Notes under the pieces: model-generated
What the model was told of the DNA's origin: nothing
Seen by the model: only the letters and a program-made list of their open reading frames with translations
Databases searched by the model: none
In this document: positions 1 to 64,000 of the stretch, one piece after another
Numbering within the stretch: position 1 is the first letter of the stretch
Layout of the letters: each line of letters opens with the position of its first letter
Program-made: the position numbers and the translations under genes
From: an uncultured candidate division Zixibacteria bacterium
GTDB lineage: Bacteria > Zixibacteria > MSB-5A5 > GN15 > FEB-12
Direction of reading: 5' to 3'
DNA: 64,000 nt
Assembly (NCBI GenBank): GCA_963735035.1
Contig: CAVTJJ010000004.1
Span: 1,408,001-1,472,000, forward strand

Positions 1-1
1 C

Positions 2-976
2 GCCTGGGGACTGGCGGTCAGCCGACTTCTCACGGCCCGGGGCTGTCGGGTTGTTCTCTGGGAGCACGATCCCTCTGACTATCGCTGCCTGGCGACCACG
101 CGTGCTAATCCACGCAAGCTGCCCGATTTCCATCTCGATGATCGGGTGTCATTGACCGATGACCTTGCGGTTGCTATGACCGGAGCCGATGTCGTAGTTG
201 TCGCTATCGCCGCCCAGCATGTTCGATCGGTCGTGGGCCGTTTCAAACCGCATCTGAACGTCCGGGCCATTCTGGTCAACCTGGCCAAGGGAATCGAAAG
301 CGGCTCTCTCATGCGAATGTCAGAGGTTATAGCCGAGGAATCGGGCTTAGTGGTTGAACGTATTATTACCCTGTCCGGGCCCTCTCACGCGGAAGAAGTC
401 GCCATGAACATGCCCACCACTGTGGTGGCGGCATCGGCTTCTCCCGATCAGACCACCCGGGTTCAGGAGTTGTTCTCGGGGGGCAATTTCAGGGTGTATC
501 ATTCTGAAGACATAATTGGGGTCGAACTCGGGGGTTCGCTCAAGAATATCATTGCCATCGCCTCGGGCGTGGCCGACGGCCTCTCGCTGGGCGACAACAG
601 CAAGGGAGCCTTGATTACGCGCGGCCTGGCGGAGATCACCCGCCTCGGAGTCGCGCTGGGGGCGCAGGCCGAGACTTTTGCGGGTCTGTCCGGTGTTGGA
701 GACCTTGTCACGACTTGCTTCTCCAGGCACAGCCGCAACCGGTACGTGGGGGAGAGGATCGGCCGTGGTGAGAAACTGGCCGCGGTCCTCGCGGGTATGA
801 GTCAGGTGGCCGAAGGTGTCGAAACCGCCCGCTCCGGCCGCGATCTGGCCCATCGGCATGGGGTAGAAATGCCAATTACCGAGGAAGTCTGTCGGGTATT
901 GTTCGAAGATAAGGATGCCAGGGAGGCATTGGGAAACTTGATGGGACGAAAGCTGCGCGCTGAAATCTGGCAGTAG
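2..976 (+). CDS. gpsA: NAD(P)H-dependent glycerol-3-phosphate dehydrogenase (5' end truncated by window)
   Basis: Frame open from position 2 (AWGLAVSRLL..., tail of the GxGxWG motif); LSGPSHAEEV, GGSLKNIIAIA, GLSGVGDLVTTC, SRNR motifs. Confidence 0.95.
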   Translation, partial: AWGLAVSRLLTARGCRVVLWEHDPSDYRCLATTRANPRKLPDFHLDDRVSLTDDLAVAMTGADVVVVAIAAQHVRSVVGRFKPHLNVRAILVNLAKGIESGSLMRMSEVIAEESGLVVERIITLSGPSHAEEVAMNMPTTVVAASASPDQTTRVQELFSGGNFRVYHSEDIIGVELGGSLKNIIAIASGVADGLSLGDNSKGALITRGLAEITRLGVALGAQAETFAGLSGVGDLVTTCFSRHSRNRYVGERIGRGEKLAAVLAGMSQVAEGVETARSGRDLAHRHGVEMPITEEVCRVLFEDKDAREALGNLMGRKLRAEIWQ

Positions 977-998
977 CGCGGATAATTACGAGGCGCCT

Positions 999-1349
999 AT
1001 GAAAGAATTGGGATCTGACGAGAAGAGATACTATTCCATCGGCGAAGCGGCCCGGATGACCGGTCTGGAGCAATACGTCCTTCGCTATTGGGAAAAAGAG
1101 TTCCCCAGTCTCCGACCTCGCAAGAACCGAGGTGGGAACCGTCTCTACACATCGAAAGACATTGAAGTAATCAACCAGATCAAGCATCTCCGCAAGAAAG
1201 AAGGGCTCACCATCTCGGGTGCCCGGGCCAAATTGACTATGAGGCGGGGCGGCGAAGAAAAGGCCGAGACGCAATCCCGTGCCAAAGTAAGAACCATTCT
1301 TGGTAAAATGAGGAAGGACATCGAAGACCTTCTCAAACTTTTCTCTTGA
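999..1349 (+). CDS. MerR-family HTH transcriptional regulator
   Basis: YYSIGEAARMTGLEQYVLRYWEKEF...RNRGGNRLY-type MerR HTH; directly followed by tRNA-Pro(GGG). Confidence 0.9.
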   Translation: MKELGSDEKRYYSIGEAARMTGLEQYVLRYWEKEFPSLRPRKNRGGNRLYTSKDIEVINQIKHLRKKEGLTISGARAKLTMRRGGEEKAETQSRAKVRTILGKMRKDIEDLLKLFS

Positions 1350-1382
1350 ACTTTGGGCCTTTTAACCTACATTTCAATATGT

Positions 1383-1459
1383 CGGAGCGTAGCGCAGCCT
1401 GGTAGCGCACTCCCTTGGGGTGGGAGTGGTCGGCCGTTCAAATCGGCTCGCTCCGACCA
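1383..1459 (+). tRNA. tRNA-Pro(GGG), CCA encoded
   Basis: CGGAGCG acceptor stem pairs with CGCTCCG-A-CCA; anticodon arm CTCCC-TTGGGGT-GGGAG; T-loop GTTCAAATC. Confidence 0.95.
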
Positions 1460-1507
1460 TTTTTTTGGTCGGTCTTTCAGAACAGTCGAGGGGGTATAAA
1501 GGCTGAG

Positions 1508-2188
1508 ATGAATAATACTACTGCCAAACGAATTCTGGTGGTCGTACCCGCCTACAATGCCGGTAAATATCTCAATGAACTGGTGCCGCGGATTCGTCGT
1601 TTTGTTCCCGACTCGGATTTGCTCTTGGTCAACGATGGCTCCACCGACAACACCCTCGATTTGCTTCGTGACCTGCACGTCAACTTCATTTCCTTCAGGG
1701 AGAATCGAGGGAAAGGGGCAGCGCTGAGTGCCGCTTTCGATTACGCCATCAGAAACGAATATCGCTCGGTGCTGACCATCGATGCCGACCTTCAGCATCT
1801 GCCCGAGGAAATTCCTGCTTTTCTGGCGGCTGAGGACGGCCGACGGTTGATCATCGGAACCAGACGCATGAATCTCAAGATTATGCCCTTTGCCCGATGG
1901 CTGACCAACAACCTGACCTCGCTGATAATCTCAATATTCTCGAAGGCCCGCGTGCGTGACAGCCAATCAGGTTTTCGCCTGATCCCGACCGCTGTTCTCA
2001 AAGCAATCCCCCTGAAAACAGTCCGGTATGATTTCGAGTCTGAAATGCTTTTCAAGGCCGGGGCGCTGGGCTGTGAAATGGGTGAGGTGCCCATTAGCAC
2101 TGTCTACGAAACGTCCCGCTCCTATATCAATCCTTTTCGCGATACTCTTCGCTTCGTGCGTCAGATCTGGAAACGTATCTGGTCCTGA
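1508..2188 (+). CDS. Glycosyltransferase family 2 (DPM1-like)
   Basis: VVVPAYN, VNDGSTD, NRGKGAA, TIDADLQH, DSQSGFR motifs; start moved to ATG 1508 because the longer ORF overlaps the tRNA. Confidence 0.9.
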   Translation: MNNTTAKRILVVVPAYNAGKYLNELVPRIRRFVPDSDLLLVNDGSTDNTLDLLRDLHVNFISFRENRGKGAALSAAFDYAIRNEYRSVLTIDADLQHLPEEIPAFLAAEDGRRLIIGTRRMNLKIMPFARWLTNNLTSLIISIFSKARVRDSQSGFRLIPTAVLKAIPLKTVRYDFESEMLFKAGALGCEMGEVPISTVYETSRSYINPFRDTLRFVRQIWKRIWS

Positions 2189-2299
2189 TCTGAACCCACC
2201 CAAGGTCAGAGTTGCTTTTGACAATCGCCTGCTCTACCTTCGTTACGGCACGCCTAATAGGCTGCACAGTTAGTCCACGATAGTCTCAGGAGTCCTCAA

Positions 2300-3061
2300 G
2301 TGGCAAGAAGATTGAGAATACTTATCACCAACGATGACGGGTACTTCTCAGACGGGATTAACGCCCTGTTTGAAGAAATGTCTCGGAAGTACGATGTATT
2401 CATGGTGGCGCCCGACCGCGAGCAATCGGCGTCGTCTCACTCTCTGACGTTGAGTCGTCCGCTCAGAATGCACAAGCTCGACAAGTGGCATTATTTCACC
2501 GATGGCACCCCAACCGATTGCGTGATGCTAGCGCTTCATCTGGTGTTCAAAGGCAAGCACCCCGACTTTATTATCTCAGGTATCAATCACGGCGCCAATA
2601 TGGGTGACGACGTTACCTACTCCGGGACCGTGGCCGCGGCGACAGAAGGGGCAATCCTAAAGATACCGTCAATCGCCGTATCTATGGCGGGCTACAAGCC
2701 GGGAATGTCCATGACCAGAGGGGCTCGATTCGTAAGCCAACTGGTTAGTGTCTATCACTCGATGGAACTTACCCCGGCTACTTTTCTGAATGTCAATCTG
2801 CCCCCCGACAACGGCCAGCCGTACCGAAAATACGAATTCACCCGCCAGGGCGACCGTGAGTACAAGGACGTAGTTATCCGCAAATACGACCCCCGCGGGC
2901 GTGATTACTATTGGATTGGCGGCCATCCCCGGTGGAAGAGGCTCAAAGGGACCGACTTTATGGCCACCCGGGCGGGCCTGGTGTCCATAACCCCAATGAA
3001 ACTGGAGTTCACCGATACTGAAGCTCTTGATCGGCTGGACGCCCGGTCTTTCAAACTGTGA
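2300..3061 (+). CDS. surE: 5'/3'-nucleotidase SurE
   Basis: ILITNDDG, APDREQSASSHSLT, DGTPTDCV, SGINHGANMG, YSGTVAAA. Confidence 0.96.
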   Translation: MARRLRILITNDDGYFSDGINALFEEMSRKYDVFMVAPDREQSASSHSLTLSRPLRMHKLDKWHYFTDGTPTDCVMLALHLVFKGKHPDFIISGINHGANMGDDVTYSGTVAAATEGAILKIPSIAVSMAGYKPGMSMTRGARFVSQLVSVYHSMELTPATFLNVNLPPDNGQPYRKYEFTRQGDREYKDVVIRKYDPRGRDYYWIGGHPRWKRLKGTDFMATRAGLVSITPMKLEFTDTEALDRLDARSFKL

Positions 3062-3129
3062 CTTTCAGGGCCAAATCAAAAAGATCAGCAAACTCTCACC
3101 AATATTCGTTGTTGTTGGCTTATAAGATA

Positions 3130-3157
3130 TTGACAAAGGACAGAAAAGGCTTATTCT
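3130..3157 (+). promoter_or_regulatory. sigma70-type promoter for tRNA-Pro(CGG)
   Basis: TTGACA-N16-TATTCT, ending 18 bp upstream of the tRNA. Confidence 0.6.
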
Positions 3158-3175
3158 TGGGGTCGCTCGTAAATT

Positions 3176-3248
3176 CGGGGCGTGGCGCAGTTGGTAGCGC
3201 GCTTGGTTCGGGACTAAGAGGTCGCTGGTTCAAATCCAGTCGCCCCGA
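3176..3248 (+). tRNA. tRNA-Pro(CGG), CCA not encoded
   Basis: CGGGGCG/CGCCCCG acceptor stem; anticodon arm CTTGG-TTCGGGA-CTAAG; GGTTCAAATCC T-arm. Confidence 0.95.
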
Positions 3249-3326
3249 TATTTTGAAACGGCCCACCTAAACATTCGTTATGGAGAACGAGTAGCACACA
3301 AATTCTAACGGAAAGGTCAGTGGCTC

Positions 3327-3803
3327 ATGCCAGTAGAAAGAAAACCGATTATCGCCATCGTGGGGGCCGGCAAGTGTTCCAAGAAGCTCAGGGACAAAGC
3401 TGCCTTGGTCGCCCGGCAAGTAGTGAAGAATGGCGGTATCATCGTCTGCGGAGGCATGGGGGGTATCATGGAAGGGGCAGCTCGGGGTGCGTGGGAAGGC
3501 GGCGGCGTGTCGATCGGCATTTTGCCTTCGGAAGATCGAAAAGACGCCAACAAATTTGTAACGTTTGCCATTCCGACCGGCTTCGGAGAGGCTCGCAATC
3601 TTATGGTCATTCGCGCGGCTGACGCAGTAGTTGCGTTTCCCGGCAAGTTCGGTACTCTGTCCGAGATGGCGTTTGCGCTAAAAATCGGCAAACCGCTAAT
3701 CTCTATCGCGGCCTGGAAATTGGGCGAAGGCATCATCCAGCTCGATGACGCTGTTGAGGCCGCGGACAAAGCGCTGGAACTGGCCAAAGCCGCCATGGAA
3801 TGA
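3327..3803 (+). CDS. TIGR00725/LOG-like Rossmann-fold protein
   Basis: VCGGMGGIMEGAARGA, GILP, ARN, PGKFGTLSE motifs. Confidence 0.85.
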   Translation: MPVERKPIIAIVGAGKCSKKLRDKAALVARQVVKNGGIIVCGGMGGIMEGAARGAWEGGGVSIGILPSEDRKDANKFVTFAIPTGFGEARNLMVIRAADAVVAFPGKFGTLSEMAFALKIGKPLISIAAWKLGEGIIQLDDAVEAADKALELAKAAME

Positions 3804-4075
3804 GCCGTCGCAAGGTCGAAATCTTTATCTCCGGGGTAGTCCAAGGAGTCGGATTTCGTTACTTCGTTTGTCATCAGGCGCAGGACCTGGGGGTGGTCGG
3901 CTTGGTCAGGAATCTTCCTGACGGCCGCTTGATGATTACTGCCGAGGGGGATCAGGAGCAGTTGGATGCATTCATCGACGACGTAAAATCCGGTCCAAGG
4001 TCGGCCGTGGTCGAAGACGTTGCGATTCGCTGGACTATGGCCGAGGGCCGTTTCACTTCTTTCAATATGATGTGA
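3800..4075 (+). CDS. acyP: Acylphosphatase
   Basis: SGVVQGVGFRY and GLVRNLPDG signatures; ATGA overlap with upstream gene. Confidence 0.93.
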   Translation: MSRRKVEIFISGVVQGVGFRYFVCHQAQDLGVVGLVRNLPDGRLMITAEGDQEQLDAFIDDVKSGPRSAVVEDVAIRWTMAEGRFTSFNMM

Positions 4076-4080
4076 GTGTT

Positions 4081-4607
4081 ATGACTGATCTGAAGCAGTT
4101 CATACGCGAAGTGCCCAACTTTCCCAAGCCGGGGATCAACTTCTACGACATCTCCACGCTTCTGCAGAACGAGACCGGTTTCGGGCTCGCGCTCGACCAG
4201 ATGGAAGAATACGCAGTGAGCCGAGGGGCCGAAAAGATTGTCGCCATTGAGGCGCGCGGGTTCGTGTTCGGCGCCGCTCTGGCCGACCGAATGAATATCG
4301 GTCTGGTGATCGCCCGCAAGCCGGGCAAGCTGCCCTACAAGACTTTCTCCCAGGAATACGCTCTCGAATACGGCACCGACAGCATCGAGATCCATATCGA
4401 CGCCGTCGACAAGGGAGAGCGCGTGTTGTTGGTCGATGATCTTGATTGCTACCGGCGGGACTCTCGCCGCCGCCTGCAAGCTGGTTGAGAAAGATGGGCG
4501 GACAGGTGGTAGGAATTTCATCGGTGATCAGTCTGGATTTCCTGCCGTATCGAGAAAAGCTCAAAGGGTACGACATCAACTATCTGATCTCGTACGATTC
4601 GGAATAA
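4081..4607 (+). CDS. apt: Adenine phosphoribosyltransferase with two apparent +1 frameshifts (~4443, ~4490)
   Basis: PNFPKPGINFYDI, IEARGF, ARKPGKLP, YALEYG; the PRPP motif VDDL/IATGGT is split across frames; a third frame ends ...YLISYDSE-stop at 4607. Confidence 0.88.
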
Positions 4608-4671
4608 TCTTCCGGTCGAACTCTCCTTGCCAATATCAGGCGTGCGGTGTAGATTCCGGCGCGTCTTACAT

Positions 4672-4745
4672 GCCCCCGTAGCTCAGTTGGATAGAGCAGC
4701 GGTTTCCTAAACCGTTTGTCGCAGGTTCGATTCCTGTCGGGGGTA
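4672..4745 (+). tRNA. tRNA-Arg(CCT)
   Basis: GCCCCCG/CGGGGGT acceptor stem; anticodon arm GCGGT-TTCCTAA-ACCGT; GGTTCGATTCC. Confidence 0.95.
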
Positions 4746-4848
4746 TTTCTACAGAGCATCAAACACTGGCGGGAAGCCGAACCTTTTTTCCCCACGATTT
4801 GTAGAAGGACTATCACTGGTATTTGGCATTCTGTGACGAGGTGGTGAA

Positions 4849-5673
4849 ATGGGTGAAAGTCCGTCGCGAGCCGCGAATTGGCGAATTTGCATACTCTTCA
4901 GCTTGATCGGGGTATTGTGTGGATGTGAGCCTTCATACCACGTCGCACCGGCAGACGAATTCAGCTCGAAGTATAGTTGGGCCTGGCCAGTTGACACGCT
5001 CGGGCCGTATGTCTTTACGATCAAGCTTGGCGAGGACGAATCTGTCATACGAGTGGACTCCTCAGATTTTCTGAGAGGATCGGTGACTTCATCATACTAT
5101 TCCAAAGCAGGGGCACCTCGCGATTGGTCGCTGGTTCCTGGATTAAGGATTGATTCCGTAAAGCTCGGCTTCGCAGGGGATCAGCCGGGCTTGTTCTTCA
5201 CTTTCCATGAGTATCCAGCTTCTTTTCGCACCGACGATAGCTGTTTCTTTTCCGGACCTGGTATACGTCTCAATCCTCTCGCTTTGCCAGATGATCAAGT
5301 GCCGCTCGCATATACCGTTGTTGCCAGTCTTAGTCAGTCTGGGACAGATTCAGTTCTGACAAGGCGTGTTTATCATCACACTCTCAAGTCAGATGGTCAG
5401 CCCGGAGCCCGGATGCGAAACATTGCGTCTTCGTACCGCTGGCCATTCGGGCCAACCAACTTGATTTCCTATGAAGTTCCAGATTCCTGTGCGGTCAACT
5501 GTGTGGTGTACAACGTCACAGGCCAGGCAGTCGATACCCTTGTGGACGAAGTCCTGCCGCCGGGACTCTATCAGGTTAACTTGTATGATATCAACATGCC
5601 AAGCGGAGTCTTCTTCGCCAAGTGGATCATCTGTGGAGCCACTGAGACCAAGAAGCTTCTGTTTCTCCGGTAA
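4849..5673 (+). CDS. Hypothetical exported protein with C-terminal T9SS-type sorting (FlgD-like) domain
   Basis: N-terminal hydrophobic stretch with LCGC; C-terminus ISYEVP...VYNVTGQAVDTLVD...MPSGVFF...ETKKLLFLR. Confidence 0.7.
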   Translation: MGESPSRAANWRICILFSLIGVLCGCEPSYHVAPADEFSSKYSWAWPVDTLGPYVFTIKLGEDESVIRVDSSDFLRGSVTSSYYSKAGAPRDWSLVPGLRIDSVKLGFAGDQPGLFFTFHEYPASFRTDDSCFFSGPGIRLNPLALPDDQVPLAYTVVASLSQSGTDSVLTRRVYHHTLKSDGQPGARMRNIASSYRWPFGPTNLISYEVPDSCAVNCVVYNVTGQAVDTLVDEVLPPGLYQVNLYDINMPSGVFFAKWIICGATETKKLLFLR

Positions 5674-5820
5674 TTGATTAACAAATGCATGTAGGGCCGT
5701 CTCTTGAGTCGGCCTCCAGAGAACTTTCTAAACAACGCGAACTCCAGTGTCGATAAATGGGTATCAGAGTTATTCAGGCTCAGAAGCACTTTGCCCTGAG
5801 TCTATAACATGGAGGTGAAA

Positions 5821-6489
5821 ATGATTCGCTATTTCTCATTGGCAATCGCCGCGTTTGTGGCCCTGGTAGGTTTCGCGTCTGCCAGTCAGGCTGGAGTCCA
5901 GGTCAACGTTTCGGCCGATCAGGACGGCATCAAAAGCTTCTATCTGGAGATCGGCGAACAGTACCGCGTGCCGGAGAAGGAAGTAGTCGTCATCAGGGAA
6001 CGCAGGATTCCCGACGATGAACTCCCGGTCGTGTTCTTTCTGGCCCGCCATGCCAGCGTCGAACCCGATGTCATCGTTACCATGAGACTGGGCGGCCAGT
6101 CGTGGATGGACATTGCCTTGCACTATCGCCTCTTGCCGGAAATCTTCTATGTCCAATTCGATCGCGATCCCGGTCCGCCCTACGGCCGCGCCTGGGGTCA
6201 TTTCAAGCATCACAAACGCTCTGAGTGGAAAGAAATCCGGCTCGAAGATGACGATATCGTCAACCTGGTGGACCTGAAGTTCGTCTCGGAGCGGTACGGG
6301 TGCACGCCGATGGAGGTTGTCCGGTTGCGCGAGAAAGAGAACAGCTTCGTGGTCATCCATCGCGACATTAGAGCCGAGAAGGAGCACTCGAAAGTGCGCT
6401 CCAAAGAGCATTCGAAACATAAGTCGAAATCTGAAGGTTCTTCGGAACATGGCCACGGCCATGGCAACGGCAATGGCGATCACGATTAG
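5821..6489 (+). CDS. Hypothetical secreted protein with Lys/His-rich low-complexity tail
   Basis: GGAGGT RBS; signal peptide ending ASQA; GPPYGRAWGH motif; tail KEHSK x2, HGHGHGNGNG. Confidence 0.75.
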   Translation: MIRYFSLAIAAFVALVGFASASQAGVQVNVSADQDGIKSFYLEIGEQYRVPEKEVVVIRERRIPDDELPVVFFLARHASVEPDVIVTMRLGGQSWMDIALHYRLLPEIFYVQFDRDPGPPYGRAWGHFKHHKRSEWKEIRLEDDDIVNLVDLKFVSERYGCTPMEVVRLREKENSFVVIHRDIRAEKEHSKVRSKEHSKHKSKSEGSSEHGHGHGNGNGDHD

Positions 6490-6514
6490 AAGCTGAAGAC
6501 AATCTATTGGCATT

Positions 6515-6550
6515 CAAGAGCCGGCCTTCGAGTCGGCTCTTGGCGTTTTG
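6515..6550 (+). terminator. Probable intrinsic terminator
   Basis: CAAGAGCCGGC-CTTCGA-GTCGGCTCTTG hairpin followed by a short T-run. Confidence 0.55.
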
Positions 6551-6609
6551 GGCCTCGAACATGTCCATGTCATTCGTGACATGACCACAGTGTGATCCCG
6601 GAAAGATGC

Positions 6610-6638
6610 TTGACACACCCGTGGTCGTAGTTTATGCT
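6610..6638 (+). promoter_or_regulatory. sigma70-type promoter
   Basis: TTGACA-N17-TATGCT upstream of the 6674 CDS and its GGAGG RBS. Confidence 0.6.
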
Positions 6639-6673
6639 GTTCAAAACGATCCTGCAATTCCGGAGGTATCACC

Positions 6674-8707
6674 TTGCGCGCAGCGATTACAATAATATTC
6701 ATTGCTGCTCTGTTACCGGGGGCGGCCGTCAATGCTACCGTATTTTCGTCCCAGGAATGGGGAACTATAACTCCCGAGGAGCGCCAACTCCAGGCGCCCG
6801 CTGGGTCTCCGGATGCCGGTTCCGTCTTCATTTTTGACAAAGGGATGGTGGTGACCGAATTCGACGGTCCGCAGTTGAAGCGGCACGTTCGCATCAAGAT
6901 TCTTAATTCGTCGGTCATTCCCAGACTAAATCCGATCGTTATAGAAAGCGTGTGGTATGACGAGATTTTCGACGTCGAAGCGCTCGTCCACCGTGCGGAC
7001 GGCACTCAGATCAATATCGACAAAAAGAACATCACCGAATTCAAGGACGAAACCAGGCGTACTCGAACCATTACATTTCCCGACCTGAAGGCGGGAGACA
7101 TAATCGAGTACCGGTATGCGATCCTGTACTACGGTGGCTATGACAAGCTGGGAGCAGAGAAGTATTTTCTGTTCAGTCAGTCCGTCAGTTGGCGATGGGT
7201 CAAGAGTCGCAAGAGCAAAGTAATAGACTATGACGATCCGGATTTGCAGAGAGTTGCCAATATTCCGGCGTGGTATTTCGACAACTTCGGGCCCACGCTT
7301 TTTTCTCAATACATAGCTAAGATAGGAGCAAACCTCGACTACACCTGCGTGCCTTCCAACGTACCGAGGGATAAACAGGTTCCGGAGTCGCATCGGGGCA
7401 AGGGAATCATTGATCGCGTTTACGTCTATTACACGTGGACACTCGAAGACGTCCCGGCCATTCGTCCTGAACCGTTCATGGCCCGTCCGAACGACTTCCG
7501 CCCTTCGCTGCATTTTGATCTATTTTCCAGTCCGGGTGAAAACCGAATTATCTTGGGAACCGTTTCGGATGGCCACTGGAACTATGTTGGAAAGAACTTC
7601 CAAGGGTATCTCAGCATGTATGTGGGAAAGCAGCGCGAGATACGAAGTGAGACAGCTAAGATTCTCGCGGGGCAGACTTCCGACGAAAGCAAAGCAGGGC
7701 GACTCTATGGGTACGTTCGCGACAACTATTCTTTCGACAGTTCGGGTTATCGGATGAGGTCATCCAATAAGAATCTGGCCGAATTCAGGAAGAAGAAGTC
7801 AGGATCGCCCTTCGAGATGAATATTCTGTTGGTTGAAATGCTGAAGGCGGCGGATATCGATGCTTGGCCGGTGTTGATAAATACCCGTGGCGAAGCCGAT
7901 TTTCATCGCACCGGCCGATTCAATCATATTATCGTCTTTGCGAAAATGGATGCAGGCTCACTCTATCTCGATGCCTCTTCGAAAACCGGCCGCTATGGGG
8001 TCCTGCCGCCGCCATGTTTGGTAGACGAGGGTGTGTTGGTGGATTTCGACAACTCGCAACTTCAGCGGGTATTGTCGCCCGCTCAGGACAGCTATCGAGT
8101 AGATTCGATGCGTCTCAGTCTGGACGGCACCGGCTGCGCAGCCGTCTCAAGAGTATCCTCACTCAGTGGTTACCCGGCCATGGAACTCGGGCTACATCTG
8201 GCGCCGTTCGCAGGGGCACGGCCGAAACCGGACATTCGATTGGTGCTGTCTGACCTGATTACATCAGAGAAGATGCGCTGGAATTGTGATAGTCTTGGAT
8301 TCTGCACGGTCGAAACTGATTTGCCGGCCGGTGCTTCGCCGTCGTCTGCGAGTGAAGGTATGACTATGCCCATAGCCTCATGGCTTAATTCAAATCCACT
8401 TCCCGCTGAAGAGCGCAAACAACCAGTAGATTTCGTCTATCCTTTCAAGTACGAAAGTACCGCCATTTTCTCCGGGAGTGACAGTGTGATGTCGATTGTC
8501 AAAGCCAACGATGTCGCCTTTGGGATAGCCGGGGCGTCGTTCCTGCGTGAGACTCGACAACTCGGCGATTCGGTGGGTGTTACGGTACGGCTGGTGATTG
8601 AGAAGCCAGTTTTCCCGGTGGCCGAATACAGCGCCCTGAGAGGTTTGTTCGAGAAGGCCGTCACAGCTTGCTCCAAGCCCATCTTCCCGGCGGTTGCGAA
8701 GCCGTAA
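6674..8707 (+). CDS. DUF3857 / transglutaminase-like domain exported protein
   Basis: Signal peptide; HVRIKILN, FPDLKAGDIIEYRY, FNHII, YLDAS motifs; the usual catalytic Cys is not evident (GSPFEMN). Confidence 0.8.
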   Translation: MRAAITIIFIAALLPGAAVNATVFSSQEWGTITPEERQLQAPAGSPDAGSVFIFDKGMVVTEFDGPQLKRHVRIKILNSSVIPRLNPIVIESVWYDEIFDVEALVHRADGTQINIDKKNITEFKDETRRTRTITFPDLKAGDIIEYRYAILYYGGYDKLGAEKYFLFSQSVSWRWVKSRKSKVIDYDDPDLQRVANIPAWYFDNFGPTLFSQYIAKIGANLDYTCVPSNVPRDKQVPESHRGKGIIDRVYVYYTWTLEDVPAIRPEPFMARPNDFRPSLHFDLFSSPGENRIILGTVSDGHWNYVGKNFQGYLSMYVGKQREIRSETAKILAGQTSDESKAGRLYGYVRDNYSFDSSGYRMRSSNKNLAEFRKKKSGSPFEMNILLVEMLKAADIDAWPVLINTRGEADFHRTGRFNHIIVFAKMDAGSLYLDASSKTGRYGVLPPPCLVDEGVLVDFDNSQLQRVLSPAQDSYRVDSMRLSLDGTGCAAVSRVSSLSGYPAMELGLHLAPFAGARPKPDIRLVLSDLITSEKMRWNCDSLGFCTVETDLPAGASPSSASEGMTMPIASWLNSNPLPAEERKQPVDFVYPFKYESTAIFSGSDSVMSIVKANDVAFGIAGASFLRETRQLGDSVGVTVRLVIEKPVFPVAEYSALRGLFEKAVTACSKPIFPAVAKP

Positions 8708-8924
8708 GACCTAGAGGCCTGCAGAAAACTACCTCGCGAAGGCTGTAACGTCAGGTCTTACGGTCCGTCCGCTTGAGGCGAAGCGGGAGCGTTTGGCTCG
8801 GCCGCGCTGCAACATCTTTCAATCCCCTGCGTAACTCCAGGTAGCACGACCTTCGATAGACACGGTCGCTCTGGCGGCCGCGGTTACTATCGTATTACGG
8901 GAAGATTCGACAGCGGAGGCAACT

Positions 8925-9833
8925 ATGAGACTTTCCTGGATCGGCGGCCTGACATTGGCGGGCCTGGCAATGTGTCTGGCTCCCGGCACTCGGGCAGATG
9001 ATCAGATCGAAACCCACGCCTACAGCGGCATCAAGATCATCAAAATCAACACTACCAGCGGCGAATGCATCGTAAGAAAGGGGACCGACAATCAAGTCAA
9101 GGTCGAGGTGACCTGGTCATACCGGCCTCACGAATCGTACGAGCCGCGCTTTTCGGACCGGGGAGAGGTCCTCAAGTTGTCCGAAGAAATCTATGAATCC
9201 AACTCCGGCTATTCCAAGTGGACCCTGACAATTCCGGACAGTGTGGAGATTCGGTTCAATTCCGCATCGGGAGGACTTGATGTCGCCGACTGGGCGGGCG
9301 AAATCTCCGGACAGACGGCTTCCGGTGATTTCCGGATGGACAAATGCCAAGGTGATTTCAGTCTCAGTTCCGCCTCGGGGAACGTCGAAATGTTTTCCTG
9401 CAATGGCGAGTTTTCCGTCAGCACCGCGTCAGGTGATATCCAACTGATAGAATGTACGGGAAAGTTCGAGACAAGCAGTGCCTCAGGCGATGTTGAAGCC
9501 GAAGCGGCGACAATCGATGCGCCCAGCTCGTTTTCCGCCGCCTCGGGCTCAGTGGACGTATCGCTGGCCAAGCCGGTGACCCACGATCTGGTACTATCCA
9601 GCGCCTCTGGCGATGCCGGACTCAACTTTGGCGGTAACCCGATACAAGGATATTTCGAATTCCAGACCAGATATCGTACTGGCCATATTGAGGCGCCATT
9701 CTCGTTCGATGATGAAGAAGAGTTCCGTGATCACGGCGACCGGTACGTCCGCAAATGGTTCACCCGGGGAGGGGAGAAGCCGGAGATATTTATCCAAACC
9801 GCTTCCGGCACGGCGGCTCTGACCGAACGCTGA
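8925..9833 (+). CDS. DUF4097-like beta-strand repeat (adhesin-like) exported protein
   Basis: Signal peptide; repeated (T/S)ASG(D/N) beta-helix units. Confidence 0.8.
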   Translation: MRLSWIGGLTLAGLAMCLAPGTRADDQIETHAYSGIKIIKINTTSGECIVRKGTDNQVKVEVTWSYRPHESYEPRFSDRGEVLKLSEEIYESNSGYSKWTLTIPDSVEIRFNSASGGLDVADWAGEISGQTASGDFRMDKCQGDFSLSSASGNVEMFSCNGEFSVSTASGDIQLIECTGKFETSSASGDVEAEAATIDAPSSFSAASGSVDVSLAKPVTHDLVLSSASGDAGLNFGGNPIQGYFEFQTRYRTGHIEAPFSFDDEEEFRDHGDRYVRKWFTRGGEKPEIFIQTASGTAALTER

Positions 9834-9900
9834 CAGAGATCATTTCCGTTCGCCATCCGCGAAACGGTGAAGTGTCAATGAATACAAAATCTATCCGCAT

Positions 9901-9936
9901 AAAATAAGCGGGGCGGCCATTCCGGCCGCCCCGCTT
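9901..9936. terminator. Hairpin terminator between convergent genes
   Basis: AAGCGGGGCGGCC-ATTCC-GGCCGCCCCGCTT with an A-run on the left (U-tail on the minus strand). Confidence 0.7.
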
Positions 9937-9956
9937 GACTAACCAAACCCGCCGCG

Positions 9957-10085
9957 TTATCTCTTCTTGTGCAGATGGCACAACTTCGCCGGCGGCGCTA
10001 CCATCCGCTTGCACTTCTTGCCTTCCTTGGTCTTCCCGGTGCAGCGGATCATCTTCTTTGCTACTTTCTTCTTAGTCTTACGCAT
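9957..10085 (-). CDS. Small Lys-rich CCCH zinc-finger protein (DUF5763-like)
   Basis: GGAGG RBS then MRKTKKKVAKKMIRCTGKTKEGKKCKRMVAPPAKLCHLHKKR; own terminator. Confidence 0.7.
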   Translation of the reverse strand: MRKTKKKVAKKMIRCTGKTKEGKKCKRMVAPPAKLCHLHKKR

Positions 10086-10283
10086 TGCTGGACCTCCATG
10101 ATCCAAAAGGTTAACGACATCCATACCTAACATCCCCCATCTATTGAGCGTCAACTAAAAAAGACAGGTTACTACATAAATTAATTTGGATGAACTCCCT
10201 GATCATTCCCGGGCGGACACAGGCAGGCAGGATGCATCCATCTTCTAATGTGGTAGGCATGAGACGAACAGTGACGTCAGTGT

Positions 10284-11090
10284 CTATCGATGGCGCCGGA
10301 TGCTGCCCGAACCGGCTATATTACGGTCGTCGTCTTCAGGATTTCCATAGACATCAATGTCGCCGCTTCCAAAGATTCGACCCTCGAACGAATCCTGTGC
10401 GAAGACGCTTATATCACCGGAGCCTCGAACTTCAGCCGAGGCAATGGCGGCTTCAAGGCCGGCGGCATCAATATCGCCGGAACCGGCAATCATGCAGTCA
10501 ATTTCAGTGGTTTTGCCGCGCAGGTCGACGTTGCCGGAGCCGGACATCTCAATCCGGACGGTCTCGGCCGCCAGATCGCCTGAAGCCACGCTACCTGAAC
10601 CGGCTATCGATATCCGTAGGTTCTTGATCTGTCCATCAAGCTCCACGTCACCAGATCCGCCGAGTTCAATTTCAAGAGACTCGGAATTCAAACCGGCCAG
10701 ATAGACATCCCCCGAGCCGCCCACTTCCAGCATGCTCAGTCCGGGAACGGTGATTTCCACCCGCACACCTCGATGGCTGCTGAAAGATTCCTCCGACGTG
10801 ATGACCAGCGTCCGTCTTCCCGATACTTCCGTGACGATGTTGTCCTGCAGGTTGTCATCGGTGGTAACGCTCACTTGAAAGGTGTCGCCGATAGTAACAT
10901 TCAGGTCGGCCGAGCAATCCAGGTGGATACGTTCAAAGTCGGATACATCTCGTTTCTGGGTGGTGATGTTCCCGGAGCCGCGAATATGATCGTGGCCGAA
11001 GATGGACCAGCCGTCGGCTGAAGCAGATCCGGTCAGGGCGAAAAGAATTGCCAGGGCCGTCAACCCGGATACAGTGTGATTCGATTTCAT
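10284..11090 (-). CDS. Head GIN / DUF2807 domain exported protein
   Basis: Signal peptide; IRGSGNITTQKR, DDNLQ, repeated GSGD(V/I) units. Confidence 0.85.
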   Translation of the reverse strand: MKSNHTVSGLTALAILFALTGSASADGWSIFGHDHIRGSGNITTQKRDVSDFERIHLDCSADLNVTIGDTFQVSVTTDDNLQDNIVTEVSGRRTLVITSEESFSSHRGVRVEITVPGLSMLEVGGSGDVYLAGLNSESLEIELGGSGDVELDGQIKNLRISIAGSGSVASGDLAAETVRIEMSGSGNVDLRGKTTEIDCMIAGSGDIDAAGLEAAIASAEVRGSGDISVFAQDSFEGRIFGSGDIDVYGNPEDDDRNIAGSGSIRRHR

Positions 11091-11481
11091 AATTAATCTC
11101 TCCTCGCGAAATTCTCAATTCACTCTAATCCTTAGACTGCCTCTATCGATACAATGTTGCGGCTGAGCCGCGAATTTTCCGGGCGGCTAAGCAAAAGCTG
11201 TCCAGAGTCTTAGGCAGTGCGGCAGCGGTGGGGGGGAGACGCCGGAGACACTCGGTATCGACAACCGGTCCTCTTACGGTGCGGCTTGCGAGTTGTCCCC
11301 GACGTGTATCTGGTTGAATTGTGGTACGTTGCGGGAACTGACGGTTAGAGGAGGAGAGTGCGATGAAATCAATTGACAAGGGCAAAACGAAGGACCTATA
11401 TTCTTTGGTTATTTTTGGAAGTGATACGTCTATAAGGTGAACTGCAAGCTTAACTGGTGTGAGAACTTAGGAGTCCGAGCG

Positions 11482-12966
11482 ATGAGAGGAATTTTAGTAA
11501 AAAGCTTTCTGGTGGGTTTCCTGCTTGTTTCTTCGGTGACTGCTCAAAATAGTGCTTTTCCGGTCCCTGACCAGCAGGGTATAGTGGAACGTGCAACGAG
11601 TCTGTTGTATTACTATCCGATCATCCGCGATTTCAGCGGTGCCGGTGCCCGGGCTAAAGGGATGGGTGGGGCTTTTCTGGGCGTTTCGGATGATAATTCT
11701 GCCGTTACGTGGAATCCGGCCGGTTTGTACCGTGCGGACGACCAATATTCTCAGCCGGTCGTAGGTCTGGGTTACAGGTCGATTTCGTCGGATGCCACTT
11801 TCCGCGATCGCATGTACCCGAATCTGCCGGTATTTCAGGCGGTCAACCAGAATGCCTTCAAGAGTGTCGATCTTATGACCCTGGTTGTGCCGGTTCGTAT
11901 CAAGGGGCACAGCTTTGTAGGGTCGATGGCTTATTCCCGGCTTGGCGACGAGTATCTGAATTCGGCTATGGGGATGAACATCATGATGCCCTTTGACAAA
12001 GTTGATACTGTTACCAACTTCTTGCGGCCGTTCTCGTATCGCTACTATACGCAGTATCAATCATGGGTGAGCGCTTACAATTTTGGTTTTGGCACCCGTA
12101 TCTATCGCAATGTATCTTTTGGTTTGGCGGTGAACGCCTACGGCGGCGGGGCCGCCGGGAGCGTGGATGAAGTTGTCGGTTGGGACAGTCTGAGTGTTTC
12201 AAATGGACAGCGCGCCAATGTTAGAGTGACGAACACGGTCGTTGATACCACCGGCTACTCCGGTATCTACCTGACCCTTGGCTTTAAGATCACTGCCGAA
12301 CGATTCAGCGGCGGCCTTGTTATCAAGACCCCGCATGTGCTGAAGGAATCAACTGACTTCTTAACCAGTACCCAGGCTAGTGCCAACGGATTTCAAATGT
12401 CCGGAAGCTTGACCAGCCGCCACAATGACGACGTCCTGATCGAAATTGACCAACCGATGGTGTTGGGGCTTGGCGCCGCCTACAAACTTCTGGAAAACTT
12501 GACAGTGGCCTGTGATTTGGAATATCGTCCTTATTCCGGTGGAATGATCAACCGGCGCGACTCTTTGCAGCTCGTTCCGGGAGGTACCAATGTTGAGTAC
12601 TTTACCGAAATAGACCCGCACTGGAATAATGTGGTCGCGCTTCGGGCGGGCACCGAATATGTGTGGAATACCGGCAAGATCCTTTTCCCGACCATACCGT
12701 TGCGGGCCGGTCTAAGTTATACCGGTCTGCCGGAGCCGGATGTGGCAGTCAAGACGATAACCGTGGACGGGGTAAGAACGGACGTCCCCGAATATAAAAA
12801 GACATCAATGATGCGGTGGGCGTTGGGAACGGGCATACATTGGACGCAGATTCACCTGGATTTTTCCTACGAGATGTTCTCATTTGATCATAAGAACGCC
12901 TTCCTCGATCAGAAGTCCTCGGTCGACAACAAAGCGTTTGACATGACTTTCACCGGGTTCTTCTAG
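11482..12966 (+). CDS. Outer-membrane beta-barrel, FadL/PorV-like
   Basis: AGGAG RBS; signal peptide; GAGARAKGMGGAF...DDNSAVTWNPAGL; terminal Phe. Confidence 0.75.
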   Translation: MRGILVKSFLVGFLLVSSVTAQNSAFPVPDQQGIVERATSLLYYYPIIRDFSGAGARAKGMGGAFLGVSDDNSAVTWNPAGLYRADDQYSQPVVGLGYRSISSDATFRDRMYPNLPVFQAVNQNAFKSVDLMTLVVPVRIKGHSFVGSMAYSRLGDEYLNSAMGMNIMMPFDKVDTVTNFLRPFSYRYYTQYQSWVSAYNFGFGTRIYRNVSFGLAVNAYGGGAAGSVDEVVGWDSLSVSNGQRANVRVTNTVVDTTGYSGIYLTLGFKITAERFSGGLVIKTPHVLKESTDFLTSTQASANGFQMSGSLTSRHNDDVLIEIDQPMVLGLGAAYKLLENLTVACDLEYRPYSGGMINRRDSLQLVPGGTNVEYFTEIDPHWNNVVALRAGTEYVWNTGKILFPTIPLRAGLSYTGLPEPDVAVKTITVDGVRTDVPEYKKTSMMRWALGTGIHWTQIHLDFSYEMFSFDHKNAFLDQKSSVDNKAFDMTFTGFF

Positions 12967-13099
12967 CAGCTTACCGGAGCTTGAAGGTCGCTTTCGGCCT
13001 GATCACCCCGGGTGTATCGGCCCTGTAAAGTGACCTTCAAGCTCTGCCCTCCACGTACCGATAAGGCCCTATAGAGCGACCGTTTTATTGGAGTAAAGA

Positions 13100-13789
13100 A
13101 TGCAGAGCAAAGCGAAAATAACGAAAAGGCAGATGAAGGAAGACAAGTTTACGACCTTCATGCTGGCCTCCAAAGATAAACTCCAGAGCGAATTCGAAGA
13201 TAAGTGGCAATACTATATCATCGGCGCGGTCGTAGTAATCGTCCTTATCTGGGCGGGGATCTGGTTTATCGGTCGTCAGTCGGGTCAGGAGTCAGGCGCG
13301 TCCGAGGCGTTCTCCAAAGCCATGGTATCTTATCAGGGCGGCGATAACCAGGTGGCCATTCTCGAGTTCGGGCAAATCATCGAAAACTACGGCGGTTCGG
13401 ATTACGCCGCGCAGGCAGCTTTCATACTTGGTAACTTGAACTTGGACAACCGGAGTTTCGACGAGGCGACGCGGTACTTCAATAAGTATCTGACAGATTA
13501 CACCGGGACACCACTCGATCGGGCGGCCGCACAGGCCGGTATTGCCACGGTCGCCGAGGACCAGGGTAAGTATGCGGATGCCGCAGCGGGATTTGTCAAG
13601 GCCGCCGAGGCGTATACCGATGGCCCGTTGCGACCGGATTACGAATTGGGCGCCATACGCAATTTTATCGCCGATGGCAAGATAGATCAGGCTGAGGCGC
13701 GATTGGCGATACTCAAAGAGAAGTACGCCAATACTGACTGGACGACACGCGCTATCCGATTGATTACCGAGAAGAAACAGAGCGGCTGA
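13100..13789 (+). CDS. Membrane-anchored TPR protein (YfgM-like)
   Basis: KRQMKEDKF N-terminus, single TM helix, TPR-like helical repeats. Confidence 0.75.
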   Translation: MQSKAKITKRQMKEDKFTTFMLASKDKLQSEFEDKWQYYIIGAVVVIVLIWAGIWFIGRQSGQESGASEAFSKAMVSYQGGDNQVAILEFGQIIENYGGSDYAAQAAFILGNLNLDNRSFDEATRYFNKYLTDYTGTPLDRAAAQAGIATVAEDQGKYADAAAGFVKAAEAYTDGPLRPDYELGAIRNFIADGKIDQAEARLAILKEKYANTDWTTRAIRLITEKKQSG

Positions 13790-13814
13790 AATCAGAACCT
13801 ATGAAGGGGGTTCG

Positions 13815-15941
13815 GTGGCCAGACCAGAGACGATAAAAGTTGCGCTCCTCTGGCACATGCACCAGCCTAACTACCAGGAACCTGGTACCAACAGGCTGGC
13901 CATGCCGTGGGTCCGTCTGCACGGACTCAAGGACTATCTGGACATGCCGCTCGCCGCAACTGCGCGCGACAACATAAGAGTCACCTTCAACCTGGTTCCG
14001 ACTCTTCTGGACCAATTGCAGCTCTATGTCGGCGGAGCTGTCGACCGACACCTCGAACTTTCCCGGTTGCGCCCCGAAGAAATCTCGGCCGAGATCAAAC
14101 TCGAAATTCTCAGTTCCTTCTTTATTGCCAATCCGACCCGGATGATCATGCCGTATCCGCGGTACCATGACCTGTATCAAAAGTACCTTTCGGCGGCGAG
14201 CGATCCCAATACTCTGGTAAGTCTCTTTTCATCGGAAGAGATAAGGGACATTCAGGTCTGGTCCAATCTGGTGTGGGTGGACCCGCTGTTTCGGCCCGAA
14301 GAACCGATTCGTCGTCTATACGCTCATGCCCGACAGTACACCGAAGAAGACAAACAGGAACTGCTCGAGTGGCAACTTAGTCTGATTGCCCGAATCGTTC
14401 CGACCTATCAGAAGCTGGCGGCCGAAGATCGACTCGAAATATCCTTCACGCCCTATTTTCATCCGATCTTGCCATTATTGGCCGACACCGATGTCGCTCG
14501 CGAGGCTTTGCCGAGTATCGATTTGCCACGCCAACGTTTCGCTCATCCTGAAGATGCCGAGCGGCAGGTGGCGATGTCGGTCGAGGCTTACCGGCGTTTA
14601 TTTGGCCGCGAAATGAACGGCATGTGGCCGTCAGAAGGTTCGGTATCGGAAGACGTCCTGGCGATTGCCGCCCGTCACGGAATCAAATGGCTCGCCTCCG
14701 ACGAAGATGTCCTTACGCATTCACTAACCAAGAGCGGTCTCTGGCAGAAGGAAAACCCCATTCACGCCGTTTACGAATCTCCCGCCGGGGTGAAAATGCT
14801 TTTCCGTGATCATGCTCTGTCGGATCGCATCGGTTTCGTCTATTCGACCTGGGAGGCGCCACGAGCGGCATCTGATTTTATCGAGCACATCAAACGCCTT
14901 CGGACTCTTTACAAAGGCCAGTTGGATCACACCGTGATTCCGATTATTCTCGACGGTGAAAATGCCTGGGAGTATTTCAAAGACGACGGCACTGAGTTTC
15001 TCCGGCTGCTCTACGAGCAGTTGGAAGAAGACGACGAAATCGAGACCGTCACTTTCACCGAAGCCGTCACCGGACTGCCGGCGCGTAAGCTGCCGCGTCT
15101 GTTCGCGGGTTCCTGGATCAATCACAACTTCCGCATCTGGATCGGACACTCTGAGGACAATGCTGCCTGGGATCTTCTGAGCAAGACCCGGGAAGACTTA
15201 CTCGCTTTCGAGCAGGAGAATCCGGGTTACGACCGCGAGAAACTCGCCCAGGCCTGGAGACAGATTTACATCGCCGAAGGTTCCGACTGGTGCTGGTGGT
15301 ACGGAGACGATCATCGTAGCGGCCAGGACGATCAGTTCGACCGCCTCTACCGCAAACATCTGGCGGCAGTGTATGAAATTACCGGGCGCGATGCCCCCCT
15401 GGCGCTGATGCGTCCCATTTCGCTGCCGGGCGGAACGCCCCGGGCGACCATGCCGGACGGTCTGGTGACGCCCACTATGGATGGATACCTGACGCACTTT
15501 TACGAATGGTCCGGGGCCGGGCATTTCGACTGCCGCCAGCCGGCGGGAGCCATGCACCGGGTGGATCGCATAGTTACTGATATCATGTTTGGATATGATC
15601 GCGAACAGTTCTACATTCGACTTGACTTGCGTTCGCGAAACGCCTTAGAATCACTCGCCGGTCGCTCCGTAGTGCTGGCGCTGTTTGTGCCGGAGAAGAA
15701 GACTTTTCAACTTCAGACGGCATCCCGGTGGGAAGATCCGGACGGCAACTATATCAGCGCCATCGGCGATCGAGTGGAGTTCAGTGTCCGTCGGGCCTAC
15801 TTGTGGCCGGACGGATTTGGCGAACTTAGCCTTACGGTGACCCTGATGCAGGGCACTCAGGTTCTCGAGACCTGGCCTGAACACGAACCGATAACGCTTA
15901 AGATTCCGCGACGGACCGAAGAAGTGTTTTGGCCGACCTGA
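13815..15941 (+). CDS. Glycoside hydrolase family 57 (amylopullulanase-like)
   Basis: WHMHQP, PYFHPILPL, GMWPSEG, LDGENAWE, GSWI, AEGSDWCWW. Confidence 0.92.
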   Translation: MARPETIKVALLWHMHQPNYQEPGTNRLAMPWVRLHGLKDYLDMPLAATARDNIRVTFNLVPTLLDQLQLYVGGAVDRHLELSRLRPEEISAEIKLEILSSFFIANPTRMIMPYPRYHDLYQKYLSAASDPNTLVSLFSSEEIRDIQVWSNLVWVDPLFRPEEPIRRLYAHARQYTEEDKQELLEWQLSLIARIVPTYQKLAAEDRLEISFTPYFHPILPLLADTDVAREALPSIDLPRQRFAHPEDAERQVAMSVEAYRRLFGREMNGMWPSEGSVSEDVLAIAARHGIKWLASDEDVLTHSLTKSGLWQKENPIHAVYESPAGVKMLFRDHALSDRIGFVYSTWEAPRAASDFIEHIKRLRTLYKGQLDHTVIPIILDGENAWEYFKDDGTEFLRLLYEQLEEDDEIETVTFTEAVTGLPARKLPRLFAGSWINHNFRIWIGHSEDNAAWDLLSKTREDLLAFEQENPGYDREKLAQAWRQIYIAEGSDWCWWYGDDHRSGQDDQFDRLYRKHLAAVYEITGRDAPLALMRPISLPGGTPRATMPDGLVTPTMDGYLTHFYEWSGAGHFDCRQPAGAMHRVDRIVTDIMFGYDREQFYIRLDLRSRNALESLAGRSVVLALFVPEKKTFQLQTASRWEDPDGNYISAIGDRVEFSVRRAYLWPDGFGELSLTVTLMQGTQVLETWPEHEPITLKIPRRTEEVFWPT

Positions 15942-15969
15942 TCCCTGCGGCCCATAGGATGGAGCCAAC

Positions 15970-16362
15970 ATGCCCAGTTCATTCTTTAACGAAACCCCCG
16001 ACGACAAGCCGGTCGAGGAGACTCCGGTTCCCGAGGTGACCCCGGTCGAATCGCACGGGTTCAAGACCGACGAAGGCCGTCTGGCGGCGGTAATGTCATA
16101 TATCCCGTTTCTGTGTTTCGTGCCGCTGCTGAATATGAGACACAATCCGGAGGCGGTATTCCATGCCCGCCAGGGACTGATGTTGTTCCTGGTCGAGTTG
16201 GTGGCGTTTCTCTTTCTATTCGACCGCATTTCAAATTTCGTTTTTACCGCGATCTTGATCGTGGCCGTGGCGTTGTCGATGGTCGGTATTTTCTTTGCCC
16301 TTCAGGGGCGCAACTACCGATTGCCGATAGTCGGCGATCTGGCCGACAAATCCAAGCTTTGA
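15970..16362 (+). CDS. DUF4870-like small membrane protein
   Basis: AVMSYI, FHARQGL, YRLPIVG; three hydrophobic segments. Confidence 0.75.
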   Translation: MPSSFFNETPDDKPVEETPVPEVTPVESHGFKTDEGRLAAVMSYIPFLCFVPLLNMRHNPEAVFHARQGLMLFLVELVAFLFLFDRISNFVFTAILIVAVALSMVGIFFALQGRNYRLPIVGDLADKSKL

Positions 16363-16375
16363 GAGGGTGGATGCT

Positions 16376-17185
16376 ATGAAGCGTTGGTTGGTCTGCGCGA
16401 TTCTGCTGGGCCTTTCGATCGGGTGCGTGACCACCGGTCCGGGCGGGAAAACCTCACTGGTAATAATTTCCACCGATCAGGAAGTCGCGCTTGGCCAGGC
16501 GATGGCTCATGAAGTCGATTCCACCGAAAAAGCGTTGCCCGACCCGCAATGGCAGGCTTACCTGAACGAAGTTGGGCAGAAGCTGGTGAGTGTTTGCGAC
16601 CGCAAGGATATCCAGTATCGTTTCACGGTGATTCAATCCGACCAGATTAATGCCTTTGCGGCGCCGGGCGGGTACGTCTATTTCTATACGGGCGTGCTCA
16701 GCATGATGGACAATGAGGCGGAGATGGCCGCCGTGATGGCCCATGAAATCTCCCATGTAGTGGCCCGCCACGGAGCCAAACGGCTCCAGGCCACGATGGG
16801 GGCGGCGATGGCCTACGAACTCGTCATGGGCGACAGCAAGTCAAAAACCTTTCAAGCGGCGGTTGGTGTCGGGATGAACCTGCTATTCGCAGGATATTCC
16901 CGCGAGAACGAACGCGAGGCGGATGAATACGCCGTGACCTACATGGTGCGCGCCGGGTACGATCCCGCGGCCATGGAAACGATGTTCGACAAACTCGCGT
17001 CCAGTGGTACCACAAGCAATGCTTTCGAGAAATTGGTGAGCTCGCATCCCGAAACTCAGGAGCGAATCGCCAATACCAAAGAAACGATCAGGCGTCATTC
17101 ACCCATGCCGGCCAATCTACAGCTCGGCACTCAGAAGTACGAGCAGATGAAGAAACGCCTGCCGGTCATCAAGCCGAAATCATGA
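16376..17185 (+). CDS. M48-family zinc metallopeptidase lipoprotein
   Basis: Lipobox SIGC; INAFAAPGG, HEISH, YSRENEREAD, SSHP...ERI. Confidence 0.92.
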   Translation: MKRWLVCAILLGLSIGCVTTGPGGKTSLVIISTDQEVALGQAMAHEVDSTEKALPDPQWQAYLNEVGQKLVSVCDRKDIQYRFTVIQSDQINAFAAPGGYVYFYTGVLSMMDNEAEMAAVMAHEISHVVARHGAKRLQATMGAAMAYELVMGDSKSKTFQAAVGVGMNLLFAGYSRENEREADEYAVTYMVRAGYDPAAMETMFDKLASSGTTSNAFEKLVSSHPETQERIANTKETIRRHSPMPANLQLGTQKYEQMKKRLPVIKPKS

Positions 17186-17733
17186 GGGCATGACGCGCCT
17201 CGTACACTGATCCACCCGGTTGATTCACGGATCAATTCCAGGTTCTATCATAGCACGGCCACGAATTGTTTAGGTGGTTGCGATCTAGCCACGGGGGAGA
17301 GGCACCCCATAAGGGGGTATTCCCCATAGTCCCGAGACTGGGAATTTCTTTCCTCGTCGGTCTATCTTTTTGTTTGACAGGCGTATAAGGCAATGTACTA
17401 TCCGGGCGAGAAGCGGTGAAACAGTCGTTCTGAAACGGTCAAGCGACTGTTCAAAATACCGACAATTAGGATGTAACTGAGCGTCCCAAGGACACTCGGG
17501 ATAGTCGTTATGGTGCAGCCGATTATATGCGCCGATTGGCCTTTGCCGGGGATCATGGTTAGTTTTGGATCAATGTTGGTTTGACAGAGCTCTTCGAAAG
17601 ATTCTGATACCCCTTTCAGGGTCTCTAAGTCGAATCCGTGCGCTCGACATATCTCCTTGGGAGAGAATGGATTACGCGACCAGCTTGATGCCCGTGCAAC
17701 ACTTTACTCTTCGCAAAATTAGAGGGGTGGCTC

Positions 17734-17749
17734 GGGCACTGATGTTGCC
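17734..17749 (+). promoter_or_regulatory. sigma54 -24/-12 promoter of PorV-like gene
   Basis: GGGCAC-TGATG-TTGCC with exact GG-N10-GC spacing, ~38 bp before ATG 17787. Confidence 0.55.
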
Positions 17750-17786
17750 ATTAGCAAGGCGAAACAGTCTTGCAAAGGTGATTGGG

Positions 17787-18737
17787 ATGGCAACATACAG
17801 TAGTATTACAAAGACAGTCTTAGTCGCGGTCGCAACCCTTCTGATCGTACTCGGAGGCGTCTCTGTTTACGCCGCTTCTGACGTCGGAAGGACCGCCGCT
17901 GATTTTCTGATGATTGGTCACGGTGCTCGCGCCGCTTCTATGGGCGGGGCGTACACGGCGATGAGTTCCGGAGTTACTTCGGCCTACTGGAACCCAGCCG
18001 GTCTAAGCTCCATGGAACAGGCCGGTGTCTCGTTAGGTCACTTCGCCTGGTTTCAGGACATCTCGGTTGAGCAGGTGAGCATGGGGTTGCCGATCAGCGA
18101 CCTGTTTGCCGGAGCCATATCGGCCACTTATGTAAATTATGGCACTATTGAAGGCTATGATGCCTCAGGTGAAGCGTCGGGCAATCTCGTCGCGTATGAC
18201 TGGGTAGGCGGTGTATCCCTTTCGATGGCGTTGTCGGAATCGATCGCTTTCGGCGTGACCGGCAAGTATGTCAGTCAAAGACTCGATGACATTAGCGCCT
18301 CAGCTTTCGCGGCTGATTTCGGAATTAGATACAGCGCGGAATCATTCGCGGCCGGTGCTACAGTGGTCAACCTCGGCAGCGAAATGAAATTCGACCAAGT
18401 ATCAGAGAAGCTTCCGGCGGCCGCCAAGTTCGGCCTGATGTTTCGCCCCATGAACGGAGCGGTAGCGACGTCGATAGAACTAGAGCAACGCTTCTATGGA
18501 GATCTCCTGGTTCGGCAGGGGATAGAGCTCGGTTTCGAAGATGCCTATTTCCTTAGGGCCGGGTATGATTACCTGCCGAGCCAGGACGGACGCTGGCTGG
18601 CCACCGGAATATCCGCCGGTGCCGGTCTGCGTTTTGGTCCCGCGGAAATAGACTATGCCTTTACTCCGAACGACAAATCGACGTCGGAGAACCTGCATAG
18701 GTTCACACTGACATTCCTTTTTGGATCCGGCAAGTAG
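17787..18737 (+). CDS. PorV/PorQ-family outer-membrane protein
   Basis: Signal peptide; ADFLMIGHGARAASMGGAY, YWNPAGL, IDYAF, HRFTL. Confidence 0.8.
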   Translation: MATYSSITKTVLVAVATLLIVLGGVSVYAASDVGRTAADFLMIGHGARAASMGGAYTAMSSGVTSAYWNPAGLSSMEQAGVSLGHFAWFQDISVEQVSMGLPISDLFAGAISATYVNYGTIEGYDASGEASGNLVAYDWVGGVSLSMALSESIAFGVTGKYVSQRLDDISASAFAADFGIRYSAESFAAGATVVNLGSEMKFDQVSEKLPAAAKFGLMFRPMNGAVATSIELEQRFYGDLLVRQGIELGFEDAYFLRAGYDYLPSQDGRWLATGISAGAGLRFGPAEIDYAFTPNDKSTSENLHRFTLTFLFGSGK

Positions 18738-19062
18738 CCCTGTTTCCGGCGCCTGGCTAGGCCGGCGCCGGATTCTTCCCCTTATAGTGTATATATAGAC
18801 CTCCCTGTACTTGGGGCTGCCCCCAACCTGCGTCGAGAACCCTATAGTCTGATACAATGCGACTTTTTGCGCAATGGATTGCAAGCTATTTACCCGATCT
18901 GCGCAAGAATTGGACAGATGAGGGTGGAATCGCTATTAGACGTGCTTAAAATGGGTCATAATTGTCGCCAATGACGCGTGTAAGGCTTTAGTATCTAATA
19001 CAATACAAAACCACACCATGCGACTCCTCAATACGTAGAGAAATGCTGCGGGAAAGCGTTTT

Positions 19063-19078
19063 TGGCAATCAGTTTGCT
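19063..19078 (+). promoter_or_regulatory. sigma54 -24/-12 promoter of sugar transferase
   Basis: TGGCAA-TCAGT-TTGCT, near-consensus, in a long AT-rich intergenic region. Confidence 0.7.
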
Positions 19079-19150
19079 GAGAGAGGCAGTAATACCGGAT
19101 TTTACTACGGATTAGTTAAGTATTCTTATAAGACAGGGCAGTTACTTTAA

Positions 19151-20071
19151 GTGAATCACCCCAACGAAAAGCTCGAGATTAGGAGTCACAGCTCCGTGGC
19201 CGTTCAAGCGGGCGTGCTTCGGTACGGTTCAGCCGATACCATCGCCGCTCCGCCGATAGCGTTGCCGTCGCCGCTGCCTACACGACGTTTCAACTTTTTA
19301 GTTGGCGAGCTTTCGGGCATCTTGTTTATTACTGTCTCGACACTATTTATCTTTGTGGTGCCTGCTTCGCTGGCGAAGAGAGGCGCTATAAGAGTTGCCA
19401 TGAACCGCCTCATAAAGAGAAGCCTTGACATTATCGGAGCCTCAGTAGGTCTGATTCTGTCTGCTCCTTTGATGTTGGCTGTGGCCATAGCCGTCAAGTT
19501 GGATTCTCGCGGACCGATTTTCTATACTCAGACCAGAGTCGGCGTCAACCGTCGTAAGTTGGACCGCCGCTACTGCCAATTCGTCAGCGTGTCTGACCGT
19601 CGTGGCCGGGATCGTCGCCGTGATGACTACCGTGGTCGCCCGTTCGAGATCATCAAGTTCCGCACGATGGTTCAGGATGCCGAAAAACTGACCGGTCCGG
19701 TGTGGGCGGTCAAGCAGGATCCGCGCATCACGCGGATTGGCCGGATACTTCGCAAGACCCGTTTGGATGAAGTTCCGCAGTTCTGGTCGGTGCTCAAGGG
19801 CGATATGTCGCTCGTCGGCCCGCGTCCGGAACGCCCGACTTTCGTTCGCAATCTCTGCCAGGAGGTAGAGGGTTACGAGCGTCGTCTGGAAGTCAAGCCC
19901 GGTTTGACCGGTCTGGCTCAGGTCGAGAACGGATACGATTCATCGGTGGCTTCGGTGGCCGAGAAGGTCAGATTCGACCTCACTTATATCCGTGGCTGGT
20001 CGATCTGGAGCGACGTTCGGATTCTCGCCCGGACCGTGGTAGTGGTGCTGACGGGTAAAGGCGCCTGCTAA
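19151..20071 (+). CDS. Bacterial sugar transferase (priming polyprenyl-phosphate hexose-1-P transferase)
   Basis: KRSLDI, KFRTM, DPRITRIG, RLDEVPQ, GDMSLVGPRPE, KPGLTGLAQV; start codon uncertain. Confidence 0.92.
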   Translation: MNHPNEKLEIRSHSSVAVQAGVLRYGSADTIAAPPIALPSPLPTRRFNFLVGELSGILFITVSTLFIFVVPASLAKRGAIRVAMNRLIKRSLDIIGASVGLILSAPLMLAVAIAVKLDSRGPIFYTQTRVGVNRRKLDRRYCQFVSVSDRRGRDRRRDDYRGRPFEIIKFRTMVQDAEKLTGPVWAVKQDPRITRIGRILRKTRLDEVPQFWSVLKGDMSLVGPRPERPTFVRNLCQEVEGYERRLEVKPGLTGLAQVENGYDSSVASVAEKVRFDLTYIRGWSIWSDVRILARTVVVVLTGKGAC

Positions 20072-20092
20072 GACTCGGACAGAAATGTATCA

Positions 20093-20120
20093 ATGACCGC
20101 TTTATGCGGTCATTTTTTTT
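20093..20120 (+). terminator. Intrinsic terminator
   Basis: ATGACCGC-TTTAT-GCGGTCAT followed by a long T-run. Confidence 0.85.
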
Positions 20121-20211
20121 GGGTAGAATTGACTTGTACTCGGTGGGCGATTGTCGTATGCTGTCGATAATCTGATAGACTGAAGCTCAAAGGCTGAAAA
20201 GAGTTACGTAG

Positions 20212-20946
20212 TTGAAAAGGATTTTGATTACAGTAGCCTGGCTCCTGATCCTGCCGCTCGCCGGTTGGGCTCAGGGAACGCTTGCAGGCGGACTCACGGT
20301 CGTGACAACACCACCCGGGGCGGAGGTGATTCTCGACGGTGAAGCTAATCTGTCCGGACTCTCTCCAATCACTTTCTCCTATCCGGCCATCGGGGAATAC
20401 AAGCTGACTATTCGGAAGTACGGTTTCGAGGAATATCGAACCCGGCTACTGCTTGATCCTTCCAAACCTCAGCAGGTGGCGGTGGAACTATCGCCTAAGA
20501 CCGGTATCAAGGCGGCGTTGAGATCGGCCGTTATCCCTGGTTGGGGACAACGCTATACCGGTCAAAAAGGGAAGGGCTTCTTGCTAAGCGCTTCTTTCGT
20601 TGCATCGGCGCTGGTGCTGCTGAACGAAGACACCGAATTTCGTGACCGTCGCGATGAATACGAAAGCCGTTTGTCCGAGTATGATAATGCTGTCAATCGT
20701 GGTGAGACTTACACCGATCTCTCCCGGCGCTACACTCTTCTGACCAGAGCTCAAACGAAGGCTTACGATGCCGAGAGCCGCCGACGCATATCGGCGGGCA
20801 TCGTTGTCGGTGTTTGGGGGCTCAACGTTATTGACGCGCTCCTCTTCTCGTCGAGCGAGCGGGCGACTTTTTCGATCAAGGGGTTGAGTGTTGCGCCTAC
20901 CAGCGACAACGGCGGACTCAAAGTGACCTTATCCAGGGCGTTTTGA
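20212..20946 (+). CDS. PEGA-domain / DUF5683-like exported protein
   Basis: Signal peptide; VVTTPPGAEVILDG (PEGA); SAVIPGWGQRY; WGLNVIDA. Confidence 0.75.
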   Translation: MKRILITVAWLLILPLAGWAQGTLAGGLTVVTTPPGAEVILDGEANLSGLSPITFSYPAIGEYKLTIRKYGFEEYRTRLLLDPSKPQQVAVELSPKTGIKAALRSAVIPGWGQRYTGQKGKGFLLSASFVASALVLLNEDTEFRDRRDEYESRLSEYDNAVNRGETYTDLSRRYTLLTRAQTKAYDAESRRRISAGIVVGVWGLNVIDALLFSSSERATFSIKGLSVAPTSDNGGLKVTLSRAF

Positions 20947-20949
20947 TCT

Positions 20950-22203
20950 ATGAAGAAGCGCTTATCTACATATTTGACGACCTTGCTGTTCGGGCTGACG
21001 ATTCTTTCCGGATGCACCCGTGACATCGAATCGAAGAACCCGATCCGGTCGCTGCCCGACATGCCCCCGGCGCCGGTTCATCTTTCCACCGTTATCAATG
21101 ATCGTTCCGTGACGCTCTCCTGGGAAGTCAGCGATACTGCGGCGGTGTCTCTTTATCGAATCTATATGTCCGAAGATTCCGGGGCGACTTTCACTCCGAT
21201 AGACTCGACCGGTCAATTTTCCAGGACCGTCACCGGGTTGCCTCTCTATCAAGAGATTCGTCTGCGGGTGACATCGGTCACCAGCCGCAAGTTGGAAAGC
21301 GTCCCGTCTGAGGCGGTGCGCGTGGCTTCGGGGCTGATGCAGATGTTGATCCAGGCGGGTGACAAGTACACGATCGCCCGCAATGTCGATGTGACGTTCA
21401 GTTCGCCGTTGATTCCGGTGTTCGTGCAGATGTCCGAAGATCCAACTTTGAGCGACGCGGTCGTCCTGGAATATCAATCGCCGATGCCGTTTATGCTCTC
21501 CCAGGGCGAAGGGGTTAAGACCGTGTATGCCCGGTTGACGTTTGCCGATGGTTCTGAATCCGGCACGATTCTTTCAGACGATATCACTCTCGATACTTAC
21601 GCTCGAATTGATTCGGTCTATTTCACTCAGAATGTGGATTCGTTGACGGCGGGCGATACGATCTGGTTCTATGTTGCGGCCCACGGCGAAGCCGGGGGTG
21701 GATCATCGGTAATCTTTGGGAACAACACCCGCGTATTGTTGCGCGATCTCGGGTTGAACGGAGATCTGGTGGCGGGTGACGGGATCTATTCTTTTGCCTG
21801 GGTGGTTCCGGTTGGGATGTCAGTTATCAATGGACTGGTCAGCGGAACTTTCACCGATGCCGCCGGCAACAATGCCGTTCAGGCTCAGGCCGCAAGCCGG
21901 TTGAATATTTGGACGATGACTACACCGACCGCAGTCATCCTGGCGGTAAGTTTGACCGATTCAGTGACCGCTCATTTGTCTTGGACTGCCAATACCGATA
22001 ACGATTTTGTTTCCTATCGCATTTATCGCTCAGTATCGCCTAATATTGACGTGAGCACTAGTATCCTCTCTATTATTACCAATCAGGGGAACACCACTCA
22101 CGATGATTATCTGTCTGGCACCGGGACGTATTACTATAAGGTCTTTGTGTTCGATTCCGAGGGGCGTTTCGCCGGTTCGAACGAAGTCATTGTAGGTCGG
22201 TGA
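20950..22203 (+). CDS. Fibronectin type III domain lipoprotein
   Basis: Lipobox LSGC; FN3-like VTLSW...YRIY at both ends; DLGLNGDLVAGDGIYS motif. Confidence 0.75.
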   Translation: MKKRLSTYLTTLLFGLTILSGCTRDIESKNPIRSLPDMPPAPVHLSTVINDRSVTLSWEVSDTAAVSLYRIYMSEDSGATFTPIDSTGQFSRTVTGLPLYQEIRLRVTSVTSRKLESVPSEAVRVASGLMQMLIQAGDKYTIARNVDVTFSSPLIPVFVQMSEDPTLSDAVVLEYQSPMPFMLSQGEGVKTVYARLTFADGSESGTILSDDITLDTYARIDSVYFTQNVDSLTAGDTIWFYVAAHGEAGGGSSVIFGNNTRVLLRDLGLNGDLVAGDGIYSFAWVVPVGMSVINGLVSGTFTDAAGNNAVQAQAASRLNIWTMTTPTAVILAVSLTDSVTAHLSWTANTDNDFVSYRIYRSVSPNIDVSTSILSIITNQGNTTHDDYLSGTGTYYYKVFVFDSEGRFAGSNEVIVGR

Positions 22204-22224
22204 CGACGCAAGGAGACGAAGGCC

Positions 22225-23064
22225 TTGGCTGTTCTTGAGCGTGTCAATCAATTCGTCCTTCTCATCATCAACACCTTTCGCCAGTTCAATCAGTGGCGTA
22301 TTTGGCTGGTGCTACTGGCGTACTATGGCCTTCAGGGTCTGGTCCTCTACATCCATTACGCTTATCCGGTCGGCCCGTTGAGTGGCCTCATAAACGGGTG
22401 GGTGGCGCTGTTCGGCCCCGACACCTCGACTGCATTCAGCCATTATCCAGAGCATTTTCTTCTGTTGGGGAAGATTTCATATTGGGCCAAGCTGGCGGTC
22501 GGAGTGGTGCTCGAAGGAGCTGTGTTGGGCGCCGTGGCCGGACTTTTCTTCAAGAGGTTGGCAGGCTCTCGGGCCGAGGTTGGGGCCGGGAATTCGGGAG
22601 CCGGGCGTTACTTCAACCTGACTCTCGCCTGGGTGATTCTCAACGGTCTCATGCTGGTGGCCGGGCAATTTATTCCCACTCTTCTGGCGGGATCACTGTA
22701 CGGCCCACGACGAATCCTGGTCTTCAGTTTCGTACTGATGCCGTTTGTCTTCACGTTCATCTTTGCGCTTTTCTTCCTGGCGATACCGGCCGTAGTCATA
22801 TACCGTGAAAATGTCCTGAAAGCTTTGTTGAGGTCTTTCAAGCACTTCCTGCGCCGACCCTTCACCCTGTTCTTCCTGAGCATCGTGGTACTGGCGGTGC
22901 CGATTCTAATGGGGGCTTTTGCCAGTCGTCCTTCCGGGATTGTCGATAGTTTCAAACCGGAACTACTCTACTGGATTCTGATTGCCTCGCTGTTCAGCGA
23001 GATGATCGCCTATTTCTTCTGGATGAGTATGGCCGTCCGGTTTCTGTGGTCGGAAGACCACTGA
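22225..23064 (+). CDS. Hypothetical multi-pass membrane protein
   Basis: About six hydrophobic helices; co-oriented with upstream genes. Confidence 0.7.
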   Translation: MAVLERVNQFVLLIINTFRQFNQWRIWLVLLAYYGLQGLVLYIHYAYPVGPLSGLINGWVALFGPDTSTAFSHYPEHFLLLGKISYWAKLAVGVVLEGAVLGAVAGLFFKRLAGSRAEVGAGNSGAGRYFNLTLAWVILNGLMLVAGQFIPTLLAGSLYGPRRILVFSFVLMPFVFTFIFALFFLAIPAVVIYRENVLKALLRSFKHFLRRPFTLFFLSIVVLAVPILMGAFASRPSGIVDSFKPELLYWILIASLFSEMIAYFFWMSMAVRFLWSEDH

Positions 23065-23188
23065 AACTGTTTCACTGTTTCATCTCCGAAGAATACCTGC
23101 ACCAAGATCGCTCAAAACGCGATTTATTCCTCAAAAAGTCTCTTCTTCAGCCGATACAGGAGGTATACCGCCGAGGACTGTTGTAGAG

Positions 23189-24619
23189 ATGAAAAACATA
23201 CTATTGGTGGACGACGACAAGGAAGTATCGCAGTCGGTAGCTAATCTCTTCGACTCGGACAAATACAAGTTCGAGTTCATGGAGGATGGAGCCGGCGTGT
23301 CGCGGTATCTCCAGGAAAACCAGAATGTAGATCTGGTTATGCTCGACGTCAATCTGCCCACCATGTCCGGACTCGAAGTGCTCAAGCAGATTCGGCAGGT
23401 CAAATCCGAAGTGCCGGTGATTGTGATCTCCGGGTTTGTCTCCACAGAGAACGCGATTGAAGCGATGAGGGAAGGGGCTTACGAGTACCTGACCAAACCG
23501 TTCCAGGTGAGCAAGCTGCTGGAGACGGTCAACAAGGCCTGCGGTTATCAGATGCGCACCCAGAGCGGAGCCATCATGGAGCGCCCGCCGATTTCCGATA
23601 CCCCGGTCGATGAGATCGTGGGCAAGTCGCCGGAGATCGTGGAAATTGCCAAGATGGTCGGGCAAGTGGCCAAGTCGGACGCCGCCGTGTTGATATTCGG
23701 AGAGTCGGGCACCGGCAAGGAAGTCGTCGCCCGCGCTATACATCGTAACTCTCGCCGCAACAATCATCAGTTCCTGTCGGTCAACTGCGCCGCTCTTCCC
23801 GAAACACTTCTGGAGTCGGAGCTGTTCGGACACGAAAAGGGTGCCTTTACGGGCGCCTATTACAAGCGGATCGGCAAGTTCGAACAGACCGACGGCGGCA
23901 CACTTTTCCTCGACGAAATCGGCGACATGTCGATGCTGACCCAATCGAAACTGTTGCGCGTGCTTCAGGATCAGACGTTCGAACGGGTAGGCGGCAATCA
24001 GACGATCAAGTCCGATGTCCGAATTATCGCCGCCACCAACAAGTCTCTGGTTCAGGCGATGAAAGAGGGATCTTTCCGCGTGGATCTGTTCTATCGTCTG
24101 AAGGTCGTATCATTCTATATCCCACCGCTACGCGACAGGCGGGGCGATATCACGCTGCTCATAGATCATTTCCTCTCCAAGTTCTCGAACCAGCTTGGTA
24201 TTCCGCGCCGGACCGTCTCCAAGAAGGCGGTGCAGGTTCTGACGAAACATCCGTGGCCGGGCAACGTCAGAGAACTCGAGAACAACGTCCATACGGCCAT
24301 GGTGATGTCGAAGAACGAGGAGCTGCAGTCGGAGGACTTCCCGAGCCTGGCCGACGATGCCCCCAAGGTCGACATTGATCTCTCGGTACTGCAGGATGAC
24401 TACACCGAGACCTTCCGCAAGATAGTCGACCCGATTATGGTCAAGCTGATCGCCAGCTCGCCAGGTCAAATCTATCATTTCCTAGAATCGGCCCTGGAAC
24501 GGGCTGTGATCTCGACCTGTCTGAAGCATTTCAACGGCAACCAGGTCAAGGCATCTGAGACACTGGGTATTTCGCGCAATACCTTGCGCGACCGTATTGC
24601 CCGCTACAATCTCTACTAG
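23189..24619 (+). CDS. sigma54-dependent response regulator (NtrC family)
   Basis: Receiver LLVDDD/MLD/KP; GESGTGKE, GAFTGA, FLDEIG, WPGNVRELEN; Fis-type HTH LGISRNTL. Confidence 0.95.
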   Translation: MKNILLVDDDKEVSQSVANLFDSDKYKFEFMEDGAGVSRYLQENQNVDLVMLDVNLPTMSGLEVLKQIRQVKSEVPVIVISGFVSTENAIEAMREGAYEYLTKPFQVSKLLETVNKACGYQMRTQSGAIMERPPISDTPVDEIVGKSPEIVEIAKMVGQVAKSDAAVLIFGESGTGKEVVARAIHRNSRRNNHQFLSVNCAALPETLLESELFGHEKGAFTGAYYKRIGKFEQTDGGTLFLDEIGDMSMLTQSKLLRVLQDQTFERVGGNQTIKSDVRIIAATNKSLVQAMKEGSFRVDLFYRLKVVSFYIPPLRDRRGDITLLIDHFLSKFSNQLGIPRRTVSKKAVQVLTKHPWPGNVRELENNVHTAMVMSKNEELQSEDFPSLADDAPKVDIDLSVLQDDYTETFRKIVDPIMVKLIASSPGQIYHFLESALERAVISTCLKHFNGNQVKASETLGISRNTLRDRIARYNLY

Positions 24620-24687
24620 CCCAACGGCTGGTTACTCCCTTACCATTGTGATTGGCTCCGTGAATACAGGGGTTTATATTGCCGCCT

Positions 24688-25803
24688 ATGAAGATCTGCC
24701 ATCTTTCGGACAGCCATCTGGGGGCGGGGGAGAACCATCGCCGTCGCGCTCCCAGCGGTCTGACCGAGCGCCAGGAGGATATTCTCGCAGCCTTTGTTGA
24801 AGCAGTCGATAAGATTATCGCTCTGCGGCCCGATGTCTGTATCCACTCTGGCGACCTCTTCCACGCCGTGAGGCCCCTCAACAGCATTATGGCAAGGGCT
24901 GCCCAGCAGCTACACCGTCTGGCGGCGGAAGCGGGGATCCCGACTATTATTATCACCGGGAATCACGACGCTCCCAAGCAGCCCCATGTCGGAGCCGCTC
25001 TGGACGTATTTGCTCCGATAGCCAATCTTCATATTGCTTCGGCCGGACGTCTTGAGCAATTCCGTATCGGACCGGATTGTTTCCACGCGCTGCCGCACTG
25101 TCTGACTGCGACGGAATTGAAGACCCAGCTCGCCCAGTGTGTGCCGGACAAGAGCGCCCGCTTCAACATTCTGGTGCTGCATGGTGTGGCGGCCGGTATG
25201 CCGGAATTCTCGATGGCTGACCTCGGTGAGCAGGAACTACCGCTGGAAGTTATGGGCCGTTTCGACTATACCGCCCTGGGCCACTATCATAATTTCTGCC
25301 AGGTGGGGCCTCGGGCCTGGTATGCCGGCTCGACTGAGAGGCTCTCGCAGTCAGAGCGGGAGTCGCCTAAAGGTTTTGCCGTGGTCGATCTGGCGCCTTT
25401 CGAAGTTACATTCGTTCCGGTCGCGAGCAGAACTATGGTCGATTTGGAAGTTATCGACTGCGCCGGCCAGCGGGGAGATCAGGTGCTGGAATTGCTTCGG
25501 CAGAAGCTGGACCGAGTCGGGGCTGCTGACAAAATCGTCAGAGTGAAGGTGACAAACGTCTCCCCCGAGACTCTCAAAACGATGCCCGCAAGTCAGCTTT
25601 CCGAGCTTAGGGACCGGGTCTTTGCGCTCGACGTACGGTTCGAGAAGGTGGCAACAGAAGGTGAGGCGGGCAAGTTCGGTCGTTCCGCTATTGGGCGACT
25701 GGATCAGAGCTTTGTCCAGTTTCTCGAAACCATCGATCTGTCCGGGTTCGACCGGAAACGGCTCACCGACGCGGCTCTCAAATATCTTTCGATTGAAGAG
25801 TAA
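24688..25803 (+). CDS. sbcD: SbcD/Mre11-family metallophosphoesterase nuclease
   Basis: HLSDSHLG, HSGDLFH, ITGNHD, VLHG, ALGHYH, YAGS motifs. Confidence 0.8.
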   Translation: MKICHLSDSHLGAGENHRRRAPSGLTERQEDILAAFVEAVDKIIALRPDVCIHSGDLFHAVRPLNSIMARAAQQLHRLAAEAGIPTIIITGNHDAPKQPHVGAALDVFAPIANLHIASAGRLEQFRIGPDCFHALPHCLTATELKTQLAQCVPDKSARFNILVLHGVAAGMPEFSMADLGEQELPLEVMGRFDYTALGHYHNFCQVGPRAWYAGSTERLSQSERESPKGFAVVDLAPFEVTFVPVASRTMVDLEVIDCAGQRGDQVLELLRQKLDRVGAADKIVRVKVTNVSPETLKTMPASQLSELRDRVFALDVRFEKVATEGEAGKFGRSAIGRLDQSFVQFLETIDLSGFDRKRLTDAALKYLSIEE

Positions 25804-25953
25804 ACCGATTGTGGTTGAGGCGGTTGCGGTGGCGGCGGGCTGTGTGATCGGTCGAGCCAAGCTGCGTTTACCAAAAGGCTTTTATGTTGACTCGATCATC
25901 CATCGGCGCTACTAATTCGTATAACGAAAAAAACTGCTAAGGCAGAGGAACGC

Positions 25954-26607
25954 ATGAGAAAGAATTTTATTGTTATCGCGGTAGCATCAGCACTGACATT
26001 GGGAATCTCGGCCAACGCTTTTAGCGCGGTGGGGTCGTCATTTGGCACCCTTACAACAGCCAGCGTCCTGGGCCAGGGCAAGGGTACTTTCGGGTTTGGC
26101 GTCGGGATGGCCGACCGGACCTCGTTCGTAGGCACTTTTGCGTTCGGTCTTTCGCAATACTCCGACGGCCGCCTGAAATTGGGGTTCGCCGATCCGGACA
26201 ACGGCGATACCAAATTGACTTTTGGGGTCGACTACAAGTACCAGTTCTGGAACTACGGTACCGGCAAGAATAATCCCTTCGACTGCGCTCTAGGCATGAT
26301 GCTCGAATACGCCGATTTTGACGCCTTTTCGGTGCTGCAGTTTGGCGGCCAGGTGATCGGTTCGTATCCCATCAAGCTCAGGCGGGGCGGCACACTGGCG
26401 CCTTATGCCCGATTCAATGCGCGCGTAGAGTGGCTCAGTTTTGACGTGCCGGTCGATTATCATGGCGATGATTCCGAAAGCAATCTGGAAGTAGGCCTGA
26501 ACGGCGGTATCCAGTGGCAGATGACACCGAACGTGGGCAGCTACGTAGAATTCCAGATCGACGGGAACGACGGGATATTCATCGGTATTGACCTGGGCGT
26601 GATGTAG
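25954..26607 (+). CDS. Hypothetical outer-membrane beta-barrel protein
   Basis: Signal peptide ANAFS; alternating amphipathic beta-strands rich in G/F/Y. Confidence 0.65.
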   Translation: MRKNFIVIAVASALTLGISANAFSAVGSSFGTLTTASVLGQGKGTFGFGVGMADRTSFVGTFAFGLSQYSDGRLKLGFADPDNGDTKLTFGVDYKYQFWNYGTGKNNPFDCALGMMLEYADFDAFSVLQFGGQVIGSYPIKLRRGGTLAPYARFNARVEWLSFDVPVDYHGDDSESNLEVGLNGGIQWQMTPNVGSYVEFQIDGNDGIFIGIDLGVM

Positions 26608-26662
26608 ACTCTGAACATAGCAAGATCGCCGGCCCTGCGACCTGGCGGGGCCTTTTTGCTTT

Positions 26663-27439
26663 ATGTCATATTTTGACGCAATAATTCTCGGAATCGTGCA
26701 GGGTCTGACCGAATTCCTGCCGGTGTCCTCATCCGGTCATCTGGTGCTCGTGCAGGAGCTCCTCCGTGTTGACAAAGGGGTGGTGCTCGACCTGGATCTC
26801 GTGCTCCACCTGGGGACGCTTATAGCCGTCTTCATATACTTTCGAGCTACTATCTGGCGCTTGATTCAGGCCCTGTTTGGTGGCGGAACGCCTGACGATC
26901 GGAAGATGATCCTGTGGCTGGTGGTCGGAACGATTCCGGCCGGGGTGATCGGGATCTTGTTTGAAGAGTACTTCGAACAGGCTTTTGGCAGCCCGGTGAG
27001 CACGTCGTGGGAGCTTATCATAACCGGCGCTATTCTTTTGGCCACTCGCTTCTTTCGTCCAGGGAACCGGCCCGTTTCATTCCTGCCGTCGGTATGGATC
27101 GGAATCGGGCAGGCGGTTGCGATTCTTCCGGGCATCTCGCGCTCTGGAACGACAATAGCCGCCGGCCTCATGGTCGGTGTGAAACCGTCACGGGCGGCCG
27201 AATTCTCATTTCTGCTGTCGATCCCGGTCATAGCCGGCGCCATACTTCTGAAGGCGAAGGAGATAACCAACATCTCGGCTCAGCTAATGGGGCCGTTCCT
27301 GGTAGGGATGCTCGTCTCGCTCGCACTCGGGCTCCTTTCGGTTTATATCGTTCTCACCACGGTAAAACGGGGGAAATTTGACTATTTCGCCTATTACTGC
27401 TTTGCGGTGGGAGCGCTGGGTCTGTATCTTTTCTCCTAA
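26663..27439 (+). CDS. uppP: Undecaprenyl-diphosphate phosphatase
   Basis: QGLTEFLPVSSSGHL, PGISRSGTT, AAEFSFLL. Confidence 0.95.
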   Translation: MSYFDAIILGIVQGLTEFLPVSSSGHLVLVQELLRVDKGVVLDLDLVLHLGTLIAVFIYFRATIWRLIQALFGGGTPDDRKMILWLVVGTIPAGVIGILFEEYFEQAFGSPVSTSWELIITGAILLATRFFRPGNRPVSFLPSVWIGIGQAVAILPGISRSGTTIAAGLMVGVKPSRAAEFSFLLSIPVIAGAILLKAKEITNISAQLMGPFLVGMLVSLALGLLSVYIVLTTVKRGKFDYFAYYCFAVGALGLYLFS

Positions 27440-29023
27440 ATGCAGAGCGGCATTCTCGTCGTCAGATTCGGCTCCCTGGGCGATGTCATCCTGACTTCGG
27501 CCCCGGTCCTGAATCTCAAGCTGGCTTATCATGACCGTCAGTTGATCTACCTGACGAGGGAGAGGTTCAGACCTCTGGTCGAGAAGTTCGACGGCGTCGA
27601 TCGGGTCGAGACCGTTTCGGATCACGCAACTCCGTTTGAGCTCTTCAAGAAGCTGCAGGAAGTGGAGACGCTCGAAATCGATCGAGTAGTCGACCTGCAC
27701 GGTAATTTCCGCTCGTGGCTCACGCGTATGATGATCGTAGCCAATCACAAGAGCGTCTATCCCAAGCGGCGCTGGGATCGTTGGCGCGTGACTCGAAAGA
27801 AGAAGACGCTGCCGCTTGATTACCCCCATACAATTGACCTGTACAACGAGGTGGTTCTTTCCGATGGTAAGCGGGCACATTGTCGCCGACCCTTGATGGC
27901 GATACCATCTCTGTTGTCAAAGTATGCCGCTATTGTCGAGAGCTCCATGCCGATTGTGCTTATGGCTCCCGGCGCGGCCCATCCGACCAAGGCCTGGCCG
28001 GTCGGCCGGTTTGCTCATGTAGCATCATCGTTGCGTAAAATCTACGGAGCGCGAATAATTTGGGCGGTAACGTCGGCCGAGAAAGTGACCGCATCGTTGC
28101 CCGCCGAGATAAGTGATCCCGACATTATTGAACTGGTAGACTGTCCTCTCGATCAACTGGCCGCGATTGCTTCCAGAGCTCGACTGGCAATCACTAACGA
28201 CTCTGGCATCGGGCACCTGGCGTCGGCGGTCGGAACGCCGGTCTTGGCGCTGTTTGGCCCTACGCACCCGGTGCTCGGATTTGCTCCGCGCGGACTCAGA
28301 GATAGAGTCATGCAAGTGGATGAATTCTGCCGCCCCTGTTCCCGTCACGGCCGGAAGCCTTGTTGGCGTGAAGAACGCTTCTGCTTCAATAAGCTGAGCC
28401 CGGAGATAGTGATCGCCGAAGCCCTGGTCATGCTGGAAGAAGCCGCCGAGCTGGTTCCGGGACTTTTGGTTGATCGGGATGGCACGATCATGGTAGATAA
28501 GGAATACCTGTCTGATCCGGCCAAGGTCGAGTTGATCTGCGGGGCCGGCGCCGCTCTGAGGCAGGCGCGGGAGGCAGGTTACAAAATCGCCGTGGTATCG
28601 AACCAGTCCGGGGTGGCCCGAGGCTATCATACTTGTGAAGATGTCGAGAAGGTAAACGCACGCTTGAAAGAACTTCTTGAAGCCGAAGGCGTGAAGGTAG
28701 ACGGTTTCTATTACTGTCCTCATCATGGCAAGAAGGGTCGCGTTCCGGAATTCACGCAGGATTGCCGTTGCCGGAAACCTTCGCCCGGCATGGCAGAGCA
28801 GGCGGCGCTCGAGTGTGGTTTCGACCTTCGCCGCTCGGCGGTAGTGGGTGACTCGCTGGTAGATATCGGCCTGGGAAGGGTCATCGGGGCACGCTCGATT
28901 CTGGTCCGGACCGGGTACGGGGCAGGCCTGGTCCGCGAGCGGCGCGCTCAGTTGGAACGACACGGGGTCGAGATTGCCGATGATCTTCAATCGGCCGTGT
29001 GCTTGCTCTCACACAGTCAATGA
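27440..29023 (+). CDS. Fusion: GT9 heptosyltransferase + GmhB heptose-1,7-bisphosphate phosphatase
   Basis: N-terminal VRFGSLGDV, DLH, NDSGIGHLA, LFGPT; C-terminal VDRDGTI, SNQSGVARG, CPHH...CRCRKP, VGD. Confidence 0.88.
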   Translation: MQSGILVVRFGSLGDVILTSAPVLNLKLAYHDRQLIYLTRERFRPLVEKFDGVDRVETVSDHATPFELFKKLQEVETLEIDRVVDLHGNFRSWLTRMMIVANHKSVYPKRRWDRWRVTRKKKTLPLDYPHTIDLYNEVVLSDGKRAHCRRPLMAIPSLLSKYAAIVESSMPIVLMAPGAAHPTKAWPVGRFAHVASSLRKIYGARIIWAVTSAEKVTASLPAEISDPDIIELVDCPLDQLAAIASRARLAITNDSGIGHLASAVGTPVLALFGPTHPVLGFAPRGLRDRVMQVDEFCRPCSRHGRKPCWREERFCFNKLSPEIVIAEALVMLEEAAELVPGLLVDRDGTIMVDKEYLSDPAKVELICGAGAALRQAREAGYKIAVVSNQSGVARGYHTCEDVEKVNARLKELLEAEGVKVDGFYYCPHHGKKGRVPEFTQDCRCRKPSPGMAEQAALECGFDLRRSAVVGDSLVDIGLGRVIGARSILVRTGYGAGLVRERRAQLERHGVEIADDLQSAVCLLSHSQ

Positions 29024-29138
29024 CTCGAATGGACGTGCGTAACTTGATAGATAAGACTAATTAGCCGATATATGATTCTGAAGGCCGGTTTGGTCTGTCC
29101 TGATGTAAACGAACCGAGGCGCCGGCCCGTCTGAGGTC

Positions 29139-31994
29139 ATGTTGAATTCCTTGAGATATCAGCCAGCGGTCGGTCAAGTCATGGTAGGTCGAGCCGGGTC
29201 TTTTCAGTCTTCTCGCCTGATCGTCTTTGCCCTGCTGTTATTCACTGTGGCAGGGCTGCTGGCTCCCTGCGCTTCCGCACAACTCTACTTCGGTCAGAAC
29301 AAAGTTCAGTACACCGACTTTGACTGGCAGATGATGACCACCGAGCATTTCAATATCTATTTCTATACTGAAGAGGCGGAAATCGCCCAAATTGCCGCCC
29401 GTATCGCCGAGGACAGTTATCCGAGGCTGGCGGCTAAGTTCAATCAGGAAGTCAGCAAGAAGATTCCGCTTATAGTCTATTCATCGCCGAGCTACTTCTC
29501 TCAGACGAACGTGATCCCCGGCATTCTGCCGGAATCGGTGGGAGGTTTCACCGAGTTTCTGAAGGGGCGAGTGGTGGTGCCCTTCCACGGCTCCTATTTC
29601 GATTTCAAGCATGTCATCACTCATGAACTGGTACACGTATTCACCATCGCCAAACTGGAGGAGATCAGCAGCCGTCAGGGAGTAATCCGCATGACCGGGC
29701 TGCCTCTCTGGTTCACAGAAGGTTTGGCTGAGTACTGGTCGGAAGACTGGGATACCGAAGCAGATATGATCGTCAAAGACATGGTGCTGCGCGGGGACGT
29801 TCTTCCGATGAGCGAGTTCTGGAAGGTGCAGGGCAGCTACTTCATGTACAAGCTCGGGCAGTCGGCCTGCAAGTTTATCAGTGAGGCGTACGGCCCGGAG
29901 AAGCTTGTTCTGATTCTTGAAAATTGGAACAAAGGACGCAGCTTCGAAGAAGTTGTCCAGGTCACTTTGGGGAAACGCTTCAATGACGTATCAGACGAGT
30001 GGCAGTACTGGCTCAAGAAGAAATACTACCCCGAGCTCGAGAACCTGGGCCTCCCCCGGATGGAGTCGAATCGTCTGACCTGGGACGGCTACTGTGTCAA
30101 GGGCGTACCTATTTCCTGGGACGACGGCCACGGTCTGCGGGAGTGGGTTGTATTCATGGCCTACCGCCGGGGCTACACCGGCATCTATATGAAACCGAGG
30201 AAGGCGAGCAAACAGGGCTTGCGCACGCTGGTGAAGGGGGAGCGTTCCAGCAAATTCGAATCGCTGCATCTTCTTCGTTCGGGTATCGATGCCACCAATG
30301 CCGGTCTCGTGGTGTTTTCGTCCAAATCGAAGGAACAAGACGTCATCTACGTCTATAGTCTCAAGGAAGACAGGATAGTAGGCGAATATCGCCTTGAGGA
30401 TCTCGTAGCAGCTCGCTCGCCCCGGTTCTCGTCCGACGGGCGACAAATTGTCTTTAGCGGTATCCAGAAGAGCGGCTATTCAGATATCTACTTGCTCGAT
30501 ATTTCCAGCGGCAAGATTTCCACGGTAACGAACGACATATACAATGATGTCGATCCGGTGTTTTCGCTCGATGGCCGCCGGATCGTATTTGCCTCGGATA
30601 GGTGTGACGGCGGCGACATGGGCGCCAACAGTCTGTTCGAACTTGAACTAGCCGACCCGACTAATATCCGTCAGTTGACGTGGGGTCATTTCAACGATCA
30701 GACTCCGGAAGTCAGTACGCGAGGGGTGTTCTTTTCGTCCGATCGCGAAGGGTCCTACAATCTGTTCCTGCTCGATCCGGATGGACTTATCACCCGGCAA
30801 TCCGATTTTGCCACCGGCGCTTTTGATCCGAGGATTGAATCTGATGGTAGTCATATCGTCTACACCGGCTATGAAGATTTTCAATTCCGGGTGTACGAGA
30901 AGAAGCTAAGTGACACGGTCAAGGCGATTGCCAATATCACGACTCTCGGCCACTCGACCTGGGCGCCTCGACAGATCGACCGCGGTCACGGCCGAAGTTC
31001 GGTAAAGTATAAGACCGATTATTCGTTTGATATCGCCCAATCGGCAGTGGCGTATGACCCTATCTATGGTTCAGCGGGCGGCCTACAGGCGTCGTTCTCG
31101 GATATCCTCGGCAATCACGCCTACTATCTCCTGTTGACTAATTCGGCCGAGAACAAAGACGATCTTCTGCAGTCGTTCAATTTTGGTGTCACCTATGTCA
31201 ATCGGGCGCACCGGCTCAATTGGGGCGTTGGGGCCTTTCACCTCTACGATGAATATTATGATCGCAGGGATCTGTTCTATTTTGAGCGCCAGGCCGGTGT
31301 GCTGGGGTATTTCAGTTATCCGGTTTCCCGGTTCAGCCGATTCGACATCACCAGTTTCATCCGCTATGACAAGAAAGATCGCCGCTACGGTCTGGTCGAT
31401 CGCGAAGCGCTGCTGGCCTCGACTTTCATGAGTTGGGTCTATGACAATTCGATCTGGGATATTTCCGGTCCTATCGAAGGACGGCGATATAATCTTTCTG
31501 TCGGCCTAAGTCAGTCGATCAGCGACGGAATGGCCTGGAATCGGATCGGGCTGGTGGACCTGCGCCATTACGTTCGGCTCGGGACCAATTCGGCCATTGC
31601 CAGTCGTTTGTTCGCGTTTGGGTCCGGTGGTGTGGAACCTCAGCGGATATATTTCGGCGGTAGTTGGGATTTTCGTGGTTATGATCGACGCGCGTTCTAC
31701 AATCGCAAAGTACTGTTTGCCTCCAATGAGCTGAGATTCCCGCTGATAGATGATCTCATTATCGGAATGCCTTTCGGAGCTATAGGCTTCCGGGGAATCC
31801 GAGGCGCGGCATTCTTTGATACCGGGTCGGCCTGGGACGACAAGTTCGATCAGTTCCTGGGCTCATACGGTTTTGGCTTCCGGGTAAATGTCGCTTATGT
31901 CGTTCTGCTTCGATTTGATTTTGCCCGGCGAACCGATTTCAAGACCACCAGTCCCGGATTCGACTTTGATTTCTTTTTCGGATGGAATTTCTGA
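29139..31994 (+). CDS. Omp85/BamA-family protein with N-terminal zinc-peptidase-like and TolB-like propeller domains
   Basis: FGQNKVQY; HELVH + WFTEGLAEY; PD40-like repeats (SPRFSSDG, DPVFSLDG); FRGY, ELRFP, FFDTG, terminal FFFGWNF; start uncertain. Confidence 0.85.
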   Translation: MLNSLRYQPAVGQVMVGRAGSFQSSRLIVFALLLFTVAGLLAPCASAQLYFGQNKVQYTDFDWQMMTTEHFNIYFYTEEAEIAQIAARIAEDSYPRLAAKFNQEVSKKIPLIVYSSPSYFSQTNVIPGILPESVGGFTEFLKGRVVVPFHGSYFDFKHVITHELVHVFTIAKLEEISSRQGVIRMTGLPLWFTEGLAEYWSEDWDTEADMIVKDMVLRGDVLPMSEFWKVQGSYFMYKLGQSACKFISEAYGPEKLVLILENWNKGRSFEEVVQVTLGKRFNDVSDEWQYWLKKKYYPELENLGLPRMESNRLTWDGYCVKGVPISWDDGHGLREWVVFMAYRRGYTGIYMKPRKASKQGLRTLVKGERSSKFESLHLLRSGIDATNAGLVVFSSKSKEQDVIYVYSLKEDRIVGEYRLEDLVAARSPRFSSDGRQIVFSGIQKSGYSDIYLLDISSGKISTVTNDIYNDVDPVFSLDGRRIVFASDRCDGGDMGANSLFELELADPTNIRQLTWGHFNDQTPEVSTRGVFFSSDREGSYNLFLLDPDGLITRQSDFATGAFDPRIESDGSHIVYTGYEDFQFRVYEKKLSDTVKAIANITTLGHSTWAPRQIDRGHGRSSVKYKTDYSFDIAQSAVAYDPIYGSAGGLQASFSDILGNHAYYLLLTNSAENKDDLLQSFNFGVTYVNRAHRLNWGVGAFHLYDEYYDRRDLFYFERQAGVLGYFSYPVSRFSRFDITSFIRYDKKDRRYGLVDREALLASTFMSWVYDNSIWDISGPIEGRRYNLSVGLSQSISDGMAWNRIGLVDLRHYVRLGTNSAIASRLFAFGSGGVEPQRIYFGGSWDFRGYDRRAFYNRKVLFASNELRFPLIDDLIIGMPFGAIGFRGIRGAAFFDTGSAWDDKFDQFLGSYGFGFRVNVAYVVLLRFDFARRTDFKTTSPGFDFDFFFGWNF

Positions 31995-33184
31995 TGAGAG
32001 CTAAAGCGACCGTTGCTCTGATATCGGCGATCATTATTTCTATAGTGACGGTTTCGTGCGGCCGGCTTTATCGTCTACAGCCAGAGTCGAAATCTCAGGG
32101 GCAATATGCTTGCTCCAGAGGTACCGAGGCTCAATTGGGCGCTCTTGACTCAACGCAGATTATTGACGGTTTCAAACTCCTCTGGAAGGCATCGGTGACC
32201 GGCAAACCGGCCGGCCCACTTTCAATACACAACGGGGCGCTGGTATACCCGGATACGCGGAAGAAGATCAGGTTCTACGATGTCACTACCGGGCATCAAC
32301 TGGGCCGGTGGAAGGCCAAGGGCGTACCACAAACAGGTATGGCGGTTTTCGACAGCATAGCTGTCTTTGGTGTGGCCCCTCGCCGTGATTTTCTAAGGGC
32401 GGTCGATCTGTTTTCGGCTAAGAGATTGTGGCAGAAGAAGGTGAAGGATGTTGCCGCAGGGCCGATAATAGTAGGTAACCGCCTTATCGTCAGTTCCGGA
32501 GACGGCACATTACGCGCTCTGGACCTTGATGATGGAGCATTGGTCTGGACGTTTGTCGGAGATCAGCGACCCGCCGCTGCGGCCAGTTACGGCCACGAGA
32601 GGATTTTTCAACCGGCCGAGCGAGGTTGGTTGTATGCGGTGTCGCCGGACAGTGGTCGTGAGTTGTACCGGGTTCGTCTCGACGGATCTCTGGTGAGTCC
32701 GGTGGCCGTCGCAGACTTCGTGTATGCGACCACCGTGACCGGCTGGGTGTACGCGCTGAATCCGGGTGACGGTTCGGTCGTGTGGAAGACCGAGGTCGAC
32801 GCTCCGATCTGGACCAGCCCTTCAGTAGGGCACGGACGGGTGCTGGTCGGTGATAGTCGTGGCAAAGTGATCGCCCTCGATGCGGCGTCCGGGCAGGAGC
32901 TCTGGCGCTTCGAGATCGGCGAAGTCATCCGTGCCTCGACACTCTTGGTCGGCGACCGGGTCGTAGTCGGAACCATGACCGGGCGTCTGTTGATGCTCAG
33001 GGCCGACGACGGCAGCGTCGTGGATTCGACCCGAGTCAAAGGCGCCGTGCAGTTTGCTCCGGTGTCTGATGGAAGGCGGTTGTTCGTAGCTACGCAAGCA
33101 GGCAAGATTTTCTGTTTCGGAGACCGCAATGAACAAGCCGAACCCGCCCGTCAAGGAATCAACCCTCAGCTTCAATCTCAATGA
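31994..33184 (+). CDS. PQQ-like beta-propeller lipoprotein (BamB-like)
   Basis: TGATG overlap with upstream stop; lipobox VSC; repeated ALD..DG..W propeller motifs. Confidence 0.82.
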   Translation: MRAKATVALISAIIISIVTVSCGRLYRLQPESKSQGQYACSRGTEAQLGALDSTQIIDGFKLLWKASVTGKPAGPLSIHNGALVYPDTRKKIRFYDVTTGHQLGRWKAKGVPQTGMAVFDSIAVFGVAPRRDFLRAVDLFSAKRLWQKKVKDVAAGPIIVGNRLIVSSGDGTLRALDLDDGALVWTFVGDQRPAAAASYGHERIFQPAERGWLYAVSPDSGRELYRVRLDGSLVSPVAVADFVYATTVTGWVYALNPGDGSVVWKTEVDAPIWTSPSVGHGRVLVGDSRGKVIALDAASGQELWRFEIGEVIRASTLLVGDRVVVGTMTGRLLMLRADDGSVVDSTRVKGAVQFAPVSDGRRLFVATQAGKIFCFGDRNEQAEPARQGINPQLQSQ

Positions 33185-35333
33185 AGAAGCCCACAACTTT
33201 GTTCGCGAGCTGGCCATGGCCGGGCGCAAGGTCGCCATTTACGGCAAGGGCCATCCGCTCGCGATGAAGGCTGTCGAGAAGCCGTTCTTCTCACTCGGTT
33301 ACATCTTTCGCTACAAGTTGCTCGTCAATGTCAACGTCCAGCGCGGCGAACTGTATGTGCTTAACATCCGCCTCAAGGATTCACCCTTCTCGACCCAGAT
33401 TATTCAGTTCCTGCAGTCGCTCGACGTCAACGCCATCCTGTTCGAACGCCGCATGAACGTCAATGAATTCGGCCGCTTCGTGCAGATATTAATTGACCGC
33501 CAGGCGCAATACAACGCCACGTTCAATTTCGCGGATCAACTCGCTCGAGAAGGCATCGAGAGTATCCAGGTAAACTCCGATGATGGTTGCGCACTGTTTG
33601 ATGATCACAAACAGTACCGCGGAGACGTGTTCGGTGATTTCTCGGTACGTCGGCTGGCGATGGATCAGCTCGGCGACGATCCGATCAGGCTGGCCCGGAT
33701 ACGCAATGTCAACGAGGAAGGACTGCGCGATCACGGCATCGATTTCGATTCGGCCATCGTGGCGTACCTGATTCCGGAGCGAATGGCCTCGATTGATGCC
33801 GGACGGATTCGACGCGTTCTTACGCAACTGGCGGATCAGATCAACAACTCTGATTCGGGTCAGATAAAGGCCCGCGAAGCCACGTCTGACTATATGTCGT
33901 TGTTCAAACTCGTGGAATTCCATCCTGAGAAGAAGCGTATCGTTGAGAATCTGGAAGATCGCCGTGAGTCGGAAGGGTATGGCGACGCCATGACAGAGAC
34001 CGGTGCGATCCGTGTTCAGACCAGCGCCTTTGTGGATCAGCTTTTTGAGCGGATGTTTTCCGCCCAGCCAGCCGAATTCGAACCGGAATCGTTTGCGGAT
34101 GCATTCGTACGCCTTCTGAAGACCGGTCAGCAGTCGAAAGCGGCCGAGGTGGTGGGGCGATTGACCGACCTCATGAGCGCGCCCGAACCGGAATTCCGCC
34201 AGCGCGCGCTGCACCTTCTGGGTTTCGCGACCGCCGAACTGACCCATGCGGTCGATACGGTCGTTCTGGAAGAAGCTGTGAACAATGTCGTGAAACGTCT
34301 GAAAGCGAAAACCGAGACCTACGAGTATTCGGAATTCCTCTGGCTGCTTTTCGTCGCCTGTCAGGAAACCGCACGCTACGATCTGGCGGCGCGTTTGACC
34401 CGCGCGATGGCCACCCGCCGATCCATGAGTGAAAATGTAACCGTGTACGATTCGATGGCGGTCAAGAAGGGGTTTGAGAATATCGGCCGTCGCAAAACGA
34501 TTGATCGCTTGATGCGTGAATTGATCTCGGCTCAGGGCGAGACGATGGTGCATTTGAAGGATATTCTCGTAGCAATCGGTTCGGAAGAGATCGCGCTGGC
34601 GCTTAGTCAGATTATCTCGCATCCGGTTCGGACGGTGCGCCAGTTGACTCTCAAAATACTCGCGGAGTTGGGCAAGTCGTCGTTGATAGTCTTTTCACGA
34701 ATCATCTTCGATGACACGATGTTCGCCCGCGAGGCTCAAAAGTACGAACTGCCCGACGACAAATGGTACGTAGTTCGCAATTCAATTTTCGTAATAGGCT
34801 CTTTGCGTGATCCGGGCGGCGTGGCACCGTTGCGAGTTCGGATCGACGATTGCGATGTCCGGGTGCGGCGGGAAATCGTGAGCGCCCTGGAAAAGATTGG
34901 CGGGGAAGAAGCTCTCGACTGTTTGACGCTGATGGCGGACGATCCTATTGTCGAAGTTCGCGAGGCGGCGATTATTGCGATCGGCCTGGCTGGACGACCC
35001 GAGGCGGCTCCGATCTTGATTGACATCGCCAAACGGAATCCACGCAGCGCCATGAAGGCCGTCACCGCTCTCGGCAAGTTGGGCGGTTCGGAGGCGGGCA
35101 AGTTCCTCGGTCGTCTCTTGAACGACCCGCAGGCCATCTCAGAACTGGCCCACGGGGCTGTTTCAAAGGATGATCTCAGGCTGGCCGCGGTGAAGGCTCT
35201 CGCCCAAATTGGCGATCCGGAAGCGGTCGAGCAGGTAAGGCAGTTCCGGGATAGCCAGTCGGCCACGCAGAAGATTCTTTTCAAGACATCGGCGCTAAAC
35301 CGGGTTGTTGCGGACGTATTAGCTCGCCACTAG
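33129..35333 (+). CDS. HEAT-repeat domain protein
   Basis: IYGKGHP N-terminal motif; C-terminal HEAT repeats (WYVVRN, RVRREIVSALEKIG, VREAAIIAIG). Confidence 0.8.
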   Translation: MNKPNPPVKESTLSFNLNEEAHNFVRELAMAGRKVAIYGKGHPLAMKAVEKPFFSLGYIFRYKLLVNVNVQRGELYVLNIRLKDSPFSTQIIQFLQSLDVNAILFERRMNVNEFGRFVQILIDRQAQYNATFNFADQLAREGIESIQVNSDDGCALFDDHKQYRGDVFGDFSVRRLAMDQLGDDPIRLARIRNVNEEGLRDHGIDFDSAIVAYLIPERMASIDAGRIRRVLTQLADQINNSDSGQIKAREATSDYMSLFKLVEFHPEKKRIVENLEDRRESEGYGDAMTETGAIRVQTSAFVDQLFERMFSAQPAEFEPESFADAFVRLLKTGQQSKAAEVVGRLTDLMSAPEPEFRQRALHLLGFATAELTHAVDTVVLEEAVNNVVKRLKAKTETYEYSEFLWLLFVACQETARYDLAARLTRAMATRRSMSENVTVYDSMAVKKGFENIGRRKTIDRLMRELISAQGETMVHLKDILVAIGSEEIALALSQIISHPVRTVRQLTLKILAELGKSSLIVFSRIIFDDTMFAREAQKYELPDDKWYVVRNSIFVIGSLRDPGGVAPLRVRIDDCDVRVRREIVSALEKIGGEEALDCLTLMADDPIVEVREAAIIAIGLAGRPEAAPILIDIAKRNPRSAMKAVTALGKLGGSEAGKFLGRLLNDPQAISELAHGAVSKDDLRLAAVKALAQIGDPEAVEQVRQFRDSQSATQKILFKTSALNRVVADVLARH

Positions 35334-35354
35334 ACCAATCGATTGATTCGCTTG

Positions 35355-35511
35355 CGCCACAATGGCAGAAAGATGCCATTGTGGCGCTTCTATTTATGTC
35401 GTAATGGCATTTGATAGTGCCGTTATGGCAGTCGTTGTCGCTACCATTCCTTATCAGATTTCGTATCATCCTGTCGTTCAGACACTTAGTTGTCTTGGCA
35501 CACGGGTTGTA
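35355..35511 (+). promoter_or_regulatory. sigma54 promoter architecture for hsp20 (four UAS-like palindromes, IHF-like site, -24/-12)
   Basis: 13-bp boxes at 35355, 35374, 35397, 35418; GTTCAGACACTTA at 35476; TGGCAC-ACGGG-TTGTA at 35496. Confidence 0.65.
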
Positions 35512-35585
35512 ATATGTCTGGCAGAAGTTAAGAAGTATCTGAAAGACAAAACGACTGAAGAACAATAGGAAATGAGGTTACCAAA

Positions 35586-36023
35586 ATGACGTTCCTAACC
35601 GTGAGACCGAAAAGAGACCCATGGGTCGGCGAGATTGACAACTGGTTTGAAGATTTCTGTCGCATGCCGATCAGGATCAACCAGGACCAGGCAGGGTTCT
35701 CCCCGCGCGTGAATGTCGACGAGACCAAGGAGGAAGTACGGCTGACGTTCGAACTTCCGGGCATGGAGAAGAAGGACATCAAGGTTACCATGCACGACGG
35801 CATGCTGACCGTGTCAGGGAAACGCGAGATGAAGCAGGAATCCAGCGACGATAGCTGTGTGCGTCGGGAAATTCGCGCCGGCGAGTTCGCTCGCTCGTTC
35901 ACTCTTCCGGAGACGGTCGATGCTGAAAAGATTTCGGCGGACTACAAGAACGGCCTGCTTGAGATCAAGCTGGTCAAGCGGGAAGAGGTTAAGCCGAAAG
36001 AGATTGAAGTCAAGGTCACCTAA
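35586..36023 (+). CDS. Hsp20/alpha-crystallin small heat-shock protein
   Basis: PRVNVDET, ELPGMEKKDI, GEFARSFTLP, ADYKNGLLEI. Confidence 0.95.
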   Translation: MTFLTVRPKRDPWVGEIDNWFEDFCRMPIRINQDQAGFSPRVNVDETKEEVRLTFELPGMEKKDIKVTMHDGMLTVSGKREMKQESSDDSCVRREIRAGEFARSFTLPETVDAEKISADYKNGLLEIKLVKREEVKPKEIEVKVT

Positions 36024-36062
36024 GTGCCTCGAGACAACACTCCCACATGCTCAAGAGTGCGC

Positions 36063-36092
36063 AGGGCTGACCGGTTATGGTCAGCCCTTTGT
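36063..36092 (+). terminator. Terminator-like hairpin after hsp20
   Basis: AGGGCTGACC-GGTTAT-GGTCAGCCCT followed by TTGT. Confidence 0.6.
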
Positions 36093-36193
36093 CTTGAATG
36101 GCTAGGAGATGTCAGCAAGAAGCCCTACATTGATTGGGGCACGACAGGATCGGAAGAGTGTTAAGAATAGAGATGTTGGTCGGGTTTGCCACA

Positions 36194-36737
36194 GTAGGTC
36201 GGGTATGAAGAATGTAGGTCGGGTTCACGAGGAGTTCGCAAAGCGAACGCCGAGCAACCCTACACATAGACCGAGTCGTAGGGCAGAACCCTCGGCCGCT
36301 TCGGACGAGTGGTTCTGCCGCCCGAAACGGAACCGGAGGTTCCGTCACCCCCGTGAAGACGGGGGTCCATGTGGTAAAATGGTTGTCGGTAGATGCGGTC
36401 GCGAGTGGTCATGGGTACCCGCCTTCGCGGGTATGACGGCCTTGCGGCCGTTGCACGATGTCGCCTTTCGACAGGCCCAGGGTGACAAAAAGTAGGTCGG
36501 GTTTACGGAGTCGTGAGCGAAGCGAGAGACGACAAACCCGACACTATGCTACGACATGGTTGAAGATGTCGGGTTGCGCGCTCCAAGCGTCAATACGCGT
36601 AACCCGACCTACGAAGATGGGTGCCCCGCCTGAAGCGGGGCAAGACAGAAATGAAGCGCAGTGGAATTTGATCTTGTAGGGCGGGTCCGCTTCGAACCCG
36701 CCATGAACCGGCAGATGTGGGCATCTGCCGGGCACGT
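36194..36737. repeat. Mosaic cluster of REP-like palindromes (GTAG-foot hairpins, GTCATTCC-type doublet, GGCAGATG family)
   Basis: GTAG-hairpins at 36214, 36278, 36492, 36568-36612 (reverse), 36676; inverted doublet 36344-36437; CCGGCAGATGTGGGCATCTGCCGG at 36708. Confidence 0.8.
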
Positions 36738-36759
36738 GAATGAGAATCGATGTGATAGT

Positions 36760-37719
36760 ATGAAGAAAGATTTCTACAACATACTCGGCGTGCCGGAAGA
36801 CGCGCCCCAGGACCGCATCAAGAAAGTGTATCGTTCTCTGGCCAAGAAGTTTCATCCCGATCGCAACCAGGGTGACACGACAGCCGAGGCGAAGTTCAAA
36901 GAGGTGCAGGAAGCGTATTCGGTCCTCTCCGACCCGAAGAAGCGCGAAGAATACGATATGATGCGCAAGTACGGCAACTACACCGGGGCCAGCGAGGCCG
37001 GGTTCGGTGCCGATGGCATGAATGGCTTTGATATCTCGGACCTTTTCCGAGGCGGCGCCAACGGGGGCCGGGTCTTTCACTTTTCAACTACTGGTGACAC
37101 CGACGGCGCGGAAGACATGGACGAGCTGCTCGGTTCGTTGTTCGGAAGTCGCGGCAGGCGTCGTGCAGGTGCGCATCGAAGCGGGGAAGAGATATTCGCT
37201 GGCAACCGCACTCGTCGCGGCGCAGATCTGTCGACCAGCGTAACAATACCTTTCCTGGAGTCGGTCACGGGTGTGACAAAGACCTTGCATGCGCACGATT
37301 CGAATAAGACTATACGTGTAGCTATCCCGACGGGGATCGACGACGGCGGCCGGATTCGTCTGAAAGGGCAGGGACTGCCCGGCCTTTACGGCGGTCGCGA
37401 CGGTGATCTGATAATTATGGTGAGGGTTATGCCTGATCAGTATTTCAAGCGCGAGGGCAACGACGTGCATACGTCGGTGGAAGTGTCGTTTATCGACGCT
37501 ATCAAAGGGTGCAAACGGGAGGTGCGGACGTTGTCCCGCACGGTCTCGCTGACGATTCCGCCGGGCACGCAACCGGGGACGAAACTTCGGTTGAAGGGCA
37601 TGGGCCTGGAAGTCGGTGGAGTGGCCGGTGACCAATATGTCGAAGTGAAAGTGACGTTACCGACGACGCTGACGGAGAAGCAGAAGAAATTGGTGGAAGA
37701 GTGGGGCGACGAGAAGTAA
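36760..37719 (+). CDS. DnaJ-class co-chaperone lacking the Zn-finger (CbpA-like)
   Basis: KDFYNILGV, HPD motif, G/F-rich linker, RLKGQG, IPPGTQPG; upstream ORF extension is repeat-derived. Confidence 0.92.
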   Translation: MKKDFYNILGVPEDAPQDRIKKVYRSLAKKFHPDRNQGDTTAEAKFKEVQEAYSVLSDPKKREEYDMMRKYGNYTGASEAGFGADGMNGFDISDLFRGGANGGRVFHFSTTGDTDGAEDMDELLGSLFGSRGRRRAGAHRSGEEIFAGNRTRRGADLSTSVTIPFLESVTGVTKTLHAHDSNKTIRVAIPTGIDDGGRIRLKGQGLPGLYGGRDGDLIIMVRVMPDQYFKREGNDVHTSVEVSFIDAIKGCKREVRTLSRTVSLTIPPGTQPGTKLRLKGMGLEVGGVAGDQYVEVKVTLPTTLTEKQKKLVEEWGDEK

Positions 37720-37730
37720 CCGTAGGTTCC

Positions 37731-38112
37731 GTCATTCCCGCGAAGGCGGGAACCCAGTCAAGGCGGCTGGTCAGTGAAGCAGATTGAATATGAGAGCGCT
37801 TTGGCGAATGACACATGGATGATGATGCGATGGTGATCAGCGGTCTTGGCTGGGTACCTGCCTCCGCAGGTATGACAGTCTGGCGGCCGTCGTCAAATGT
37901 CGGGATGACAAGCATCCCGACCTACGAAGATGGGTGCCCCGCCTGAAGCGGGGCAGGACAGAGAAGGAACGCAGCGGAATTTGATCTTGTAGGGCGGGTC
38001 CGCTTCGAACCCGCCATGAATCGGCAGATGTGGGCATCTGCCGGGCACGTTTAAGGGGCAGACGAGGACGTCTGCCGCCCAAACGAAGATGGGTGCCCTG
38101 CTGAAGCGGGGC
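37731..38112. repeat. Mosaic REP cluster between dnaJ and clpB
   Basis: 146-bp inverted doublet 37731-37876; 135-bp near-copy (37916-38050) of 36603-36737; variant GGCAGACGAGGACGTCTGCC at 38057. Confidence 0.8.
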
Positions 38113-38157
38113 AAGCTCAGAGATGAGGCCCACGAAGATTACTGAGGTGATACATAT

Positions 38158-40796
38158 ATGAACTTGAACAGGTTTACACAGAAATCAATCGACGCCATCA
38201 GCGAGGCGCAAGGCTTGGCGCAGACCGCGGAACATCCGCAAGTCACCCCCGAGCACTTGCTCAAGGCGTTACTTCGACCAGGAAGACGGGCTCGTGCCGC
38301 AGGTCATCAAGAAGATGGGCGCCGACCTGAATGCGCTCAGCAACGAAATCGACAATGCGCTCGCCACGCTGCCGCATCAGACCGGCGGACAGGTCTATCC
38401 GTCGAACGAGCTCAGTCAGATCATGCTCAAGGCCGAGAAAGAGCTCAAGCAGTTCAAGGATGAATATGTCTCGGTCGAGCATCTGCTGCTCGCTATGCTC
38501 GAAGTCAAATGTCCGGCGTCAGAGGCGCTCAAAGCGGCCGGAGTCAAGCGGACCGAACTGCTCAAGGCGCTGGCGTCGATTCGCGGCGCCACACGCGTGA
38601 CCGACGACAACCCGGAATCCAAATATGGCGTGCTGGAGAAATACTCCCGCGATCTGACCGCAGTGGCTCGCGAAGGGAAGCTCGATCCGGTGATCGGCCG
38701 CGACGACGAAATCCGACGCATCATCAAGATTCTCTCCCGTCGCACCAAGAACAACCCGGTGCTGATCGGCGAGCCGGGCACGGGCAAGACCGCGGTGGTC
38801 GAGGGACTGGCGCAGAAGATCGCTATCGGCGAGGTCCCGGAGACGCTCAAAGACCGTCAACTGGTCGCGCTCGACCTCGGTGCGCTGATTGCCGGATCGA
38901 AATTCCGCGGCGAATTCGAGGAACGGCTCAAGGCGATTCTCAAAGAAGTTGAGGCGTCCGACGGTCGGATCATTGCTGTTCATCGACGAAATGCACACGA
39001 TTGTCGGCGCGGGAGCGGCCGAAGGCTCGATGGATGCCTCCAACATGCTCAAACCGGCGCTGGCGCGCGGGGAAATCCGATTTGTCGGCGCGACCACGCT
39101 CGATGAGTACCGCAAGCATGTCGAAAAAGACGCCGCGCTCGAACGTCGGTTCGCACCGGTGTTGATCGAGCCGCCGACAGTCGAGGAGACGGTTTCGATT
39201 CTGCGCGGTCTGCGCGAACGGTACGAGGTGTTCCACGGTATCAAGATTTCGGATGCGCGCGATTGTCGCGGCGGCGAAATTGTCGGATCGGTATATCGCC
39301 GACCGGTTTCTGCCGGACAAGGCGATTGATCTGGTCGATGAAGCCGCGGCCGAGCTGCGCATTTCAATCGACTCGATGCCGGAAGAACTTGATGCAGTCG
39401 AAAAGCGGATTCGTCAGCTCGAAATCGAAAAGGAAGGGGTCAAGCGCGAGAAAGACGCTCGCCGAACGCCTCAAACCGATTGAGAAGGAACTCAAGGAGC
39501 TCTACGCCCAGCGCGACGATCTCCAGACGCAATGGGAGAAAGAGAAAGACACGGTCGAGGCGATCCGCGGCCGAAAAGTCGAAATCGAAGAGCTCAAACA
39601 TCGGGCGGCCGATGCCGAGCGGCGCGGCCGACTATGAAGCGGCGGCGAGAATCAAGTACGGCGAAATGGCCGAAGCCGAAAAGAAGCTGGAGTTTCTGAC
39701 CCATTCGCTGACGGCGATTCAGCAGAAACGGCAGCTTCTCAAGGAAGTGGTCGACGCCGATGATATCGCCGAGGTCGTCTCGAAGTGGACCGGCATCCCG
39801 GTGACCCGGCTGACCGAATCGGAGACCGGAGAAACTGCTTCGTCTCGAAGATGAACTGCACAAGCGGGTGATCGGGCAGGACGAAGCGGTCGACGGCGGT
39901 CTCCAATGCCGTGCGTCAGTCGCGCGCCGGTCTGTCCGACCCGAATCGTCCGATCGGCTCGTTCATTTTCCTCGGCCCGACCGGCGTCGGGAAGACCGAA
40001 CTGGCGCGGGCGCTGGCGGAATTTCTCTACGGCACCGAGGAGGCGATTGTACGGATCGACATGTCCGAGTACATGGAGAAACATTCCGTGTCGCGACTGA
40101 TCGGCGCGCCGCCCGGGATATGTCGGCTACGACGAGGGCGGGCAGTTGACCGAGGCGGTGCGGCGACGTCCGTACGCGGTGGTGCTGCTCGATGAAATCG
40201 AGAAGGCGCATCCGGAAGTGTTCAACATCCTGTTGCAGGTGCTCGACGACGGCCGTCTGACCGACAACAAGGGGCGGACAGTGTCGTTCAAGAACGCCAT
40301 TCTGATCATGACGTCGAATATCGCGGCGGAGTATATCCAGCAGGAATCGGCCAATCTCGGCGAGTTCAACCGCGACGTCATCTATGAGAACATGCGCAAG
40401 ACGGTGCTGGAGACGCTGCGGCGGACGCTTCGTCCGGAGTTCCTGAATCGTATCGACGAGACGATTGTGTTTTCGGCGCTGACCCTCGACGAGATCAAGG
40501 ATATTGTCCGCTTGCAGTTGAAGCATCTGGAACTGTTGCTGGTGGACAAGAACATTGCCCTGGCGGTAAGTGACGACGCGGTGGGTTGCATTGCTGAAAC
40601 GGCGTTTGATTCATCGTTTGGTGCGCGCCCGATCAAGCGATTCATCAACAAAGAGCTGACGCAGCGGGTGGCGCAGATGCTTTTGTCCGGTGCAGTCAAA
40701 CCGGGGCAGACGCTTGAAGTCGACCGCGGAAAGAGCGGCGAGTTAGCCTTAACGGCCGCCAATGATTCACCTCGGGCGGAGACGGTCGAGAAATAG
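38158..40796 (+). CDS. clpB: ATP-dependent chaperone ClpB, with ~8 apparent +1 frameshifts
   Basis: Collinear fragments: [52 protein letters not shown]-domain coiled coil, [24 protein letters not shown]. Confidence 0.9.
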
Positions 40797-40804
40797 GATG
40801 AAGA

Positions 40805-40900
40805 GTAGGTCGGGTTCACGAGGAGTCCGCGAAGCGAACGCCGAGCAACCCGACACGCGTAATCCGGGAACCGGCAGATGTGGACATCTGCCGGGCACGT
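40805..40900. repeat. REP pair downstream of clpB
   Basis: GTAGGTCGGG...CCCGACAC (near-identical to 36214) plus CCGGCAGATGTGGACATCTGCCGGGCACG at 40871. Confidence 0.8.
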
Positions 40901-40980
40901 TGAAGGGCAGGCATCGTAGGGTATAACCCCTTGGTGGTTCTGCTGGACAAGACTGGACTCTTAAGTATAATCTGTGTATA

Positions 40981-41673
40981 ATGGGCGGAGAGTCACAGCG
41001 ATATAGCAGGAGGTCTGGGATGGTCGCCAATATTGTTAAGTGGAGTGTCATGGTGCTTCTACCTCTGTCCGCACAATGCGCTTCTTTGTGCGAACAATTC
41101 TTCACAGTACAGGGCAAGTCGTACGGCACAATGTCGGTCCTGGCCTACCAGGAGCAGTTGACGGGAGATTGCGAACAGTATCGACTACACTTGGTATTCA
41201 TAAACGATTCCCTGACCACGTCAATTGAGACTGAAGGGTTGTCATCGCCACCTTCGCAGATGGATGGCTTCTTTGAGTTGTTCGGAAGAGAGCGATGTGA
41301 CACCCTACGGGATTCGAGCGGGGTGTTCATAATCGGTTACAGGGAATCTTGTTCTGTTCCTAAGGAAGATACAAGTTTCAATCGCAAGTGGGTCGATTTC
41401 TTGAGGTCGGGAGGCAGCAGCTCCCGAGATTGGTGCGAACTTTATCCTCTCGAATGCACAGAATACCCTGCTTTTCATGGCGTAGAGGCCGCTCTCCTCT
41501 ACAAACACCCAGGTGCACTCTATCGGGGATACTCCATTGCAACCTCCCTTTATTATCCGACTTCAAAGATCCTAGTTCTTATTACCCACCAACCGCGCAA
41601 GGCAGTTGGCCTAGATACGATGCACGGAGTGCTGGTGTATCGACTCAAGTCATCGACCGGTCAGGAGCCATAG
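40981..41673 (+). CDS. Hypothetical exported Cys-containing protein
   Basis: 230-aa ORF with signal-like segment; no motif recognised; start uncertain. Confidence 0.55.
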   Translation: MGGESQRYSRRSGMVANIVKWSVMVLLPLSAQCASLCEQFFTVQGKSYGTMSVLAYQEQLTGDCEQYRLHLVFINDSLTTSIETEGLSSPPSQMDGFFELFGRERCDTLRDSSGVFIIGYRESCSVPKEDTSFNRKWVDFLRSGGSSSRDWCELYPLECTEYPAFHGVEAALLYKHPGALYRGYSIATSLYYPTSKILVLITHQPRKAVGLDTMHGVLVYRLKSSTGQEP

Positions 41674-41740
41674 GCTCCTGAATATACTCTATCGTGCGTC
41701 GCGCGAGCGTCAGGAGGCAAAGGCCTCCTGACCTACTAGC

Positions 41741-41767
41741 TAAGACTCGATTCAAGACTGCCGATAT
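41741..41767 (+). promoter_or_regulatory. sigma28 (FliA/WhiG)-like promoter of cheY-cheX
   Basis: TAAG-N15-GCCGATAT. Confidence 0.7.
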
Positions 41768-41801
41768 TAACCAGAAATACTGATACTTTGGGGGAGAGCT
41801 T

Positions 41802-42188
41802 ATGAAGATACTATTCGTGGAAGATTCTGCGCTTCTGCGACGCACTATGGTCAAGATGGCCAAAGAGAGCGGTTTTGTGGCCATTGAGGCAGCCAACGGG
41901 GCAGAAGCGCTCGCTACTCTGCGCAAGCATGGCAACAGTATCGATCTGGTGGTTCTGGACTGGAATATGCCGGTAATGGACGGCATCCAGGTCCTGAACA
42001 AGATGCGTTCCCAGGAAGAGTTTCGTAGCGTGCCCGTGCTGATGGCGACGTCGGCCGGAGTCGAAGAGGACGTCAAGACCGCTCTCAACGCAGGAGCGTC
42101 CGGGTATATGGTAAAACCGTTTACGGCCGATGCGTTGGTCAAGAAGATCAACTCGATTTTGCACCCCTATCGCAAAGTGGTCAAATAG
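41802..42188 (+). CDS. CheY-like single-domain response regulator
   Basis: ILFVEDS, VLDWNMPVMDG, MATS, VKPF. Confidence 0.9.
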   Translation: MKILFVEDSALLRRTMVKMAKESGFVAIEAANGAEALATLRKHGNSIDLVVLDWNMPVMDGIQVLNKMRSQEEFRSVPVLMATSAGVEEDVKTALNAGASGYMVKPFTADALVKKINSILHPYRKVVK

Positions 42189-42242
42189 CCATACAGCTTC
42201 CATGCACCGACTTCTGTCCAGTCAGTCAAGAGGACGACGGGG

Positions 42243-42851
42243 GTGAAAGACTTCTACTACATCGAAGATGGTAACGCCAGTCGCGCCATTCTGGATCAGC
42301 TTCTGGAGCGGTCCCAGGTTGAGTTCCTGACGAAGAAGATTGACAGGGACGAACCCGAAACGGTCCGGCGGGTTCTTTCACTTGTCTGCCAGTCTGTCTG
42401 TGAAGTAATCGCAACCCTGACAGGAGTGTGTCCGATTCCTCGCGAGGCCGTCAAGGTGGCGGTCAATGCCCGTCCGCTCGGCAAAATCACAGCTTGCATG
42501 AAATTCCAGGGCGAAGTCACGGGAACAATAGCTCTCAGTCTGAATCCGGGGCTGGCCCGGGCGCTGGCGGCAGGAATCGCCAGGTGCGACGAAGCAGATT
42601 TAACTGATGACGATGTCCGTGATGGGGTGGGCGAAATAACCAACCAGACGTCAGGGCTGATGCGGACGCTGCTCAGCGACTGCGAATTGGTAACCTGCAT
42701 CGATCTGCCCGAAACCCGGACTGACAGATGTGCCGCCGGCGAAAGCGCAGGCTTCGAGCCCTGCTATGTGCTCATCTTCGAATGGTGTGCTCAGCGCTTT
42801 GCCGCCCAGGTGATGTTGCTCGAGCCGAGAGAAACCCGTAAGCCGTCGTAG
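42243..42851 (+). CDS. cheX: CheX-family phosphatase
   Basis: FQGEVTGTIAL and DGVGEITNQTSG (E-x2-N motif); adjacent to cheY-like gene. Confidence 0.75.
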   Translation: MKDFYYIEDGNASRAILDQLLERSQVEFLTKKIDRDEPETVRRVLSLVCQSVCEVIATLTGVCPIPREAVKVAVNARPLGKITACMKFQGEVTGTIALSLNPGLARALAAGIARCDEADLTDDDVRDGVGEITNQTSGLMRTLLSDCELVTCIDLPETRTDRCAAGESAGFEPCYVLIFEWCAQRFAAQVMLLEPRETRKPS

Positions 42852-42901
42852 GGCAGAACCCTCGACCGCTTCGGGCGAGCGGTTCTGCCGAACAAGAGTA
42901 G

Positions 42902-43123
42902 CTACTTATTCCTCAGGGTATCCCGTATTTGTCGCAATAAGAGCGCGATCACGAATATCACCAGAATGGCGGCGAATTCCAGAAGACGTCCCGGCTGGTA
43001 CGGCATCGAGGCCAGGCGATAACCGAACCATTCAATGATCCACTCGATCAAGGCGACCAACAACAATAGAGAGGCGGCCGCAAAGAGCAGCCGGCTGATC
43101 AGGCTGTAGTGACTGTCTTTCAT
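42902..43123 (-). CDS. Small two-TM membrane protein
   Basis: GGAGG RBS; two hydrophobic helices, ending LLRQIRD. Confidence 0.7.
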   Translation of the reverse strand: MKDSHYSLISRLLFAAASLLLLVALIEWIIEWFGYRLASMPYQPGRLLEFAAILVIFVIALLLRQIRDTLRNK

Positions 43124-43139
43124 GATTTCATGCCTCCTT

Positions 43140-43430
43140 CTACAAGCCCGCGGTTCGGTTGATGGTTTTGACCTGTTTGTGCATCAGGTTATTGGCCATG
43201 TGCACCCTGACTATGCGGATCGTCCCCGTGTCGTCGGTAAACCAGAGCTGGAACCAGCCCGGATACTCCGGCGCCGAGGTCACCGAAACAAGTTTGCCGT
43301 ATGATGCCGGCAGGTCACTGAGGGGGGTGGTCAAATCAGGGCTGGCGGTTTCTGTGGAGATTTTCTCGCACGAAAGGCCGAACCCGACTACCAGGACAGC
43401 GAGCAAAGCCGGCGCGACAAGTCTTCTCAT
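43140..43430 (-). CDS. Small hypothetical lipoprotein
   Basis: GGAGG RBS; lipobox GLSC; YGKLVSVT...LWFTDDTGTIRIV. Confidence 0.7.
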   Translation of the reverse strand: MRRLVAPALLAVLVVGFGLSCEKISTETASPDLTTPLSDLPASYGKLVSVTSAPEYPGWFQLWFTDDTGTIRIVRVHMANNLMHKQVKTINRTAGL

Positions 43431-43580
43431 CTGAGCCTCCATATGTTTGCGCTTGCCTCTAGATGTCGTGACCAGACAGACATCGGACGATGCCTGTCGG
43501 ATGTATCCCTAAAATGGACTAAGATGACGTTTTGAGCAAGGGGAAAGTGGGGGTGGATGCGGCACGAGAGGGACAGTGCA

Positions 43581-43794
43581 GTGAAGTCGGCAGATGTGGA
43601 CATCTGCCGGGCACGTGGTACGAGAGCGTGAAGCCCGGTGAAGTCGGCAGATGTGGGCATCTGCCGGGCACGTGGTACGAGAGCGGACAGGCCAGTGGTG
43701 AAGGCGGCGGACCGGGCACTACAAAGGTGGACGACAGTCTCAGGCAGGCGTCAGGTCACACCCCGCCAAAGGCGGGGCAGGACCTGACGCAACC
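43581..43794. repeat. Tandem GGCAGATG-family REPs (57-bp period) plus a GTCAGGTCACACC element
   Basis: GTGAAGTCGGCAGATGTGG(A/G)CATCTGCCGGGCACGTGGTACGAGAGC at 43581 and 43638; GTCAGGTC...GACCTGAC at 43750. Confidence 0.85.
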
Positions 43795-43803
43795 AGGTGA
43801 GCG

Positions 43804-44370
43804 TCACTTCTGGCCGAGTTCGCCGATGGGGAGCGCCTTCAGGCGGCTGAGGCATTCTGTGAAAGCGGCTTCAGCTTCAGCTTTGGTGGCGCGCTTGGAG
43901 ATGACCAGTTCAAACACCAGCATCTCGGTGCGGCCATCGACATATGCGATCATGGCATTAGGAATGAAACGTCCCGGATTATCGATGTAGAAGGTCCGCA
44001 CTGGTTGGCCGGACGCGGCGCGTAAGTGATCAGCCGCCGATATTGAAACCCCTTTGCCGTAGTGCTCGCGGAGAGAGGTCGTATCCCGTCCGAGAACGTC
44101 AGCGAAAACCAGACCACGGATCTTGTAGATATTGACGCCGATGGTAATGTCGGCGGAGTCGTAGGCCTGATTGTCCGGGATAAACGCGAATGAATAGCCG
44201 TCGGCGGCCGCCGCAGAATCGACCATGTCAAATCGATCCGGAGGCGCTATGACGTAGTTGAGCGACTCGCCTTTGTAGAAGGCCGCGTGAAGGTCGGTCG
44301 TTTTTTTGGGTTGGCCGGCCAGCACGGTGGCGCACAAAGCCAGTATCAGCAGGGGAGTGGTTAGCTTCAT
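43804..44370 (-). CDS. Hypothetical exported protein
   Basis: Signal peptide ending VLA; 188 aa; sigma28-like -10 lies 9 bp upstream of the ATG. Confidence 0.7.
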   Translation of the reverse strand: MKLTTPLLILALCATVLAGQPKKTTDLHAAFYKGESLNYVIAPPDRFDMVDSAAAADGYSFAFIPDNQAYDSADITIGVNIYKIRGLVFADVLGRDTTSLREHYGKGVSISAADHLRAASGQPVRTFYIDNPGRFIPNAMIAYVDGRTEMLVFELVISKRATKAEAEAAFTECLSRLKALPIGELGQK

Positions 44371-44469
44371 ATTTGTGGATTATCGGCCGTAAGGCAGGCC
44401 CGCTTGGGTCTAAGTTAGGAGTAGTCCGGTGGGCTGCGAAAACCTGTTCAAAAACCGCGCTTTCCCGTC

Positions 44470-44498
44470 TTTACACGGCCCCGAAACCGATGTATACT
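44470..44498 (+). promoter_or_regulatory. sigma70-type promoter of HMGCS operon
   Basis: TTTACA-N17-TATACT. Confidence 0.6.
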
Positions 44499-44576
44499 GG
44501 CCCCGGAATGTCCCGAACGAAGCTTTGAAATGGCTGTTACGAGAGACGAGTATATAACCTGTAACTGAGGTAAGAC

Positions 44577-45626
44577 ATGGCAGGAATAGTTGGTTATGGT
44601 GCCCATTTGCCGAGGCACCGAATCAAAGTCGAAGAGATCGCCAAGGTCTGGGGTACCGACGCGGCCAGCTACAAAAAGGGGCTGATGTTGCGCGAAAAAT
44701 CGGTTCCACCACCGGACATGGATACGATTACTCTTTCGGTCGAGGCGGCCAAAAACGCCTTCCGACGGGCCGGCAATATCGACCGCTCCAAAGTGGGAGC
44801 GATCTACATCGGCTCCGAATCCCATCCGTACGCCGTGAAGCCGTCCGGCACGACGGTTGGCGAAGTAATGGGTATTTTCAATGATTGTCACTGCGCTGAT
44901 TTCGAGTTCGCCTGCAAGGCCGGCTCGGAAGCTATGTTTGTCGCTCTGTCGCATGTCAAGGCGGGCGAAATGAAATACGCTCTGGCCATCGCGGCGGATA
45001 CGTCGCAAGGAGCTCCGTCGGATGCTCTCGAATTTTCGGCGGCGGCCGGCGCGGCGGCGTTTATTATGGGCACGGACGATTTGATCGCCGAATGTTTGTT
45101 CACCCATTCCTGGATGCACGACATGCCCGATTTCTGGCGGCGCGAACACGAGTTCTATCCGCAGCACGCCGGACGCTTCACCGGTGAAGAGGCGTATTTC
45201 ACGACCACCCGGGGCGCGTCAGAGGCGATTCTGAAGAAATCCGGAATGAAACCGTCCGATTTCAAGTACGCCGTCTTCCACCAGCCGAACGGCAAGTTCC
45301 CGCAGCGAGTTGCCCTTGAGCTGGGTTTCACGCAGGCCCAGATCGATCCGGGCTGGCTGTCGCCCCGTCTGGGCAACACCTATTCCGGAGCGTCGCCGAT
45401 TGGTTTGACCGGCTGTCTGGACGTTTCCAAACCGGGCGATTTGATTTTCATGTGCTCTTACGGTTCCGGCGCCGGGTCGGATTCTTTCGTCTGGAAAGTG
45501 ACCGACCGGATTGACAAAGTTCGCAATCTGGCCGTGGGTACACACAAGTTGTTGGATGAGAATCTGACCTATATCGAATACGGCACTTACGCCAAGTTCC
45601 GGCACAAAATCATCAAGAACAAGTAG
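44577..45626 (+). CDS. Archaeal-type hydroxymethylglutaryl-CoA synthase
   Basis: MAGIVGYG start; [11 protein letters not shown] (Glu), EFACKAG (Cys), [14 protein letters not shown] (His), [15 protein letters not shown]. Confidence 0.92.
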
Positions 45627-45640
45627 GAGATGAGTATATC

Positions 45641-46801
45641 ATGAGACCTGTTTGTGTTGTTGGCGCCGGAATGAGTCAGTGGGGCGAAGTCTGGCGCAGA
45701 TCACTTAGAGATTTATATGTCGATGCGGCCCGCGCGGCTATTAAGAACGCCGGAGTGGACCATATCGATTCCATGTATGTCGGTTGCATGACCGGCGGGT
45801 TGTTTGTCGGTCAGGAACATATCGGCGCGTTGATGGCCGACTATCTCGGCATGCCGGGCATTTCTGCCACGCACGTCGAGTCGGCTTGCGCGTCCGGCGG
45901 AATAGCGTTCCGTCAGGCGTTTATCGAAGTCGGTTCCGGGATGTCAGAAATTGTCCTGGCGTCCGGTGTCGAGAAGATGACCGACTGTTCCGGCGACGAG
46001 GCGACGGCCGCTCTGGCGACCGCTGCCGATGCCGAATACGAAGTTTTCAACGGCGCGACGTTCCCAGGGCTGTACGCCCTGATGGCGCACGCCCATATGC
46101 ATAAGTACGGGACAACCCGCGCTATGCTGACGGCGGTGTCGGTGAAGAACCATTTCAACGGTTCGATGAACCCGTTCGCACAGTATCCATTCAAGGTGAA
46201 GGCCGAGACGGTGGAAACGTCGGTGATGGTGGCCGACCCGCTTCGGATTCTCGACTGCTCGCCGATTACCGACGGCGCTGCTGCCGTGATCGTCTGCAGT
46301 GAAGAGGTCGCGAAGAAACTCAAGAAACCGTACATCAAAGTGCTCGCGTCGGCGCTTGCGACCGACATCATGCAGTTGGCCCAGCGTGAAGACATCACGA
46401 CGATCAAGTCGGCCACGATTGCATCGCAGAAGGCGTTGCAGATGGCTGGGAAGAAGATCACCGACATTCAGTTTGCCGAAGTGCACGACTGCTTCACGAT
46501 CGCCGAGATCATGGTAGCTGAGTCGATCGGCCGTTACAAACCGGGCCAGGCGGGTCCGGCGTTTGTGGCGGGCGAGAGCGCGCTCGACGGCAAGTTCCCG
46601 ATCAATCCATCCGGCGGCTTGAAATCGAAGGGCCATCCGGTCGGTGCGACCGGTGTCGCACAGATCGTCGAAGTGTTCAAGCAGTTGACGGGTGTGGCTG
46701 AGAACGGCCGCCAGATCAAGGGCTCGCCGAAACTGGCCATGACTCAGAACATGGGCGGCACCGGGGCCTCGTCGGTGGTCCACATCATGGAGGTGGCATA
46801 A
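45641..46801 (+). CDS. Archaeal/SCP2-type acetoacetyl-CoA thiolase
   Basis: [50 protein letters not shown]. Confidence 0.92.
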
Positions 46802-47202
46802 TGTCGATATTTCCATCAAGAGTATGGCGTGAATTCCCGCAGCGGTATCGGATGGAGGCGGTTCGCTTCAAGAAGAGCGGCAAGACCTACTTCCCGCCGC
46901 GCCAGGTGGACCCGATCAACGGCGACACCGAATGCGAGAAAGTCATCCTGCCGGAAACCGGCAAAGTGTCTACTTACACCGTGATTCGTGTTGCTCCGTC
47001 GCAGTGGGGCGACCTGTCACCGTACGGACTGGCGATAGTCGAACTGACAGACGGCACGAAGTTGTTCGGACAGATGACCGACTGCAATGTCGATCAGATC
47101 AAGATCGGCATGGAGGTGCGAATCGAGTTCCGCAAGGTGCAGAGCGAGGGTTCGCACGGCGTCCTGAGCTACGGTTACAAGTTCGTCCCGAAGTGGTATT
47201 GA
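46801..47202 (+). CDS. DUF35-family OB-fold scaffold protein (Zn-ribbon Cys absent)
   Basis: WREFPQRYRM, YFPPR, GKVSTYTVI, IGMEV, FRK, YGYKF; TAATG overlap with thiolase. Confidence 0.88.
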   Translation: MSIFPSRVWREFPQRYRMEAVRFKKSGKTYFPPRQVDPINGDTECEKVILPETGKVSTYTVIRVAPSQWGDLSPYGLAIVELTDGTKLFGQMTDCNVDQIKIGMEVRIEFRKVQSEGSHGVLSYGYKFVPKWY

Positions 47203-47254
47203 GTTTGTAGGTCGAAACCAGCCCGCTTCGGGCGGTTTCGACATCGTGTGATAC

Positions 47255-47290
47255 AACCGGCAGGCCTGCGGGCCTGCCGGTTTTGTTTTG
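47255..47290 (+). terminator. Intrinsic terminator of HMGCS operon
   Basis: AACCGGCAGGCC-TGCG-GGCCTGCCGGTT then TTGTTTTG; preceded by a GTAG-foot REP at 47207-47242. Confidence 0.75.
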
Positions 47291-47356
47291 TGATTGCGTA
47301 CCATCGCGTTACATACTATCTTGATTGAAGTCTAACTAGAACAAAAGGGACAGGAC

Positions 47357-47719
47357 ATGTCGTGGTACGACGCAATCAAAGACGCAATTGATGTCGCAAA
47401 GAGGTTCGATCAGACAGAATTGTACGACAAGCTTCTGAAATTGCGTGAGGAAATGAGCGAACTTCGCGATGACAACATCGCTAAGACAGAGAAGATTCGA
47501 GAGCTTGAGGAACAACTGAAACTCAAGGCACTAATCGAGTTCGACAAGGGGGTTTACTGGATCCGAAATGACCCTGCAGCAGGCGGTGAGTGCGATACCC
47601 CAATCTGTCCGAATTGCTATGATTCGGAGAAGAAGGTCATGCGCCTGCCCATATGCACATTGTCTAGTGGTCCCGTGGTATACTGCTGGAACTGTAAGCT
47701 TGAGCAACATGTGAAGTAA
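47357..47719 (+). CDS. Hypothetical protein, coiled coil + C-terminal CxxC...CxxC zinc ribbon
   Basis: AGGA RBS; ICPNCYD and YCWNCK. Confidence 0.75.
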   Translation: MSWYDAIKDAIDVAKRFDQTELYDKLLKLREEMSELRDDNIAKTEKIRELEEQLKLKALIEFDKGVYWIRNDPAAGGECDTPICPNCYDSEKKVMRLPICTLSSGPVVYCWNCKLEQHVK

Positions 47720-47757
47720 TAGATAATCGTCTCAAAATCACAGAGCGATGACTATAC

Positions 47758-48585
47758 ATGAAAGATCGTTTGAAGAGTGACTGTGGTTCCGCTGATTCTG
47801 TAATGCACAAAGACACAAGGAAGCGATTCGCGACGGTAGAAGTAAAGCATGGCCCGTTGCAGGTGCGCGAGAATTGTGGTCAGGGCGTTAACGCCGAGCT
47901 TGGGTTGGACCACGAAATCATCGCGCACGAGTACTTTCCGACAGACGTGACGGTTGACTTCTATACACTAACCCTACGGCGAGCAGTTTACTCAATTGAC
48001 GACATTCCACAGGCGGCAAATAACCTCACGGAGGCCCTCCATCGCCTCTGCTATGTCTGGCCTTTCGCTGCGGAATCTCCGATATTCTTTGAAGCAACGC
48101 GCACTCGGAGAATCCTACTGTATCGAGACAATTTCTAGGAAGTACGGGAACAGTTTCTCGCCGACATCGGCAGGCGATCCGTTAGAAAGGACCTGTCGGT
48201 TCGCTGGGGGAGGAGGAGATATCTCTGGTCGAGCTTCCCACTAAGCGCGGCTGTTGGCCTGTATGACAGGGCGGTCGAAGATGACTGCCTTGCGCGAATG
48301 GTCAAGTACTACTACCAAGCCCAGAGCGAGCCAGAGACTTGGTACGTGAATCTGTACAAGGTAATGGATACGCTCAAGAAGAAGTACAGAACAAAGAAGC
48401 CTTCGAAACTACTATCTCTGGACGATAAAGATTGGGAGTTCTTCGAAAAGACTCTGAATACCCACGATCTTCGGCACGCGGACTCTCTGAGAAGTAATCG
48501 GGAGAGTATATCCCTGACTGACGAGAAGCGCGCGTTTCGGATAGCACATGGTTTTGTGCAGGCATACATAGACAAGACCAGATAA
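47758..48585 (+). pseudogene. Hypothetical gene interrupted by a single in-frame TAG (48136-48138), C-terminus possibly HEPN-like
   Basis: ORFs 47758-48138 and 48298-48585 share a frame and the 53 codons between them are stop-free; NLYKV...NTHDLRHA. Confidence 0.55.
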
Positions 48586-48717
48586 TCAATAGCCTGTGGG
48601 GCGAAACCATTGCGGTTTCGATATTCTCTCTCGTAAACACCGACAAACCGAAATGGTCAAAACCACGTCTCCCGCCTGCGGCGGTTGACTCAGGGGTTTT
48701 GACCTGGCGTGCTAGGC

Positions 48718-48804
48718 GTCAGGTCACACCTCGCCCGACTCCGTCGGTCTCGGCAAGACCTGACACAACAGCGAACCGGCAGATGAGGATATCTGCCGGG
48801 CACG
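48718..48804. repeat. GTCAGGTCACACC element + GGCAGATG-family REP
   Basis: GTCAGGTC...GACCTGAC then CCGGCAGATGAGGATATCTGCCGGGCACG at 48776. Confidence 0.75.
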
Positions 48805-48924
48805 GCTTACGAGATCCTATCTGCCCGGAAACGGCACACACACTAAACGCATATCCGCATGAGACCGTCTTTCTATTAGGAGTTGGACAGGTGCCCTTAT
48901 AGTCTATGGCGTTAGGAGGTTCAT

Positions 48925-49275
48925 ATGAGAGGTCGGATGCTTATCGCCGGAGTGGCGGTGCTGCTGCTCGTTGCGGGCTGCTTTCCGTTCAAGGGTGGAT
49001 CGAAAGACACCGGCCGCGTTGCGGGGATTGTCACCGCCCAGGCGACTAGGGAACCGATCTTCTACGCGGCCGTGCTTCTGGAAGGTACGGTTCTGGGGGC
49101 GATGACCGACAAGGATGGGGAATTCACTGTCAGAGACGTGAAGCCGGGTACGTATGACATCCGGGTGTCGCAGGTGGGATATCGCTCAACCCAGGTGAAG
49201 GGAGTCGTCGTGACGGTCGGAAAGACCACCCGCATCACGGCGGCACTGTCCCCGGGGCCGGATTCAATACCATGA
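48925..49275 (+). CDS. Carboxypeptidase-regulatory-like domain lipoprotein
   Basis: AGGAGG RBS; lipobox VAGC; GTVLGAMTDKDGEF, PGTYDIRVSQVGY. Confidence 0.8.
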   Translation: MRGRMLIAGVAVLLLVAGCFPFKGGSKDTGRVAGIVTAQATREPIFYAAVLLEGTVLGAMTDKDGEFTVRDVKPGTYDIRVSQVGYRSTQVKGVVVTVGKTTRITAALSPGPDSIP

Positions 49276-49294
49276 CATCTTGTCACGGTCCCGA

Positions 49295-50120
49295 GTCAGA
49301 TCACACGACGCTCGCCTGTCGTTGACGGATTCGTCGGCAGGATCCCGATCAAGTCGGGGGCAAGCTCTGACGCAACAAGCGACGGGTCGCGAGACCCGTC
49401 ATTCCTGCGAAGGCAGGAACCCAGTCAAGTTGGAGCGGGGGCCTAACGTAGTTCTCTAGGACGTTCTACTCGTGGAGTTCTGCTACTGTCCAGTTCAGTG
49501 ACATAGCGGTCTTGGCTGGGCCCCTGCCTTCGCAGGGGTGACAGAGAGGAGCGCAGGGTAGAATTGAGCTCATGATAGCGAACTCGGGTTACGTTCGTGA
49601 GGCACCCACCCGTTGGGTGGGGTACCGGACAAGCTTCAGATCACACCTCGTTCGCTGTAGGCGAACTCGGGAGGATCCCGATCAAGTCTGGGGCAGGCTT
49701 TGCCGCCCACGGACAGGCCTTTGCGAAATCACGAGAACGGGTCGCAAGACCCGTCATTCCTGCGGAGGCAGGAATCCAGACAAGATGGAGCGGGGGCCTA
49801 ATGTAGTTCTCGAAGACGTTCTATGCGTGGAGTTCTGATATTGTTCAGTTCGGTGACATAGCGGTTTTGTCTGGGCCCCTGCCTTCGCAGGGGTGACAGA
49901 GAGGAGCGCAGGGTAGAATTGAGCTCATGATAGCGAACTCGGGTTACGTTCGTGAGGCACCCACCCGTTGGGTGGGGTACCGGACAAGCGTCAGATCACA
50001 CCTCGTTCGCTGTAGGTGAACTCGGCAGATCCCCGATCAGGTCAGGGGCAGGCTCTGACGCAACAAGCAATCATGTCGGGTTTCTCGCCCGCCAAAGGCG
50101 GGCTCGGAACACCGACCTAC
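49295..50120. repeat. Tandem ~355-bp mosaic repeat array (~2.2 units), BIME-like
   Basis: Homologous landmarks 49398/49753 and 49636/49991; each unit holds a 145-bp doublet, a GTAC-foot hairpin and a TCAGATCACAC element. Confidence 0.88.
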
Positions 50121-50155
50121 TTTTGAATAGTTGTCACGCAATCCGCAAACATCCT

Positions 50156-50557
50156 TCAATGGTCGGACTGGACGGTGTGCAGAAGCTGAGTGTTGTTGGT
50201 CCAGGTGACCGTGTCCATCACATGAACCGTTACGGTCGGCAGAGTGAATCCCGTAATGTTGAGATCCAGACTTTTCGGTGTCCCACCCGTCACGACGGTA
50301 ATAACACCTGCCATGCCCACACCACCGGGGCCGCCGTGGTACTTGCAATAGTACGGAATGACCTTGGCGGTCTTGAACACGTGAGTGAACGAGGCTCCCG
50401 CCTGCATGTCACCCGAGACAAATTCCGGTCCACCACCGCCCATACCGCCGCCACCTGAAGGGCCCGTGGGATTAGAATTGTTCTTTGACGAACACCCCAC
50501 GACTATGCCTATCAGCATCAGTGCCAGGGCGGTCAGCAAGATCCTTCTTGAGTTCAT
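50156..50557 (-). CDS. Cupredoxin (plastocyanin-like) lipoprotein, circularly permuted
   Basis: Lipobox VVGC; YYCKYH-x7-M precedes DTVTWTN...HTV. Confidence 0.8.
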   Translation of the reverse strand: MNSRRILLTALALMLIGIVVGCSSKNNSNPTGPSGGGGMGGGGPEFVSGDMQAGASFTHVFKTAKVIPYYCKYHGGPGGVGMAGVITVVTGGTPKSLDLNITGFTLPTVTVHVMDTVTWTNNTQLLHTVQSDH

Positions 50558-50888
50558 AGCGTCTTCATCCTTTCCTGAATTCAGACTACGCCAATTTGAT
50601 ATGGACCAAAACAGGCCATTATGTAGAATTGTTCCGCGATACTTAGGAGGGCAGCTCATGGAAGGCGGCCGATGTAGGTCCGCCGCGGCGACTGGAGACG
50701 CCTTTCTGCGGGCGAACCCACAGCAAGCTGTGGGGTACCAGAAAGGCGTCAGGTTACACCTCGCCCGCCCTGGGCGGCCTCGGCAGGACCTGCCGCAACT
50801 TCATTGGTGCCCGATTCAGGTTTGAACGGTTCGCGCCGATATACGGATAAATGGCGACTCCAGGCTGCAAACAGCTCAGGGGGCAGGT

Positions 50889-51107
50889 TTGATAAAGCAG
50901 AAGATTTCCGACGAGGCCGAGGCGATTCACGAAAACATGCGCGTTATCCGCGCCAAGTTCAAGCCGCTGCTGGATACTGAAGTTTATCTCGAAGATGTTT
51001 CGATGTTGGTCGAGGTCGTTCCCCGGATGATGGACAACATCGAAGAACTCTCCAAAGAACTCAACCACGCCTTTACGATTCTCAGCGACACGCCGAAGAG
51101 GGAATAG
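50889..51107 (+). CDS. Small hypothetical helical protein
   Basis: 72-aa ORF, TTG start, sigma28-like promoter at 50816-50842. Confidence 0.5.
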   Translation: MIKQKISDEAEAIHENMRVIRAKFKPLLDTEVYLEDVSMLVEVVPRMMDNIEELSKELNHAFTILSDTPKRE

Positions 51108-51130
51108 ACGACCGACGGGTCGCCAGACCC

Positions 51131-51275
51131 GTCATTCCTGCGGAGGCAGGAACCCAGTCAAGTTGGAGCGGGGGATGCAGGGAGTTATCAAGATTGCTCT
51201 ATGCGCGTGATTCCGAAATTGTATGCGCCATCTCCACAGCGATCTTGTCTGGGCCCCTGCCGCCGCAGGGGTGAC
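51131..51275. repeat. 145-bp inverted-doublet element (GTCATTCCTGCGGAGGCAGGAACCCAG type)
   Basis: Same termini and length as 49398-49542 and 49753-49897. Confidence 0.85.
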
Positions 51276-51302
51276 GGAGTAGTGGCGAAGGGGTAACAAC
51301 CC

Positions 51303-52601
51303 CTACGGCTCCTCCGGCAGAATACCTTTTCTGACATATATGGGTCGGATCGCTTTGCGCAGGGCCGGGAGGCTTCTCGCAAAGAAGGCCGCGCCAATCA
51401 AGCAGGCGATACCCCCTATGAACACGGTCCACGGAGCGCCGATACGGCTCGCCATCAAGCCGGCCATCAAGCTCCCGATAGGAACCATCCCCATGAAAGC
51501 GGTGACATAGAGACTCATCACGCGACCTCGTTTGTCATCGTCGACAATCGTCTGCAACAGCGTGTTCGATGAGGCCATCTGCACCATCTGTCCGAATCCG
51601 GTGAAGAGCATCAGTGGCAGGGAAATCCAGAGGACATGCGAGAAGGCGAAAGCGGTCAAACTCAGTCCGAAAATCGCGGCGGCTATCGGAATCATACGTC
51701 CGAGTCCCAGAACCGTTTTACGCGACGCCAAATACACCGCGCCGCCCAGCGCGCCGAGCCCGACTGAGCCCATCAGGAATCCGAGCACTCTCGGTCCGCC
51801 GAGCAAAATGTCTTTGGCGAATACCGGCATTAGAACGGTATACGGCATCCCGACCAGACTTATCAAGGCCATCATCGAGAGGATCGAACGGATAGGCACA
51901 TTTCCAGCCGCGTACGCCAGGCCGTCCTTGAGTTCCTGCCAGACCTTGGGTCGATGAGATACCGCTTTCTTGACGGCGAGGCGCATCATTAATAATCCTG
52001 CGATGACAGCGATATAGCTGAGGCCGTTCAGCAGGAAACAGATGCCTTCGCCGACGACTGCTATCAGGATGCCGCCCATCGACGGCCCCAGCAGGCGGGC
52101 GCCGTTCACAATCGAGGAGTTGAGCGCGATGGCGTTGCCAATGTCGTTTTTGTCGTCGAGCATTTCGATCATGAATGTCTGGCGGGCGGGCATGTCGAAA
52201 GCGTTGACCACCCCCAGCACCGTGCCCAGGACGAGTATTTCCCAGACCGTGACCGTCTTGGTCATGACGAGCACGGCCAGGGCGAGGGCCTGAAGCATCG
52301 CTATTACCTGCATGGCGATAATCAAACGATGACGGTTCCAGCGGTCGGCGAGCACTCCGGCGAACGGTCCCAGAAACAACGTGGGGGCCTGTCCAACAAA
52401 TCCGACCACACCCAGCAGGAATTCTGAATTGGTGAGGCGGTAAATGAGCCAACCCATGGCGATACGCTGCATCCAGGTGCCGATGAGCGAGATGCTCTGG
52501 CCGATGAAGAAGAGCCGGAAGTTGCGATGGCGTAGGGCACGGATGAGCGAGCGGAAGCCGGTTTTCTCAGGCGTGCTCGATGTTTCGTTCGGTTGGGTCA
52601 T
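51303..52601 (-). CDS. MFS transporter (DUF894/H+ antiporter-like)
   Basis: RNFRLFFIGQSISLIGTWMQ, GVLADRWNR, AFDMPARQ, RGRVMS; about 12 TM helices. Confidence 0.92.
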   Translation of the reverse strand: MTQPNETSSTPEKTGFRSLIRALRHRNFRLFFIGQSISLIGTWMQRIAMGWLIYRLTNSEFLLGVVGFVGQAPTLFLGPFAGVLADRWNRHRLIIAMQVIAMLQALALAVLVMTKTVTVWEILVLGTVLGVVNAFDMPARQTFMIEMLDDKNDIGNAIALNSSIVNGARLLGPSMGGILIAVVGEGICFLLNGLSYIAVIAGLLMMRLAVKKAVSHRPKVWQELKDGLAYAAGNVPIRSILSMMALISLVGMPYTVLMPVFAKDILLGGPRVLGFLMGSVGLGALGGAVYLASRKTVLGLGRMIPIAAAIFGLSLTAFAFSHVLWISLPLMLFTGFGQMVQMASSNTLLQTIVDDDKRGRVMSLYVTAFMGMVPIGSLMAGLMASRIGAPWTVFIGGIACLIGAAFFARSLPALRKAIRPIYVRKGILPEEP

Positions 52602-52633
52602 CGGTGACAAAAAGGGCCGGCGAGATCGGAAAG

Positions 52634-53770
52634 TCAATTCTGAGTTGGAGCCAGTGGGCCGGGGTAGGGGCGGAAGAAGCTATGCATTCGAATGAAATTC
52701 TTGTCATACCGAACCGCCCAGACTTGGACGGTCTTTCGAAGATCAGATAGCGGCAGATCTTTGTCGAGATATAGTTGCATCCGATTGCGGAATCCTCGGT
52801 GGTCGGTCGCGCTGAGGAAAGGGGAGTAGTGCTCAAGGGCGAGTTCTAACGGCACGATCGTAGCTGTACGGCGCGGCGGTTTTTGCAGGATGCGATGAAG
52901 CAGGGCCTCATATCTCTCGAATATTTGTACCCCGTTCTGCGGGTGGGACTTCCTGCCTGCACCGGCAGATGTAGGCATCTGCCGGGCACGGAACTGTTCG
53001 GATTCTTGTACCCCACCCAACCGGTGGGACTTGCTGCTCGCCAGGGAAGTCGGCAGATGTGGACATCGGCCAGACACGTGAACGCAGCCACTGCATCCAC
53101 CCGACGAAAGATCCGCCTCGGCGGGCGAGGTAATAAGCCGATCCATATCGCGCACTATCCGTTGACTGTAAACACTGAATGACATCCGATGATACTCATG
53201 AAATCGTTTCAGTGATTCCGCACTGCCCCGTTTTCGAACCGCGCGCCAGGCCGCGAGAGTGAATACTTTCGTCAGAAAGTGCTCACGTATGTGCGAATCG
53301 TCCAAGCGCTCTTCATCATCAAAGGCGACGTGCGGCAGTTGTCGTATAGCGTCTGCTGCAAACAGGCCGACACCCTTCCGCACATAAGCCGCATCGGTGG
53401 CGGTCGATGCGTACAACTTCACACTCCGAAGGCCGCACGAGGGGGATTTGTGTTTCAGAATGAAACCGTCAACTTCGCCACACTGTGTCAGGAAGCGGTG
53501 TGCGAAGCTGTTCATTTTCTGCGCAAGTCGGAGGCCGGTCGATTGTTGATACAATTCCACACCCTTGGCGCGTCGCACCAGAACGATGCGATCTCGCGGC
53601 ACACCCAGGCCGATTTCCATTTCGGGGCAGACCGGAATCACACGGGCGTATGGTTTCAGCTCTTTCACGAGATCGTATCGGCACGAATCGCCATCCCAAC
53701 GGCAGCGCGCGCCGCACAGACAGCGGGAAACGACTATCGTAGGGCGTGAAAAGCGAGAGGGTTTTGTCAT
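52634..53770 (-). CDS. DUF523 (2-thiouracil desulfurase-like) + DUF1722/YbgA protein with in-frame REP-derived insert
   Basis: VSRCL, RWDG, PVCPEMEIGLGVPR, GFILKHKSPSCG, GLFA, REHF, FFRPYP; insert at ~52925-53100. Confidence 0.85.
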   Translation of the reverse strand: MTKPSRFSRPTIVVSRCLCGARCRWDGDSCRYDLVKELKPYARVIPVCPEMEIGLGVPRDRIVLVRRAKGVELYQQSTGLRLAQKMNSFAHRFLTQCGEVDGFILKHKSPSCGLRSVKLYASTATDAAYVRKGVGLFAADAIRQLPHVAFDDEERLDDSHIREHFLTKVFTLAAWRAVRKRGSAESLKRFHEYHRMSFSVYSQRIVRDMDRLITSPAEADLSSGGCSGCVHVSGRCPHLPTSLASSKSHRLGGVQESEQFRARQMPTSAGAGRKSHPQNGVQIFERYEALLHRILQKPPRRTATIVPLELALEHYSPFLSATDHRGFRNRMQLYLDKDLPLSDLRKTVQVWAVRYDKNFIRMHSFFRPYPGPLAPTQN

Positions 53771-53995
53771 GGTACCGGTCTTCGTAGAAGGCAATCTGTC
53801 GGGCGCAAGGATACGCATTTGGGAGCCTTTCGGAAAGACCCGATCCGGCTCGTGAAGCAATTAACAAGGCCTTACCTCTTTACAAACCGGCGTTGGGCGC
53901 ATATATTCCATTTCATCTGATTTGGTAGCGATCCTGATTGTTGGGACGCAACAACTTAAGCAGGACTGCCGGCCCCGCCGCAGGTCCGCGGTGAG

Positions 53996-55609
53996 ATGTC
54001 TATGTTTCGCATTGAGACCAAAATCGACACCAACTCCCCTGAATTCAAAGAGAACGCCCAGAAGAATCGTGAGCAGCATCGGCTTTTCAAGGATCGTCTG
54101 GAGCAGATCAAGTTGGGCGGCCCGGAAAAGTCCCGGCAGCGACACGTGGAGCGCAAGAAGCTGCTGCCCCGTGATCGTCTGGCCGGACTCCTCGACAAGA
54201 ATACCCCTTTCCTCGAACTGAGCCCGCTCGCGGCCTATGACATGTATGACAACGAGGCGCCCGCCGCTGGAATTATCACCGGGATCGGAGTCGTTCATGG
54301 GCGTGAAGTCATGGTGGTAGTCAACGACGCCACGGTCAAGGGGGGCACGTACTACCCGATCACGATTTTGAAGCATGCCCGGGCGCAGCAGATTGCCGAA
54401 GAAAACCGGCTGCCCTGTGTTTATCTGGTTGATTCAGGGGGGATATTTCTGCCGTTGCAGTCGGGGACATTTCCTGACAAAGACCATTTTGGCCGCATAT
54501 TCTATAACCAGGCCCGCCTTTCGGCGCAGGGGATAGCGCAGATCTCGATCGTGATGGGTTCCTGCACGGCGGGCGGGGCGTACCTGCCGGCGATGTCTGA
54601 CGAGACAGTCATTGTCCGCAAGCAGGGGACGATTTTCATTGGCGGACCGCCGCTGGTCAAAGCCGCCACCGGCGAAGTGGTCACCGCCGAAGAACTAGGC
54701 GGCGCCGATGTCCATTGCCGCGTCTCCGGAGTCAGCGACCATTACGCCCAGAACGATGCTCACGCTTTACAGTTGGCCCGCAATATTGTTGAGAACCTCG
54801 ACAGGCCGTATCGCGAGCCGATTGAGAGATCGGCCCCGGAAGACCCATACTACGACCCCGAAGAACTCTATGGCGTCGTGCAGAACGAACTGCGTCGGCC
54901 TTACGATGTGCGCGAAGTAATCGCCCGCCTGGTCGACGGCTCTCGGTTCCACGAATTCAAAGAACTCTACGGCATCACGCTGGTGACCGGGTTCGCGCGA
55001 ATCATGGGGTATCCGGTGGGGATCATCGGCAACAACGGGGTTCTATTCAGCGAATCCTCGCTCAAGGGAGCGCACTTTATCGAATTGTGCACGCAACGGA
55101 AGATTCCGTTGATATTCCTGCAGAACATCTCCGGCTTCATAGTCGGTCGTCAATACGAGGCGGGCGGAATTGCGCGCGATGGGGCCAAGATGGTTCATGC
55201 GGTGGCCAACGCCCAGATTCCGAAATTTACGCTGGTGATCGGCGGCTCGTACGGCGCCGGCAACTATGCCATGTGCGGACGGGGGTATTTCCCGCGCCTG
55301 ATGTGGATGTGGCCTAACGCCAAGATCTGTGTCATGGGGGGCGAGCAGGCGGCCGATGTTCTCGCCACGGTCAAAATCAATCAGCTCGAAGCGGAAGGAA
55401 AGAAGCTGACTTCGGACGACATCAAGGCGATTCGTCAACCGATCATCGACAAGTACGAATCGGAGTCTACTCCATACTATTCCGGAGCGCGGTTGTGGGA
55501 TGATGGTATGATCGGCTTCACGGAAACACGTCAGGCACTGGCGCTGGCGATTTCGATGTCGACTAACGCGCCGTTCCCGGAACAGAAGTACGGCGTCTTC
55601 AGGATGTAG
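53996..55609 (+). CDS. liuB: 3-methylcrotonyl-CoA carboxylase, carboxyltransferase subunit
   Basis: [60 protein letters not shown]. Confidence 0.93.
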
Positions 55610-55618
55610 GCTGGCGCG

Positions 55619-56407
55619 ATGAAATATACGACACTCAAGTATCAGAAAGACGGCCGTATCGGGCGGGTCGCATTCTGTCGGCCCGAAATACATAATGCCT
55701 TCAATGGCACGGTCATCAGTGAGATGGCGCACCTGTTCGGCGAACTGGCTAAAGACAATGACCTTCGGGTGGTGCTGCTGACTGGAGAAGGAAAGTCATT
55801 CTGTGCCGGGGCCGATCTCAACTGGATGCGCTCAGTGATCAACCAGTCGTTCGAGCAGAACTTGGCCGAATCCAACGCGTTGGCGAATCTCTTCTATCAG
55901 ATATACACGTTCAAGCGTCCGGTCATAGGCCGGATCAATGGCGCGGCTATCGGTGGTGGTACCGGATTCGTGGCGGTGTGCGATATAGCAATTGCGGCGC
56001 GCTCGGCCAAGTTTTCGTTCTCCGAAGTGAAGATCGGCGTCGTGCCGGCCTGTATTGGGCCGTATGTTATCCGCAAGATGGGTGAGGGCAAGGCGCGCGA
56101 GTTGTTCATTACGGGCGAACGAATGAACGCGGACCGCGCTTTCGAAGTCGGTTTGGTCAACAAAGTTGTCGATGACGACAGACTCGACACCGAAGTGGAA
56201 ACGCTGGTGCAATCGATTCTGACTTCGGGGCCGGAAGCCGTAGCTATGGCTAAGAAATTGGTCAGCGAAGTTCCGTTGATGGAGCCGTCGCAGTTCAAAC
56301 CGTATACGGCCGAGATGATCGCCCGCCTGCGAGTATCGCAAGAAGGACAGGAAGGGATGGACGCCTTTCTTAACAAGCGGCCGCCTCGCTGGACGTCAGA
56401 CAAATAG
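55619..56407 (+). CDS. liuC: Methylglutaconyl-CoA hydratase (crotonase family)
   Basis: RPEIHNAFN, SFCAGADLNWM, FSEVKIG, IGPYV, EGQEGM; lies between the MCC subunits. Confidence 0.88.
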   Translation: MKYTTLKYQKDGRIGRVAFCRPEIHNAFNGTVISEMAHLFGELAKDNDLRVVLLTGEGKSFCAGADLNWMRSVINQSFEQNLAESNALANLFYQIYTFKRPVIGRINGAAIGGGTGFVAVCDIAIAARSAKFSFSEVKIGVVPACIGPYVIRKMGEGKARELFITGERMNADRAFEVGLVNKVVDDDRLDTEVETLVQSILTSGPEAVAMAKKLVSEVPLMEPSQFKPYTAEMIARLRVSQEGQEGMDAFLNKRPPRWTSDK

Positions 56408-56422
56408 CTCAGGCATGTGGTT

Positions 56423-57946
56423 ATGGCAGATAAATTGTTCAAGAAGATCCTGGTAGCCAATCGGTCGGAAATCGCGGTGCGCGTTATGAACGCCTGCCGC
56501 GTGCTCGGGATTCCGTCGGTGGCAGTCTACTCCGAAGCCGACAAGAGCAGCAAACACCGCATGATGGCAGACGAGTCGGTGTTCATCGGCCCGCCGCCGC
56601 CGCGGCAATCGTATCTCGATATTGCGAAGATCATCCAAGCGGCCAAAGATACCGGGTGCGACGCCATTCATCCGGGATACGGTTTCTTGGCCGAAAACTG
56701 CGAGCTGCCGAAGGCGTGTCAGGCGGCCGGGATGGTGTTTATCGGCCCACCGCCTGACGCGATGTTGCTGATGGGTAACAAGGTTGAGTCGCGCGTCAAG
56801 ATGTCCAGCGCCGGAGTGCCGCTCATTCCGGGTATGACCGCCTCGGCGGTTGATCCGGCGGTCTTTCGCGCCGCCGCCGACAAAGCGGGCTATCCGGTTA
56901 TGATCAAGGCGGCGGCTGGTGGGGGCGGCAAGGGGATGCGGATCGTCCATGAGCCCACCGAACTCAACGATGCTCTCGAAGCGGCCCAACGCGAAGCGCT
57001 CAACGCCTTCAATGATGACACGGTCTATCTGGAAAAGTATATCGCCAACGCCCGTCATATCGAATTCCAGGTGATTGCCGATTCGCACGGCAATTGTGTT
57101 CATGTGTTCGAGCGGGAGTGTTCGATTCAAAGACGGCATCAGAAGATTATCGAAGAGACCCCGTCGGTGGCGCTCGACAACAAGCTTCGCGCCAAAATGG
57201 GCGCAGCTGCCGTGGTGGTCGCAAAAGCTGCTGGTTATGTCAACGCCGGGACGGTCGAGTTCCTGGTGGATGAAAAAGGCGGATTCTATTTCCTGGAGAT
57301 GAATACCCGCATTCAAGTAGAACATCCGATTACCGAAATGGTCACCGGGGTCGATCTGGTAGTCGAACAAATTCGGGTGGCGGCGGGGCTGCCGCTGTCG
57401 GCGCAGATGCATAATCTGTCGCAGCGCGGACACGCCATCGAGTGCCGTATCTACGCCGAGGACGGCGATAACAACTTCCTGCCAAGCATTGGGCGGATTC
57501 TACACTATACGGAACCGCTTGGACCGGGGATACGGGTAGATTCGGGCGTGGTCAAGGGATCGGAAGTCACGATCGACTACGATCCGATAATGGCGAAACT
57601 GATCGTACACGCCCCCGATCGTGCCTGCGCCATTGGCAAGATGATCAACGCCCTGCACGACTACAAGATACTCGGCGTGAAGACTTCAAAGCGATTCATG
57701 ATTGATGTTCTCCGGCATCAGGAGTTTATAGCAGGAAGGACCTACACAAACTTCATCGGCCAGCACATGGCTGATCGAGTGGCAGACTCCGACAGTTATC
57801 ACGCACCGGCGGCGGCTGTCGCTGCAGTGGCAGCGATGACGCAGCGAAGAACGATGGCTACCGACAGGGGCGATGGACGGCAGGCGGTTCCGTCACCCTG
57901 GCAGGTGCTCGGCGACTGGCAGATCGGAGGGTCGATCCATGAGTAG
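56423..57946 (+). CDS. liuD: Biotin carboxylase subunit of MCC
   Basis: KILVANRSEIA, IHPGYGFLAEN, GGGGKGMR, ERECSIQRRHQK, EMNTRIQVEHP, YDPIMAKL. Confidence 0.9.
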   Translation: MADKLFKKILVANRSEIAVRVMNACRVLGIPSVAVYSEADKSSKHRMMADESVFIGPPPPRQSYLDIAKIIQAAKDTGCDAIHPGYGFLAENCELPKACQAAGMVFIGPPPDAMLLMGNKVESRVKMSSAGVPLIPGMTASAVDPAVFRAAADKAGYPVMIKAAAGGGGKGMRIVHEPTELNDALEAAQREALNAFNDDTVYLEKYIANARHIEFQVIADSHGNCVHVFERECSIQRRHQKIIEETPSVALDNKLRAKMGAAAVVVAKAAGYVNAGTVEFLVDEKGGFYFLEMNTRIQVEHPITEMVTGVDLVVEQIRVAAGLPLSAQMHNLSQRGHAIECRIYAEDGDNNFLPSIGRILHYTEPLGPGIRVDSGVVKGSEVTIDYDPIMAKLIVHAPDRACAIGKMINALHDYKILGVKTSKRFMIDVLRHQEFIAGRTYTNFIGQHMADRVADSDSYHAPAAAVAAVAAMTQRRTMATDRGDGRQAVPSPWQVLGDWQIGGSIHE

Positions 57947-58436
57947 GCACGACTTCACGATCGCGGGGAAAGAAATTACAGCCCAGGCAGATAAGTCCGG
58001 CGATGGATACAAGGCCAAAGTGGGTGAATGCGAATTTGATATTCGTCCGATATCCGACGGATTGTTCTCAATCGTAGTAGACGGTCATAAGAAGATCGTT
58101 GCGGCCGCTGTTCACAATGGCACGACGTATGTCGATATCGATTCGGTCGTGCTGGAGTTGAAGGAACCGTCGCAGGACGGGTTCGCTGGGGGGGCGGGCG
58201 ATCATGGCGAAGCGCCGGACAAGATTTTCGCGCCGATGCCGGGCAAGATTGTCAAGCTGATGGTCAAAGTGGGGGATACGGTTTCGCCTAAGCAGCAGGT
58301 GGTGATTGTCGAGGCGATGAAGATGGAGAATCCGGTGGTCGCCAAGGCCAAGGGGACGGTGAAGGCGGTCAATTTTGCGGTCGGCGACCAGGTCTCGACT
58401 GATAAGCCGATAGTCGAGCTTGAGCTGGGGGAGTAG
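57939..58436 (+). CDS. Biotin carboxyl carrier subunit (separate gene)
   Basis: APMPGKIV and EAMKMEN biotinylation motif; GGAGG RBS. Confidence 0.92.
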   Translation: MSRHDFTIAGKEITAQADKSGDGYKAKVGECEFDIRPISDGLFSIVVDGHKKIVAAAVHNGTTYVDIDSVVLELKEPSQDGFAGGAGDHGEAPDKIFAPMPGKIVKLMVKVGDTVSPKQQVVIVEAMKMENPVVAKAKGTVKAVNFAVGDQVSTDKPIVELELGE

Positions 58437-58495
58437 GTTAGAAGAGCAGGTGATATTATGCCGGTCGCTCTCTCTGATACGCTGACATTTTTGTC

Positions 58496-59250
58496 CGTGC
58501 CCGGCAGATGTCCACATCTGCCGACGAATGTGATTGAAGCCATTTGTTGATCTTCATAGTCTTGGGTAATGCCAACTCGAACGCGCCTGCAACTTTCCGG
58601 CCCATGTCTGGTCTTCGTTACAACTACTGTCACGGGATGGATTCCGGTATTCAACGATAGAGGTATCGCCGAAAGGACGCTATACCAATTCTGCGAGGCT
58701 TTGGAGACTTATCAGGCTTCTTGCGTTGCGTTTGTGCTGATGCCATCTCATTTGCACGCGCTACTCGGTATTCGGGAGTACGCTCAGGTCCCCAAGTTCA
58801 TGCAGAGCTTCAAGATTCTCACCTCCAAGAGACTCAAATCTCACCTCAGCGCCGATATGCTTGCCCGTTTGAGTCAGGGAGGAAAATACCAGTTTTGGCA
58901 GCCTCGATACGATGAGCTTGTGATCAAGAGCGAAAAGCAATTTAGAATCAAGGCCGAGTATATCCATACCAACCCGGTCAGAGCTGGTTTGGTCGACCAA
59001 CAGACCGAATGGGTGTACTCGAGTGCAGGGGTTTGGGGCGGGAAGGGGGCTGGGATGGTGCCAATAGATCGTGATTTCACGTTTCAGAAGTAGGAGATGG
59101 CTCTGTCGCTGGCAGATGTGGACATCTGCCAGGCACATGAAAGGGCGAGCTGTGGTGCAGTTCGCTGGCAGATGTGAACATCTGCCAGGCACGTGAAAGG
59201 GCGGGGCAGTAGTACAGTTCGGCGGTAGCAGATGTGGACATCTGCCGGCG
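58496..59250. mobile_element. REPtron: RAYT gene flanked by inverted GGCAGATG-family REPs
   Basis: One REP upstream (58496-58525) and three opposite-orientation copies downstream (59110, 59166, 59227). Confidence 0.85.
58569..59093 (+). CDS. REP-associated tyrosine transposase (RAYT, Y1 HUH family)
   Basis: FVTT, FVLMPSHLH (HUH), FK..TS, FWQPRY, EYIHTNPVRAGL (catalytic Tyr), WVYSSA. Confidence 0.92.
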   Translation: MPTRTRLQLSGPCLVFVTTTVTGWIPVFNDRGIAERTLYQFCEALETYQASCVAFVLMPSHLHALLGIREYAQVPKFMQSFKILTSKRLKSHLSADMLARLSQGGKYQFWQPRYDELVIKSEKQFRIKAEYIHTNPVRAGLVDQQTEWVYSSAGVWGGKGAGMVPIDRDFTFQK

Positions 59251-59367
59251 CCTGAAAATACAAGCCAACCATCGATCATAATCGGCAGGGTTCCACCCCC
59301 GCCGTGTCCGTAGAGAAAGCACGGCAGGCATGGAGGCCTGCCGATCATATTTACTCCTGCCATACGA

Positions 59368-59405
59368 ACAAAAAAGCCGGGGCCCAAGAGAGTCCCGGCT
59401 TTTGT
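59368..59405. terminator. Bidirectional terminator
   Basis: ACAAAAAAGCCGGG...CCCGGCTTTTGT between convergent genes. Confidence 0.75.
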
Positions 59406-59424
59406 CATTTCTTGTCGCGTCAGT

Positions 59425-60021
59425 CTAGAAGAACTTGAAGCCAACCGTTACCGGTATGAACGATGACGTCTCGTTATCGGTCGCAATGCTTACATAGCGG
59501 GCCTGCGCAAAGACGCTGAACTTCGGACCGTTGAACAGATTGGCGCCGGCACCGGCGTTCCAGTAGAACTTGGTCTGGTCCTGAGCCACCACCGAATTCA
59601 TAATGCTCAGAGTCAGAGAAGCCGGGCCTTCGAAATCGGTCTGCTTGATATTCGCAAAACCGGCGCCACCAAGAATATAGGGGCTGACCGGGAAACCGGG
59701 CACGCTCGGGTTGAACTTCAAATCGCCGCCGAACATCATCATCTTGTTGGTGCCGCCGGTGTACTCGGAATTGGCAGCGTCAAAGTTGAACTTGAAGGCG
59801 TGGTATTCAGCCTTAGCAACAAACTCCAGAACCGGGTTCACATGGAAGCCGATGCCGACAAAGCCATGGTAGCCGTTCTTGAAGCTGTTCTTGAAGGCGT
59901 CCGGAGCGGTCGGGAATGACATCGCTCCACCGGCGTAGAAACTAACCGGGCTGCTCATCTGGGCCGAAGCGACGGCGCTCAGGGTAAGCAGGATCGCGAG
60001 AATGGCGAGAATCTTCTTCAT
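59425..60021 (-). CDS. Outer-membrane beta-barrel (OmpA-like membrane domain)
   Basis: AGGAGG RBS; signal peptide ASA; SPYILGGAG, FAQARY, terminal VGFKFF. Confidence 0.82.
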   Translation of the reverse strand: MKKILAILAILLTLSAVASAQMSSPVSFYAGGAMSFPTAPDAFKNSFKNGYHGFVGIGFHVNPVLEFVAKAEYHAFKFNFDAANSEYTGGTNKMMMFGGDLKFNPSVPGFPVSPYILGGAGFANIKQTDFEGPASLTLSIMNSVVAQDQTKFYWNAGAGANLFNGPKFSVFAQARYVSIATDNETSSFIPVTVGFKFF

Positions 60022-60362
60022 TACTACCTCCTGAAACAGGACTAAGGTTATCTCATGAAATACAGATCGGCTTCTGTGACCGTTTCTTTAGTCAATCCTG
60101 GGGACCTTTTTCTACCGGCGGGCCAGTCCAGGCAGGAACCCCGCCCGAATCGTTTTGTAGGCTAAGCAGATGCATTATGGGTTGATTGGCCCCCGTAACC
60201 AGGAGACGGGTCGGATACGGCGCGAAACGCCATTTGACCCCGCATCCTGGCTCGCATATCGTCAGGAATCTATGGCCTGGCCGACTTGATTTGGCTGGGG
60301 GATTTGGTTATATAGCCAGCCGCGATTCATTGGGTTGAAATAACCGTTCGAAGGAGACTTAT

Positions 60363-61553
60363 ATGTCTGACAAACAAGATGCTTATATCGTCTCCGCCTG
60401 TCGCAGCGCCATCGGGACACTGCACGGCGGGTTGGGTTCGTTCACGGCTCCGCAACTGGGGGCTCTGGCGATCAAAGAGGCGGTCAAACGCTCCGGCATT
60501 GATTCGAAGGATATCGAAGAAGTAATCATGGGCCATGTGGTGCAGGGCGGGGCAGGGCAGGCTCCGGCTCGCCAGGCCGCCATTCACGGGGGGATACCCT
60601 CGAACGTTCCCTGTCTTACCATCAACAAAGTATGCGGCTCCGGTCTGAAGGCGGTCATGATGGCGGCTCAGTCGATCCGTGCCGGTGATCAGCATGTCGT
60701 AGTGGCTGGTGGTATGGAGTCGATGTCGCAGACGCCGTATGTGATCCGGGGCGCCAAGACCGGCACCAAATTCGGACACGGCAAGCTGGAAGACATAATG
60801 ATCTCCGACGGTCTCTGGGATAGTTTCAACGACTTCCACATGGGCAGCGCTGCCGAGTACACTCAGAAGAAGGCCGGTATTTCACGCGAAGAACAGGATC
60901 AATTCGCATACAATTCACACAAGAAGGCAGTTGCGGCGCAACAGGCCGGCAAATTCGACAAGGAAATATTCCCGATCGAAATCCCCCAGCGGAAGGGTGA
61001 CCCGATTGTATTCAAGAAAGATGAATGCCCCCGCGCGGACGTATCGGCCGAGAGTCTCGCTAAACTTCGCCCGGCATTCCAGAAAGACGGCACCGTGACC
61101 GCCGGCAACGCCCCGGGTCTGAACGACGGCTGTTCTGCAGTAGTCGTGGTTTCCGGGAAGTATATGAAGGAACACGGGCTGAAGCCTCTGGCGAGAATAG
61201 TCGAGTACGCCTCGGCGGGAACCGACCCGATCGACCTGTTCTTTGCGCCGATCTATGCGGTCCGCAAACTATGCGACAAGATGGGTGTCAAAGTGGGTCA
61301 TTTCGACTTGATCGAAGCCAATGAAGCGTTCTCGGTGCAGGCGCTCGCCGACGGAAAAGAACTCGGCTGGGACTGGAACCGGGTTAACGTCAACGGCGGG
61401 GCGGTTGCTCTCGGCCATCCGATCGGTGCCTCGGGCACGCGTATCCTGGTGACGCTGATTCATGCTTTGAAAGACCGGAACTTGAAAACCGGTATGGCTA
61501 CCCTATGTCTCGGCGGCGGCAACGCTGTCGCGCTGGCGATTGAACTGGTTTGA
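60363..61553 (+). CDS. atoB: Acetyl-CoA C-acetyltransferase (bacterial-type thiolase)
   Basis: [41 protein letters not shown]. Confidence 0.9.
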
Positions 61554-61581
61554 CGTTGGGCGATGTGGAAGGAGCTGAAAG

Positions 61582-62445
61582 TTGAAACTGGATGATATCA
61601 AAAAAGTGACAGTCATCGGGTGTGGCACCATGGGCAACGGTATCGCCCAGGTTTTCGCCCAGAACGGTTACTTCGTGAACGTTGTCGACGTTGACAAGGC
61701 CTTTTTGGAAAGGGCCGTGACCAATATTGCCGGATCGATGGACCGTCAGATCAAGAAGGGAATCATCACCGACGATGCCAAGAAGACGGCGCTGGAGAAA
61801 ATAACTACCAGCACCGATCTCCGGACGGCTCGCGACTCGCAGTTGGTTATCGAGGCGGTTACTGAAAGGCTCGAGGTGAAGCTCGAGATATTCCGGAAGC
61901 TGGCCGATATCTGCTCTCCGGACATAATACTGGCGTCGAATACCTCGTCTCTGCCGATCACCAAGCTGGCCGCGGCTACCAGCAACCCGGCTAATTTTAT
62001 CGGTATGCATTTCATGAACCCGGTGCCCATGATGAAACTGGTGGAACTGATTCGCGGTATCGCCACTTCGACTGAGACCACCGAGGTTGCGCGCGATCTG
62101 TCCAGGAAGCTCGGCAAGATTCCGGTGGAAGTGAATGACTACCCCGGCTTTATTGCCAATCGCATTCTCATGCCCATGATCAACGAGGCAATCTACGCGC
62201 ACATGGAAGGGGTCGGGACGGTCGAGGCTATCGACGAGGTGATGAAGCTTGGAGCGGGGCATCCCATGGGCCCGTTCGTTCTGGCCGATTTCATCGGTCT
62301 CGATGTCTGTCTGGCTATACTGGAAGTTATGCACGACGGTTTGGGCGATCCGAAGTACCGCCCCTGCCCGCTGTTGAAGAAGATGGTGCAGGCAGGATAC
62401 CTGGGTCGCAAGACCGGTCGTGGGTTCTATAAGTACGAACAATAA
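61582..62445 (+). CDS. hbd: 3-hydroxybutyryl-CoA dehydrogenase
   Basis: [46 protein letters not shown]. Confidence 0.93.
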
Positions 62446-62455
62446 GGAGAGGCGG

Positions 62456-63598
62456 ATGGATTTCTATCTGACCGAGGACGAACAGGAACTGAAAAAGATG
62501 GCCCGCGATCTGGCGGAGAAACGTATTTATCCGCGTGCTCTCCATATGGACGAAGAGGGCGTTACGCCTCAGGATTTGATCGATGAATGCGCGGAGCTGG
62601 GTTATTTCGGTTTCACGGTTCCGGAGGAATACGGCGGACTGGGCATGAGCGCCACCGCGTTTATGGGCGTGCTGGAGGAAATCTGCGCGGCCTGCGCCGG
62701 GTTCGGCATCATGCTCTCGGTTCACAATTCTCTCACCTGTGAGATCATCAAGCTCTATGGATCGGATGCGCTGAAGCAGAAGTATCTCCCGTCGATGGCG
62801 TCGGGAGAGAAGATCGGTGCGTACTGTATCACCGAGCCCGATGCCGGAACCGATGTTGCCTCGATCAAGACCACCGCGGTGAACAAGGGCGACCACTTTG
62901 TTCTCAACGGTACGAAATCATTCGTCACCAATGCCGGGTTCGCCGGATTGTTCATCGTCTTCGCCAAGACCGATCCCGAAGCGAAACACAAAGGGATGTC
63001 GACTTTCGTGGTGGATGCGGGAACCCCCGGACTCAGTCTCGGTCAGCCGGAAAAGAAATGTGGTATCAAAGCCTCCGATACCCGCGAAATCAGCCTCAAC
63101 GACGTCAAGGTTCCGAAAGAGAACCTGATCGGCAATCTGGGCGACGGTTTCAAGATGTGTGTCGGGATTCTCAATTCCGGTCGCATCGGCGTGTCTTTCC
63201 AGGCGATTGGGATCGCCCAGGCCGCTCTCAAGGAAGCCATCAAGTATTCCAAGGAGCGGGTTCAGTTCGGACAACCGATTGCCAATTTCCAGGCGATACA
63301 GTGGAAGCTCGCCGAAATGGCCACCCGGCTCGACGGCGCCCGCTTGTTGGCGTATCGCGCCGCGCAGTTGAAAGACCAGGGCAAGCCGTGCCATCGGGAA
63401 TCGTCCATGTCGAAGCTGTTCTGTTCACAGATGGCTAATTTTGTTTGCAACGAGGCGGTGCAGATTCACGGCGGCTACGGTTATATCAAAGAGTATGCGG
63501 TGGAGCGGTATTTCCGTGACGCCCGGGTGACCGAATTGTACGAAGGCACGTCGGAGGCCCAGCGGATGGTTATCGCCAAGGATTTGTTGAAGGATTAG
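62456..63598 (+). CDS. Acyl-CoA dehydrogenase (butyryl-CoA/short-chain type)
   Basis: TEPDAGTD, LNGTKSFVTN, GRIG, RVQFG, QIHGGYGY, YEGTSE. Confidence 0.93.
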   Translation: MDFYLTEDEQELKKMARDLAEKRIYPRALHMDEEGVTPQDLIDECAELGYFGFTVPEEYGGLGMSATAFMGVLEEICAACAGFGIMLSVHNSLTCEIIKLYGSDALKQKYLPSMASGEKIGAYCITEPDAGTDVASIKTTAVNKGDHFVLNGTKSFVTNAGFAGLFIVFAKTDPEAKHKGMSTFVVDAGTPGLSLGQPEKKCGIKASDTREISLNDVKVPKENLIGNLGDGFKMCVGILNSGRIGVSFQAIGIAQAALKEAIKYSKERVQFGQPIANFQAIQWKLAEMATRLDGARLLAYRAAQLKDQGKPCHRESSMSKLFCSQMANFVCNEAVQIHGGYGYIKEYAVERYFRDARVTELYEGTSEAQRMVIAKDLLKD

Positions 63599-63601
63599 TC
63601 T

Positions 63602-64000
63602 GTGCTCGATAAGAAACATTTGGAGTATCGCGAGAAGATTCGCGCGTTCTGTTTGGAGAAGATCGAGCCGCAAGCGGCCACGCTCGATCGGGAACAGCGT
63701 TTTCTCGATGAACATATCAAGCCGCTGACCGAGATGGGGCTGTTCTCCTGTCTGATTCCCGAAGCCTATGGCGGGCGGCCGGTCGACACGCTCAGCTATA
63801 TTATCGCGGTCGAAGAAGCTTCGCGCGTCTGTGGCGCCACCGGTATCACACTGGCCGCCCACAACTCGCTCGGCTGCTACCCGATTCTGGAATTCGGGAC
63901 CGAAGATCAGCGTAAGAAGTATCTCCCTCGGGCCGCTAAGGGCGAATTGATCGCATTTGGTTTGTCCGAGCCGGACGCCGGTTCCGATGCCGGCGGTACG
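63602..64000 (+). CDS. Second acyl-CoA dehydrogenase (3' end truncated by window)
   Basis: My translation from GTG 63602: LDKKHLEYREKIRAF...IPEAYGG...AHNSLG...FGLSEPDAGSDAGG; not in the ORF track. Confidence 0.88.
   Translation, partial: MLDKKHLEYREKIRAFCLEKIEPQAATLDREQRFLDEHIKPLTEMGLFSCLIPEAYGGRPVDTLSYIIAVEEASRVCGATGITLAAHNSLGCYPILEFGTEDQRKKYLPRAAKGELIAFGLSEPDAGSDAGGT

Follow-up and report, generated by a model that had tools for sequence, protein, structure and literature searches.

The window, by which we mean the whole stretch of 64,000 nucleotides that was analysed, carries the following genes and features.

51303..52637, minus strand: MFS_3 transporter gene, directly downstream of the host gene
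52634..53770, minus strand: host gene, 378 aa, with an N-terminal DUF523/TudS-like half and a C-terminal DUF1722 half (a YbbK/YbgA-type fusion)
52925..53101, minus strand: in-frame insert of 177 nt in the host gene, residues 224-282 (59 aa), stop-free
58497..58524, minus strand: REP-A copy upstream of the RAYT gene, 1 mismatch
58569..59093, plus strand: gene for a REP-associated tyrosine transposase (RAYT), 174 aa, 5.5 kb from the insert
59109..59252, plus strand: three REP-A copies downstream of the RAYT gene, at 59109, 59165 and 59225, with 2, 3 and 6 mismatches, respectively

The minus-strand open reading frame of the host gene, as called, spans 52634-53860. The start was set at the ATG at 53770, giving 378 aa, because homologs begin there (MKTATRF or MRTTTRF). 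Pfam recognised both halves of the protein, as PF04463 (2-thiour_desulf/DUF523; 115.2 bits versus a gathering threshold of 34.7) and PF08349 (DUF1722; 46.3 versus 22.5 bits), and the TudS structure 6Z92 matches residues 11-142 (E 2.8e-4). Comparison of 65 sequences revealed 20 invariant columns, all of which are kept by the host protein; five of these lie 3′ of the insert (Y287, W351, R354, P368 and P370). Three cysteines, C17, C48 and C112, do not vary among the 65 sequences and align with Cys residues of 6Z92; presumably they serve as iron-sulfur ligands of the TudS-type domain. None of the 96 codons that follow the insert is disrupted, every family-invariant residue is present, and the terminal branch of the host protein is not long (0.28 versus a median of 0.19). 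Judged by these features of its sequence, the host gene bears no sign of decay. If the listed TTG start of the MFS_3 gene is real, this gene overlaps the stop of the host gene by 4 nt and the two are probably co-transcribed. In two genomes of the same genus (G001 and G002, see below) only distant versions of the host gene were observed (52% and 35% identity), while the metagenome proteins include versions with 64-68%. Patchy inheritance, or transfer within the group, is possible for this gene.

The insert is a mosaic of short palindromic units. In the mRNA its order is unique hairpin, REP-A, REP-E, REP-A and decayed REP-E, and the units are numbered here along the plus strand.

52925..52951, plus strand: REP-E copy 1 (E1), left arm mutated and hairpin lost; read by the gene as KSHPQNGVQ
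52962..52989, plus strand: REP-A copy 1 (A1), perfect 10-bp stem, 2 mismatches to the 28-nt consensus
53006..53032, plus strand: REP-E copy 2 (E2), near the family consensus, 6-pair stem in the RNA fold
53050..53077, plus strand: REP-A copy 2 (A2), differing from the 28-nt consensus at 4 positions, including one in the stem
53078..53100, minus strand: unique hairpin, outermost in the insert on the 5′ (mRNA) side and translated as GGCSGCVHV, 10-pair stem in the RNA fold

The translation of residues 224-282 is GGCSGCVHVSGRCPHLPTS...GRKSHPQNGVQ, which begins with GGCSGC and ends with PQNGVQ; its edges were set by alignment to about 5 residues. The loop of A1, GTAGGC, is a single change from the GTGGGC loop subfamily, and the gene reads this copy in reverse orientation, frame 2, as ARQMPTSA. 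In the case of E2 and A2, which are read in reverse orientation, frame 0, the peptides are KSHRLGGVQ and GRCPHLP, respectively, and the loop of A2 is of the GTGGAC type. E1 and E2 form a direct repeat with 75% identity, and the two E-A units are 75-82% identical at start-to-start spacings of 81 and 88 nt. The REP-E pattern was matched twice in the window (52925-52951 and 53006-53032) against 0 expected. No repeat family in the genome includes the unique hairpin, for which BLAST against the genome returned only the self match over 53084-53100. The earlier note, made from the letters of the window, had described an E-A-E-A palindrome array inside this DUF523/DUF1722 gene that translates without stops as about 58 extra residues; pattern matching recovered the four units where it had placed them (52925-53077), and the count of residues is 59. 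It should be kept in mind that the consensus sequences of REP-A and REP-E are each devoid of stops in all six frames and that at least four of the six frames are open over the insert region, so that the missing stops say little. The case for translation of the insert is made solely by its multiple-of-three length and by the conserved sequence downstream.

Structure prediction was performed for the host protein by AlphaFold2 with the 65-sequence alignment (mean pLDDT 87.7, pTM 0.84). The mean pLDDT of 10-residue blocks is at least 90 over residues 11-210 and 281-370; residues 224-261, which lie between helix 203-214 and helix 278-294, have values under 50. The insert is accordingly modelled as a low-confidence loop that joins two helices of the DUF1722 half, and the fold around it is predicted to be intact. 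This predicted confident core with a loosely defined loop agrees with the earlier proposal, for which structure prediction had been suggested as a check, that the extra residues lie between two YbgA-domain helices.

Orthologs of the host gene were examined for the extra segment, their alignment having been put forward in the same note as the means of delimiting the insert. A homolog is found in 28 of the 41 genomes searched (40 relatives and the own genome), and all 12 aligned orthologous ORFs from related genomes have a gap of ~57-59 columns at the insert; their loops are short and an equally long segment was not found among them. The nearest genome ortholog (52-53% identity) matches the query over residues 5-221 and 278-375, and at the DNA level these two stretches abut at bases 920/921. 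A collection of 5.8 billion proteins gave 2312 matches to the host protein at E ≤1e-20. The 119 other homologs among the matches listed have 233-368 aa, versus 378 here, and the closest homologs among the matches listed (64-68% identity, 316-341 aa) are gapped over the insert block. With the insert peptide 224-282 as the query, only the window's own protein was matched in this collection. A scan of metagenome contigs with a six-sequence alignment provided 80 loci, the best of which is 51% identical and none of which encodes the related proteins P0006-P0010 (see below). The sequencing runs listed comprised two of DNA (word shares 0.07 and 0.06) and none of RNA; searched at 80% likeness, the DNA runs yielded short contigs of relatives and REP copies, none of them bridging the insert, and no joints.

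Both repeat families of the array are dispersed in the genome. Within the window, 12 sites match the REP-A pattern (22 matches when counted by strand), compared with 0 in 100 shuffles. Genome-wide, the 28-nt consensus gave 291 raw matches at ≤6 mismatches and 0 in the reversed sequence; merging of strand shadows left 208 sites, 195 of them at ≤4 mismatches. The conserved element is AGCC-stem-GGGCACG, its loop variants GTGGGC (92 copies) and GTGGAC (89 copies) are about equally frequent, and most copies carry 0-2 mismatches. Besides the copies listed above, six lie upstream in the window between 36708 and 48803 (36708, 38021, 40871, 43587, 43644 and 48776), all on the plus strand. REP-E has ~16 further copies in the genome, which often form mosaics with REP-A and other hairpins. 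REP-A neighbours within 200 nt of each other are direct in 22 of 23 pairs and inverted in one, and both A copies of the host gene are direct as well; REP-A is thus not organised as REPIN, that is in inverted doublets. Of the 195 REP-A copies, 7 have GTAG next to the stem and 24 have CGTC or GACG there. REP-A therefore lacks the GTAG/CGTC end tag and falls outside the tagged superfamilies of Di Nocera 2013.

The distribution of REP-A was followed across genomes with a 26-nt pattern at ≤2 mismatches, for which the backwards-pattern control gave 0. The element was found in 15 of 41 genomes searched (own included), in four families of the order. Copy numbers include 193 in the present genome, 69 and 43 in the two of its genus, and 37, 29 and 22 in genomes further removed. 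This spread over four families indicates that the REP-A family is old; it is patchily distributed and shared across an order.

The RAYT assignment of the gene at 58569-59093 is supported by NCBIfam NF047646 (REP_Tyr_transpos; 104.1 bits versus a cut-off of 80), by Pfam Y1_Tnp (3.3e-10) and by a match to the structure of E. coli TnpA_REP, 4ER8 (E 3e-7), in which YIHTNPV is aligned to YIYINPV. The translation also contains an H-L-H triplet, which together with YIHTNPV presumably represents the Y1 (HUH) transposase motifs. The REP-A copies upstream and downstream of the gene are mutually inverted around it. It had been claimed that the A copies of the array match the REPs flanking this RAYT 5.5 kb away, and REP-A does bracket a genuine member of the family. 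In total the genome has six Y1_Tnp genes. One other RAYT, at G000:C3:865329-865649, is bracketed by REP-A and the remaining four sit among other palindromes, each in a family of its own; none of the six could be tied to REP-E.

Other in-frame REPs were sought in the same genome, since a search for REP-coded peptides in conserved genes had also been proposed. Here G000 denotes the present genome and G001-G040 the related genomes, G001 and G002 being of the same genus. The genome contains 30 frames of ≥180 aa that span a REP-A with at least 50 open codons on each side. The Pfam scan covered 28 of these, leaving out the host gene and a frame antisense to the RAYT region, and found a Pfam family in six and none in 22. 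Two of the six, which carry GRCPHLP and RQMPTSA, respectively, are true intragenic REP cases.

G000:C4:1050201-1051598: HemW-like radical SAM gene (L043), with an in-frame mosaic of ~86 aa made of VPGRCPHLPT (REP-A) and other palindromes
G000:C3:810500-814000: AMP-binding (MenE-like) gene (L049), adjoining a MenC-like gene, with a REP-A/REP-E mosaic in frame

The HemW-like protein matches TIGR00539 in two stretches (255 bits versus a cut-off of 205). Its insert is placed between the Radical_SAM and HemN_C parts and is absent from the orthologs in two other genera. At the identical site, the HemW-like gene of G002, a genome of the same genus, contains a palindromic insert of ~36 aa that differs from it. 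The MenE-like gene reads ARQMSTSA...TPPNGWD...ARQMPTSA just before the TSGSTGTPK motif and shifts frame at least two times after the mosaic; either it is a pseudogene or the assembly contains indels. Together with the host gene, these two genes contain five REP-A copies, which share one reading orientation and give GRCPHLP or RQM(P/S)TSA. The other four Pfam-positive frames, an epimerase, a thioredoxin-like protein, a urocanase and a peptidase M1, were dismissed as intragenic cases because the REP precedes the likely start codon. The Pfam-negative frames were also set aside, the three that were translated looking antisense (rich in arginine and histidine). The urocanase gene (L050, G000:C4:1128000-1131500) is frame-broken in its C-terminal domain: Urocanase_C matches 1-39 of 196 and the rest lies in another frame, which fits scattered indel errors in the assembly. 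Evidently, with breaks of frame in both the MenE-like and the urocanase genes, the base-level accuracy of the assembly is imperfect.

The loop that holds the insert was also compared across related proteins, on protein sequences alone. REP-coded 5-mers are present in three of the 119 homologs among the matches listed (P0007, P0008 and P0009), in each case in the loop of the host insert, and these three are among the five closest homologs in the matches listed. The loops of P0007 and P0008 read TPPNGW...THPL(G/S)GVQK, which corresponds to REP-E forward followed by REP-E reverse and hence, as judged from the peptides only, to an inverted REP-E pair. In the case of P0009, the loop contains ARQMPTSA, which matches A1 in element, orientation and frame and brings no net gain in length, and P0010 has a diverged PQMSSSA. 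The host protein and P0006-P0010 form one clade with support 98/98 when the loop is masked. The loop of P0006 is without REP peptides and resembles that of the outgroup P0012 (ELECVSQC versus ELECIASS). On account of this resemblance, we lean to a hot spot with repeated insertions for the host loop, and away from a single ancestral insertion.

Taken together, the most probable reading is that a REP-A/REP-E array was copied into a surface loop of the DUF1722 half and is translated as a tolerated, disordered passenger of 59 residues. The sequence of events would be as follows. Units of two genome-wide hairpin families, the RAYT-associated REP-A and REP-E, would have been copied into a surface loop connecting two helices. 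The array would have grown stepwise, with new REPs landing beside old ones in the fashion of a BIME-type mosaic, and would now be read as a disordered loop of a protein that is intact in its other parts. That the reading frame could survive is explained by both REP families being stop-free in six frames and by 177 nt being a multiple of three. On this reading a RAYT would have moved the units, and the host protein would be produced with an insert that has no function. Nevertheless, recombination or template switching may instead have placed the units, and REP-A is without the GTAG/CGTC tag of the best-studied RAYT substrates, which speaks against placement by a RAYT. The closest available ortholog of the host gene at the DNA level is only ~52% identical.

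A variant of the same explanation replaces the serial insertions by one E-A insertion followed by tandem duplication. The two E-A units are collinear with the regular spacing and the identity given above; E followed by A in the same orientation occurs at none of the other REP-E sites listed; and the neighbouring REP-A pairs elsewhere in the genome are direct in all cases except one. However, the units differ strongly in decay, the loops of A1 and A2 belong to different types (GTGGGC and GTGGAC), and there is little similarity outside the family consensus. Since the hairpin of E1 is lost and A2 departs from the consensus at 4 positions while A1 and E2 stay close to it, stepwise growth fits better than a single event, and we regard duplication as a rather doubtful course that still deserves serious consideration.

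It could also be argued that the insertion inactivated the host gene and that we are looking at a young pseudogene in which stops have not yet accumulated. Several frames are open over the insert whether or not selection acts, and other genes of this assembly are frame-broken. The array itself is not young, though, with the hairpin of E1 lost and 4 of 28 positions of A2 mismatched against 0-2 in most copies. Moreover, the downstream codons and the family-invariant residues are all kept, the terminal branch is not unusually long, and the fold is confidently predicted on both sides of the insert. The proteins of relatives also hold REP-coded peptides in the same loop with their frames intact. 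The earlier note had named decay of the gene as an outcome that would speak against it; frame and invariant residues being intact, such decay is not what was found, and a pseudogene is very improbable.

Co-option of the insert would require a gain of function, for which two forms were considered: the Cys/His-rich stretch CSGCVHVSGRCPH may serve as an extra metal site beside the iron-sulfur enzyme domain, or the mRNA hairpins may tune the translation or decay of the host and MFS genes. Inside the insert, three Cys and two His do fall in a stretch of 13 residues, the hairpin of A1 is fully preserved, the insert RNA is more stably folded than shuffled versions (z = -2.64), and REP-coded segments recur in three of the five closest homologs among the matches listed. 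On the other hand, translation of REP-A and the unique hairpin in the frame of the gene yields these Cys and His residues by itself, and the region rich in them is predicted to be disordered (pLDDT 41-46). No peptide is conserved, as the loops of relatives have other REP peptides or none. Terminator-like sites are at chance level (3 versus 1.5 ± 1.1 expected), and a role of the insert as terminator or promoter was dropped since the scan gave no more than chance. Both forms of co-option strike us as very improbable. Finally, mis-joining of repeat copies into the gene during assembly, which the repetitive nature of REPs and the frame errors elsewhere might suggest, is scarcely credible given copies that are diverged and unique in detail rather than consensus, a seamless frame and flanks, and independent metagenome proteins with REP-coded peptides in the same loop.

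Returning to the array as a tolerated passenger, the case hints at repeated colonisation of particular protein loops. We tentatively put forward that a REP-tolerating loop might act as a heritable landing pad, in which REP families keep inserting, decaying and being replaced. Such a reading is compatible with the REP peptides in one loop of the six-protein clade and with the HemW-like site, which differs between same-genus genomes. If this holds, REP-RAYT systems would produce loops whose sequence is specific to a lineage and whose position in conserved proteins is fixed. There is also a warning for annotation and for structure and domain prediction, as extra loops in conserved genes may be repeat-derived.

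Several known systems invite comparison. The REP-RAYT system, or REPtron, and the REPIN were reportedly described by Nunvar in 2010 and by Bertels and Rainey in 2011. As in the REPtron (E. coli TnpA_REP, PDB 4ER8), a single-copy Y1 transposase gene is placed here between inverted copies of a high-copy hairpin repeat. Unlike REPIN doublets, REP-A occurs mostly as singletons or direct neighbours, and unlike the REPtron, two RAYT genes share the REP-A family. BIMEs are extragenic and of alternating orientation. The array resembles them in that several REP types are clustered with regular spacing, and it departs from them in having four units of one orientation inside a reading frame. Rickettsia palindromic elements are said to have been found in frame in conserved genes by Ogata et al. 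in 2000. The likeness to our case is close: palindromic repeats in frame in a conserved gene, tolerated at a surface position and giving a lineage-specific protein segment. RPE-1 units are longer single elements, whereas here a mosaic of short REP hairpins is found in a genome with six Y1-transposase genes.

BIME-type REP mosaics are mentioned in the portion of PMC2817692 considered here, and in-frame repeat fusions, including Rickettsia palindromic elements, are reviewed by Delihas 2011 in the corresponding portion of PMC3184786. The closest precedent is the work of Di Nocera, De Gregorio and Rocco (2013, BMC Genomics 14:522; PMC3733652), which was also the only paper found by a literature search on REPIN, RAYT and intragenic. 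According to the sections of it that were consulted, REPs lie inside genes of several species, often as dimers or groups, with inserts coding 20-30 residues and clusters coding 43-82; they are argued to be neutral owing to their loop or linker positions, and RAYTs are proposed as the mobilisers (PMC3733652). The earlier note had seen an advance over Rickettsia palindromic elements in that a candidate mobilising enzyme is identifiable. Such a candidate does exist here, although, as the same sections make clear, the idea is already published (PMC3733652). The class of event and the RAYT link are thus in print, and the understanding of REPs and RAYTs is unchanged. Zixibacteria, the host phylum, is not among the species named for intragenic REPs in those sections (PMC3733652), and the literature on palindromic repeats in Zixibacteria, judging by title and abstract, contained nothing on REPs. 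The present locus would add a clear-cut case in which selfish hairpin DNA, in several units, is read as protein; the phylum has received little study, and a likely transposase is close by. Like the intragenic REPs described in the consulted sections of PMC3733652, the units stand grouped and in frame in a conserved gene. They differ from them in that REP-A is without the GTAG/CGTC tag by which these sections define two superfamilies, and in that two REP families are mixed in one four-unit array.
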